This document shows positions 1 to 64,000 of a stretch of DNA of 64,000 nt, in pieces. The stretch comes from Octopus vulgaris. Lineage: Eukaryota. The position numbers and the translations under genes are program-made. Below the pieces are notes generated by a model. It worked only from the letters and a program-made list of their open reading frames with translations, did not search any database and was not told the origin of the DNA. How positions within the stretch are numbered: position 1 is the first letter of the stretch; each line of letters starts with the position of its first letter. Location of the stretch: positions 36,580,001 to 36,644,000 of the forward strand of contig OX597837.1 of NCBI GenBank assembly GCA_951406725.2, read 5' to 3'.

Positions 1-9
1 AATGATGAC

Positions 10-54
<45 letters not shown>

Positions 55-55
55 G

Positions 56-89
<34 letters not shown>

Positions 90-144
90 CAACAACAACA
101 ATAATAATAATAATAATAATAACAACAACAACAACAACAACAAC

Positions 145-230
<86 letters not shown>

Positions 231-234
231 TGAC

Positions 235-305
<71 letters not shown>

Positions 306-354
306 CAACAACAATAATAATAATAATAATAATAATAACAACAACAACAACAAC

Positions 355-440
<86 letters not shown>
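1..440. repeat. (AAT/AAC/GAT)n compound microsatellite
   Basis: Direct observation. Confidence 0.95.
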
Positions 441-442
<2 letters not shown>

Positions 443-736
443 GTAAATAAGCGAGCGTTAATCTAGTTTTGAGGCGACATTTTTCACATCCTGCTCACGT
501 TAAGATGAAGTGTATCTCAATTGTGGCTGAACAATACAACGAGTGTAGAGTGTGAATGATTATTTAAGATAATCAATATATTGAATGACGGACGACTACA
601 TCAGGTGGGAGATCGATCGGCTGGTAGATAGATAGACCAGTAGGTACATTGGTATGAATATATGTGTGTATGTGTGTGTGTGTGTGTGTGTGTATTGTGT
701 ATACGGTGGTAGTTAGAACGCAAGGTAGGTTGGTAC

Positions 737-892
<156 letters not shown>

Positions 893-1075
893 TATATACA
901 CATGCATACATACGTATATATACATATGTATATATACGTATGTATGCATATCTATATGTATGAATATATATGGTGACGCAACATAGTGGCAACGCCCCAT
1001 CATTACACGTTGAGTCCCAGCATGTCCACGGCCTTTGGACTGAAACGCATAAGAGTAAAAGTGAAAAAAAATATT

Positions 1076-1487
1076 CAGTGGAACCTCGGTTTACAAACGC
1101 CTCTCATCACGAACAAATCGATTTATGAGTAATTTTTCGAACGTAAAATGTCGCGAGTAACGAACGGCGTTTCAAATAACGAACTATGTTTTGAGTAACG
1201 AGCTGTTTCGAGTAACGAACGATGTTTCTAATAACGAACGATTTTTCGAGTAACGAACGCTGTTTCGAGTAACGAATGGTGTTTCGAGTAACGAACACGC
1301 AAGCCAGCAACAACAATTGGCGACAAGCTGGGAGTATCAGCAGCAGAAAGTCAGTTGCTGTGTAGCTTTCACTAAGTGCACATCCTCTTGAATTTGCTAC
1401 GAGAAAAATAGCTTCGGTATACGTACATTTTGTGTAACGAACGGCCTTGGGGAACGAATTAAATTCGTAAATCGAGGTTCCACTCTG
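1076..1487. mobile_element. pogo/Tigger-like MITE
   Basis: TIRs CAGTGGAACCTCGGTTTAC and GTAAATCGAGGTTCCACT(CT)G followed by TA; internal ~19 bp tandem TTTCGAGTAACGAAC units at ~1135-1295. Confidence 0.75.
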
Positions 1488-1814
1488 TATGAAGGAGATT
1501 GACCTACTGTATAGGGTATTGCACTCACGACGCCGTGGTTTCGATACCCAGACCGGGCGGTGCATTGTGTTCTTGAACAAAACACTTCATTTCACGCTAC
1601 TCCAGGCCTCTCAGCTGTAAATGGATAAACGTCCGACAGACCGTTGCTCTCAGGCGCAATATTGGCCGGTTTCCTTAGCCAGCGGGATGTCATCATTCGA
1701 AAGCGCATTGTGACCAGCGATAGATAATAACAGAATAAGGAAAAAATACAATATCCCATCCAATAATAAAGGTATTTAAAAAATCAAAAGAATATAAACT
1801 AGATTATGGCTAGG

Positions 1815-2020
1815 AGATAACAGTTTGCTCAGAGTAGGCGCCCTCAGCTTCCAACACGGCCTCAAGACGGCTACGGATTTGGCGCATGCGTTCCTCACTG
1901 TATTCATGAGATGATCTTCCTACATTTTGATTTTGACCACGAGCATGGCCTTGGTGTTGCAGGTTGGGGTGGTTTGTGTCTTTTTCAACCGTGCTTCACA
2001 CGTAGTAATCCATGGGGTTA
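1815..2020 (-). pseudogene. maT/Tc1-like transposase C-terminal remnant
   Basis: Minus strand, across frameshifts: NPMDYYV*STVEKDTN..CNTK...NTVRNACA..RSRLEAVLEAEG; similar to the C-terminus of the element at 61081-62095. Confidence 0.65.
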
Positions 2021-3476
2021 CAATGAAGGGGTTACAGTTGTTGATGAATCTATCCACCTACCTACCTATCTATCCCTCTATCTAACCAGACACCACCTCC
2101 CTACCTAGCTACGCAACTACCTTCCTAAACACTTACCCCACCCATCCATCGACCTCCCCTTCTATCCTCCCCAATGAAGGGGTTACAGTTGTTGGTTAAC
2201 CTATCCACCTACCTACCTATCTATTCCTCTATCAAACCAGTTACCGCCTCCCTACCTAACTACAGAAAGTAAATCTATTCAAAAGTGTTACTGTCATGAT
2301 TATCCCGTGTGTTTTTCTTTAATTCTCCATTTTAACCTACATTATCCAATGTAACCATTAACAACAACTGCATTTTTTTGTTTGTTTGTTAAAGCGAAAA
2401 TGTCTCAGGTATTTCCAATTGTGTAAAGAACCAAATAAGGCAGATGCAATTAAGTTACTTAGAAAAGAGTATGCAAAGCCAACTTTAATTGATTATTTTC
2501 TTCTAGTTTGTCCATTTTGTAGAGTTTTCACACCCTACTTCCTTACACATGTGCATTTAAGACGGTAGGGCGTGAATTGAGGAAGATCTGGCTGCTATTT
2601 CTAGAAATTCCAACGACCACATAAAGACTCCTTCATGACCAAGTAGAGGGGTAAGGAAGCTAGGGGAACGTAATGGGTGTTGAGAACTGTTTAATATACA
2701 GATTAAAGCGGCAAGTTGGCAAAGTCGTTAGAACGTCGGACAAAATGCTTAGCAGCATTTCGCCCGTCTTTACGTTTTGCGTTCAAATTCCGCCCGGGTC
2801 AACTTTGCCTTTCATCCTTTCGGGGTCGATAAAATAAGTACCAGTTGAACAGTGAGAGTCGATTTAGTCGTCTGTCTCCCTCCCCCTAAATTGCTGGTCG
2901 TGTGCCGAAATTTGATAGCAATATACAGACTGGTAGAAAGATGGAGCGGTAGTTCGGTGGGGTAAATAAAATAATGCCATGGGGAGGATAGAAGGGGAGG
3001 TCGGTGGATGGGTGAGGTAAGTGTGTAGGAAGATAGTTGTGTAGGGAGGCGGTGTCTGGTTAGATAGCGGAATGGATAGGATAGGTTAATGGGTGGGTGA
3101 GTAGGTGGGCAGGTGGGTTGATATGTAGACAAATAGATCAGTAGGTGAGATGATTGGCATATAGGTAGATAGGTAGATAGGTAGATAGGTAGGTAGGTAG
3201 GTAGGTAGGTTGGTAGGTAGGTAGGTAGGTAGGTAGGTAGGTAGATAAGTAGGTAGGTAGGTAGGTAGGTAGGTAGGTAGGTAGGTAGGTAGGTAGGTAG
3301 GTAGGTAGGTAGGTAGGTAGGTAGGTTGGTAAGTAGGTAGTAGACAGATAGGAGTTAGGTAGGCAGGCGATATGCAGGTATGGCAAGGACGATCAATAGA
3401 TCGTTCGGTAGATAGGTAAGTTCTAGATGAGAAGATATTTAGGTAGGTAAGAAGGCAGGCAGGTATGTGTTATATA

Positions 3477-4075
3477 GGTAGTTATTCAAATAGGTAAGTT
3501 AGGTAGATAAATAAGGAATATAGGGTGCTAGGTAGAAAAATCGGCAGGTAGGTAGGTATCCTGTATGTATGTATGCAAATAGGTAAGTTGGTATGTTATG
3601 TAGATAGTAAGGTAAACAGCTAATTAGGAAGGTAAATTTGTAGGTAGGCACGTATGCAAATAGGTAAGTAGGTATGTTGTATGGATAGTGAGGTGAACAG
3701 CCAATTAGGAAGGTAGGTGGGTAGGTATTACATAGGTAGTTATGCAAATAGTTTAAGTTAGGTAGATAGCTATGTAAATATGTAGGTAGGAATGTAGGGT
3801 GCTAGGTAGAAAAATCGGCAGGTAGGTGGGTAGGTACCCTGTACGTATGTATGCAAATAGGTAAGTTGGTATATTATGTAGATAGTAAGGTAAACAACTA
3901 ATTAGGAAGGTAGATTTGTAGGTAGGCAAGTATGCAAATAGGTAAGTAGGTATGTTGTGTGGATAGTGAGGTGAACAGCCAATTAGGAAGGTAGGTAGGT
4001 AGGTATTACATAGGTAGTTATGCAAATAGGTAAGCTAGATAGATAGCTATGTAAATATGTAGGTAGGAATGTAGG
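3477..4075. repeat. ~260-280 bp tandem repeat derived from (TAGG)n, ~2.3 copies
   Basis: Units restart at ~3477, ~3734 and ~4013; flanked by pure TAGG tracts. Confidence 0.8.
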
Positions 4076-5010
4076 GTACTTGGTAGAAAAATCACTAGGT
4101 AAGTAGGTAAGTTGGTAGGTAGGTAGGTAGGTAAGTAGGTAGAAAGGTAGAAAGGTAGGTAGGTAGGTAGGTAGGTAGGTAGGTAGATAGGTAGATAGGT
4201 AGGTAGGTAGGTAGGTAGATAGGTAGGTAGGTAGGTAGGTATGTAGGTAGATAGGTAGGTAGGTAGGAAGGTAGTTAGGGAAGAATATGGCAAGATAGAA
4301 CCAAATTCAAACATTTCCTGTTAGACAGAACCAATGGGGTAACTTCTCCAATAGAAGTGATTACAGCGTCTCTTTAAGTACACAAAGAACAAAAAATAGC
4401 GGACATTGAATAAAATAAAATAAAAAATACTACAGTGGCTCCCTCTTTTATCAATAGAGTGTACTATGGCAGCAGGGAAGTGGTGGAGTGAGGTGGTGGT
4501 GGGGGGCTGGCTTTTTTTATAATTTGATTTTATTGTTGTTTTATTTTTGTTTTGTATTTTTGCTTTTTGTTTTGGGGTTTTTTTTTTCATTTTAGTAGGT
4601 TTCCTTTTTGTTACTGCAGGGTTTTTTTCTTTTTTTTTTTGGTAATTCTTTTTTTGTTTTTGTTTTTTTTTTTTTGCGAGGGGGTTTTACTTTTTTTTTT
4701 TTGAAAGCCAATCGCCATTCTTTAAGAATAAGATGTGTGGTGGAATGTTTTGGTGGTGGTGGTCGTGGTGGTGAGGTGCTGTGTAGACAGGTTATGTGTA
4801 CTAATGTGTAGTATGCATATGTATATGTGGGTATGCGCATGCGTATATACATATATATTTATGTATGTGTGTGTGTGATATAATCACATTATATCATAGA
4901 TATGTATATATATATATATATATAATATATATCATTATATCATATATATATATATGTATATATGTATATATATATGAATATATGCACATATATATATATA
5001 TATATATACA

Positions 5011-5056
<46 letters not shown>

Positions 5057-5147
5057 TATATATACATGCATATATAAATATATCTGTATATATACATATA
5101 TATGTACGTGTAGTAGTAGCAGAGGCAGAAGCAGCAGCAGCAGCAAC

Positions 5148-5226
<79 letters not shown>

Positions 5227-5586
5227 TGGACGAGCGTTTAAGTTCAATTCGCAATCATGAGGTCGCGGTTTCGATTCCCACGGCATGGCACCTTGGACAA
5301 TAGTAATTTTCCAGGTACCTTCCGCTCGAGCCACACCTTGTATGTAAACACTGGCAAGATGGAAACTGTGCGGAAGCCCATCGGGTATATTGTACCCGTA
5401 ATTCAAAAGGTTCAGCCTTGTAACACACTGAGTCATGTTAGTTATGCCTGAGAATTACATTAAGAGTGTACCTGTGTCTCTGGAATACTCAACCACCTAC
5501 ATGTTAATTGAATGAGCAAATAATTCTGTTGATTGGACAGCGGAACACTCAGGCTCGGAACTTCTGATCAACAGCCACGGGATACT

Positions 5587-6205
5587 CAGGCGTGGCTGTG
5601 TGGTAAGAAGCTTGCTTCCACACCACATGGTTCCGGGTTCAGTCCCACTGTATGGCACCTTAGGCAAGTGTCTTCTGCTATAGCCTCGACCCGATCAAAG
5701 CCTTGTGAGTGGATTTGGTAGACGGAAACTGAAAGAAGCGCCACGTATATCATATGTGTGTGTGCATTTGTGTATTTGTGTGTGTGTATTTGTGTGTGTG
5801 TGTGTTTGTCTGTGTGTATTTGTGTGCATGCGTGTATTTGTGTCTGTGTATTTGTTTGGGTGTGTGTATTTATGAATGTGTATTTCTGTGTGTGCATTTC
5901 TGTGTGTATTTGTGTGCGTATTTGTATGAGTGTTTGTGTGTGTGTGTGTGGTGTGTGTTTGTGCGTATGTATTTGTGTGTGTGTGTATTTGTGTGTATAT
6001 ATTTGTGTGTGCGTGTGTGTATTTGTGTGTGTGTATTTGTGTGAGTGTTTGTGTGTGTGTATTTGTGTGTGTGTATTTGTGTGTGCGCATTTATGTGTGT
6101 GTGTGTTTCTGTGTATGTATTTGTGTGTGTGTGTGTATGTCTGTGTTTGTACCCCTACCATTGCTTGACAACCGATGTTGGTGTGTTTACTTTCTCCGTA
6201 ACTTA
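5587..6205 (+). mobile_element. SINE family A with expanded internal TG tract
   Basis: Matches head and body of 53296-53733. Confidence 0.8.
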
Positions 6206-6330
6206 ATTGTTGCTATACCCTTGGGTGTCTGACAAGTCGTAAATTCCCATCGGTGTATTCTAATCAAATGAATAACAACAGACGATGGAAAACTGCCAGC
6301 TCATTATCTATCGTCTGTTATCATTCATAT

Positions 6331-6419
<89 letters not shown>

Positions 6420-6583
6420 TGTTATCATAAGATCGTGGTTTCAATTCCTAGAGCAAGCAATACGCTGTGTTCTTTGAGCAAAACGCTTCGTTCCACGCTG
6501 CTCCAATCCATTCGCTGGGCAAAAGTGAGTTATCCTATGACGAACCGGTGTCGTCATATATATATATATATATATAGATATAG

Positions 6584-6906
<323 letters not shown>

Positions 6907-6929
6907 CTGACTCTCTCTCTCTCTCTCTC

Positions 6930-6971
<42 letters not shown>

Positions 6972-6996
6972 GAGACAGACAGACAGACAGACAGAT

Positions 6997-7027
<31 letters not shown>

Positions 7028-7055
7028 AAGATAGATAGATAGGTAGATAGGTAGG

Positions 7056-7150
<95 letters not shown>

Positions 7151-7310
7151 GTGTGGCTATTCTAAAGATGATGAACTGGTGGTGCTCCAGCATGGCTGCA
7201 TGTTTTGAAATCATATAATACGTACGCTTCAGATTTTCGTAATGTATAATAGAAAATACATGCATTGTATATTGACATGTTTCCATCAATTTCTTCATAT
7301 TTTGAAACGC

Positions 7311-7385
7311 TTTAACTGAGGATGGTTTACGTAATGGAGGCATTTCCTAGTATACACTATAGAAACCTGAAACGTACGTATTAAA
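7311..7385 (+). ncRNA. Type I hammerhead ribozyme-like motif with palindromic stem III
   Basis: TTTAA-CTGAGGA(7316-7322)-T-GGTTT...AAACC-T-GAAA(7369-7372). Stem III palindrome ACGTACGT, triplet GUA, stem I TTTAA/TTAAA. Stem II closes with a non-canonical U.U. Confidence 0.65.
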
Positions 7386-7580
7386 TGATTTCTAAATATC
7401 ATGATTTGGTTTGACTTCATTATTGTATCTAATATTACTCGATGCCAGGACAAACTCGTAGGTCTTGCCTCCGCTTATTCACATACTCTTACAACGCAGT
7501 GGAACTGAACCCCGAACCTTATGGTTAGGAAGCAAACTTGTTACCACACAACCATGGCTACCCCTAAAACAAGGATACTA

Positions 7581-7649
7581 CGCCCAACGTGGGGCTTGAA
7601 CCCACGACCCCGCGATTAAGAGTTTCGTGTTCTACTTACTGAGCTAGCC

Positions 7650-7653
<4 letters not shown>
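7581..7653 (-). pseudogene. tRNA-Lys(CTT) pseudogene
   Basis: 73 nt TCCCGGCTAGCTCAGTAAGTAGAACACGAAACTCTTAATCGCGGGGTCGTGGGTTCAAGCCCCACGTTGGGCG. It follows the metazoan tRNA-Lys-CTT sequence but G1, the D-loop GG, the D-stem and the anticodon stem are mutated. Confidence 0.85.
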
Positions 7654-7722
<69 letters not shown>

Positions 7723-7730
7723 TTGTGTGC

Positions 7731-7762
<32 letters not shown>

Positions 7763-7783
7763 ATGTGTGTGTGTGTGTGTGTT

Positions 7784-7814
<31 letters not shown>

Positions 7815-8044
7815 ATGTGCGTAGCCGTATTTCGATGCCGTTACGTTCTGAGCTTAAATTCCGCCGAGGTCGACTTTGCCTTTCATCCTTTCGGGGTCGA
7901 TAAATAAAGTACCAGTTACGCACTGGTGGTCGATGTAATCGACTTGATCCGTCTGTCTGCTGTCCTTGTTTGTCCGCTCTATGTTTAGCCGCCCCTTGCG
8001 GGCAATAAAGAAATGTGTGTGTGTGTGTGTGTGTGTGTACGTGT

Positions 8045-8135
<91 letters not shown>

Positions 8136-8477
8136 CATAAGCTTTAAGCTTGAAAGCGTTCACCGTGTTTTGGCTCAAGAAAATAGTCCGACACTGAGGC
8201 TTACGAGTCTTCGACCGATAAGTGGGTAAGTAAAAATGGGAATCCAGCCAACACCTCTTATTTTCGCGATAAGTGTGCTTATAAGAGGTGTCGGCTCGAT
8301 TTACACGCGTACTTATCCATTTCATATGCCGCAGTCATTAGACATATTTTCTGTAGTAAATATACGGAGAACGTTTATAAGCTTTCAGCTTATAATTATT
8401 ATATTCACAGAATTTTCACTCGTCGCTGTTTCTTAACTTACGTAGAATGTCCACACACGCATACATACTCGTGTGTG

Positions 8478-8561
<84 letters not shown>

Positions 8562-8761
8562 CAGATAGATAGATATATCATTTACCTTTTACTTGTTTCA
8601 ATCATTAGACTGCGGCCATACTCTCTCTCTCTCTCTCTTTCTCTCCCAACATAGATAAAAAGAAAGAAAGAAAAAAGATAGATAGATAGATAGATAGATA
8701 AATAGATTGCTAGATAGATATGTAGTTATAGCTAGCTAGTTGGACAGACAGACAGACAGAC

Positions 8762-8865
<104 letters not shown>

Positions 8866-9119
8866 GGATAGATAGATTGATTGATTGATATACATTCCTC
8901 TATTTATTTTGCTGTATTTCTTTATCTATAACTCTCGCTTCCTCTCTCTCTCTCTCTCTCCGTCTCTCTTTTTCTTGGACAAACAATACAGTGATTCTGT
9001 TAATTCTGTAAAAGCAAAACCAAATAAGTTACTGTAATGTTATTTATTACAGATAATGGCTTCAATGGGTGTAATTACTCCATGAAGAGTGAAGATATTT
9101 AGCTCACAAATATAATTCA

Positions 9120-9752
9120 AAGAGCAGACATCACATTGTTATGAACGGAACTGAGAAGGCAAGCGATGATGCTGTCAACAGGATTGGTGGAGTGTGTAGA
9201 CAACAGTGTTATCAACAGGAATAAAAGAACAGTCGGTACATTGTTATTACTGGAATTGGAAGTGCAGACGACAGTGTTATCCACAGAAGTGAAAGAGCAG
9301 ACGATACTCTTGTCAATCGGTTCGGACGAGCAGACGACAGTATTGTCAACGGAACTGAAAGAACAGATCTGTTGTTATTAGTTCGAACGAGCAGACGACA
9401 GAACGAGAGTGTTGTCAACAAAACTAAAAGAGTAAGCCATAATATTATCAACAAAATCGAACGAGAAAACGGCAGTGTTGTCGATACATTTGAAGGAGCA
9501 GGCAATAATATTGTCAACCGATTCGTATGTGCAGACGACAGTATTGTCAACAAGACAGAAAGAGCAGACGATACTGTTGTCAAAATATTTGAGCGAGCAG
9601 ACGACAGTATTCTTTATAGAACGAGACTGTTGTTAACAGAACTGAAAGAACATACAGTAATGTTGTTAGCCAATTCATGGGAGAAGACGACAGAATTCTC
9701 TAGAAAATTGAAAGAGCAGACGATAGCGTTGCCAACCAGTTCGAACGAGCAG
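9120..9752. repeat. Degenerate ~33 bp minisatellite (~19 units)
   Basis: Consensus ~GAGCAGACGACAGTATTGTCAACGGAACTGAAA. Confidence 0.75.
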
Positions 9753-9964
9753 GTTTATAGTATTTTAATTGACTCGTAATTTAGCCTCACCGTGTAAGGC
9801 AAACATCACGGTTAAAGCACACATAAAAAAATACTATCAATAATAATAAGCAAAGTCAACCTCAGCGGAAAATTTGAATCCAGAACGAAGGGACGGGCGA
9901 AATGCCGCTAAGGATTTTGCACTGCGTACTAATAATGATTCTGCCAGCTCGCCGCCTTAGTAAC

Positions 9965-10026
<62 letters not shown>

Positions 10027-10302
10027 GAGGAGGAGGAGGAGGAGGAGGAGGAGGAGGAGGAGGAGGAATGTGCGGTGATTATTTGCTGATGCGTGGTGAT
10101 GACTATCAAACAGATGATAATTGCTGAGATGCACTGCAGAACAGCGGGGATCCAAACAATACGGCATCTATTCATTCTTAATACGTTTATGCAGATTTGG
10201 TCGACAATATGTTAATCACTATTGTTTTTAATCATTAGAGAACACAGCCTTTAGACAATGTCTGTTCATAAAGCACACAGTTCATTAACATAAAGGACTT
10301 AA

Positions 10303-10352
10303 GAAAAAGACACTACGGTGTTTCGACCTCATTGTGTGTCTTCTCAGTTAAA
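10303..10352 (-). ncRNA. Degenerate hammerhead ribozyme-like motif (G8 to A)
   Basis: Minus strand reads CTGAGAA-GAC...GTC-GAAA-CAC-cgta-GTG-T-C. Stem III ACAC/GTGT and GUC triplet are intact; stem I is only 2 bp. Confidence 0.45.
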
Positions 10353-10456
10353 GCTATCCCACTGGGCTGATGATGAAGTTAACAAGTACACGCTTTTGTT
10401 TATAGAAATCGTCAAAGAAATTTTTTGCTGGCGTTTGGTGATGTATACCCAACAGA

Positions 10457-10841
10457 CGTGGAGGCGCAATGGCCCAGTGGTTAGGGCAGCGGACTCGTGG
10501 TCATAGGATCGCGGTTTCGATTCCCAGACCGGGCGTTGTATATTGAGTGAAAACACCTAAAAAGCTCCACGAGGCTCCGACAGGGGATGCTGGTGATCCC
10601 TGCTGTACTCTTTCACCACAACTTTCTCTCACTCTAACTTCCTGTTTCTGTTGTACCTGTATTTCAAAGGGCCGGCCTTGTCACTCTCTGTGTCAGGCTG
10701 AATATCCCCGAGAACTACGTTAAGGGTACACGTGTCTGTGGAGTGCTCAGCCACTTACACGTTAATTTCACGAGCAGGCTGTTCCGTTGATTCAGATCAA
10801 CCGGAACCCTCGTCGTCATAACCGACGGAGTGCTTCCATCC
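10457..10841 (+). mobile_element. SINE family C, full length with 12 bp TSD
   Basis: A box TGGCCCAGTGG, B box GTTTCGATTCC; TSD ATACCCAACAGA at 10445-10456 and 10842-10853. Confidence 0.9.
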
Positions 10842-11049
10842 ATACCCAACAGATAATGATTTACGAGTTGCTCACAGTGGAAGTCCAAACAATAACGTGT
10901 CTATTCGTTCTGGCAAATACAAACATGAATGCACAAATCGCTGTTGTTTTCCGTCATCGGAGAACATTTCATGAAAACTTCTAATTATTATATTTCGTTT
11001 TGGGATTTGGTTTGCAAGATTCTTTATATGAGTTCGTGTGTTGAAGCAT

Positions 11050-11228
11050 ATTCTGTTGTGTTTGGAGAGAGTCATTTTCTTTTTGTGCCTTATTATTTAA
11101 CACACTCACCGGTAAAATTTCCACTTTTAGGAAAATAAAAATAAGAAATAAGTGGGAATTTTACCGCTGAGTGTGTTAAATAATAAGGCACAAAAAGAAA
11201 ATGACTCTCCTCAGTAACACAACAGAAT
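11050..11228. repeat. Long inverted repeat (~77 bp arms, 23 bp spacer)
   Basis: 11050-11126 is the near-exact reverse complement of 11150-11228. Confidence 0.85.
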
Positions 11229-11411
11229 TCTAATTATTATTTTAGTGGAAAATTATTTTATCGTTACCATGAAGGATAAGTAAAGTATTGTCTTTAGTTC
11301 TGGGGCCTCATCCAGAGCCTATTACCCGACTCCCACGGCATATAGATGACCTACATCACAACATGGGACCCACTTACAGCTGAGTGGACTGGAGCAACAT
11401 AAAATGAAATG

Positions 11412-11811
11412 TACTCTTTTACTTGTTTCAGTCAGTTGACTGTGGCCATGCTGGAGCACCGCCTTTAGTCGAGCAACTCGACCCCGGGACTTATTCTTTG
11501 TAAGCCCAGTACTTATTCTATCGGTCTCTTTGGTCGAACCGCTAAGTGACGGGGACATAAACACACCAGCATCGGTTGTCAAGCAATGCTAGGGGGACAA
11601 ACACAGACACACAAACACATACACATACATATATATATACATATATACGACGGGCTTCTTTCAGTTTCCGTCTACCAAATCCACTCACAATGCATTGGTC
11701 GGCCCCGGGGCTATAGCAGAAGACACTTGCCCAGGATGCCACGCAGTGGGACTGAACCCGGAACCATTTGGTTGGTAAGCAAGCTACTTACCACATAGCC
11801 ACTGCTGCGCC
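11412..11811 (-). mobile_element. SINE family A
   Basis: Reverse-complement match to 53296-53733. Confidence 0.85.
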
Positions 11812-12707
11812 TATAAAAGAAATGAAAGCTACACATCATCCGGTCCAGGAAGCGAAACCACGATGGTAGGACCGTGACTACAACACGCCTAACCACTAAG
11901 CCACGTTCCTTCGTCACCTTACGAACAGTAACCTGAAAAATAAACTCGACAGAATACGAACGCAAAACGAAGAGACAACGAAACAACATGCCAATAACAT
12001 TAAACCGGATGCTCTACCGAGTTTGCCCAATGTTAATAATTGGTTTTATTGTGGTTGTTGCTGTTGTTGTTAGTTTTAACTGCCATTGTCACCACTTCCA
12101 GTAGTCTTTCCATTTTATTTTGGGTTTTTTTGTTCTGGAAGTCGGAAGGAGCGGAGTCTTTCAACTGCTCTATTTTCTTATTATTTCATTTGAGGTATTT
12201 TTTCCTTCCATGTTTTTTTTATTTTAATTCTTGAGATTTCTTTCGCAACGCCTGCCCACCCACCCCCACCACCATTTCCCACGTGACGATCGTTTGTGTT
12301 TGGTGGGCGACGGCGGTGACGGCGGCGGCGGTGGAATGCTAGTTGTAGGTGGGAGGTGGGAAGGGGAGTCGGGTAATTTCCCAATCTATTGTTGGGAGTT
12401 ACTTGTTCCGAATTGCAGGCACCAAAACGTAATTTTTCTTACTCTGTGCGTCTGTGTGTGTGTGTGTAAATATATATATGAGTCTATGTGTGTGAGTGTG
12501 TGTGTGTGTGTATATATGTACACACGCAGATATACATACACACACATGCATATACACCTACATACATATATTTATATACATATATATATATATATTCATT
12601 CAACTACTTATATATATATATATATATAAAAGCATATGTGTATATAAATGTACATATATACATCCCAATACAAATATATGCACATACATACATAAACACA
12701 CACACAA

Positions 12708-12775
<68 letters not shown>

Positions 12776-12870
12776 ATATAAATGTATATATATACATCCC
12801 AATACAAATATATATACATACATAAACACACACACAAACAATATATATATATATATGTACATATATATAT

Positions 12871-12951
<81 letters not shown>

Positions 12952-13675
12952 ACGTGTATATTTATATTATTTATACCGTATGTATATATATGTTTCTGTA
13001 TGTATGCAAATGCACATATGCATGTGATTGTACGTATATACGTATATCTTAAATGCATATTTACATCTACACACAGACACACACACACGTGCGCACATAC
13101 ATGCATTCATACATATATACACATAGGTACGCACTTATACATACACACACATACACACATACGTACATACATACATACACACACATACACTCACACACAT
13201 ACACACACATGCACTCACATACACACATACATTCATATATACACATACACACACACTGACATACACACATACACACACAGATACATACATTCACATACAT
13301 ACACATACACACATACATACATACACACATACACACAAACACACACACACACACACATACATATATTAAACATCGTTATAATTGTTCCAATATTTTGCGA
13401 AAGATTTTCTTGTTCTTCCATGTATATTTTCTCAAACCATTTCTTGTGGAGAGGGAGGTGGGCACGGGTGGAAACAGAAGGGCGGGGTGGGGGAAGACAC
13501 ATTATCAAATTTTGGTTTTATTGTTAAATTCCATTGCTTAATAAAAAAAACCTGTAAGAAAAGCAGAATAAACAGACTTTGACTAACATTTCGGTATCGC
13601 TGTAAATATGTGTGAGTCTGTGTATGCGTGAGTGTGTTTATGTATGGGTGTGTATGTGTGTGTGTTCGTGTGTGA

Positions 13676-13730
<55 letters not shown>

Positions 13731-13778
13731 GATAGATATAAATATGTGTGTGTGTGGAGGGGAGTGTGCATGAAAATG

Positions 13779-13821
<43 letters not shown>

Positions 13822-13888
13822 GTCCTGGTTTTGTTGTTATCTTTACCATTATTGTTTTTACGTATTTTTGTATTCTTATTCGTGCAAC

Positions 13889-14134
13889 CTCGTCCGTTTT
13901 TCCGTCCTTGTTTTGTATATATTCGAGGCTTTCTTCCAAGGAATCTAATGCGCTTGGCTTAGATTTCCCTTTGGGGCTGCCCAGATCGGAGCAATCTCAA
14001 GATTAATCAGCCGAAATTGCGAAGATGATCCGGTTCTTGACTGAAGATTGGAGGCTTCGAATGTCCCGTCCGTGTTTTTTGTGTCGTCTTCTAAATGTTT
14101 TTGTCCCGTTTGTATATTTTTTTACTTTTACTTT

Positions 14135-14138
<4 letters not shown>
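13889..14138 (+). mobile_element. Dispersed ~240 bp repeat ending TTGTCCC(A)GTTTGTAT..TTTTT at a dinucleotide tract
   Basis: Reverse-complement copy at 60201-60440. Confidence 0.7.
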
Positions 14139-14219
<81 letters not shown>

Positions 14220-14220
<1 letters not shown>

Positions 14221-14460
14221 GGAGTAGCTGTGTGGTAAATAGCTTGCTTACCAACCACATGGTTCCGGGTTCAGTCCTGCTACAGGGCACCTTGGGCAAG
14301 TGTCTTCTTCTATAGCCTCAGGTCGACGAAAGCCTTGTGTGTGGATTTGGTAGACGGAAACTGAAAGAAGCCCATCGTGTATGTATTTGTGAGTGTGTAA
14401 GTCTGTGTCTGTGTGTGTCTGTGTGTGTCTGTGTCTGTGTGTCTGTGTCTGTGTCTCTGT

Positions 14461-14520
<60 letters not shown>

Positions 14521-14698
14521 TTGTGCATCTGTGTTCGTACTGCCACCATCGCTTGACAACCGATGTTGGTGTGTTCGGCAAAAGAGTCCGAAAGAATCAG
14601 CACTAGGCTTACAACGAATAAGTCCCGGGATATATCTGTTCGACTAAAGGTGGTGCTCTATCATGGCCGCAATCAAATGACTGAAACACGTGAAAGAA
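14220..14698 (+). mobile_element. SINE family A
   Basis: Match to family A. Confidence 0.8.
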
Positions 14699-14712
14699 TA
14701 TATATATATATG

Positions 14713-14785
<73 letters not shown>

Positions 14786-14856
14786 ATGTATGTATGTATG
14801 TATATATATACGTATGTATATGTATAATGTACATACAAATATATGCGTGTACATAT

Positions 14857-14924
<68 letters not shown>

Positions 14925-15050
14925 GTATCTACATATTTATGTATATATATATGTGTAATGTGGATACATACATGTATGGATATATATATATTGTATCGTC
15001 TTCTAAGAGTTATACGTTCTTGTCCATGTTGTATTTTTCTACATACCTTA

Positions 15051-15121
<71 letters not shown>

Positions 15122-15964
15122 CATACACACACCATACATACATGCATATATACATACAGATGTCTTTATGAATATATGTACGTATGAATATATACATATA
15201 CTTATATACAAGTACGAACGTACGAACGTGAGTATACCAATATGCATATACGTACATACGTATCTTAGTATCTATGCCAGCATATATATATTTGTCGAAG
15301 ATTTCTATAATAGACTGCAGGAATTTATTAAAAGACATTTCCTAAATAAATGGATAACAGATTCCAACCATTTCTTCCTCTATTGAAATCTTCAGCATAT
15401 TCTTCCGTCGTTAGCAATATCACTCGAGAATATATTTATCAGTGGCCGCCATATTCCTTTTCGCTAACTGCCTTTCATTTTGGTTTTCCTAGTTTTAGTT
15501 TTTTTTTAAGATTTTTTTTTCCTTCTTCGTTTTACTACGGTTCTTGTATTTGCTGTGTGGTTTTGTTTTCATTTTTTTTGTTGATATTTTGTCTTTGTAT
15601 TTCTATGGATGAAGTGTGTTGGGCATTGGGGGGTGGTGGCGGTAGAATTAAATAATCATAATAGAAAAGAGAAAAACTATTTAAATTGAAAAATTTTGTG
15701 GAAGAAGAAATAGAATTGGAACACACACGCACACACACACAAACATACACACACATATATATATATATGGGTTCCAATTCCTTTTCTTCTTCCACAAAAT
15801 TTATATATATATATGTATATATACGTGTATGCTTACGTGTATATGTGTATATATAAGTATATATATATATATACATTTACATAGATGTACATATATATGC
15901 ATACATATTTATATACCTATATATATATACATATAAATATATACATATAGATGGATATATATAC

Positions 15965-16037
<73 letters not shown>

Positions 16038-16042
16038 CATAC

Positions 16043-16084
<42 letters not shown>

Positions 16085-16110
16085 CCACATATGTTTATAT
16101 GTATATATAC

Positions 16111-16161
<51 letters not shown>

Positions 16162-16413
16162 TACATCTATATAAATACATTCTGTATGTGATGTATATAT
16201 TTTTGTAAGTAAGTGTGTATATAAATGTATATTTAAATTCAGCTTTACATAATATAAGGGGAAAAAGACATCCGCAGAGTTTATTACTATATTGAAACCA
16301 GGTATATTCAGCCATATGTGGGGGAAGGGATGAGTGAATTATGAAACTTCAAACTGAGGAGAAACCCATGACATATGTGTGTGTGTGTAAATGTATGTAG
16401 ATATATTTATGCA

Positions 16414-16452
<39 letters not shown>

Positions 16453-16475
16453 GTATCTATATATATATGTATATA

Positions 16476-16566
<91 letters not shown>

Positions 16567-17070
16567 CCATGTGATTACCTGGTCGACCTGACTATCAGAT
16601 GTTGTTATACATCACTGATCACAATGCACTTTGCATCGTTTTAGCTTTTGAATGATACTACCCTGCAGTCTTGATGGGCAAGCCAATGTGTGTATGTGTG
16701 CGTGTGCTTGTGTCTGTATGTGTGTGTGTGTGCGTGCTTATGTTGGTTCCCCCACCCCGTGGCTTGATAACCGGTATTGGTGCGTTTACATCCCCATAAC
16801 TTAGGGCTTTTGTCAAAAGAGGGCAATAGAATAAATATCGAGTTTTAAAAAATAAGTACTGGGGCGCATTCGTTCGACTGACACCCTTCAAGGCAGTGCT
16901 CCAGCATGGCCGTAGTCTAATGACTGAAAAAGGTAAAAGATATATATTGTAATAAGAATAAAACGAATGGGTATATTAAGGCTTATGCATGTTTGTGTAT
17001 TTGTTTGTCCCCCTTTCTACAGTTTGACAACAGTTGTTGGTTTGTTTGCATTCCCAACAGCGTAAGCTCC

Positions 17071-17480
17071 GGCTGTGTAGTAAGTAGCTTGTTTACCAAC
17101 CACATGGTTCCGGGTTCAGTCCCACTGCGTGGCACCTTGGGCAAGTGTCTTCTACTATAGCCTCGGGCCGACCAAAACCTTGTGAGTGGATTTGGTAGAC
17201 GGAAACTGAAAGAAGCCCGTCGTATATATGTATATATATATATGTGTATGTGTGTGTGTTTGTGTGTCTGTGTTTGTCCCTCTAGCATTGCTTGACAACC
17301 GATGCTGGTGTGTTTATGTCCCCGTCACTTAGCGGTTCAGCAAAAAGAGACCGATAGAATAAGTACTGGGCTTACAAATAATAAGTCCCGGGGTCGAGTT
17401 GCTCGACTAAAGGCGGTGCTCCAGCATGGCCGCAGTGAAATGACTGAAACAAGTAAAAAGAGTAAAAAGAGTAAAGAGTA
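17071..17480 (+). mobile_element. SINE family A
   Basis: Match to family A; preceded by older partial copies at ~16690-17065. Confidence 0.85.
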
Positions 17481-18367
17481 ACTGGTTTCGATTTTTTTTC
17501 GACTAAAACTCTTCGAGAGATGGTATCCCAGCATGGCCACAGTCGAAAGAATGAAACAAGGTTAAAAAAGGGAAAGAAAAAAAACAGGTAAAATTAGACG
17601 AACTCCCATTAATACAGACCCTTACCGTCCCTTTGTGTTTTCTGAATCGAATAAAATCAAAATGGTGGCTATCCGCCATTGGTCTCTCGCTTCCCAGTTC
17701 CAGACTAACTCTTCCCTTTATCTCGGGATTATCAAAAAATCATTTTCTTAAAAGTAATTGATATATGAGATCGATATGGAATCTTCTAGAATTCTTGACC
17801 AATTTCAATTCCCATCATGCATTGCATTTCCGATAACAACAATAACTACAACATTATTAATCGATATATATTTCTCTTCTTTCTTTTTTTTTTCTTCCAT
17901 TTTTTTATTTCCTTTTTCCTTATTTTTCGTTCCCTCCCGTCATTATTATATTTTCTTATCTGACAGATCTTCAGGTTATATATACATGTGTGTGTGTGTG
18001 CGTTTATGTGTATGTGTGTATGTGTTTATGTGTGTGTGTGTGTGTGTGTGTGTTTATATATATATAACATACTCTATATAAATAACGTATATATGTGTAT
18101 ATATGTCTGAGTGTGTCTGTGAATGCATATTATATAAATATATGTGTGTATGCATATATATACATACAGAAAAATAAATGGAGCATTTATGTGAACATAA
18201 ATATTTGTGTGCGCGCGCGTGTATACGTGTGTGTGTGTGTGAGTGCGTGTGTGTGTGTGTTGTGTGTGTGTGTGTGTGTGTCTGTGTGTGTGTGTGTGTT
18301 TCGCTAAATAGATAGATATGATGCATATATTTTTTAGAAAGCTATTACAACCATATACAGATATGCA

Positions 18368-18399
<32 letters not shown>

Positions 18400-18542
18400 C
18401 ACATATATACATACATATATATACATATATGTATATATAAAGCCATGTGCATTTATATACGCATATATATATATGTATATATGTATATATGTGTATATAT
18501 CTATATATATAGAGAGAGAGATATAGATATATACTAATACAT

Positions 18543-18786
18543 CTGTTTGTTGTCTACACTACCTGTCTTTTGTTTTTTGTTGTTTTTTTGTCTACCAAAT
18601 CCACTCACAAGGTTTTGTTTTTCTCCCCCATTCCTTTATGTAGAAGAGCGTCGGCTCGAAACGTCAAAAACCTCTTCTATCTTTCCTGAGCGTCAAACTA
18701 ATACTCCTCTGTTGTTCTGCACTTGCCTCTTGTCTTCTGGTTCTTTTGGGTTTTTTTGTAGTTTTTATGCTTTCTGTACAATTTGG

Positions 18787-18790
<4 letters not shown>
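18543..18790 (+). mobile_element. Diverged copy of the 6706-6906 repeat family
   Basis: Contains CTTTATGTAGAAGAGCGTCGGCTCGAAACGTCAAA (18634-18668) and flanks similar to the reverse complement of 6706-6906. Confidence 0.55.
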
Positions 18791-18828
<38 letters not shown>

Positions 18829-19075
18829 GAAAATATGAAAAATCAACGAAAGTGCACAGCTTTGCGGAAACCATGGTATGCTTTGTTATCTGACTTTATA
18901 ATTATCTCATAATAATGACTTTTATTACTACCTCAGTCCATCTAAATGTATATATTTGTCGTTACCTTTCATAAAAAGCCTTTTTTTATTTACAATATGC
19001 ATTTTCGTTGATTTTTCATATTTTCCCCTTACATTTCCACGTGTATTTTATATATTTTCTTTTTGTAACATATTT

Positions 19076-19199
<124 letters not shown>

Positions 19200-19206
19200 C
19201 ACATAC

Positions 19207-19239
<33 letters not shown>

Positions 19240-19734
19240 AGGACAGACAGACAGGCAGGCAGGCAAGCAGAGACAGACAGATGTATAAGGTCTCTCATGA
19301 GTGCTACTGGTAACATGGAATCCAGTACAACCTATTGCATGGTCGGGTCGTCGGCGACTTAACTGGAACCTCCACTAAGTTTGCCTGGTGAGAACGATTG
19401 CTAAAAACCCAGCAGGACTAAAAACAAGTCCTGTAAACGGAATGGAAGAATCTAGTGCATGGGCACTCAGAAATTCCGGGTTGGTGTCCAGTGTATTGGA
19501 AGAATGAGGTACCATTTCAGCTTTTGTTAGATCAGGTCTCTAAGAGAAGGTCGTTCTTATATAAAACCAGATATGCAAGAAATAGCATTGAATATTTTGG
19601 AGATCTTTCGCTTACGCTTGAGATCATGGCACTCCCACATTCCTGAGCCTGCGATCCATACTGGCACTGGATATCTATAAAACTAAACCTACCAGGAATA
19701 CCTACGAAAGACACTGTAGATCTTTAAATAACTT

Positions 19735-20065
19735 ATATACCAGGTCAAAATCATGAATCCCAACGGAGTAGTAACAAAGACGTACATCGGAATGATGGGC
19801 AGTTCGTTCAAGGATAGATACACACAACACCTGACGTCATTCAGCGTCAAAACATTCAGTGTCACAACACCTGACGTCATTCAGCGTAAAAAGCAAGAAA
19901 CGTACGACATCCCTATCCAATATGATGTAGACTTTGAAAGAAGGGAGAGTAAGCAACCCCCAGATAACATGGAGCATTATTGCTAAAACCAGAAAATACA
20001 GGGGACGGGGTACCAAATGTGAGCTGTGCATTACTGAAAAGTTTAATATCATCCAATCGACTATC
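19735..20065 (+). pseudogene. Penelope-like element GIY-YIG endonuclease remnant
   Basis: IYQVKIMNPNGVVTKTYIGMMGSSFKDRYTQHLTSF, then after an internal duplication and frameshift ITWSIIAKTRKYRGRGTKCELCITEKFNII. These match the IY..YIG..R...H and C.LC..EK motifs of PLE endonucleases. Confidence 0.8.
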
Positions 20066-20306
20066 CACCAACACATTAGGTTTTTATGGTGTAACATAAT
20101 TGGGTAGACTAATTTACATATTGAACACATTCTTGACAACTGGTGCGTATATCTTCGATCGCATTGTTTATGTAGATTGTTTGTTTACAAAACATCGTAA
20201 TTTACAATTCAATAAAAAAAAATCTATAGAGATAACTTTAAAATAGTTGACTGAACGCTTTTTACGCAGCACCAGCAACTGGGAGGTCGCCAAGTATCTC
20301 AGAATT

Positions 20307-20367
<61 letters not shown>

Positions 20368-20378
20368 CCACCATCATC

Positions 20379-20410
<32 letters not shown>

Positions 20411-20778
20411 CATCATCATCATTATCATCATCATCATCATTATTATTTCATCTTTTCTGGGTCGATAATATAAGTAACAGTTGAATATTGGGGTCGATGT
20501 TTATCGGCTTGTCCTCTTACCCGAAATTGCTGGCCTTGTGCCAAAATTTGAAACCATCATCGTCGTCGTCGTCGTCGTCCTCATCGTCATCATCATCATC
20601 ATCATCATAATTGTAATCATCATCATCATCACCATTATTATTATTTACTACTAATAATAATAAAAATGATAAAAGAATTTAGTAGTAGTAGTAGTAGTAG
20701 CAGTAGTAGAAGAAGAAGAAGAAGAAGAAGAAGAAGAAGCCGTAGTAGTAGTGGTGGTGGTAGTAGTAGTGGTGGTGA

Positions 20779-20832
<54 letters not shown>

Positions 20833-20903
20833 AAGAAGAAGAAGAAGAAGAAGAAGAAGAAGAAGAAGAAGAAGAAGAAGAAGAAGCAGTAGTAGTAGTA
20901 GTG

Positions 20904-20945
<42 letters not shown>

Positions 20946-21664
20946 AATATTTAGCTATTTTCTATCTCATGATTCCCCTGCGTTCCGGAGAGCAACTTTG
21001 CCGATGGCAAAAATTTTTTTTTTCTCTTCTTTTTTTTTTCTTTAATTCTTTTTTTTTTTTCTTTAAATTTCCATTTCACAATCGGACATGAACTGTTTCA
21101 CAGAAATATCATTGAAAAGCTATCACCCACCATAAAGCATTTAACGAAGCATAAATAATTAATTAATCACACAAATATTAAATAAACCATTGAAATTAGG
21201 CTCTGGGGAGTGTTAGATTTTTATTTTAAGGAATGAATTCTGATTTTAGAGGAAGATTTCGGAGCTGGGGCGATTGGCTGGTGTTTTGCTTTTTAAATTT
21301 TGTTTTGCTATGAAAACAATGGCGAAAGTTTAACAGTGAAACGACGAGACGAATGCAATTTAAACGGAGAGAAAATGGTGGCGACGTTTTTAGACACAAA
21401 ATGGGATAGCTCTTCCTTTCTTTCTCTCTTTCTATCTTTCTCTCTTTCTCTGCCTCTGTATGAGTGCATGTGTTTCTCTCTCTCTCTCTCCCTCTCTCTG
21501 ACTTTCATTGTCTCTGTCTCTCTCTGACTCCCACTCTCTCTCTCTCTCTGACTCTTACTCTCTCTCTCTCTCACTTTCTCTCCCTCTCTCTCACACACAC
21601 TCTCTCCCTCTCTATCTCTCTCTCTCCAACACGCACGCAAATGCACATATGTATATATATATAA

Positions 21665-21702
<38 letters not shown>

Positions 21703-21809
21703 GGGGGAGGTAGAGAGAGAGAAGGAGGGAGAGAGAGAGAAGGAGGGAGAGAGAAAGAAGGAGGGAGCGAGAGAGAGATAGGCACCTACAAACTTGCATA
21801 TATACAAAC

Positions 21810-22213
21810 ATACATACATACATACATACATACATACACACATACAAACATACATACATACATGCATGCATGCATGCATACATACATACATACATACATA
21901 CATACATACATGCATGCATGCATGCATGCATACATACATACATACATACATACATACATACATACATGCATACATGCATGCATGCATACATACATACATA
22001 CATACATACATACATACATACATACATACAACATACATACATACATGCATGCATGCATGCATGCATACATACATACATACATACATACATACATACATAC
22101 ATACATACATGCATGCATGCATGCATACCTACATACATACATACATACATGCATGCATACATGCATGCATGCATACATACATACATACATACATACATAC
22201 ATACATACATACA

Positions 22214-22240
<27 letters not shown>
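21810..22240. repeat. (CATA/CATG)n microsatellite
   Basis: Direct observation. Confidence 0.95.
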
Positions 22241-22247
<7 letters not shown>

Positions 22248-22263
22248 AAATACAAAATGGGAC

Positions 22264-22343
22264 AAGTTCGTTATTTCTATAGTGAATCAATTTCGGAATT
22301 AATCTTATAATAGATTTTTTTCCTCTTCAGTAGAAAATACGAA
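22264..22343 (-). ncRNA. Type I hammerhead ribozyme, inverted partner copy
   Basis: Reverse complement of 22482-22560 except one extra A in stem II and one substitution giving a U.C mismatch in stem III. Triplet CUA, predicted cleavage between 22280 and 22279. Confidence 0.75.
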
Positions 22344-22481
22344 GTGGAGAACAGTTCACACGTGTGCTGAGGCTGACCAAGGGATTTTATATTTAGATAT
22401 ATCTGGGGTACTTATTTGTACTCATGATTTTTGCTTCGGCTTTTTTTCCATGGGCGCATGTAAATATTTCATTTATGTCTT

Positions 22482-22560
22482 TTCGTATTTTCTACTGAAG
22501 AGGAAAAAATCTATTATAAGATTAATTCCGAAATTGATTCAATATAGAAATAACGAACTT
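22482..22560 (+). ncRNA. Type I hammerhead ribozyme with canonical core
   Basis: Core CTGAAGA 22495-22501 and GAAA 22530-22533. Stem II GGAA/TTCC plus AATCT/AGATT with loop ATTATA. Stem III ATTG/CAAT with loop ATT. Triplet AUA, predicted cleavage after 22544. Stem I TTTCTA/TAGAAA, a 2x2 internal loop, then TTCGT/ACGAA. Confidence 0.85.
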
Positions 22561-22801
22561 TTTTTTAAAAATTCTATTGGCTAGCTTTCCTCGATTTCAG
22601 CTCTACGTGTTTTCTGTGGCGAGTAAATAATATGTGGAAATTGACGATTTAAGTCTGTTATCAGCATATTGGCATAGAAATAATTTTCTTTAGCCCTTGT
22701 TTATAAGTTGTTTATAATTTTAACCTTAAAAGTATTTTAATATGCTGCCACATATTTTGATGAAATTTTTCTCTGTAAAAAAGCTTCATCCTATATTAGT
22801 A

Positions 22802-22882
<81 letters not shown>

Positions 22883-23330
22883 TATATATGCATATACATA
22901 TATACATGCATGCATAAATATCGACATACCTATATACATATATATATATATATTTATACATCCATATGATATATATATATTTACATGTATACATACATAT
23001 ATGTATATAGTAATATATACATTCATATAATATGCATGCATACATACATACTTACATCAGATTAGTTCCCGATTAAGCAGCCACTAAAAGCCAAGATGTC
23101 ATGTAATAGTCTTTCATGGCGTGACATAAAGAAAGCAATCAACACGATCTTTATATATGCATCAATCAACGGCAATCATACTTCAGAATACTTGGCTGCC
23201 TAACCACTTGGATCGGCAGCATCTGCACGATCACACTACCTTTTATATTTGCGATATTTTGAGTAACAAATCACAAACTGCGATTGCGACGTAGGAGACA
23301 CAAGTTTGGGGAACCAAGAATCATTGATAA

Positions 23331-23593
23331 TGGAAGCACTCCGTCGGTTACGACGACGAGGGTTCCGGTTGATCCGAATCAATGGAACAGCCTGCTCGTG
23401 AAATTAACGTGTAAGTGGCTGAGCACTCCACAGACACGTGTACCCTTAACGTAGTTCTCGGGGATATTCAGCGTGACACAGAGAGTGACAAGGCCGGCCC
23501 CTTGAAATACAGGCACAACAGAAACAGGAAGTAAGAGTGAGAGAAAGTTGTGGTGAAAGAGTACAGCAGGGATCGCCACCATCCCCTGCCGGA
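23331..23593 (-). mobile_element. SINE family C, 5'-truncated
   Basis: Near-identical reverse complement of ~10575-10838. Confidence 0.85.
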
Positions 23594-24058
23594 ACAAAAG
23601 AACATCCTCTCTTTTCTTTTCTTTCTCGTTCACCACTTCCTCTTCATGTCCACCTGCGGTAATATCTAAACAACGAACATAAGTATCCTTTCGAAGTTCC
23701 TACATTCTATCGATATATCCATCTATTTAGTAGTTTGCAGGAATTCTCAAGCAGGGCCCATTAATCCAGCAGGAGTTTTGATTGGTGTAGAATGATTAAT
23801 ATCCTGGAGCCTAAACAACAAAATTGCCTAAGGAAGCAAGTATGTCGAATTAATGTAACCCCTCTAGGATCTATGAATGTTATAAATAATATTTAATAAT
23901 ATTCCTATGGATGTGGTGAGGTGGTCCCATAAAAATACGTGTCATGCCGAAACATATGTAGCAATACGTTAATAAAAATATGAAAATCTCTATCCGTGAA
24001 ATATTTTTCGTCATGTATATATATATATATAACTAATATATAACTAATATTTAACTGA

Positions 24059-24130
24059 TATATTCAACTGATGACGGCAAAGCTTATTTAAAGCAAAGCT
24101 AGAAATTCAGGATCTTGAATTATTCAATAA
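24059..24130 (+). ncRNA. Degenerate hammerhead ribozyme-like motif
   Basis: CTGATGA 24068-24074, stem II GGC..GCTT/AAGC..GCT, GAAA 24102-24105, near-palindromic stem III ATTCAGGA/TCTTGAAT. Stem I is imperfect and out of register by one base. Confidence 0.5.
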
Positions 24131-24358
24131 TATCTCTTTGCTAGTCTATTTTATCCCTCTGTCTTATCTCATGGTGCGATATGAACATTTAACGTGGTTT
24201 TTAGAGTCAGGGATTTGACTGCTATTTCGGCATGGTGGTGTCTCTCAGACACCCTTATTTTTAGTTGTAAAAAATTATTACCTTTGTATGGTATTTTTTC
24301 CCATGCTGGCCACTTGATAATATCGATATTTAAATATCGATATTATCCTTCTTTATAA

Positions 24359-24435
<77 letters not shown>

Positions 24436-24448
24436 CACCTACTTAACT

Positions 24449-24644
24449 CGGAGTACCGCATATGTAACAATCGCATACGGTTGGGAATAACATACGGTAG
24501 TCAGTAGCAAACAGCATGGGAGCTTTTATGGGTACACTGGTGGGTATTTACCATATACACAATCATACAAACTCGGATATGTATGTATGGTCACTCCTGT
24601 TGGTTTCGACGTATCTTGTCCCAGTTTGTATATTTTTTTACTTT

Positions 24645-24697
<53 letters not shown>

Positions 24698-24873
24698 CCT
24701 AGGCTGCTAGGAGTACCGCATATGTAACAATCGCATACGGTTGGGAATAACATACGGTAGCCAGTAGCAAACAGTGTAGGAGCTTTTATGGGTACACTGG
24801 TGGGTATTTACCATATACACAATCATACAAACTCGGATATGCATGTATGGTCGCTCCTGTCGGTTTCGACGTA
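24449..24873. repeat. Tandem duplication of a ~165 bp unit separated by (TA)n
   Basis: GGAGTACCGCATATGTAAC...GGTTTCGACGTAT at 24450-24613 and 24710-24873. Confidence 0.85.
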
Positions 24874-25614
24874 TGAGTATTTGAAGGAAATAGAAAGTAA
24901 GAGAAGTAATAGAAAGAAAAAAAGAAAGGAAGGAAGAAAGAAGGGAAGAAGGGGGGAAAGAAAAAAGAAAGAAGGGAGGAAGGAAAGAAAGAAGGAAGGA
25001 AGGAAGGAAAGAAGGAAGAATGGAAGAAAAGAAGGGTAGATGAAAGGAAAGAAGGAAGGCAGGAAGGAAGGAAAGCAAGAAGGAAGGAAGGAAAGAACGA
25101 AAGAAAGAAAGAAAGAAAGAAGAAAGAAAGAAAGAAAGAGGGGACGAAGGAAGGAAGAAACAAGGAAGGAAAAGAAAGAAAGAAAGAAAGAAAGAAAGAA
25201 TGGAAATGGGAAGGAAGGAGGAAAAGAGAAAGAAAGAAAGAAAGAAAGAAAGAAAAAGAAGGAAGGAAAGAAGGAAAGAAAGAAAGAAGGAAAGAAAGAA
25301 AGGAGCTACATCTATTTGTGATGGATGTGTGAATATAATTGGAGTCCAGATTTGGGTTTTACTATGAAGTCACCAAGGAGACGATGATTCTGATTTTGCC
25401 TGGGATTAGACACACAGACAGACAGACAGACAAGCTTCCATATAGTTTCTATCTACAAAATTCATTCACAAAGCACTGACCAGCCCAAGGTTATCATAGA
25501 AAACGCTTGCCCAACGTGTCACAGTTTGAGATTGAACCCAAAACCTCATGATTGCAAACTAAGCTCATTAACCACACAGCCATGCCTGTACTTTAGGATT
25601 GAATCTCAGCAAAG

Positions 25615-25758
25615 TCATCGCCATCATCATCATCATCATGACCATCATCGCCATTATCATCATCATCATCATCATGACCATCATCGCCATTATCATCATC
25701 ATCATCATCGTCATCATCATCATGGCCATCATCATCGTCATCATCATCATCGTCGTCG

Positions 25759-25790
<32 letters not shown>

Positions 25791-25940
25791 GTCATCGTCA
25801 TAATCATCATCATCGTCATCATCATCATCGTCATCATCGCCATCATCATCATCATCATGACCATCATCGCCATTATCATCATCGTCATCATCATCATATT
25901 CATATTCATCATCATCGTCATCATCATCATCGTCATCATC

Positions 25941-25971
<31 letters not shown>

Positions 25972-26160
25972 TGACCATCATCGTCATCATCATCATCGTC
26001 ATCATCATCATCGTCGTCATCATCATCATCGCCGTCATCATCATCCTCATCATCATCATCATCGTCGTCATCATCATCATCGTCATCATCGTCATCATCA
26101 TCGTCATCATCATCATCGTCGTCATCGTCATCATCATCATCGTCGTCGTCATCATCATTA
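25615..26160. repeat. (CAT/CGT)n microsatellite
   Basis: Direct observation. Confidence 0.95.
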
Positions 26161-26408
26161 TTATAATCACCTCCAACATCACCACCATTAACATCATCCA
26201 ACACAACCATATTTGCCATCTTCATTATCATCACCGCCATCACCTTTCACCAGCATCATTACCATTGCCGCCGCCGCCTCTGCGTTAGAATGGCCTTGAT
26301 GTGGAACAGCCTCATTAGTGTCACACTTCGGGGAGTGTTAGAAGAAGAGTTGTGGAGAGATGGAGTCCGTTCGGACGATCTACAGCCGAGGTTTGTGTGT
26401 GTGTATGG

Positions 26409-26493
<85 letters not shown>

Positions 26494-26548
26494 CATAGGC
26501 AGACAGATAGATAGATAGATAGATAGACAGACAGATAGATAGATAGAC

Positions 26549-26630
<82 letters not shown>

Positions 26631-26654
26631 GCAAACAGATAGATAGATAGATAT

Positions 26655-26732
<78 letters not shown>

Positions 26733-26734
<2 letters not shown>

Positions 26735-27305
26735 TGCTTCCCCTTCAAGAAAAGGCTTCATGGTTGGAAAGAGGTGAAAGTCAGATGGTGTGAGGTCAGG
26801 GGAGTAAGGGGGGATGAGAAAAGGCTTCATAGCCACAGGAGCGTGCTTTCATTTGGGTAACATACGCATTGTGAACTGGGATGTTGTCTTGGAAGAGGTG
26901 GACTTCTTTGGTCAGCATGCCACGCCTCTCTGCTTTGATGGTGTCCCGCAATTTTTGCAGCAGAGAAGCATACCATTACCCGTTAATTGTAGAGTGCTTT
27001 GCCAGAAAAATCCATCATCACTACTCCATGCTAGTCCCAAAAGACTGTGAGCATCACCTTTCTTGCTGAGGGTTGGACATGAGCCTTCTTTGTGGGGAGG
27101 TGAGATATCATGCTTCCATTGCTTTGGACTTTAGTCTCAGAATCATAGTGATGACCCATGTTTCATCCTATGTGATAAGTCTGCCGAAAATGTCCTCGTT
27201 TTCTTGGCGCATTGCCAAAACTGAACCTGGAAGCAATTGACTCCTTCCTGCTTCTGTAAAAAGGTGTCAGCATCCGGGAAGTCCATCGTGCAGACAACTT
27301 CCACA
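26733..27305 (-). mobile_element. mariner transposase remnant
   Basis: [24 protein letters not shown] and an upstream DETWV motif on the minus strand. Confidence 0.85.
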
Positions 27306-27308
27306 TAT

Positions 27309-27718
27309 ACTCTTCTACTTGTTTCAGTCATTTGACTGTGGCCATGCTGGAGCACCGCTTTTAGTCGAGCAAATTGACCAAAGGACTTGTTCTTTGTAAG
27401 CCTAGTACTTATTCTATCGGTCTCTTTTTGCCGAACCGTTAAGTTACGGGGACGTAAACACACCAGCATCGGTTGTCAAGCGATGTTGGGGTGGGGGGAC
27501 AAATACAGACACAAATGTATACACACACATGCATATATACAGATATACAGATATACGACGTGCTTCTTTCAGTTTCCGTCTACCAAATCCACTCACAAGG
27601 CTTTGGTCGGCCCGAAGCTATAGTAGAAGACACTTGCCCAAGGTGCCAAGCAGTGGGACTGAACCCGGAACCATGTGGTTGGTAAGCAAGGTCCTTACCA
27701 CACAGCCACTCCTATGCC
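27309..27718 (-). mobile_element. SINE family A
   Basis: Reverse-complement match to family A. Confidence 0.85.
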
Positions 27719-28021
27719 TTTACAATATTTATGAATGAGATTAGGAAGAAAATGGAGAAATTGACATCCAGACATCAGTTTATTCGAGAATATACACTTA
27801 TTTATACACCTACATGTGTGTATATATATGTGTGTGCGTGTATATACGTAATACGTATACGTGCATGTGTATACATGCACTCTATATATCTACATGTGCA
27901 TTTGTACGTGCGTTGCGTGTGTGTCAGTTGATGCATGTGTGCATGTCAGCAATTATATACACATAGTCTGTAAGTCAGAGCATGTGCATGTGTGAGAGAC
28001 AGAGAGATTAAAAGAGAAAAG

Positions 28022-28061
<40 letters not shown>

Positions 28062-28216
28062 GTAAGGGTGTCGGGTGAGAAGTGGATGAGGTTCCTATGT
28101 GATTAGGACCAGAATGAAAGCCGCAGATACATAAGACCTCTGGCGGCAATTGATAAAGAAAAAAGATCTAATTAATTTAGTGTCGAAAAAGAGCGGGGAA
28201 TCACACACACACACGC

Positions 28217-28248
<32 letters not shown>

Positions 28249-29961
28249 TCATTTATTCACGCATGTGTCTATGTGTGCTATACAAGTGTCATACAACAAA
28301 CAGACACACGCAGACATACATACGCTCAACAAACATGCGTACACTCAAAATACGACGTTTCGTACATCCGATTGTTCTCACCGCTGCTTAAGAGATGGGA
28401 CGGGGGGAAGGCGGCCTTCTGCGGTTGTGGCGGTCGAAGATGGAGGTGGCAGCGGCAGCAACAGTGGTGATCGTAGTGGTTGTTTTTGTGGCGGTTGTGG
28501 TGGATTTTGTAGTGGTGGTGGTGGTGGTTTTAAGGGTGATGGTTGTAGTGTTTTTGGTGGTCGTCGTAGAAATGGTGGCGGTGGTTGTTGTTGTTGCGGC
28601 CACTGTGATGATGTCGTTATAATTACTGTTGTAACTGGTGGTGGTGGTGATGGTGATGGTGGTGGTGGTGGTGGTACTACTGCTGCCGCTGCTGTAGCGA
28701 TGCTGGTGATGATGGTGGTGGTGGTGATTGCTACAGAAGTGACAGCGGCTGCGGCAGTGGTGGTGTATAGTGGCGATGTGGATAGTGGTGGTGTTGGTGC
28801 GGATGGTGGTGGTGTTGGTGGGGTTGGTGGTGGTGGTGGTGATAATGGTGATGGTGGTGCTGAGGATGGTGGTGGTGGTGGTGGTGGTGGTGGTGGTGTT
28901 CGTGGTGATGGTGATAGTGGAGGAGGTGGTGGCGGTGGTAGTGGTGGAGGTGGTAGGGGTATTCGTGGTGATGGTGGTAGTGGAGGAGGTTGTAGTGGAG
29001 GTGGTGGTGAATGTGGTGGTGGAGGTGGTAGTCGTCGTCGTAGCCGTCATACTAGAGGTGGCGACGTCAATAATGGTGTGTTGGTAGTGTTGATGGTTGT
29101 AATGGTGACTGCTATTACGGTGACGATGGCTATGGTTGTGGTGGTGATGCTGGTGATGGTGGTGGTGGTGGTTGTGGTTGTGGTTACGGTGCTTTTTTTT
29201 CATTGCTGCTGCCGCTTCTGTTGTTGTTGTTGTTGTTGTTGCTGTTGTTGTTGTTGTTGCTATCGAATGTTCTGGAAAAGCTGGAAAAGATTATTTCATT
29301 AAAACCGTCAACAGATACCATTGTTTGCGCAGATTAGAACCATTCCTGTTCAAACTTCTATTGTAGTCTCTTCATACTACGATGGGGGAGGTGGAGAGGT
29401 GGGGAGGAATTGTAGGTGTGTGTGTGTGTGTTTGTGTATGTGTGCGTGAGTGTATGTACTGTATTCTTGCGGGCGATGTTTCGATGTATGCAGCCTTTTC
29501 TGTGTATTTGTGTGTGTGTTTGTGTGTGTGTATGGTTGTATGTGTATTTGATAGTGTGTGTGTATGTGTGTTTGATAGTGTGTGTGCGTGAGTGTGCTGT
29601 AGTGTGTGTGTGTGTAAGATAACGTGTATGGGTGTGCTGTAGTGCTGTAGTGTGTGAAATGTGTGTGTATGTGTGTGTATGCTGTAACAGGTTTATGTAA
29701 TGTGTGTGTGTGTATGTGTGTATAGTGTTCTTGAAGACGATGGTCGGATGTATATTGCTTTCTGTGTGTGTGTGTGTGTGTGTGTGAGTGAGTGTGTGTG
29801 TGTATAAGTATGTGTATGTGTGTGTGTATTTCTGTGTGTGTGTGAGTGTAAATGTGTATGTGTATTTTTCTCTGTGTGTGTTAGTGTGTGTAAGTGTGTG
29901 TGTGTTAGTGTGTGTAAGTGTGTGTGTGTGTCTGTGTTTCTATGTGTGTGTGTGTGTCTTT

Positions 29962-30012
<51 letters not shown>

Positions 30013-30164
30013 TGTATGTGTGTGTAAGGAATATCTGTATTCTTTAAGGAATGATTGAGCTGGATCATTCCATATTCTCTGATGTTATTTCCTTGGAAGG
30101 AAAACAGTGGAATTAATTAGGGTCCCCCACTTCAAATCCATTGTTTTGACAGCCATTACTTTTC

Positions 30165-31049
30165 TTTTATCATTTCCTTGTTTCAGTCATTAGACTGTGA
30201 CCATGCTGGGGCACCGCGTTGAAGAGAATGAAACTACTCCAAGATGTATTCTATCGGGGTGTTTTGCCGAACCGCTAAGTTACGGGGACGTAAACACGCC
30301 AACACCGATTGTCAAGCGATAGTGGGGGACAAACACAGGCACACAGGTACAACAACACACATACATACATACATACATACATACATACATACATACATAC
30401 ATACATACATACATGCATACATGCATACATACATACATACATACATACATACATACATACATACATACACACACACATACATACACACACATACACACAT
30501 ACACACACACATACATACATACACACATACATACATACACACACACATACATACATACACACATACATACACACACACATACATACACACATACATACAT
30601 ACATACATACACACATACATACATACATACATACATACACACATACATACATACATACATACATACACACATACATACATACATACATACATACATACAT
30701 ACATACATACATACATACACACACATACATGCATACATACATACATACATACATACACACACATACATACATACATACATACATACATACATACATACAT
30801 ACACATACATACATACATACATACATACATACATACATACATACATACATACATACATACATACATACATACATACACACACACACATACATACATACAT
30901 ACATACATACATACACACATACACATACATACATACATACATACATACATACATACATACATACATACATACATACATACATACATACATACATACATAC
31001 ACACACACATACATACATACATACATACATACACACACACATACATACA

Positions 31050-31083
<34 letters not shown>

Positions 31084-31267
31084 CATACATACATACATAT
31101 ATGCGATGCGCTTCTTTTCATTTTCTGTCTGCTAAATCCACTCACAAAGCTTTGCTCGGCCCGAGTCTATAATAAAACATATTTCTCCAAGATGCAATGC
31201 AGAGAGATTGAACCCAGAACCATGTGGTTGGGAAGCTAACGTCTTACCACAGAGCCATGACTGCGCC
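30165..31267 (-). mobile_element. SINE family A with ~740 bp internal (CATA)n expansion
   Basis: Tail at 30165-30350, head at 31105-31267. Confidence 0.75.
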
Positions 31268-31384
31268 TGTACTTGGAAATGATTTACACCGAACTGAACT
31301 GGTTATACATGGTTGTGTCTGCAAATTAATAATTAGGGTCCTCGCAGTACTCCTCTCAAAATATTACAAGTACTAAAAGAGTTT

Positions 31385-31594
31385 TTGACAGAATCGTTAG
31401 GCCGCTGGGCACAATGCTTAGCGGCATTTCGTCCGTCCTTACGTTCTGAGTTCAAACCCCGCCGAGTCTACTTTGCCTTTCATACTTTCAGGGTCGATAA
31501 AATAACTACCAGTTGAGTACTGGGGGTCGATGTAACCGACTGTCACCCTCCGCTAAAATTTCAGTCCTTGTGCCTATAATAGAAAGGATTATTA

Positions 31595-31660
<66 letters not shown>

Positions 31661-32231
31661 TCTCTTTATCTCAGGTTTTGTTGGAACTCCTGGAGTCTTG
31701 CATGAGTAGCACTCTTACTACCTGCAGCCTACAGTACCATGCTATCCGTTCTTTTCAGCTCTGAAATTTGAGGTAGGGGAAAGTCGATTACATTGACCCC
31801 AGCACTCAACTGGTACCTAATTTATCGACCCCGAAAGAATGAAAGGTAAAATCGACCTCGGTTGAATTTGAACTCCGAACTTTAAGACAGATGAAAAGCC
31901 GCTAAGCACGCCGGGAGAAATGCTTAGCGGCATTTCGTCCGTCTTTACGTTCTGAGTTCAAATTCCGCCGAGGTCGACTTTGAATTTCATCTTTTCGGGG
32001 TCGATAAATTAAGTACCAGTGAAACACTGGGGTCGATTTAATCGACTAGTCACCCTCTTCCAAAATTTCAGGCCTTGTGCCTTTAGCAGAAAGGATCATT
32101 ATTAAAACGGTGTGTTGGTAGAATCGGTAGGGCGCCAGAGAAAATGCTCAACGGCGTTTCATCCTTCTTTATATTGAGTTCAAAACCCACCGAAGTCTAC
32201 CTTGCCTTTCATGTTTTCGGGGTCAAAGAAA
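31385..32231. mobile_element. Cluster of family B SINEs in both orientations
   Basis: Plus copies ~31385-31590, 31905-32100, 32107-32230; minus copy ~31760-31910. Confidence 0.8.
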
Positions 32232-32680
32232 TAAGTTAAGTTAGTTAAGTTAAGTTAAGTTAAGTCAAGTTGATTTTTTGGCTCAAAAAGCAAAAAGCAA
32301 GGCCATGTAGGGGGACATGGAGTTATGTACAGGGAGGGTGTTCATGCAAAGAGTTCAGGCCATTTCTGGTCAAGAGAGACTTTGAACCGAGCGGTCGTCG
32401 GTATCTTCACTATCTCGTCCGGCAGCTTATTCCACGGATCCGCAACCCTGACGGAGAAAGCCCCTCTCCTTCGATTGAGATGAAATCGTCGCAGATAGAG
32501 CTTTTCGGAGTGACCCCGCAGCCGACGCTCTGGAGCAGGAGTGAAGAACAGCTCTTTCGAGAGGTTACACTTTCCGCTTATGATGTTGTGAGCAAGAATG
32601 AGATCACCACGGCGTCGTCGTTTTTCCTAGAGAATAAAGGTCGAGCGTCTTCAGCCTTTCTTCATAAGACAAATGCTTGA
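32232..32680 (-). mobile_element. 5'-truncated CR1-clade LINE 3' end, nested in a SINE
   Basis: Minus strand across one frameshift: LSYEERLKTLDLYSL..RRRRGDLILAHNII..RLRGHSEKL..FSVRVADPWNKLP..FKVSLD, then a short UTR and a (TTAAC)n tail. Confidence 0.85.
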
Positions 32681-33786
32681 TACCAAGTACCAATTGAACA
32701 ATGGAGGTCAATGTAATCGACTTCCCCATCGCTAAAAATCTCTAACCCTTTACCAAAATACGAAAAGGATTTTTAAAACGACGTACATACGCAGGGCGAC
32801 CTTTCAGAATTTTGCTAACCATCGTTTTGTATCGCTTCTCAAGGCTGTTAGTTATCTTTCTCTCTCAATTTTTTATTATCATTATTATTATTATTTTTTA
32901 TGATTGGTTAGCGCAAAATGGAATCAAAAGCTTTTCTGATATCGATGGTACTTAAAATGACATTTTTTATGAAAAAAAAATTTTTTTATTTATTTATTCA
33001 TTTATTTGGTGAAACTGCCATCTATTAGCTGCGTTAGGTTCGTTAATTGTGTGCTAGTTGAGTGAGTGTGGGAACCAGAGTCCGTGTTGTGCTTTGAAAG
33101 AGCGGAGGCGTGCTTATGATGATTTTCATGTGAAACATCTGGTTTTATGTAACTTTTATTTCTCGTTCCATTTTTTTGTATTTTCGTTCTTTTTTTTTTA
33201 CGTGTCTTTTTATTTTTATCTATTTTTTTTTTGTTAATATTATTTTGCTGTGCATTGAAGGGTGACTGGTCTGTATGATGTTATCTCGTTTTTGTTTATT
33301 TTTATGTTTGTTTGTGTTGTAGTTTTGTTGTTGTTGTTTTGTGTTTATTCATTTTTCGTTTGGTTTTATTAGAATTGCTTTGGATTTTGCCCAGTTTCCA
33401 GATTCTGAGAATTTTACAACCCGTACAACCGTTCCCCAGGCATTATATATGTGTGTGTGTGTATAGTTGTATGTGTATGCGTGTGTATGTGTATGTGTGT
33501 GTGCGTGTGCATGTGTGTATGTGTGTGTATGTATGCATGCATATATATATGTGTGTATGTGTACGTGTGCGTGTGCGTATGTATATATGTGTGTGTATGT
33601 GCGTGTGTGTGTATGTATGCATATATATATATATATGTATGAATGTGTGCGTGCGTATGCGTGTATGCTTATGTATGCATGCATAGATATATGTATATGC
33701 GTGTGCGTGTGTGTGCATGTGCGTGTATGTATGTGTGTGTATGTGTGTGTATGTATGCATGCATATATACGTGTGTGTCTGTGTAC

Positions 33787-33817
<31 letters not shown>

Positions 33818-33840
33818 CATATATATACATATATATATAC

Positions 33841-33875
<35 letters not shown>

Positions 33876-34157
33876 TCTATTTATATATATATATATACAC
33901 GTGTATATATATATATGTGTAGAGCTACTTTACATCACCACTGTCATACCACAGTCGCTAGTCATAATGTATAGTGTATAATGCATAGTGTATGGTGTTG
34001 CGGTGTTGCGATGTTGCGGTGGAGGTATAGTAATTCTCTGTATCTTGTACAGTGGTCAGCGGTTCTACTGCGAGTTGGTGATGTGTGGCGATGTATTATA
34101 CTGATGGGGTGTCGTTGTCGTTGATGATGGCGAAGGTGGCGGTAATGATGATAATGG

Positions 34158-34735
34158 TGGTGGTGGTGGTGGTGGAATGTTGTGTTGCGGTGCTAGTGTA
34201 CAACGGAGTAATGGTTGTTGTTGTGGTAGTAGTGGTGTGGTGGTTGTTGTAGCAGTTGTATTTCGGTGGTGGTGGTGGTGGTGGTGGTGGTGGTGGTGGT
34301 GGTGGAATGTTGTGTTGCGGTGTTAGTGTACGACAACGGAGTAATGGTTGTTGTTGCGGTAGTAGTGGTGTGTGGTTGTGGTTGTTGTAGTATTAGTATG
34401 GTGGTGGTGGTGGTGGAATGTTGTGTTGCGGTGTTAGTGTACGACAACGGAGTAATGGTTGTTGTTGCGGTAGTAGTGGTGTGGTGGTTGTTGTAGCAGT
34501 AGTATTTCGGTGGTGGTGGTGGTGGTGGAATGTTGTGTTGCGGTGTTAGTGTACGACAACGGAGTAATGGTTGTTGTTGTGGTAGTAGTGGTGTGGTGGT
34601 TGTTGTAGCAGTAGTATTTCGGTGGTGGTGGTGGTGGTGGAATGTTGTGTTGCGGTGTTAGTGTACGACAACGGAGTAATGGTTGTTGTTGCGGTAGTAG
34701 TGGTGTGGTGGTTGTTGTAGCAGTAGTATTTCGGT
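34158..34735. repeat. ~110-120 bp minisatellite, 5 copies
   Basis: Repeated GGAATGTTGTGTTGCGGTGTTAGTGTACGACAACGGAGTAATGG. Confidence 0.85.
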
Positions 34736-35494
34736 GGTGGTGGTGGTGCTGGTGGTGCTGGTAGTGATGCTGGTGGTGCTGGTGGTGGTGCTGGTGGTGG
34801 TGGTAGTGGTGGTGGTGGTGGTGGTGGTGATTATGGCGGTGGTGGGGTAGGATGAGGGTAGGCACTGCTACTGTTCCTGCTGATGCCGATGGTGGTTGTG
34901 AAGGTGGTAACGGTGGTGATGGTGGTAGTTGCCGTGGTGGTGGTGGTGGTGGTGGCGGTGGTGGCGGTGGCGGTGGTGGCGGTGGTGGTGGCGGTGGTGG
35001 TGGCGGTGGTGGTGGCGGCAGTGGTGCGTTATGAATTTACAATATTTCATTTCCACAAAGGAAATGTCCATATTAGTCCAGGGGCGATGTTGGTGGGGTG
35101 GAATGAAGGGTGGATGTCATTAATGGATTTAGGCTGGTTGTATTAATGGCGCAGAGAAGAGTAGCCGGTGGCTGGATGGTGGTGGTGGTATCGGTGGAGA
35201 GGAGGGGGTTATTGGTAGGGCCATGAAGGCAGCGGTGGAGGGGAGAAACGGGTGGAAGCGTAGACAACGGTGATAGTTGTGGCATTGAGGCGGGGGTGTT
35301 AATAGGGGTGGGTGGGTGTGTGGGAGGTTCGTGATCTTGACAACTGTTGGGAGGAGGTGGCGGTGTGAGGAGAGGGTCATAAACGTTGATAATGGGTTGT
35401 CGATGGTAGTTGGTGGTGGTCGTGGTCGTGGTCGTCGTCGTCGTCGTCGTGGAGGTGGTGGTGGTAGTGGTGCTGCTGCTGCTGCTACTGATGA

Positions 35495-35526
<32 letters not shown>

Positions 35527-35642
35527 TTGATGATGGTGGTGGTGGTGGTGGTGGTGGTGGTGGTGGTGGTGGTGGTGGTGGTGGTGGTGGTGGTGGTGAT
35601 GATGGCGATGATGATGATGATTGTGATGATGATGATGATGAC

Positions 35643-35700
<58 letters not shown>

Positions 35701-35959
35701 GTGGTGACCATTTTGGTGCTCTTGCTGCTGGAGCTGCTACTGGTGGTGGTGGTGGTGGTGACAATAATGATAGTGATAGTCACGATGATGATGAGGATGA
35801 TGATGGTGATGATGATGATGATGAACAGAAGATGAAAAGAAGGGGATGGAACTGCAATTAAGTTGATATTGCAGGAAAAATGATGATTTCATTAATGAGA
35901 CGGTCTGACGTAACAACAACAACAACAACAATAATAGTAGTAAAATTATAATAATGATA

Positions 35960-35995
<36 letters not shown>

Positions 35996-36225
35996 GTAGT
36001 AGTGATGATGATGGTGATGACGCTCCCTTATTGGCCTCAAGGGACCATTACAACACGACACAAAACGTGTCCTGTAAAAGGGGTTAGAGCACGTGCGAAG
36101 ATGAACACCAACACATATTACCATATGTTATACACTCACACATATACATACCAATTTACATATATATACATGAATATATCCATATGCATACATATATAAA
36201 CATATATATACGTATATATATATAC

Positions 36226-36338
<113 letters not shown>

Positions 36339-36402
36339 CATACATACATACATATACATACATATATATATATATCCATACATATATATATATACATATA
36401 TT

Positions 36403-36459
<57 letters not shown>

Positions 36460-36894
36460 CACATATATATGATATATGCGTGTATATATATATATACACA
36501 GACATATATATATGTATGCAGGTACATATATATTTATACAGTACACACACATTCGTGCGTGCGTACACGCACACGCACACACATACACACACATACATAT
36601 ACACACACGCGCACACGCGCACATATAAATATGGCCTGAGATGACGAATTATCATCGCTTTATAATCCATGGATATTTTCGGATTAGTGTCCACGTCTTG
36701 TTAAATTTCACGGCATCCAACGAGACAAAGTGTTGGTCTAACGGAAGCGTTGCCGAGGTGTTAAGTAGAGTCATTCATTAATCTAGTGGACGCGAGTTCA
36801 ATCACTAGATCAGTCATCCTGTATATACGTATGTACAATAATATCTCACTTTACGAGGATCCGCTTTACGACATACCCAGAACTACGAGTTTTA

Positions 36895-37040
36895 TTTTTG
36901 AAGTACAAGATCCAAATTCTGAACAAAGGGCAAAAGTTTCTACTACCATAACAAATGTGTCTGTGTGTTACCGAGAGATTTATAGAGAGCGAAAGAAAGC
37001 TTCTTCTAAGCCAACAACTCTAGGCCTGTTTTTTTAAAAG
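36895..37040 (+). pseudogene. Tigger/pogo transposase C-terminal remnant
   Basis: FEVQDPNSEQRAKVSTTITNVSVCYREIYRERKKASSKPTTLGLFF resembles the Tigger1/TIGD1 C-terminus (QDPN..R..KV...CYR.IY.EKK...T.LD.FF). Confidence 0.7.
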
Positions 37041-37208
37041 AAATCTACGAGTCCGTCTACGAGTGCTTGTGAATCGGCGATCGCGTCTGCAAGTAATGGT
37101 GTGCACGAGTCTAGTGCGAGTGAAAGTGATTCAGAAAACGATTATAATATTTATATTTTTTTTATAATAGATTACCTTGACGCTCTTTTTACTTTACATA
37201 AAATGTAT

Positions 37209-38293
37209 TTTTCTACTCTAGGCAAAAGGCCCGAAATTTTGGGGGAGGGGGCCAGTCGATTAGATCGACCCCAGTACGCAAATGGTACTTCATTTATCAA
37301 TCCCGAAAGGATTAAGGACAAAGTCAAACTCAGTGGAATTTGAGCTCAGAACATAAGGACAGACGTAATACCTCTAAGCATTTCGCCCAGCGTGCTAACG
37401 TTTCTGCCATCTCATGCCTTGAATATTCTTTTCAACTCTAGGCACAAGGCCTGAAATTTTGGGTGAGCAAAGCCAGTCGATTAGATCGAGCCCAGTATGC
37501 AACTGGTACTTAATTTAATCGACCCCCAAAAGGATGAAAGGCAAAGTCAACCTCGGCAGAATATTCTTTTCTACTCTAGGCACAAGGCCCGAAATTTTCG
37601 GGGAGCGGGGGGGCCAATCGATTAGATTGAAGACAGTACGCAACTGGTACTTATTTTATTGAAGATAGCCCACAAGGGGCTAAACACAGAGAGGACAAAC
37701 AAGGACAGACAAACGGATTAAGTCGATTATATCGACCCCAGTACGTAACTGGTGCTTAATTTATCGACCCCGAAAGGATGAAAGGCAAAGTCGACCTCGG
37801 CGGAATTTGAACTCAGAACGTAACGGCAGACGAAATACGGCTACGCATTTCACCCGGCGTGCTAACGTTTCTGCCAGCTCGCCGCCTTTAAATATACTTC
37901 TTTAATCTAGGCACAAGGCCCGAATTTTGGAGGGGAGGGGGACATTCGATTATATCGACTCCAATACGCAACTGGTACTTAATTTATCGACCCCGAAAGG
38001 ATGAAAGGCAAAGTCTACCTCAGCGGAATTTGAACTCAGAACGTAACGGCAGACGAAATACCTATTTCTTTACTACCCACAAGGGGCTAAACACAGAGAG
38101 GACAAACAAGGACAGACAAACGGATTAAGTCGATTACATTGACCCCAGTGCATAACTGGTACTTATTTAATCGACCCCGAAAGGATGAAAGGCAAAGTCG
38201 ACCTCAGCGGAATTTAAACTCAGAACATAAAGACAGACGAAATATCGCTAAGCATTTTGTCCAGCGTGCTAACGATTGTGACAGTGCGCCGCC

Positions 38294-38294
<1 letters not shown>
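37209..38294 (-). mobile_element. Tandem array of ~6-7 family B SINE units
   Basis: Repeated ATCGACCCCGAAAGGATGAAAGGCAAAGTCGACCTCGGCGGAATTTGAACTCAG units. Confidence 0.85.
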
Positions 38295-38349
<55 letters not shown>

Positions 38350-39336
38350 GACGACGACGATGATGGTGATGATGATAATAATAATAACAGACAATATGTG
38401 CATCTCTGATCGCGAGTAGAAGTAGTGAAGGAACTTCATAGCCATATGCTGAGATGAATTCTTTGAGGTTTGAATTATTCACCTCTGGAAACATGGGTGT
38501 TTCGTTCATCATCCTTGACCCTTATTCAAGACCCTTTTGAGCGGGATTGGGCAACTCGACCTGAAGAAAATTCTAACTGGGCCCCCACCTGCAAAGACAG
38601 GCGCTGTTTATCTTGATACGAGATCACCATGTCACGCACATATATGGTTGTGATGCATGTGCCTGGTGTGCCCTTATCGGACGGGTAGTCATGATGGGTA
38701 TATCGGGTTTCCGTGTATTTGTACCCCAGTGTTACTTTGATGGCATGCGATGCTCTCTCCACTCAATAATAACAATGATAATAATGGTGATGGTGGTGCT
38801 GGTTCTAGCGATCTTATCGTTATAAAATTTTCAACCGAACGCAGAGCGAATTTGTAAAGCTAGACAGGAAAACAAGAAAAATTACGACTGCACTTACAAT
38901 AAACCATCGAAAATCCGACAGAAGCAGTTATATTTATCACGAATACAGAGAGGTAACGATCTCGTAATTATAAAAATTATTACAGTAAAACATCTTACGA
39001 AAGACTACAAAAATATCCCGGAAGGAATTAAATGGAAACTTATAGAAATAGCTACGAAATATGAAAGAGTGTTTAGTTCATGTTGGCTTCTTTATTTGTG
39101 TGTTTTTTTGTTGTTTTTTTTAAATATGGCTGTCTGGTTAAAAAGCTTGCTTCCCAACCATGCGGTCTTGAGTTCAATCCTACACTGTGGCACCCCGGGT
39201 AAGTATCTGCTACTGTAGCCCCGGGGCTGATTAATACCTCCCTCCCAAAGAATTTTACCGTCGTAGCATTAGTTTTGGCGGTGGAGTGGGTGAAATACTT
39301 GATTAGGTCTAGTTTGGTAAGAACCTGTTCGCCATA

Positions 39337-39757
39337 CTATTTAATCCTTTATTGCCCACAAGGGGCTAAACATAGAGGAGACAAACAAGGACAGAAAAAG
39401 GGACTAAGTCGATTACATCGACCCCAGTGCGTAACTGGTACTTAATTTATCGACCCCGAAAGGATGAAAGGCAAAGTCGACCTCAACAGAATTTGAACTC
39501 AGAACGTAGCAGCAGACGAAATACCTATTTCTTTACTACTCACAAGGAGCTAAACACAGAGGGGACAAACAAGGACAGACAAACGGATTAAGTCGATTAT
39601 ATCGCCCCCAGTGCGTAACTGGTACTTAATTTATCGACCCCGAAAGGATGAAAGGTAAAGTCGACCTCGGCGGAATATGAACTCAGAACGTAACGGCAGA
39701 CGAAATACCGCTCAGCATTTTGCCCGGCGCCCTAACGTTTCTGCCAACTCGCCACCT
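39337..39757 (-). mobile_element. Family B SINE dimer
   Basis: Two head-to-tail units. Confidence 0.85.
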
Positions 39758-39814
39758 TATTATATAGTATGTTCGCCATACTATTCCTTTCGCCACAACC
39801 AGGTCAGTATCACA

Positions 39815-39869
<55 letters not shown>

Positions 39870-40607
39870 CGTACTGTTTCGAGAAAGTCATCATCAGCCA
39901 CAAATCTATATTGCTACCCACGTTTCTGACAGTTATTCTCGTATTCCTTCGTCTACTATATGCTAGGTGGTCAATCAATGGATTAATCCATAGCGTACGA
40001 TCGCCCCCTACCGAATTTTGCGCCATCGAAGACTTAACTTTGTTGGTTACCAAAAAAAGTAACTTGAAAATCACCACGTAGATTCCGCTATGCTAGTTGA
40101 GAAGTTGTTGTGATTTTCTCAAGGCCTGTTGAAACCAGCCACTTTATAGGACTGTTAATCCATTACTTAGCAATTGTAAACCCGTTACATACGCAATCTG
40201 ATGAAAAAGTATTGGATCTGTTGTTATAGTAACGGAGCTAAAGTACGCAAAGTGAAACCGCTCAGTACAAAATTTTTTATGAAGCCACATGGCTTATTGG
40301 TTAGGGTATCTGGCTCATGATTGTAGGGTCATGAGATCGATTCTAGGCGGCGCGTTGTGTCCTTGGGCAAGACATTTTATTTCAAATTGCTCCACTCCAC
40401 TCCACTCAGCTGAGTGGAGTGGAGTAATTGAGTTGTACCAGTAATTCAAAAAGGGCCAGCCTTGTCACATTCTGTGTCACACTGAATCTCCCGAAAGGAT
40501 GAAAGGCAAAGTCGACTTCAGCGGAATTTAAACTCAGAACGTAAAGACAGACGAAATACCGCTAAGCATTTTGTCCAGCGTGCTAACGATTGTGGCAGTG
40601 TGCCGCC

Positions 40608-40642
<35 letters not shown>

Positions 40643-41192
40643 GACGACGATGATGGTGATGATGATAATAATAATAACAGACAATATGTGCATGTCTGGT
40701 CATGACATTACGTATATACGACATTACGTATATACGTCTGCGGAGCACTCAGCCACCGCATGTTAATTTCACGAGCAGACTGTTCCGTTGCTGGGTCTTC
40801 AACCGGAAGGCTCATCGTCGTAACCGACGGAGTACCAGTCATTTACCAGAATCTCATTCTCCTCCTTTCTCTTCCTCCCTCCCCCCTCCTACTTCCATCA
40901 GGCTTTCCTTTTCAGCTCCCCGCCCTTCTCTCCTTTTGCCTTTCTCCTTATATTACCCTTTTGTTTTGTTTGTTGTTGAATATATAATTATTGTTGTTTT
41001 TATGCAAATTTTTGGTTTGTTGTCTGGGACTGGGAAGTTTCTTTGTTTTTGCTTTTTGTTGTGATTTATTGGGTTTTTTTTTTTGTTTCTGTTCTTTTTT
41101 TTTTAATTATGTATTGTATTATTTCTTTGATTATTTGTACATTTGTTTGCTTGTTTGTTTTATTTGTTGGATAATCTAAAGATTTGAGGTTT

Positions 41193-41265
<73 letters not shown>

Positions 41266-41346
41266 GAGAGAGAGAGAAAGCGTGACGGACAGAGTGAGGG
41301 GAAGAGGGAGAATTGATTTATAATATGCTATATACATATATATGTG

Positions 41347-41738
<392 letters not shown>

Positions 41739-41765
41739 CGGACATGTAGACAGACAGACAAGTAG

Positions 41766-41821
<56 letters not shown>

Positions 41822-42050
41822 GGAGGGAGGGAGATAGATAGATAGATGTATGGAGTATATACACATGTATGTGTATCTGTATATATTTGTGTACATATGT
41901 TTGTGTGTGTATGCGCCTCTTTGAGCGAGCAAGCGAGAGAGTGTGTATGTTCGTATGTATGGAAACACTTAACGTAATTATAGGTGTTAAGGTATTTTCA
42001 AATCCTTTCGCAGGTACACAGGGTGTATAAACAGTTGTTGTTGCTGTTGG

Positions 42051-42132
<82 letters not shown>

Positions 42133-42210
42133 GCTGCTGTTGCTGTTGTTGTTGTCACTGCTGCTGCGATTGTCGTTGTTTTTTTTACTACTGCGCTGCT
42201 GCTGTTGCTG

Positions 42211-42254
<44 letters not shown>

Positions 42255-42346
42255 GATGGTGGTGATTGTGGTGGTGGTGGTGATGATGATGATGGTGGTG
42301 GTGGTGGTGATGGTGGTGATGGTGGTGGTGGTGGTGGTGGTGGTGA

Positions 42347-42380
<34 letters not shown>

Positions 42381-42432
42381 GGTGGTGGTGGTGGTGGTGG
42401 TGGTGATGATGATAATGATGATGGTGATGATG

Positions 42433-42463
<31 letters not shown>

Positions 42464-42869
42464 GGATGATGATGATGATGATGATGGGGATGATGATGAT
42501 GATGATGGGGATGATGATGATGATGGGGATGATGATGATGATGATGTCGCCGCTGCTTCGGTTGTTGTTGTTGTTATTGTTACCACTGCTGTTATCGTTG
42601 TTGTTAGTATCGTTTTGCCCCTACCCCTCCCCCGATAAGGCTGTGATCGACCAAATGACCCAACCGTGACCACCCCTGCCTCTCTGTTTATTTCAGTGTA
42701 TTAAGAAACCAGTAACTACACCACCATTATCCCACGTGTTGTTTTGTTTTCTTGCACTGAAGAGCGTGATTTTGAAGGAAATTTGGCTGCTCTTTCTAGC
42801 AGGTTGGACTGCGGTGCACAGGGACCACCCGTTGGGTGGATTGGTATGGCTTTATGTAGATGGGTGGTG

Positions 42870-43882
42870 GGGAGAGAAGCCAGGGCAGATAGAGTGCAAG
42901 TGAGAGAGAGAGAGGGGGATAGAAAGGGAGAGAGAGATAGGAAGAAAGTGGGGAAGAGAAGGAGGGAGAGGTATAGTGAGAGATATGTAGGTAGGTGAAA
43001 GATTTGAGAAAGAGAGAGCGAGAGAGCAAGAGAAGAAGAGAGAGGGATAGAGAGAATGGGTGACAGAGCAAGGCAAAGTGCAAGAGAGAAAGAGAGGGAG
43101 AAGGGGACACACCGAGAGAAAGGAAGATGTTGAGTAGTGAAAGATGTATATGAGAGAGAAGGGGAGACAGAGAGAGAGAGAGAGCAAGGAAGAGAGAGTA
43201 AGATAGAGTGCAAGAGAGAGGGGCAGAGAGGGAGAGAGAGAGAAAGAGAGAGCAAGGCAGGCAGTGTAAGGGGGAATGGGAGAGGGAGAGAGACGGAGAC
43301 AGAGAGAGAGAGTGAGTGAGTGAGAGGTAAAGAAAAAGAGAGAGAGAGGCGAGTGATAAGCAAAGATTTGGCGGAAAAGTAATTTTGGACAAACAGATCG
43401 ATAGATAGAGAGATAGAGAGATAGAGAGATAGAGAGATAGAGAGATAGAGAGAAGGAGGAGGAGACACACACCGAGAGAAAGGGAGAAAGTGAGTGATAA
43501 AGCGAGAGCTGTTGAGTGGAGAAAGGTGTATATGAGAGAGAAGGTGGAGAGAGAAAGAGCAAGGAAGAGAGAGTACAAGAGAGGGAGAGACAAAAAGCGA
43601 AAGAGGAGAGAGAGCAAGGCAGACGGTGCAAGAGGGAAAGGGAGAGGGAGAGAAACAGAGAGAGAGAGAGAGTCGGTGAGTGAGTGAGTGAGTGAGAGGT
43701 AAAAAAAGAGAAAGAGGGAAAGGGACGGGTGATAAGCAAAGAGTTGGTAGAAAAGTAATTTTGGATAGTCAAACAGATCGATAGAGAGAGAGATAGAGTG
43801 AGCGAGAGAGAGAGGAGGAGGAAAGTGTGATAGAGAGGAGAGAGGGGAGACAGAGTGAGTAAGGGAAGAGAAGGAGAGAGAG

Positions 43883-43963
<81 letters not shown>

Positions 43964-44203
43964 CCCTTACACACACATAGATAGATGGGTGAGTAGACCC
44001 AATCAAATAAATTCTCAAATTCCATCCCATTCCCTCTTATTTTCTTAATCTTTTCCGAGTAATCACTCTCTCTCTCTCTTTCTTACTTTCTCTCTTTCTT
44101 ACTTTCTCTTTACTTTAACTCTCTATTTCTTTCTTTATGTGTCTGTATATCTGTCGATATATCTATCTCTGTATCTATCTCTCTTTCCTTCTATATATCT
44201 GTG

Positions 44204-44234
<31 letters not shown>

Positions 44235-44420
44235 TTATCTGTCTACCCCTCTGTAGCTATTTGTCTATCCTTCTATCTCTCTATCTATCTATCTCCCTAT
44301 CTGTTTAGAGAAAGATAGAGAGAGATAAAGAGAGCAAGAGAGAGAGAGGAGGAAAGTGTGATAGAGAGGAGAGAAGGGGACAAAGAGAAAAGGGAAGAGA
44401 AGGAGAGAGGGAGATAGATA
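42870..44420. repeat. GA-rich low-complexity block with internal duplications
   Basis: GTGATAAGCAAAG..GAAAAGTAATTTTGGA..AAACAGATCGATAG occurs twice (~43353 and ~43729); GGAAAGTGTGATAGAGAGGAGA occurs twice. Confidence 0.8.
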
Positions 44421-44421
44421 A

Positions 44422-44496
<75 letters not shown>

Positions 44497-44675
44497 TAAA
44501 TTCCTCTATTTATTTTGCTGTATTTCTTTATCTCCGTCTTTCTCCTTGCCACACGCCGAACTTTCGCTTTCTTTTAACGCGCGCGTAGAAACACGCACGC
44601 ACGCACTCACACACACACACAGACTTTTATTTTTCCATTTTGCAGATTCTGGTTTCTTCCATCCACTCTTCACAC

Positions 44676-44709
<34 letters not shown>

Positions 44710-45014
44710 TCCAAGGGTTTCCATCTTTTGCTACCAACCAAGTGACATTAATGAGATGCGTCAATGGAAATCTACGTGGACGACGTCATAGCAGAATACG
44801 GAGCCTCGTTTTGAGAGACAATCTTGGTCGTCTGCTTCAATGAATCAATATTGCTGATGCAGACGATATCCGGTAAAAAGAAAGCGGAGATGGACGACAA
44901 CTGAAGATTTGAGATTAGTATCAATGTAAGAACACACATGGACAAGGTTGTTATAGTTAGATTAGTGACAGGAGAGATGGATGGATGAATGGCGTATATA
45001 TATATATATATATA

Positions 45015-45257
45015 TACTCTTTTACTCTTTTACTTGTTTCAGTCATTTGACTGCGGCCATGTTGGAGCACCGCCTTTAGTCGACAAAATCGACCCAGGAC
45101 TTATTCTTTGTAAGCCTAGTATTTATTCTATCGTTTTTGTTTTTTTGCCGAACCGCTAAGTTACGGGGACGTAAACACACCAGCATCGGTTGTCAAGAGA
45201 TGTTGGAGGACAAACACAGACACACAAACATGCACGCACGCACACACAAACACACAC

Positions 45258-45330
<73 letters not shown>

Positions 45331-45639
45331 GACGGGCTTCTTTCAGTTTCTGTCTACCAAATCCACTCACAAGGCTTTGGTTGGCCCGAGGCTGTAGTAC
45401 AAGACACTTGCACAAGGTGCCATGCAGTGGGACTGAACCCGGAACCATGTGGTTGGTAAGCAAGCTACTTACCACACAGCCACTCCTGATTCCGGGATCA
45501 GTCCCACTGCGTGACACCTTGACCATGCGTCTTCTACTATAGCCTCGAGCCGGCCAAAGCCTTGTGAGTAGATTTGGTAGACGGAAACTGAAAGAAGCCG
45601 TCGTATATATATATATGTACATATATATATATATATACA

Positions 45640-45679
<40 letters not shown>

Positions 45680-45681
45680 TC

Positions 45682-45739
<58 letters not shown>

Positions 45740-46005
45740 TTATATATGCATTTATGTATGTATTTATATGTATATGGGTGTGTATGCATGTTTATGAGTA
45801 AATTTAACTATACATATACATGTAGATGTATATGTATGTGTATGTGTGTGTATGTGTACGTGTGTGTGTGTGTGTGTGCGCGCGCGTGCGCGTCTTCCTG
45901 CTTGTCCTCCACTATAGTTTAACAGGTGGTGTTGGTTTGTTTACGTTTCAAACATGTAACGATTCCGCAAAAGAGAACGACAGGCTAAGTGCCAAACATT
46001 AAAAA
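45015..46005. mobile_element. Head-to-head pair of family A SINEs
   Basis: Minus copy 45015-45488 abuts plus copy 45490-46005. Confidence 0.8.
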
Positions 46006-46242
46006 GGTAATAATAATAATAATCCGTTCTACTAAAGGCACGAGGCCAGCCCTTTCGAGGAAGGAGCTAAATCGGTTATATTGACCCCAATGTTCAACTG
46101 GTACTTAATTTATCGACCTCGAAAGGATGAAAGGCAAAGTCGCCCTCGACGGAATTTGAACTCAAACTATTAAGACGTTCGAAATATTGCTAAGCATTTT
46201 GCCCGGTGTGCTAATCATCCTGCCAGCTCACCACCGTCAATA

Positions 46243-46328
<86 letters not shown>

Positions 46329-46444
46329 TCGTTCGTTTATTGGCCACAAGGCTAACAAAAATCAATTAAAACATAAAGGGACAAAAACACAGGACAAAAG
46401 TTACGAAGGGTTTTGTCCGTTTAAAAAAAGTCCGTGTACAAAAG

Positions 46445-46528
<84 letters not shown>

Positions 46529-46605
46529 CCATGCGATTTGTGGAAACGCGCGTAGCGATGCATAAAATATTTATAAATTCAATCCATAGGTTATTATCAT
46601 CATCA

Positions 46606-46663
<58 letters not shown>

Positions 46664-46664
46664 C

Positions 46665-47283
46665 GATTATCTCTAGAGGCCTTCTTATATCAGGAGGGCC
46701 ACATCTCTATCATCTTCCACGTCATTTTTTTTTAAACCTTTGTATGCTGTGCACATGTCCCTTCTTTTTCAGTGTATACCGTATATACTTTCTTTCTGTT
46801 CCCCTTTTTTTTATCACTTCATTATATGTAAATTTCTCCCACCCACCCCAACACCTTATGCCTGTCTTTGTATTGTCCCCCTTATCCTTCGCCCTTGAAA
46901 CAAATAAATGAGATCATTATTAGCGTGCTTTCACTTCACTACCGAGCGCAGCTCAGTGTGCCTTGGGTATGTGCTGTGTTTTGTTGTGATGCTCTGATGG
47001 TTACTGTATTGAAAGGGTTCTGCGTAGGATGTGTGCCGTGCCTAGTAGTGCAATTTTGTGTATGTTATATGTGTTTGTAAGTCCTGGTGTTTTTGTTATG
47101 TATTTGTCCGAATATTCTTTTATCATGCCTAATGCACCTACTATGATAGGAATTGTTTCTGTTTTTAGATTCCACATTCGAGTTACCTCTATTTCCAGGT
47201 CTTTGTATTTTGAAAGTGTCTCCATTTCTTTTAGAGACACGCTGTCATCTGCTGGTATTGATACATCAATTAGAAAGCATTTT
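46665..47283 (-). mobile_element. 5'-truncated R4/Dong-like non-LTR retrotransposon (RLE domain end plus 3' UTR)
   Basis: KCFLIDVSIPADDSVSLKEMETLSKYKDLEIEVTRMW..IPIIVGALG..ALLGTAHILRRTL*; both sides flanked by (TAA)n. The UTR end is approximate. Confidence 0.85.
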
Positions 47284-47291
47284 TATTATTA

Positions 47292-47360
<69 letters not shown>

Positions 47361-47362
<2 letters not shown>

Positions 47363-48200
47363 CTGTGCATGTAAGCGAAAGCAGGACATTGTAATCACTC
47401 GTCTTTGTCTGCCTGTGTTTTCAGAATTACTGGAAAATGGCTGAACGAATTTTCACCAAATTTGGCAGAAATACTCATTGGGTGAGTGGCTCGAAATGAT
47501 GAATATTTGATTTGATTATCGTGTGTTTGTATGTGCGAGCATGCGTGCAGTTGTGTGCCTGCGTGTGTACAGTGATGGATTCGAGGGTTTCGTTTATTTA
47601 CGAGCTAATTTCTTAATTTCACCGAAATATAAAACCTATAATGGTGATACTTCAAACAAAAATTGTTGGTTTTTTTTTAATCTAATTTACAAATTTCCCG
47701 ATAAGCAAGTGGTCATATTATTTATATCCTACAACGAACTACTGCACGTTTGATTCACCTGCCATCATTGAAAGACGTTGAAAACACTTCTCAAATCCTA
47801 TGCAATATTTTCTATAAGCATCTCATTTTGTTCACTTTCTTTTTCATAAACATGATTATTCATATTCATGATTATTATTTGAATAATCATTTATTTAGTC
47901 ATTGCAAATTGCATGTTGAACTTTCCCAAAACAACTTTTGATTTTCTTGTCAATTCGCATTTTAGCATTTCACTGTAAAACTATTGAATTGATTCTTCAG
48001 CGAAAAATTGGAGAAGAATCTTCATTTTATGTTATTTCTTTTATTATTATTATTATTATTATTATTTTAATTCTAAACCCACTAAAATAACAAACATTCA
48101 AATTTCTTTGCCAAGTTGTATTTTAATGTTTTCGCGAAAATGATTTGCGAAAAACTTTTATCTGCACGCAGTGTATGCGTCACCCCTTCCATGCATTTTT
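47361..48200 (+). mobile_element. Helentron-associated (HINE/DINE-1-like) non-autonomous element
   Basis: 5' TACCCTGTGCA, GTCT-type microsatellite seed, conserved-looking CTGAACGAATTTTCACCAAATTTGG core, and a 3' inverted sub-terminal match TGCACGCAGTGTA. Confidence 0.5.
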
Positions 48201-48447
48201 TCATTATTATTAATGTTGTTGTTGTTGTTGTTGTTGTTGTTGTAATGGCGACGAGATAGCAGAATCGTTAAGCACGCTAGACGAAATTCTTAGCGGCATT
48301 TCGCCCGTCGCTATACGTTCTGAGTTCAAGTTCCGCTGAAGACGACTTTGCCATACGTCCTTTCGGTGTCGATAAAATAAGTACCAGTTGACTATTGGGT
48401 GGATATATATGTGTGTGTGTGTGTGCGTGTGTGTGTGTGTGTTTGAT

Positions 48448-50470
48448 TTATCACAGCTGAGGAGGCTTTGTCGAACTGCGGCGAGAACAAGTCACCAGGA
48501 CTAGATGGTCTCCCCTACGAGCTTTATAACAGTATCAGACTTGTTCGGGCACCTACTGGTATGTGTCCTCACCAACTGATAATAGAATGGGTTTAAACCC
48601 AGATCTGTGAGCCGGGGAGTGGTGACGCTGCTTAGAAAGGAGCCAAACAAGGAGGATATTATAAATAATTTCAGGCCCATCACTCTGTTTAACACAGAAT
48701 TGAATATTTTGGCCAAGATGTTAGCAAAAAAGTTGGCACGTGTCGTGGGTGGAATCGTCGAGGAGGCACAAACTTGTGCCGTTCCTAGCAGATCCATACA
48801 CGACAATCTCCACCTTCTACGCTACACCTTAGAGAGGGTTAACGGGTCTCCTAGCCAGGGTGGGGCGCTGGTTCCTTTAGACCAGTCCAAAGCTTTTGAC
48901 AGGGTTGACCATCGGTATCTTGGGTCGGTTCTCGCGGCATTCGGGCTTGGCCCCGTCTTCCGCGGGTGGATCATTGCTTTATACAGCAACATCGGGTTCT
49001 TCTCGAAGCCGTTCAACATCAAACGCTCGGTTCGTCAAGGGTGTCCTCTATCCCCACTTTCTATAGCCTACGGAAGTTTGAGAGCTTGGGAGGCGTCCCA
49101 CGCGATCTAGGTGGCAGTAGGAAGGTTTCGGCGTATGCGGATGACATCACCATCATCGTGTCCGAGATAGTACACCTACAGAGTGTAGGCAAAGCCATTA
49201 AGGACTACGAGGCGGTGGTAGGAGCATAAGTTAACCGAGATGGGTCAGTCGGCACCTGGAGAGGCAGACGATACCTCCCAACAGCGTCGTAGAGCATTAG
49301 ACGGAGGGCCCGGTTAAAATGCTAGGGTTTGGTTTGGTCCAGACCTCCAGATAGAGAAGAATTGGAGCGAGGTGACAAGCAGGGTGACCTACCAAAATCA
49401 GACCTGGTCTCAGCGGAGGCTATCCCTAAAAGGAAGGACGGAAGTCGAAGGAGTGTTTATCGCTTCTGTGATTACTTACCGCCTAACCGTTGTGCCGTGC
49501 CCCATTCGTGGACGATCAAGTTGGAGCGGCTGCTCTTCTGCTTTTTGTGGAGTGGTAGAAGTCCTCTTGTAAAGCGCCCTGTCTACTGCCAGCACACGCT
49601 AAAGAGTGGGCTAGGGATGCCTTGGCTGTTGATGCGCAGACATGCGCTGAGGCCGAGGTATATGTGGCTCTACCTGGATGGTGAACAGGTGTGGTCTCCG
49701 TTCGTTCGGTCGTTACTTCCTGAGTTTACTAGTTTGAGTGAACTAGGACCTTGGATCAAGTGTAGACCAAAGTTGGGTGCTTGGCGAGCGGAGTGTCGTG
49801 AGGCACTCAAGCTTCTTTGTCACACGGGCAACACCAGTGGCGGGGGTTCCACCTCCGCTTTCTATAGAGGGCTGGAAGAAACTCAGTGTGACGACCTCCT
49901 GGGGAAGACTAGGCTTCGATGGGAATCAACTAAGCAGTCTATTCCGAAGGACATTCGGACCAGGACCCTTGGATAACTTCCAGGGATCCCTGACCTAGCA
50001 GTGTTACCGAGGAGCCTTACCAGTTCGCGATAAACTCGCAAGGCATGGTGCCCCTTGCGCACCCACGTGTCCAAGACGCGAGCAGGACAGGGAAATCGTT
50101 CTGCACGCAATTGTGCAATGCCTCAAAATCTCTGAGTTGTGGGTTTACGTTGAACATCTGCTGTCACGGCTGGGAAGAGTACAACTGTCTTCCGAGTCGG
50201 TTGTAAAGATTGTTCCTCCTGCCTCTTTTAACAAAGAAGGCAAGGCTTGTTTTCTCGCTGTGGTCGCTACAGCGAAAGAAGCTGTATGGAAGACCCGCGT
50301 GAAAGGAATCGTGACAGGTACACTCATCTCCAGCCTTGGACTGGTCCATTACTTCATCTACCACCTTAAGAGGAAAATAAGGGTGGAGAGAAAATGCCTG
50401 TAACCTGATGTATATGGAAAAAAGATGGAAGGCTGTGGCGCGTTTGTTGCGAATGAATGAACCCACATGG
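48448..50470 (+). mobile_element. Decayed 5'-truncated L1/Tx1-clade LINE ORF2 (reverse transcriptase and C-terminus)
   Basis: KSPGLDGLPYE, FRPITLFNTELNILAK, LDQSKAFDRVDH, VRQGCPLSPL, SAYADDIT and GLGMP motifs; multiple stops and frameshifts. Confidence 0.92.
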
Positions 50471-50494
50471 TGTATCCATAAGGTTATACTATAC

Positions 50495-50771
50495 CAGTGG
50501 TTTTCAACCAGGGTTCCGCCAGCACAGTCCAGGGGTTCCGCCAGCACAGTCCAGGGGTTCCGCCAGCACAGTCCAGGAGTTCCGCCAGCACAGTCCAGGA
50601 GTTCCGCCAGTACAGTCCAGGGGTTCCGCAAGAAGTTACAAAACTGTTAAAATCGGCAGTAATTTTTAATTCTCCTGTGCATATGACTATTAAATTATTG
50701 CACAGGGGTTCCTCGAGCCAGTGGAATGTTCCCTTGGGGTTCCGCTCCAGCAAAAAGTTTGAAAAGCACTG
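50495..50771. mobile_element. hAT (Charlie-like) MITE with internal 21 bp tandem repeat
   Basis: TIRs CAGTGGTTTTCAA/TTGAAAAGCACTG; imperfect 8 bp TSD TACTATAC/TACTAGAG; ~5.5 copies of GGGTTCCGCCAGCACAGTCCA. Confidence 0.8.
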
Positions 50772-50999
50772 TACTAGAGGTTACAGTGGTGGCACGGGGC
50801 TTACGGGGTCGAAGCAAAACCCGTCCCCCTCATCATTGCGCATTTGTTTTGCTTATCATTTGTTTAGCATTCGATTATATAAATGTTTAACTTTTCACCT
50901 CTGTATGAAAACCATACGCACCATCGACCCCTCCCTCATTTGTACCATCCCTCTATGTTTAGTCCCCTGTAGGCAATAAAGAAAACGTGGTTATAATCA

Positions 51000-52285
51000 T
51001 CTGAAATGGAACTGTCAAAGCGCGATATTCGAGCAATTTTGATATTCAACTTCAGAAAAGAACGTAAAGCAGCTGAAACTGCTCACGATATCAACGAAAT
51101 GTTTGGTAAAGAAATGACCAGTCAGTGGTCAGCTCGAAAATGGTTTAAACGATTTCGCAGTGAAGACCTGAGCCTTGAAGAGTGTGAGAAAGATCCACGA
51201 AAAATCACTCGAGAACTAGCAAAAGAAATTCAAGAAAACCAGAAAACTGCCTGCAGCCATTTCCATGCGATCGGAAAATCAAAAAAGCTCGACAAATGGC
51301 TACCACACGATTTGAAATAAAAATCAGAAAATGCGCAGATATGAAATTTACTCGTCACTTCTCCGTAACCAGACCTATTTCTTTATTATCCACAAGGGGC
51401 TAAACATAGAGAGGACAAACATGGACAGACATAGGTATTAAGTCGATTATATCGACCCCAGTGCTTAACTGGTACTTAATTTATCGACCCCGAAAGGATG
51501 AAAGGCAAAGTCGACCACGGCGGAATTTGAACTCACAACGTAACGGCAGCCGAAATACCGCTAAGCATTTCGCCCGACGTGCTAACGATTCTGATAGCTC
51601 GCCGCCTTTTTCTCCGTAACCAGACCGATTCATTTCTCGACCGTATTGTAACTTGCGATGAAAAGTGGACTCTGTACAATAATAAAGAAAAAAACATTTT
51701 TCGCAATGGTTGGACCAAAATGAAGCACCGAAAAATCTTCCTTAAATCCGAGCTCTTCAAAAAGAAGGTTATAGTGACTGCTTGATGGTGTACTGTTGGA
51801 CTCGTCCACTATAACTTCTTAAAACCCGGAAAAACCATTACTGCAGAAACATATTGGCATGAAATTGCCAAAATGAACAAAAAGCCGCTACTCCTCTGTC
51901 TCAGTCTGGTCAACAGAAGAGGGTCAATCATTCTTCATGACAATGCTCAACCACGTTTCACTAATGACGCTCCAGGAGTTGAGGGAACTTGGCTACGAAG
52001 TTCTTCCCCGCCAAGCTTATTCCCCAGACCTTTCTCCTACAGGCCTACCACTTTTTCAAGCACCTTGATGGTTTCCTTCGAGAGAAGGAGTTGAAACATC
52101 AAATCGATGCTGAAAGTGCGATCAAAGAGTTCATCAGCTCCAGAACTCCATACTTTTATGATATCGGAATAAACTAACTTGTAACTCGTTGGCAAAAATG
52201 TGTTGATTGTAATAGTATTTACTTTGAGGAAAAAAATTACCGCATTGTTGAAATACATTGTGATGAATTTCATGTTTCAAAACAT
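51000..52285 (+). mobile_element. Decayed mariner (DD34D) transposon interrupted by a SINE
   Basis: N-terminal HTH (KAAETAHDINEMFG..RKWFKRFR), KLDKWLPHDL, RIVTCDEKW, ILHDNAQP and a remnant of YSPDL..YHFF; stops and frameshifts present. Confidence 0.9.
51376..51609 (-). mobile_element. SINE family B, full length with 17 bp TSD
   Basis: TSD TTCTCCGTAACCAGACC at 51359-51375 and 51610-51626; B-box-like GAGTTCAAATTCC. Confidence 0.9.
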
Positions 52286-52305
52286 TGCTTACTTTTTACT
52301 GAGCA

Positions 52306-52346
<41 letters not shown>

Positions 52347-52522
52347 CAGAGTGACATATATATAAAGATTGATAGAGACATTATATTCATGTATAATATA
52401 TTTTGTATACATACATACATATATACACACACACACACACATACATACATACATACATACATACATACATACATACATACATACACACATACATACACAC
52501 ACACATGCATGCATATTTATGT

Positions 52523-52610
52523 ATAGTAATCCCTCGACTATCGCGGGTGTTACATTTCAAAACCACCCCGTGATAAGTGAAAATCCGCGAAATAGAAACG
52601 GTACTGTACT
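52523..52610 (+). mobile_element. pogo/Tigger-like element left end
   Basis: TAGTAATCCCTCGACTATCGCGG...GTGAAAATCCGCGA resembles Tigger-type termini; no right TIR found. Confidence 0.4.
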
Positions 52611-52745
52611 GTATTTTTTTTTTTTTTTTTTTGTAATAATTCGTATATATTTTATTATAAATGCAGAAGAACACCACAGAGGAATCGATGTGAGCTTAAA
52701 TAATAAACCGCGATATGGCAAGGGATTACTGTACAGACATACACC

Positions 52746-52871
<126 letters not shown>

Positions 52872-53295
52872 TGTTTCTTTCTTCTTTTCTTTCTCTGAAG
52901 CTAATGGACGAACACACAAAACATACAATATGTATGTCGCACTTATAATATTCCCATTATTAGAACTGCTTTAATTCAAAATTTAATTCCGTTTCGCTCG
53001 TGCTATGCCAAAGCACATCAATCAAACTTTACACTATTTGCATTTATACCTCAGACCAGCGAGTCGGTGTGTTCAATGATGAGTCGAGTGTGCGGTGCTG
53101 AAGAGCTGAAAGTACTGTGAAATATCGATATCTACCTTGCTTGTTCATCTACGACGCGAATTGTCTCCCTTGATCGGAGCGATTCAGTGTTGTGTAACAC
53201 AGTGTCAATAAGGAACGTTTCGCAGGACGCTCTCCCGCTGCTGACGGGCGTATAAGAAATACTAACAAAAATACAAATAATATGTATATATAATA

Positions 53296-53458
53296 GGTGC
53301 AGGAGTAGCTGTGTGGTAAGTAGCTTGCTTACCAACCACATGGTTCCGGGTTCAGTCCCACTGCGTGGCACCTTGGACAAGTGTCTCCTACTATAGCCTC
53401 GGGCCGACCAAAGCCTTGTGATTGGATTTGGTAGACGGAAACTGAAAGAAGCCCGTCG

Positions 53459-53491
<33 letters not shown>

Positions 53492-53733
53492 CTGTATGTG
53501 TGTGTGTGTGCGTGTGTGTTTGTGTGTCTGTGTTTGTACCCCTAGCATTGCTTAACAACCGATGCTGGTGTGTTTATGTCCCCGTCACTTAGCGGTCCGG
53601 CAAAAGAGACCGATAGAATAAGTACTGGGCTTACAAAGAATAAGTCCAGGGGTCGAGTTGCTCGACTAAAGGCGGTGCTCCAGCATGGCCGCAGTCAAAA
53701 TGACTGAAACAAGTAAAAGAGTAAAAGAGAGAG
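53296..53733 (+). mobile_element. SINE family A, full length (tRNA head, CORE-like block, internal TA/TG microsatellite, GTAAAAGA tail)
   Basis: A box TAGCTGTGTGG, B box GGTTCAGTCCC, CORE-like ACCTTGG.CAAGTG; many matching copies in the window. Confidence 0.85.
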
Positions 53734-54004
53734 TAATAATATGTATACTTTCAGGGATTTACCAGTTCCTTCAGGGGTCTCCTTCCTCTGGGATTGAGAC
53801 GCTGTAGGATTTTGCTTGATGTTTCGATATAAATGATCAAATGAGTTAGTTTTCTGTATTATACTTCTCTATATGATATACATTTACATCATATAATGCT
53901 AAATGGGAATATTGATATAAAACATATGTATATAATTTGATATGTTGAAATAAATACTTCACGGTTACGAAACGGCTGTAAGCATATAGAAATCGTGTGA
54001 ATAA

Positions 54005-54212
54005 GAGTCTTTTCTACTCTAGGCACAAGGCCCGAAATTTTGGGGGAGGAGCCAGTCGATTAGATCAACCTCAGTACGCAATTAGTATTTAATTTATCGA
54101 CGCCCGAAAGGATGAAAGACAAAGTTGACCCCAGCGGAATTTGAACACAGAACATAAAGACAGACGAAATATCGCTAAGCATTTAGCCCGGCGTGCTAAC
54201 GTTTCTGCCAGC
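54005..54212 (-). mobile_element. SINE family B with 12 bp TSD
   Basis: TCGTGTGAATAA on both sides. Confidence 0.85.
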
Positions 54213-54491
54213 TCGTGTGAATAATAATCTATATTCACATCTCCTGCTTCCTGATTTTATTATTATTAAATGAAGGAGTTTATATTATATTTATTTGTTT
54301 GTTTGTGTGACTGTTGTTCATGTGTGAAAGACAGAGGGAGAGAGCGGAGGAGAAGAAGGAGGAGGAGGATGGGTGTACAGAAAGAGCGAGAAAGGAGGAA
54401 GGAAAGTGGGTTAGAAGGAGAGACGGGGAGAGAGGAAGAGATAGTGAGAAAAGTAAAAGTAAAAGCGAAAAAAGAAAGATAGATAGATAGG

Positions 54492-54542
<51 letters not shown>

Positions 54543-54579
54543 GTAGGTAGGTAGGTAGGTAGGTAGGTAGGTAGGTAGG

Positions 54580-54630
<51 letters not shown>

Positions 54631-54667
54631 GTAGGTAGGTAGGTAGGTAGGTAGGTAGGTAGGTAGG

Positions 54668-54737
<70 letters not shown>

Positions 54738-54743
54738 TGTAGG

Positions 54744-54815
<72 letters not shown>

Positions 54816-55196
54816 AAAGGAGGCGAAAAGAGAGAGGACTAGAGAGATAGGGTGAGCGAAAGGGCAACACAGAGACAAAATGGGAAAAAATAGATAAAGA
54901 GGAACAGATAGAGGTTGATAGAGTTAAAGAGCAAGAGTGATGAGAGATTGAGAGAGAGAGAGAAAGAGAGGGAGAGAGAGAATTAAAAGCAAGATATTGA
55001 CTCAAGTTTCATATGATATATCACACCCTCTCCCTACCCTTTGCTCGCTTTCCCCTCATCAATTATAGAAATAAGTAAATAAGATATCTCTATGTTTACG
55101 TAAATATCGCTCTATCACTCACGTCCTCTTTCCCCCCCCCCCTTCAGTTATCACACACACACACTCTTACATGCGTGTGTGTGTGTATTTGAATGA

Positions 55197-55294
<98 letters not shown>

Positions 55295-55971
55295 GTATGT
55301 TTGTGTTCATAAATATAACTTATTGCTTTACAGGCTGAGTTTCCGCCATCTAAAAAACAAATCCGTGAGTCTAGATGATAAAACAAAAAATTATTTTATA
55401 TTTCATGAGATATACATTTACAAACAGACTTCTCGACGCAACGAGAAACAGAACAAGCCGGTTGTTATCGAAATCTTTCACAAATAAATAGTCTTCACAC
55501 GATTGCATTTTAAATAATAATAACAAAAATAAACGAGAAACGAAATGTCGTCTGCTATTGTATCCTGTTTCCCCGCCATAATCGCAGCTGGTCGCCATTT
55601 TACTGTTTCAATAATAAATTATAAAACGTCTGTCTCTCGTCGTTTCTGTTGTTTTGCTTCGTTTTCTGGTCATTGTATTGCGTGTTTTCCAATAAAATAC
55701 GTGATTTTTATGACCCACGGAAAAATATCAATATGAAAAGACGATGAATATGAGATATCGTTTATAATATATGACCGGAAACGTTTTAATATATATCGCC
55801 ATTTTTGTGTCTTGTTTGTTAGTTTTACTTGTTTATTTATAGTTTTTTTTGTTTCCAGAAATCATTATTTGCTTGTTTGTTTTTCATTTGCGTTAAATAA
55901 CAAAAAAACAACCCACATTTGCCTTTATTTTTTTCAATCGAAAATTTTTCCATTAAGGATTAATATGTATA

Positions 55972-56043
<72 letters not shown>

Positions 56044-56085
56044 AATGCATATATAGATATATATATTAATATATGCATATATATC

Positions 56086-56126
<41 letters not shown>

Positions 56127-56153
56127 TATATATCGCATATGTTATACATACAT

Positions 56154-56191
<38 letters not shown>

Positions 56192-56343
56192 TATATATAA
56201 TATATAGATATAGATTTATGTTTATAGATATCCGTGTATACGTAAGTGTATATATGTATGCATGTGTATTTATACGTATGTATATGTATGTCTGCACAAG
56301 GATAAATAGACAGATAGTTAGATAGAGAGAGAGAGAGAGAGAG

Positions 56344-56755
56344 AGGCGTAGGAGTGGCTGTGTGGTAAGTAGCTTGTTTCCCAACCACATGGTTTTGGGT
56401 TCAGTCCCACCGCGTGGCACCTTGGGCAAGTATCTTCTACTATAGCCTCGGGCCGACCAAAACCTTTTTAGTGGATTTGGTAGGCGGAAACTGAAAGAAG
56501 CCCGTCGTATTTGTGTGTGTGTGTATTTATGATTTGTGTTTGTGTTTGTCCCCCTCACCACCACCACCACCATCCGTCAACAACCGATATTCGTCTGCTC
56601 GTGTCCCCATCAACTAGCAGTCCGGCAAAAGAGACCGATAGAATAAGTATTAGGCTTACAAAGAATAAGTCCTGGGGTCGATTTGTTCGACTAAAGGCGG
56701 TGCTCCAGCATGACCGCAGTCAAATGACTAAAACATGTAAAAGAATAAAAGAATG
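56344..56755 (+). mobile_element. SINE family A
   Basis: Match to family A. Confidence 0.85.
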
Positions 56756-56776
56756 AAAGGTAGATAGATAGATACA

Positions 56777-57147
56777 TGATGGCTGCCCCCTCGTTATCGA
56801 GTATGGCCATTGCACGAAGCTTAACTATTACTGGTGCTGTGATCGAATGTGACTTTTTAGCCCAGCTAAAGATCTACAATGTCTTGTACAGAATTGGCAG
56901 CTAAAACCTTTAGTGGTAATGGCCAGCTGTAGTTGTAACTGGGCTTCATGTACCTTTGCATGTCGTTTAAGTCCTCCTGCCATATTACACTCTCTTCCAC
57001 ATGCCCGACAGATATGATTAGTATGGTGTGTCACACCACCACCAGTGGCCAGGTTGTCACTCATCTGTCTCGTTTTATGACTACGAAGACGACTCTTGAG
57101 TCCAGCTTTACTGAGGCAGAGTCTTGCACAGACACTGCATGTCAATC
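56777..57147 (-). mobile_element. RTE-like LINE 3' end with three C2H2-type zinc fingers
   Basis: CSVC..KAGLKSRLRSH, CRAC..AGGLKRHAKVH, CQFC..LAGLKSHIRSQH*, then a short UTR with hairpin CTCGATAACGAG and a microsatellite tail. No TGEKP linkers. Confidence 0.65.
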
Positions 57148-57701
57148 TCATACATACATACATACATACATACATACATACATACATGCATGCATGCATG
57201 CATACATACATACATACATACATACATACATACATGCATGCATGCATACATACATACATACATACATACATACATACATACATACATACATACATACATA
57301 CATGCATGCATGCATACATACATACATACATACAAACATACATACATACATACATACATACATACATACATACATACATACATGTCAACTGCAATGCATC
57401 GTGCTTAAATGCAGTTAAAAGAGAATACTGCATCTGCATCAACAGTACAACACATGCAATTGATCCGGAACCATTTTCCATAGCTGCAGGCAAACTGCAT
57501 TATGGGATGGCACCTTGAAGGGGCCTAATAGTTGGATACTGGTATGAGAGGCTCACATTTTACTGGAAACCACTAAGGGGAGCTCTTAACAGTGGTAAGT
57601 AAAATTGTAATGTTTTTATCATTCCGAATATGCTTGGGGTTCGTTCGAACCTGTGAACAAGCTACTCACTGCGTTTTGTAACGGAAAATATATCCTGTTT
57701 G

Positions 57702-57962
57702 GGATCTTTTCCTTTTGAACGGCACATGTCAACACAATTTCTAGTTTGTAAGATATTTCGTCTGAAATTTCGAGCATTTGGAGGTCAGCGATTGGTTAAA
57801 ATTGCCGAAATGCTTGAAATTAAAGTGGAATTATGTTACAACATATAGAATTTTCTCAATAAAGCCAAGAAAAAATGATATTTTATAAACACATTCTACC
57901 AGTATACGAAGTTAAAAGTGTAGAAATTGTGTTGACATGTGCCGTTCAAAAGGAAAAGATTC
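57702..57962. mobile_element. MITE with ~42 bp TIRs and 8 bp TSD (Merlin-like)
   Basis: GGATCTTTTCCTTTTGAACGGCACATGTCAACACAATTTCTA and its reverse complement at 57921-57962; direct repeat CCTGTTTG at 57694-57701 and 57963-57970. Confidence 0.75.
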
Positions 57963-58647
57963 CCTGTTTGTTCACAAGTGGTGTGAAATCACCTAGATCA
58001 GTTCGTAGCGCCACCTGTCCAGACCGTGAAATGCAAGCATTTCGGAGTAGTTATCTCCTCTTTTGTCACGGACACCAGGCAAAAGAACTATGGAAAGTCG
58101 AGTTTAAGATGTGACAGTTTTTCATTATCTACATTCCAAAGATGGAGCTTTGTATCTTTGGTTAGAAAGGAGTTCCTTCTTAAGAGGAAGAATTAAAATG
58201 ATTGAAAACGGAAGAGACAGACAGACATCATATATAATAGAAATCAAAATAAGTATGTTTCTTTTTGTCTTTTTATACTTGTTTCGGCCATTGGATTGCG
58301 GCCAAGCTGGGGCACTGAACTGAGGAGGGTGTTTTTGAATTTTTAACTGGTACTTATTTTCTTATTTCGTCCATCCTTTTGCAGAATCGCTAAGTTACGG
58401 GGACGTAAACAAACCAACAATAGCTGTAAAAGTGGTGGGGAAGAACAACATAACATAAACACGAAGGCGCGTGTGTGAGTGCGTGTGTGCGTACATGTGT
58501 GTGTATCAATCAAAGTGTACAGTATTATATATCGATCTTACCAATCGCCGTAATAGAAATATGACACCGTACACTTCGATTAATATACTCACTATATTGA
58601 CAGATACACGAATGCATATTTTCCTGAGTTATGGACTCTTAGATGGC

Positions 58648-58737
<90 letters not shown>

Positions 58738-59774
58738 TGTATGTATATGTATATAAAGAATCAAAGGTCTTTTCCAAGCCAAGGCTAATGACGCCAGTTT
58801 CCCGGTTCCTCTGGTGTATATATTCCCTCTCTGGGAGGGATGCCAGTCCGTCGCAGGATTACTCCAGTCGGAGCAAGATGAAATGAAGTGTTTTGCTCAA
58901 GAACACAACGCATCGTCAAGTCCAGAAATCGAAACCCCAATCTTACGACCAAGAGGGTAACTCATTAACCACTAGACCACGGCTCCTCCACACACATGCA
59001 AACATACATACACACACACGCACATACATACATACATACATACATACATACATACATACATACATACATACATACATACATACATACATACATACATACA
59101 TAAGATATAAACAACTTAGCGGTAAATATGTGTCTTAGATTGATACACATAGCTGTGAATATGTGCCATAAGATGGTACATTTTACTTAGCTACTAATAG
59201 GCACCCAAGGGAGTACATGTTTCTTCGCTGAAAATAGGCAATACTGGAAGGTACAAGCGATATAACTGTAAACACGTACCTCAAGGTGGTACAATTTACT
59301 TAGCTGTAAATAGACAATATTGAAAGGTATAAGCGATATAGTTGTAAAGACGCATCCCAAAGTGATACACTTTACTTAGTTGTAAATAGGTACCATAGGG
59401 TGGTACGTACAGTAAATGATTCCTGTAAATAGTGGCCTGTGCTATATTCAACAGTTCCTTGTAAGCATAGCATACAGAGAAATGGATTCCTGGTTCCGTC
59501 AGAGTGTCTCACGAGGACGGTCGAAGTGGTCATTTGACTTGCTAGAAAGAGTAAGCAATTTCTTTTTCTTAAATCATGCATTACGGCGTTAAAAGACATA
59601 TTCGGTTACGTGGTACAAGGTTCAATATATGTCTGGGGATAAATAGAGAGGAGATGGCCGTGGTTAGAATGTCTCTGATGATAGGTCTGCTTGATCAGAT
59701 GTCGGTTGGGCTATACAACAACAACAACTGTGGCAATATCATCATCATCATCACCACCACCACCACCAGCAGTT

Positions 59775-60078
59775 TCTTTGTTCCTTCTCAAGCCATGCCT
59801 GGCTCATAAGGGCCAGTTTCCCGGTTTCCTTGGCGTATAGGTTCCCCACCTGTACGGGACGCCGGTCCGTCGCAGGTGAGTTGCAAGATGCAGGAGCAAA
59901 GAGTGAGAGAAGGTTGTGGCGAAAGAGTCAGCAGTAGTTTCCTCATTACCTTCTGCCGAAGCCGTGTGGAGCTTAGGTGTTTCACTCATAAACACACACG
60001 TCACCCGGTCTGAGATTCGAACCCGCGATCTCTCGACCACGAATCCGCTGCTATAACCACTAGGCCATGTGCCTCCAC
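59775..60078 (-). mobile_element. SINE with family C-like head and a different 3' module
   Basis: Head matches 10459-10580. The tail CCTGCGACGGACCGGCGTCCCGT..GAAACCGGGAAACTGG is shared with 58775-58990. Confidence 0.75.
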
Positions 60079-60138
60079 AACATCAACGGTAGCAGCAGCA
60101 GAAGTCAACTGTCAAACAATTTCGTTCCATTCTCTCTC

Positions 60139-60200
<62 letters not shown>

Positions 60201-60207
<7 letters not shown>

Positions 60208-60440
60208 ATACAAACTGGGACAAGAACGCAAAACATTTAGAAGACGACACAAAAAACACGGACGGGACATTCGAAGCCTTCAATCTTCAGTCAAGAACCG
60301 GATCATCCTCGCAATTTCGGCTGATTGATCTTGAGATTGCTCCAATCTGGCCAGCCCCAAAGGAAAATCTAAGCCAAGCGCATTAGATTCCTAGGAAGAA
60401 AGCCTCGAATACAAAACAAAGACGGAAAAACGGACGACAT
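60201..60440 (-). mobile_element. Inverted copy of the 13889-14138 repeat
   Basis: Direct match; both give the same spurious translation TFRRRHKKHGRDIRSLQSSVKNRII. Confidence 0.7.
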
Positions 60441-60443
60441 ATC

Positions 60444-60517
<74 letters not shown>

Positions 60518-60814
60518 TCTTTCTCTCTCTCTCTCTCAAAGCACAATTGATGGGGGTCAACTTGATGAGAGGGTCAACTATCAAATACACTGACCTCAGC
60601 GTTGATCTGGAAGACGTGACTGTCTCTAAGAAGTGGACACTCCTCCGCCACGCCCCTCACCCCGCACTATGGCGGTGTCAAACGTCGAGGAGATGTTGCT
60701 CTCTCGTCACGACAACTAAATCACAGAAACAACGCTACCTCCTCACCGACGCCAATCTCACGACTGCTACTACTGCGGCCACTACTACTACTACCACCAC
60801 CAGTACTGCTGCTG

Positions 60815-60851
<37 letters not shown>

Positions 60852-60921
60852 ACCACCACCACCACCACTAGTACTGCTACGACTGCTACTACTACTACTG
60901 CTACTACTACACATATACACA

Positions 60922-60961
<40 letters not shown>

Positions 60962-61033
60962 TACATACATCTATATATACGTATATATATGTATATGTAT
61001 ACATATATATATGTATGTGTATACATATATATG

Positions 61034-61079
<46 letters not shown>

Positions 61080-61080
61080 A

Positions 61081-62095
61081 ATACAAGGTACAACTGTTGC
61101 CATTTTATACTTTTAATTTTGCGCATGCGCTTTGTTTTTTGTTTTTGTTGTTGTTTTTTTTCGACTAAACAGTATAGTAGGGTTAGTTGGGCACCGTCTG
61201 TTAGAAAACAGCACCATGACGCAATTCACCTTGCGAGAAATTTGGAAACGACATGTTGTACTGCTTGGCATTCGCGCCGAAAGCTCCAATTTTTATCCCC
61301 CAAGCCATCAAGGACAAGAAGAAAAACCGTGCTAGGAAGCCTTTGAACAAACTCAGGCATCCCCTCGAACCGAACATGCTTTGAGTTTTCTCAGACGAGA
61401 AAAATTTCTACCAGGATCAGATGGTGAACACAGAACAACCGATGGCTTTCCGTGTCCCCCAAATATGTACCGAAAGTGATAAAAATCAAACATCCAGTCA
61501 ATATCATGGTGTTTGGAGTGATCACTCGTGATGGCGAAGTTATGCCTCTATTCATCTTCCCAAACGGCCTCAGACTCAATGCGGAGGCCTACATCAAGTG
61601 CCTGGAAGGGGTAGTACTGCCCTGGGTTAAGAGGGTGGCTGCTAGAAGAACCTATATCTGGCAACAGGACTCTGCACCACGCTGTACAAGCAGAAGAACC
61701 CAGTCATGGCTGTCAGACAATTTCTGCGACCACATCACCCCTAACATCTGGCCACCTAACTCAACCAGACTGCAACCCCCTTGATTAGTATGTGTGGGAT
61801 GCAGTTAAGCGAGAGGCCAACAAAACTCCTTGTAACACCAAAGATGAACAGAAGGCAAGGATTATGGCAGCATTCACCATCTTAAACAAGGAGACCGTCC
61901 AGAAGAATTGCAGGAGATTCCGAAGTCGTCTGGAGGCCATAGCTGAAGCCAGACGATTTTATTGAATTAATTTACTCTTTTAGTATTTCAAGATATTTTA
62001 ATGTAATTTTGGTAAATATATCTGTTAAAATGAGATGTCAGCGTTATTTTCTTTTTTGCGTAATTTAGACGACAGTTTATTCACCGCACCCTGCA
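61081..62095 (+). mobile_element. Decayed DD37D (maT-family) DNA transposon
   Basis: FSDEKNF, IMVFGVI, WQQDSAP and WPPNS/PDCNPLD motifs. After correcting one frameshift there are 37 residues between the 2nd and 3rd Asp. Right end reads TTTATTCACCGCACCCTG. Confidence 0.85.
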
Positions 62096-62104
62096 TATAT
62101 ATAT

Positions 62105-62179
<75 letters not shown>

Positions 62180-62180
<1 letters not shown>

Positions 62181-62447
62181 GTGCAGGAGTGGCTGTGTGG
62201 TAAGTAGCTTGCTTACCAACCACATGGATCCGGATTCAGTCCCACTGCGTGGCACCTTGGACAAGGATCTTCTAAAATAGCCTCGGGCCGACCAAAGACT
62301 TGTGAATGGATTTAATAAATAGAAACTGAAAGAATCCCGTTGTGTGCGCGCGTGTGTGTAACCCATCACCGCTTGACAACTAGTGTTAATATGTTTACGT
62401 CCCCGTAACTTAGCGGTTCGGCCAAAGGGTCGATACAATAAGTACCA
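62180..62447 (+). mobile_element. SINE family A, 3'-partial
   Basis: Match to family A. Confidence 0.75.
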
Positions 62448-62558
62448 GACATATATAATTATATCATATTACTAATGAAATTTTACTCGACAACAAAGTG
62501 ACTCAAAAGCCGAAAGTTTCGTTCGTGGCACTTAGCAAACTATCCCTTTTCAACAATA

Positions 62559-62905
62559 TCCTTTTCTATTCTAGGCACAAGGCCCGAAATTTCTGGTGAG
62601 GGCGCCAGTCGATTAGATCGACCCCAGTACGCTACAGACGAAATACTGTGAAGCATTTCGCCCGGCGTGCTAACGTTTCCGCCAGCTCGCCGCCTTTAAA
62701 TATACTTTTCTACCCGAAATTTGGTGGGGTGGGGGCCAGCCGATTAGATCGACCCCAGTACGCAACTGGTACTTAACTTATCGACCCCTAAAGGATGAAA
62801 GGCAAAGTCGACCTCGGCGGAATTTGAACTCAGTACGTAACGGCAGACGAAATACCTGTAAGCATTTCACCCGGCATGCTAACGTTTCTCCCATCTCGCC
62901 GCCTT
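62559..62905 (-). mobile_element. Family B SINE tandem (one copy internally deleted)
   Basis: Match to family B. Further single copies at ~2707-2915, 7822-8012, 9851-9958, 20470-20555, 46025-46237, 48246-48400. Confidence 0.8.
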
Positions 62906-63271
62906 TTTTCAAGAATATTCTGAAAGTCTACATATGTCTGTTTGTGCTATCAACTTAAATTTTATAAAGGTAGATGCATTCTTTAAACAAGTATCGTTTC
63001 TTTTCTTCTTGCCTTTGCTTCTTTGTCTCTTTCTTACTCCACTTCATGAAGAGTTTATCCGAAACGTCAGTTTCTTCGTTTCTTTTTCCTTTTTCTTTTT
63101 TCAGTGTATAATTCATTATACGCCACCTTTTATCTCAATATGTGTGTGTGTATGTGTGTTTACATTTCCTCTGCCGCCTTTTGAATTTTGGCATATATAT
63201 ATAAATGTATGTAGCACGCACATATTTATGTGTGTATATATATATGTATATATGTACGCAAATATATATAT

Positions 63272-63458
63272 AGGGAGAGTTTACGAAAAAAACAAAAGAC
63301 GAAGACAGATGGTGTACAAAACAAACAGATGTATTAGTATAACGCTCGGGAATAGAAAAAGTCTTTTACGTTTCGAGCCTACGCTCTTCTACAGAAAGGG
63401 ACACAGAAAAAAACAAGGAGAGAAACAAGGAGAGAGAAAAAATGTGTGTAGTGGCTAA
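63272..63458 (-). mobile_element. Second copy of the 6706-6906 repeat
   Basis: Direct sequence match, preceded by TA repeats; same HHR-like motif at 63363-63398. Confidence 0.65.
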
Positions 63459-63542
63459 TGTACATATATACATACATACATATACACACACATACACGTC
63501 ATACACACAAACATACATATATACACACATGTATGCACGCAT

Positions 63543-63633
<91 letters not shown>

Positions 63634-63657
63634 TGTTTCTTTATTCTTTTATGTTTC

Positions 63658-63693
<36 letters not shown>

Positions 63694-63782
63694 TCTGATA
63701 CGCACATATGCGGCTAGCGATATATACCATATAATGCATTATATATATACATATATACATACATGTACATATATAATATTTA

Positions 63783-63861
<79 letters not shown>

Positions 63862-64000
63862 GCAACAAAAACAACAACAGCAACACCAGATCTATCGAAG
63901 ACATAAATATGTTAGAATGCTAAAATTTGTTGAGAATCTTCAATGATTTTTTTTTTGTGTATGTATCTTTCTTGTGTTTTTGTTTTGTTGTTTTTTTATA

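Follow-up and report, generated by a model that had tools for sequence, protein, structure and literature searches.

Positions 7200-7494 of the window (the whole 64,000-nt stretch of Octopus vulgaris DNA that was analyzed) are very probably the dead end of a Penelope-like element (PLE), in which a terminal repeat (pseudo-LTR) with a hammerhead motif stands beside an inverted, truncated arm left by integration. The window is animal DNA in which microsatellites and SINE-like repeats abound, and the repeat pieces flanking 7200-7494 likewise look like SINEs. The direct (right) arm contains the following hammerhead features.

7299-7397, plus strand: type I hammerhead motif, core letters intact, six stem mismatches
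7299-7315 with 7381-7397, plus strand: stem I, with 5 bp, a 2x2 loop, and then about 10 bp
7316-7322, plus strand: CUGAGGA core half
7323-7368, plus strand: stem II, long
7369-7372, plus strand: GAAA box
7372-7379, plus strand: 8-nt palindrome ACGUACGU, forming stem III
A7380, plus strand: GUA triplet, with the predicted cut after this letter

The motif at 7299-7397 is complete, its stem III is palindromic, and CUGANGA, GAAA, and NUH are present in order with stems I and II, as in type I hammerheads. A plus-strand hammerhead-like fold had been proposed at 7311-7385 in a first-pass annotation; it was borne out with a stem I longer than claimed, both sequence strings quoted in its support were found (at 7207-7232 and 7367-7392), and the view of it as a hammerhead of Penelope type, its stem III being a palindrome, was supported. 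When the hammerhead descriptor was run on 6 Mb of Markov sequence, no match was obtained at the stringency of this motif, and a looser descriptor gave one match, corresponding to 0.017 expected in the window vs three seen. Rfam searches of 7160-7460 gave seven weak matches, none of them to a hammerhead family, and no hammerhead was present among the 150 matches listed of 341 for the whole window, those being driven by microsatellites.

Minimum-energy folding of the 7299-7397 copy did not give the hammerhead (z 0.82), and the hammerhead-constrained ensemble was at -8.2 kcal/mol vs -14.4 kcal/mol for the free one, a penalty of about 6 kcal/mol. The palindrome at 7372-7379 was predicted to form a homoduplex of -9.8 kcal/mol. 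The six mismatches lie in the outer stem I and in the first 14 pairs of stem II, and the copy has probably lost its ribozyme activity.

A pyrimidine-rich run lies just 5' of the hammerhead, in a 64-nt stretch (7255-7318) that is devoid of AG and has a branch-point-like word near 7272. Judged by eye, this stretch may represent the 3' terminus of an intron, comparable to some Penelope elements.

The direct arm as a whole belongs to a dispersed repeat.

7268-7494, plus strand: direct arm, member of a dispersed-repeat family, read as pseudo-LTR plus the start of the internal region
7494-7566, plus strand: SINE-like fragment where the direct arm breaks off, with 12 other matches in the window and a summed depth above 500,000 in run X1

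The evidence for the family came from contigs of four (X1, X2, X7, and X13) of 24 public runs, collected for 7150-7652 at 80% likeness. Run X7 was guessed to be RNA; its single locus contig (7367-7544) may be DNA, and the run was not counted as evidence of expression. The family pile-up spans 7268 to about 7456, two pieces match up to 7494, and the family letter at 7393 was carried by 106, 109, and 110 contigs in the DNA runs X1, X2, and X13, respectively. Summed family depth in X1 reached 22,328 vs 41 for the locus contig, figures that do not stand for copy number. The locus itself was covered by one contig per run, with one difference in X1 (7150-7554) and two in X2, and the X13 contig (7175-7549), which comes from a different organism, had 19 differences in 375 positions (approximately 5% divergence). 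The finding of one locus-spanning contig in each of X1, X2, and X13 indicates that the structure is genuine, has become fixed, and predates that split.

The commonest other family letter restores Watson-Crick pairing at five of the six stem mismatches, and its share of the depth was 95% at 7323 (in X1), 95% at 7393, 89% at 7308, 74% at 7357, and 48% at 7361. The sixth mismatch (7329/7362) is unexplained by the 40 variants listed of 109. A family consensus had been proposed earlier as a check on the fold, and in it the core nucleotides were not lost: no change at core positions occurred among these 40 variants, the contigs having been chosen by 80% likeness to the 7268-7494 copy, with a bias toward an intact core. 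The palindrome shows CpG-type changes in 20-26% of the family depth, and an A-U pair closes the base of stem II in the family.

Beyond the SINE-like fragment, a decayed tRNA-like copy is present at about 7574-7650 on the minus strand. It was not called by ARAGORN and had 7-8 contigs in each of the DNA runs X1 and X13; by eye, we take it to resemble tRNA-Lys(CTT). The exact 22-nt pattern gave no match in metagenome contigs, and a looser hammerhead pattern gave one match there (contig L001) and none in viral contigs. The match in L001 (1-1107, minus strand) was rejected as chance, as it is antisense to a long frame, gives no hammerhead fold, and shares 15 nt with the window; the opposite strand is an open frame of approximately 290 codons with no credible Pfam family.

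To the left of the direct arm lie an inverted arm and the junction between the two.

7178-7200, plus strand: short piece of a common SINE-like repeat, bordering the inverted arm on its outer side, with matches of 15-23 nt at nine other places in the window
7200-7266, minus strand: inverted, 5'-truncated arm, a copy of 7333-7399 with 53 of 67 columns identical and no gaps
7267-7271, no strand assigned: head-to-head junction of the inverted and direct arms, possibly with an overlap of a few bases; the arm match ends at 7266

The left arm is the reverse complement of 7333-7399, and the score of this ungapped match (78) was reached by none of 5,000 shuffles, the maximum of which was 43. A diverged reverse complement of the 3' half, previously placed at 7201-7262, was thereby confirmed and slightly lengthened. 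The arm comprises the 3' strand of stem II, the GAAA box, the palindrome, the cut triplet, and the 3' strand of stem I; it has no CUGANGA on the minus strand, the 5' strand is missing from both stem I and stem II, and a G (7227) occupies the A15.1 position. It is only half a hammerhead, the locus is one hammerhead and a half, and the description of the locus as a ‘divergent hammerhead pair’ had to be abandoned. Family contigs begin matching at 7267-7268, i.e., at the junction, and the locus contig of X13 has A at 7267, which extends the arm match by one. The left arm ends 25 nt short of the main 3' end of the family.

The two arms differ at 14 of 67 columns. When the changes were polarized by the family letter, approximately seven were private to the left arm (five of these calls rest on the absence of a listed family variant), six to the right arm, and one to both, which amounts to about eight and seven changes in the 67 columns of the left and right arms, respectively. 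A minority family letter at 7355 (28% of the depth) is common to the arms, and this sharing, together with the split of the private changes, suggests that both arms were made from one template and then decayed independently. The sequence differences fit a decay of about 10% in each arm.

It could be argued that the arrangement has been kept for a function, the minus-strand half being a substrate or partner in trans, or the hairpin of the two arms a regulatory double-stranded RNA. The locus is fixed in the runs of three organisms, the right arm has kept its core letters, and for a transcript reading through both arms a long hairpin was predicted on either strand (-67 and -72 kcal/mol). However, the predicted hairpin (-67 kcal/mol) buries the 3' half of the ribozyme, which argues against a designed pair, and the 14 arm differences show no sign of matched change between the arms. 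Furthermore, the left arm has lost A15.1, the right arm has lost six stem pairs, and the locus differs in the other organism at the 19 of 375 positions mentioned above. We therefore consider a kept function very improbable.

Opposite-strand junctions were also present in other copies of the family. The family contigs contained 13 listed joints, 12 of which were on opposite strands (five in X1, five in X2, six in X13, and none in X7, each in one contig per run), and four of the 12 were found in two runs. The depths of the X1 junctions (28-50) matched the locus depth of 41. At joints near 7300, the side lengths of 42-65 letters fit arms that both run 3'-ward, and from such side lengths we infer that the other junctions are head to head as well. 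None of these joints equals that of the locus (direct arm from 7268, inverted arm from 7333), suggesting that the inversion was made anew at each insertion. The inversion was seen in five to six of more than 100 family contigs per run, many being hidden by the shortness of contigs. The inverted layout recurs in the family but may not be obligatory. The first-pass annotation had called the layout a ‘recurring product or design’; the 12 opposite-strand junctions uphold the product, whereas the differing junctions and the independent decay of the arms speak against the design.

A second divergent locus is present in the window.

22264-22343 and 22482-22560, no strand assigned: two whole hammerheads head to head, of an unrelated family, 78 of 80 columns identical

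Each arm of 22264-22560 folds with a z of about -2.4, and we regard the pair as a much younger insertion of an unrelated family. Homology between the 7200-7494 family and this pair was rejected, as the score of 25 was reached by 773 and 492 of 2,000 shuffles, in keeping with the earlier claim that the two loci are unrelated in sequence. The accompanying claim of the same architecture was correct for the orientation but not for the arms, both of which are whole at 22264-22560, whereas the left arm at 7200-7266 is a half-motif. The two divergent loci would have arisen separately, one recently and the other long ago, through the same manner of integration. The presence of the layout at 22264-22560 and the inverted arms of 67 nt could also be explained by a small palindromic element moving as one fixed unit, either MITE-like or non-autonomous with both arms required. 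This explanation is largely refuted by the contigs, which hold 12 different junctions elsewhere, none matching that of the locus; in addition, the depth across the 7267-7271 junction is at the single-locus level and the family sequence extends 95 nt past the end of the right arm. A fixed unit is accordingly given very little credence.

Other hammerhead-like sequences were observed in the window. A multi-copy repeat at 6700-6905 (minus-strand core at 6830), 63265-63458 (core at 63394), and 18633-18747 has a minimal core with CUGUAGA instead of CUGANGA, 4-bp stems, and a CG palindrome. The CUGUAGA variant is common to two of the repeat copies, which are 92% alike, and may be a family trait; the repeat would represent a third family of Penelope type or else a derived element similar to SINEs. 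At 24068 (plus strand), a weak, degenerate hammerhead-like motif has CUGAUGA, a 3-bp stem II, a 6-bp stem I, and a near-palindromic stem III.

In six of the 12 opposite-strand junctions, one arm starts from the 5' edge of stem I (7297-7305) and the other from the base of stem II (7363-7370). The offset in these six is 65-69 nt, and it is 65-66 nt at the 7200-7494 locus. A TGAAA word shared at the six joins would give a small palindrome. The six may represent only three or four loci, and their detection is biased. It is conceivable, albeit doubtful, that the hammerhead fold itself helps to set where Penelope reverse transcription stops and turns; if this were true genome-wide, ribozyme structure, apart from cutting, would shape inverted insertions. 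We found no account of the 7268-7494 family or of hammerhead-clustered junctions in the literature; the figures of Cervera and de la Pena (2014) and the repeat library of PMC13282606 may hold one.

Two further features of the direct arm bear on its Penelope-like identity.

7306-7494, plus strand: probable reading-frame remnant overlapping the hammerhead, 63 codons with five stops
7425-7456, plus strand: candidate optional tail of 32 nt, bounded by the two 3' ends at which family pieces preferentially stop

All five stops of the 7306 frame fall at codons where the family majority letter differs, compared with one of eight stops in the other two plus-strand frames and a baseline of 15 of 63 codons. 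No ATG was seen in the 7306-7494 frame, and protein searches with the 63 codons found no relative at longer or similar lengths, which is weak evidence. In PLEs, the first codons of the gene are described as lying within the repeat (Arkhipova et al. 2013, PMC3846280), and a pseudo-LTR reaching into the beginning of a gene would be expected to give such a stop pattern (PMC3846280; PMC11167929). Judging from the pattern of stops, a coding frame probably overlapped the hammerhead and ran to 7494, where the SINE-like piece cuts the copy off, and it was probably the 5' part of the element's gene.

The 3' ends of 22 family pieces (among the 32 listed of 9,745) were at 7421-7425 in 13, at 7453-7456 in five, at 7494 in two, and at 7397-7399 in two, some pieces probably being one locus seen in two runs. 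The two preferred ends suggest a 32-nt optional tail, which may in part be an alignment effect: six private changes at 7425-7436 could stop alignments just past 7424, weakening the signal. A tail of 30-40 bp is frequent at one end of PLEs (Craig et al. 2021, PMC8557442), and it has been linked with the use of two sites at which reverse transcription starts (Frangieh et al. 2024, PMC11167929).

Pfam searches near the locus detected no RT or GIY-YIG in 15 frames (the three plus-strand frames of 7150-7652 and six frames each of 8130-9860 and 10100-12400). The search for a target-site duplication, a feature that PLEs may or may not have, gave none that was credible, the two candidates both lying inside the element sequence. 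Only one direct hammerhead unit was found, with no second direct copy in the window.

Two coding-like regions elsewhere in the window were noted in these searches. A frameshifted LINE remnant at 48586-50403 (plus strand) matched RVT_1 (E 2.5e-15) and zf-RVT (E 2.6e-4) and presumably belongs, from its L1/Tx1-like look, to something other than a Penelope enzyme; the ARAGORN call of tRNA-Leu(CAA) inside it (49773-49865, plus strand) is probably spurious. A low-complexity repeat of degenerate units of about 45 nt at 9212-9779 holds a 184-aa open frame with repeated ‘ERADD’ words and no credible Pfam family.

The absence of an enzyme gene linked to the 7268-7494 family and of a target-site duplication would also be compatible with a non-coding hammerhead repeat (retrozyme- or SINE-like) that has no PLE gene and whose inverted arm was added later by fold-back DNA repair, aided by the self-complementarity of the motif. 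The long stem I with its internal loop, like that of canonical type I hammerheads, and the presence of the inversion in only five to six contigs per run point in the same direction. On the other hand, there is one direct unit and no tandem array, the coding-frame signal runs across the hammerhead motif, and the head-to-head junctions recur at many different points. The private changes are, moreover, about equal in the two arms, which indicates that these are of about the same age. Such a repeat is thus improbable, and the locus appears to be Penelope-like in identity. Points that weigh against the Penelope-like reading, besides the unlinked enzyme gene and the missing target-site duplication, are the end of the left arm 25 nt before the main family 3' end, the negative Rfam result, the unexplained 7329/7362 mismatch, and the A-U pair at the base of stem II.

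According to the Penelope-like reading, the terminal repeat of the element would carry a type I hammerhead whose stem III, a palindrome, is too short for stability on its own. The ribozyme role would belong to the living element, the RNA of which may be cut after 7380 either when tandem copies act as a dimer or with the help of protein, as drawn from published PLE work. During integration, reverse transcription would yield the direct copy from 7268 onward and also a shorter, 5'-truncated opposite copy (7200-7266) joined to it head to head, with the junction position set anew at each insertion. Both arms would then decay neutrally, with SINE-like pieces now bounding the two ends. By analogy with described insertions, the inverted arm would be a known, ordinary by-product of Penelope-like insertion.

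The locus alone matters little, since retroelement remains of this sort have been described before. What it contributes is a further Penelope-type family that bears a hammerhead, in which the palindrome of stem III is 8 nt and the closing pair is A-U, and the many junctions of the family can be used for the open question of how PLEs build inverted ends. In O. vulgaris, 31 recently active Penelope-like families have been reported in a paper whose main text does not deal with hammerheads (PMC13282606).

In published accounts, PLEs often have an inverted, 5'-truncated copy next to their 5' end (Craig et al. 2021, PMC8557442), and head to head is the commonest arrangement, for which self-priming was proposed (Arkhipova et al. 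2013, PMC3846280). Like the endonuclease-bearing PLE insertions of these accounts, 7200-7494 has a head-to-head, 5'-truncated inverted arm beside a direct arm, a hammerhead inside the repeat, a repeat that probably overlaps the start of a reading frame (7306-7494), and two preferred 3' ends about 32 nt apart, the last being suggestive only. Unlike them, it is a 295-nt stub with no enzyme gene seen and no target-site duplication, and both of its outer ends have been replaced by SINE-like pieces. The canonical hammerhead at 7299-7397 argues against the Naiad and Chlamys clades. The hammerhead studied by Frangieh et al. (2024, PMC11167929) was assisted by protein, and insertion in vitro could take place without it.

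Hammerheads of PLE terminal repeats have a long stem II and a palindromic stem III, their activity is low, and dimers are needed (Cervera and de la Pena 2014, PMC4209133), the cleavage as dimers being summarized also in a review (PMC6765202). The 7299-7397 motif resembles these metazoan hammerheads in its type I topology, intact CUGANGA and GAAA, long stem II, and palindromic stem III, and differs from those of PMC4209133 in its 8-nt palindrome and in a long stem I interrupted by an internal loop. The minimal PLE hammerhead published there has a bulge and G10.1-C11.1 at the base of stem II, whereas the present family closes stem II by A-U. ‘Dual min-HHRs’ on opposite strands, approximately 100-700 bp apart, are likewise described by Cervera and de la Pena (2014, PMC4209133), so that an opposite-strand neighbor at a spacing of 100-700 bp has already been reported; unlike in those dual hammerheads, the opposite-strand partner at 7200-7266 is half a motif only. 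Finally, retrozymes are defined by tandem units (bioRxiv 10.64898/2026.07.22.740005). The locus resembles animal non-LTR retrozymes in that its type I hammerhead lies within a short repeat akin to the PLE pseudo-LTR, and it differs from them in having a single hammerhead instead of a tandem array and a probable coding-frame remnant that overlaps the motif.

Follow-up and report, generated by a model that had tools for sequence, protein, structure and literature searches.

Features of the locus

The window (the whole 64-kb stretch of DNA analysed here) is microsatellite-rich eukaryotic DNA with octopus-like repeats. Between two microsatellites it carries a pair of outward-facing arms of one repeat family, family A, with the following features:

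21797..22247, no strand: (CATA)n/(TA)n microsatellite, left flank
22247..22266, no strand: terminus (20 nt) of another abundant (TA)n-anchored repeat, with the same terminus at loci L017, L063, L065 and L106
22264..22343, minus strand: second, inverted arm, monomer positions ~141-218; its hammerhead motif is mismatched in stem III at 22282, a change private to this arm; outer end truncated
22343..22803, plus strand: main arm, a 5'-truncated family A copy (monomer positions 1-461; 93% identity to another copy)
22344..22481, plus strand: the apparent spacer, an ordinary 5' part of the monomer (positions 2-139, its first ~140 nt)
22483..22559, plus strand: type I hammerhead motif, with distal and proximal stem I, core CUGAAGA at 22495-22501, bipartite stem II at 22502-22529, GAAA at 22530-22533, stem III at 22533-22543 and a predicted cut after 22544 (AUA)
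22694..22710, plus strand: site S1, the first fixed 3' end of the family (monomer ~367-375), read through in this copy
22710..22803, plus strand: S1-S2 tail of ~94 nt; S2 (monomer ~461-463), at 22803, is the 3' end of this copy and abuts (TA)n
22805..23019, no strand: right-hand (TA)n microsatellite, the likely target

The first-pass annotation described a bidirectional hammerhead cassette at 22247-22560. Its near-perfect inverted arms were reproduced at 22264-22343 and 22482-22560, with 97.5% identity (80 columns with a single mismatch and a single indel). The boundaries of the unit were wrong, as the element runs 243 nt beyond 22560 to 22803 and 22247-22266 belongs to an unrelated repeat, the terminus of which is fused to the outer end of the left arm with a 3-nt overlap (22264-22266). 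Either a later deletion or a template switch onto this neighbouring repeat may have cost the left arm its outer part. Both arms carry a G-to-A variant that is rare in the family (3 of 37 family A motifs), which is expected if both were copied in one event.

Near-perfect 80-bp arms around a 138-bp spacer could also be read as the terminal inverted repeats of a MITE or foldback DNA transposon. Against this, a longer monomer encloses the right arm, no second copy of the layout was found among the candidates scored, and there is no target duplication at 22264/22560; we give this explanation practically no weight.

The repeat unit is a tandem monomer

A search of the 2.8-Gb assembly with 22255-22570 gave 89 matches from the best 40 of 1482 candidates scored, among which the best match beyond the window covers query positions 89-316 and not the inverted layout. 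In other copies the repeat continues downstream, and the same downstream sequence also lies upstream, which defines a tandem monomer of ~509 nt. Copies are circularly permuted versions of this tandem, with a period of 469-520 nt across families. The family A core pattern has at least 191 exact matches in the genome (reversed control, 0), and a 22-mer common to the sister families has 569. These sister families, B, D and E, are ~70-78% identical and arranged alike, at periods close to 469-490 nt.

The monomer is non-coding (longest stop-free stretch 68 aa) and low in GC (0.30-0.31), as retrozymes are. At the level of the family (L007, L048, L065, L133, L172), rather than of the window locus, it has the make-up of a non-LTR retrozyme. 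Like the metazoan elements of this kind described by Cervera and de la Pena (2020, PMC7229834) and Li et al. (2026, bioRxiv 10.64898/2026.07.22.740005), it is an AT-rich tandem monomer with one type I hammerhead that has a weak stem III and could work as a dimer. It differs from the elements as described there in its monomer length, which lies above the quoted 150-450 bp (a reported range, not a strict criterion), and in that its copies, known here from DNA, are mostly dispersed one- to two-mers with fixed ends and inverted arms, not long arrays. The earlier proposal of a hammerhead of Penelope or retrozyme kind within a non-coding mobile element agrees well with this repeat family.

A splice-donor-like site lies at 22460, reading GTAAAT in the window copy and GT(A/G)AGT in the majority of copies in every family. 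The longer form GT(A/G)AGTA, ~35 nt upstream of the hammerhead core, is kept in families A, B, D and E, and its placement resembles that of the intron in Penelope pseudo-LTRs (pLTRs). Contigs from 8 runs showed no spliced form or GT..AG joint, an absence that proves nothing. Folding of the monomer as a circle was mildly better than for doublet shuffles (z -1.1 to -3.6) and was set aside as evidence. At L033/L034 (G000 C25, ~39.60-39.62 Mb), one composite insertion is present twice, inverted and ~20 kb apart, as a segmental duplication.

The hammerhead motifs and their stems

The plus arm has the CUGANGA, GAAA and NUH core elements and stems I-III of a type I hammerhead, at the positions first annotated (CUGAAGA at 22495, GAAA at 22530, predicted cleavage after 22544). 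The minus-strand core at 22330 and its predicted cleavage site between 22280 and 22279 were likewise found. The minus arm has otherwise the same core, but beside the core A-U pair its U15.2 and C16.2 (window 22282) do not pair, so that the description of each arm as a complete hammerhead is not borne out for stem III of the minus arm. When the 64-kb window was scanned for motifs with stems I/II/III of 6/4/3 pairs, the plus motif alone reached these lengths and the minus arm did not.

Searches against Rfam returned no hammerhead at E up to 10, nor at E up to 1 in a separate scan; the matches were just microsatellite-driven miRNA noise. Folding of the arms alone gave a partial structure, since the unconstrained fold of either arm lacks stem III and pairs the core UGAA with UUCA instead. 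As a hairpin, stem III is unstable (+1.8 kcal/mol when forced). In families A and B it is self-complementary, with a predicted self-duplex of -6.7 kcal/mol (A) or -12.3 kcal/mol (B). A favourable self-duplex with no hairpin is in keeping with the double-hammerhead mode reported for retrozymes of metazoans (PMC4209133, PMC7229834). That mode needs two same-sense copies, and the window locus has one per strand. Judged from its sequence, the plus arm is a real hammerhead motif, with predicted ribozyme activity.

To examine covariation, 74 motifs were gathered with a core-demanding pattern, and an alignment of 32, picked so as to cover four families, was made under a structure drawn from the window's copy. 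In this alignment 91.4% of cells are paired and both partners vary in 9 of the 23 pairs, compared with 0-3 pairs in slid-partner controls. The stems are thus kept through compensatory change, though the 32 rows are kin from four related families and so represent few independent events, and the invariance of the core is partly built in by the pattern used to collect them. Positions in stem I alternate between U-A, C-G and A-U from family to family. The G10.1-C11.1 pair is broken in 13 of the 32 rows, mostly in families D and E. Families D (L122-L140) and E (L091-L093) are abundant even though the base of their stem II has A10.1 facing C11.1.

Inverted arms are common in the family and vary in layout

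The inverted layout was compared across the genome. An 81-nt query over the junction was spanned by the window itself alone (1 of 63 matches, from the best 40 of 194 candidates scored). Among the first 100 core matches listed, 8 of 91 loci have opposite-strand cores within 1.5 kb, all of them outward-facing, at spacings of 138, 143, 171, 266, 272, 368, 474 and 1239 nt, compared with 172 nt in the window. Even the locus with a spacing of 171 nt (L025) has a different junction. The copies therefore share no conserved cassette; the shared unit is the tandem monomer, inverted at many points. The annotation had itself named a one-off Penelope-type inversion as the outcome that would undo its proposal: this describes the layout correctly but not the ribozyme, the stems of which covary.

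We mapped 93 distinct insertions (60 of family A, 20 of B and 13 of D), two of which are probably one duplicated locus; some of the 13 loci of family D had been selected as pairs. Outward-facing two-arm insertions account for 47 of the 93, and 14, the window included, have a full hammerhead on both strands. A later set of 40 further family A loci, made up of 4 picked as pairs and 36 unseen singles taken in list order, contains 16 two-armed insertions. By eye, several copies scored as one-armed carry inverted arms of 5-25 nt from the other site, which lie outside these counts. It seems likely that the inverted arm is an ordinary by-product of Penelope-type retrotransposition and not a purpose-built switch.

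An inversion that arose after the insertion, by replication template switch or repair, or an artefact of assembly, would account for a left arm that has no canonical end and is fused to another repeat. The junction at 22343 is also unbridged in the contigs of 8 runs, although such a hole proves nothing. Since head-to-head arms are the norm in the family, and two private differences between the arms speak against a pure assembly duplication, we consider this improbable.

A transcript-dependent switch is not supported

The first-pass annotation further suggested that a read-through RNA would lock the ribozyme in a long hairpin, and equilibrium folding predicts just this. The probability of stems I and II together is 0.78 for RNAs starting at 22344 or 22482, 0.02 for a start at 22400 and about 1e-47 for the read-through RNA. 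Such on/off behaviour by start site, together with arms that are 97.5% complementary, is what would be expected of a functional transcript-dependent switch, or of a source of dsRNA that the host retains. The lock-up, however, would be seen with any inverted copy and does not point to selection, and high arm identity is equally what one recent event gives. Neither the junction (seen once in the best 40 of 194 candidates) nor the spacing recurs at other paired loci, the minus arm has its stem III mismatch, and the donor-like site of the plus copy is mutated. The switch proposed earlier is for these reasons very improbable at this locus. We instead favour a hammerhead pair with no selected function here, which the read-through hairpin is predicted to silence on both strands.

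Contigs of runs under three species labels cover parts of the monomer; none of the runs is on record as RNA, and contigs cannot show ends or circles. In them we found no sign of a switch, of transcription across the 22343 junction or of editing. Contig ends at 22543 (X3, X6) and 22544 (X1) were considered as products of in vivo cleavage and rejected as graph branching: a variant at 22513 lies 31 letters from the ends, and a branch in a graph of 31-letter words explains at least the X3 end and one X6 end. A>G differences in the contigs were rejected as editing and assigned to paralogue variants.

Two fixed 3' ends and (TA)n targets

Canonical ends adjoin TA repeats in 101 of 111 cases in the mapped set and 37 of 38 in the later set (138 of 149 in all), as expected for the (TA)n microsatellite targets of Penelope-type elements. 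Where both ends of a mapped insertion are canonical, one is S1 and the other S2 in 23 of 25 cases; S1/S1 occurs twice and S2/S2 never. The expected share of S1+S2, calculated from 24 S1 and 18 S2 one-arm copies, is 0.49 (p about 6e-6). All five such insertions in the later set also combine S1 with S2, giving 28 of 30 overall. Two-arm insertions with at least one non-canonical end (22 of 47 mapped and 11 of 16 later, the window included) are uninformative on this rule.

In L1 twin priming, a second nick primes a second cDNA, which yields an inverted arm. The use of different sites in 28 of 30 insertions suggests a two-site form of twin priming. It differs from the L1 case in that each arm begins at a fixed site close to the 3' end and the sequences of the two arms overlap. 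One linear monomer could give this overlap only with strand displacement; otherwise a multimer, a circle or a second RNA would be required.

Penelope-like elements (PLEs) are described as carrying an inverted 5'-truncated copy, with a tail that is often one-sided and a bias towards (TA)n (PMC8557442, PMC3846280); the tail is the stretch between two reverse transcriptase (RT) start sites (PMC11167929). The octopus family has the same two 3' ends with a one-sided tail and the same inverted, 5'-truncated, head-to-head arm. With the endonuclease-bearing (EN+) Neptune-type PLEs of these three papers it further shares partial tandems, (TA)n targets and a hammerhead near the 3' end. In contrast to the elements as described there, it has no ORF, its hammerhead is a full three-stem form where that of PLEs is minimal, and its tail is ~94 nt long, compared with a printed 30-40 nt.

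Hammerhead pairs on opposite strands, 100-700 bp apart, have been described in truncated PLEs of Schistosoma mansoni (PMC4209133). The pairs in that account are minimal motifs of Cercyon pLTRs, whereas those found here have the canonical type I form and sit in a non-coding monomer. As inverted pairs from truncated Penelope-type insertions are already in print, a bidirectional ribozyme cassette as such matters little, and the use of different sites, S1 and S2, is the one new point. It provides a countable constraint on an integration mechanism that is called unresolved in the field (PMC8557442, PMC11167929). The family itself is of modest value in showing the complete insertion signature of Penelope elements in a repeat that fits the retrozyme definition (hammerhead monomers, tandem and non-coding). 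It is the family and the S1/S2 rule, more than the window locus, that carry the interest. A literature search found no cephalopod retrozyme and no count of S1/S2 pairing; species tables in supplements, or Repbase and Dfam, may hold the family.

The candidate mobilising enzyme

The genome has many intact 781-aa frames that join an RT to a GIY-YIG domain through a CX4CX2C linker, and this linker, as described in PMC8557442, makes them Neptune-like. A pLTR homologous to the monomers was absent from 44 GIY-YIG-centred stretches (the top of 6136 candidates), where the one homology was a family B copy inserted beside an element, and no RT and GIY-YIG ORF linked to the monomer repeat was found there. 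The stretches instead hold several Neptune-like families with non-homologous pLTRs of their own, some of them with two ends of their own. For this reason the mobilising enzyme is deduced from insertion architecture.

A young Neptune-like element (L094 1406-5087 and L100 1081-4781; G000 C16 and C5), many copies of which are intact, has an upstream ORF of ~480 aa followed by a 781-aa RT-GIY-YIG frame. CCAAT/TGACGTC boxes recur in its pLTR, together with an apparent U3-A8 minimal hammerhead variant.

The family might alternatively be the solo pLTR of an unfound autonomous PLE, amplified as 5'-truncated ends, instead of a self-standing retrozyme. The two layouts are alike (donor-like site, hammerhead, two RT start sites), and retrozymes have been argued to derive from pLTRs (bioRxiv 10.64898/2026.07.22.740005). 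Every long copy inspected, however, runs from monomer into monomer with no ORF (stop-free stretches of at most 68 aa), and the GIY-YIG stretches, apart from the family B copy, show no homology downstream. A solo pLTR is in our view unlikely, if the strongest of the alternatives.

Proposed mechanism

We propose, with a probability of roughly 0.85, that the locus arose when a non-LTR retrozyme, a non-coding tandem repeat of ~509 nt with a hammerhead, inserted once in head-to-head form. A Neptune-type Penelope-like enzyme likely copied it into (TA)n, and the inverted arm is likely a product of that one event. This reading draws on the tandem monomer, the two fixed 3' ends, the (TA)n targets, the variable inversion points, the covarying stems and the rare variant seen in both arms. 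Tandem source loci would be transcribed, and their hammerheads, probably acting as double hammerheads through the self-complementary stem III, would cut the RNA to monomers, which may circularise. An RT/GIY-YIG protein would then nick both (TA)n strands and prime two cDNAs, the first from S1 and the second from S2. Joining of the two cDNAs at their truncated ends would produce outward-facing arms. At the window locus, such an event would have left the S2 arm intact and the other arm without its outer part.

More tentatively, and with odds that we place somewhat below even, a single RNP may use a different fixed RNA site, S1 or S2, to prime each end of a (TA)n break, making the head-to-head arms and the one-sided tail products of one mechanism. 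The ORF-less RNAs would probably be double-hammerhead circles, trans-mobilised by Neptune elements. If so, at least four retrozyme families of ~0.5 kb would record Penelope-like integration and give direct structural proof that Neptune elements trans-mobilise the retrozymes of animals. They would also be a ready substrate for testing it, and would seed dozens of long hairpins in the host genome.

Other features of the window

Abundant (TA)n-anchored repeats with hammerhead-like cores also occur near 14250 and 60270 (minus strand) in the window, and likewise at L017 2034, L063, L065 and L106. They include the repeat whose terminus abuts the left arm and are probably further Penelope-derived families. 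Broken LINE-like reverse transcriptase frames lie at 48586-50403, and what we take to be remnants of Mariner/Tc1-like transposases at 50997-52094 and 61428-61784. A 184-aa stop-free frame at 9225-9779 overlies a degenerate 33-nt repeat and is a possible coding exon. Local tandem duplications are found at 24387-24874 (260 nt), 34286-34752 (112 nt) and 39357-39709 (184 nt).
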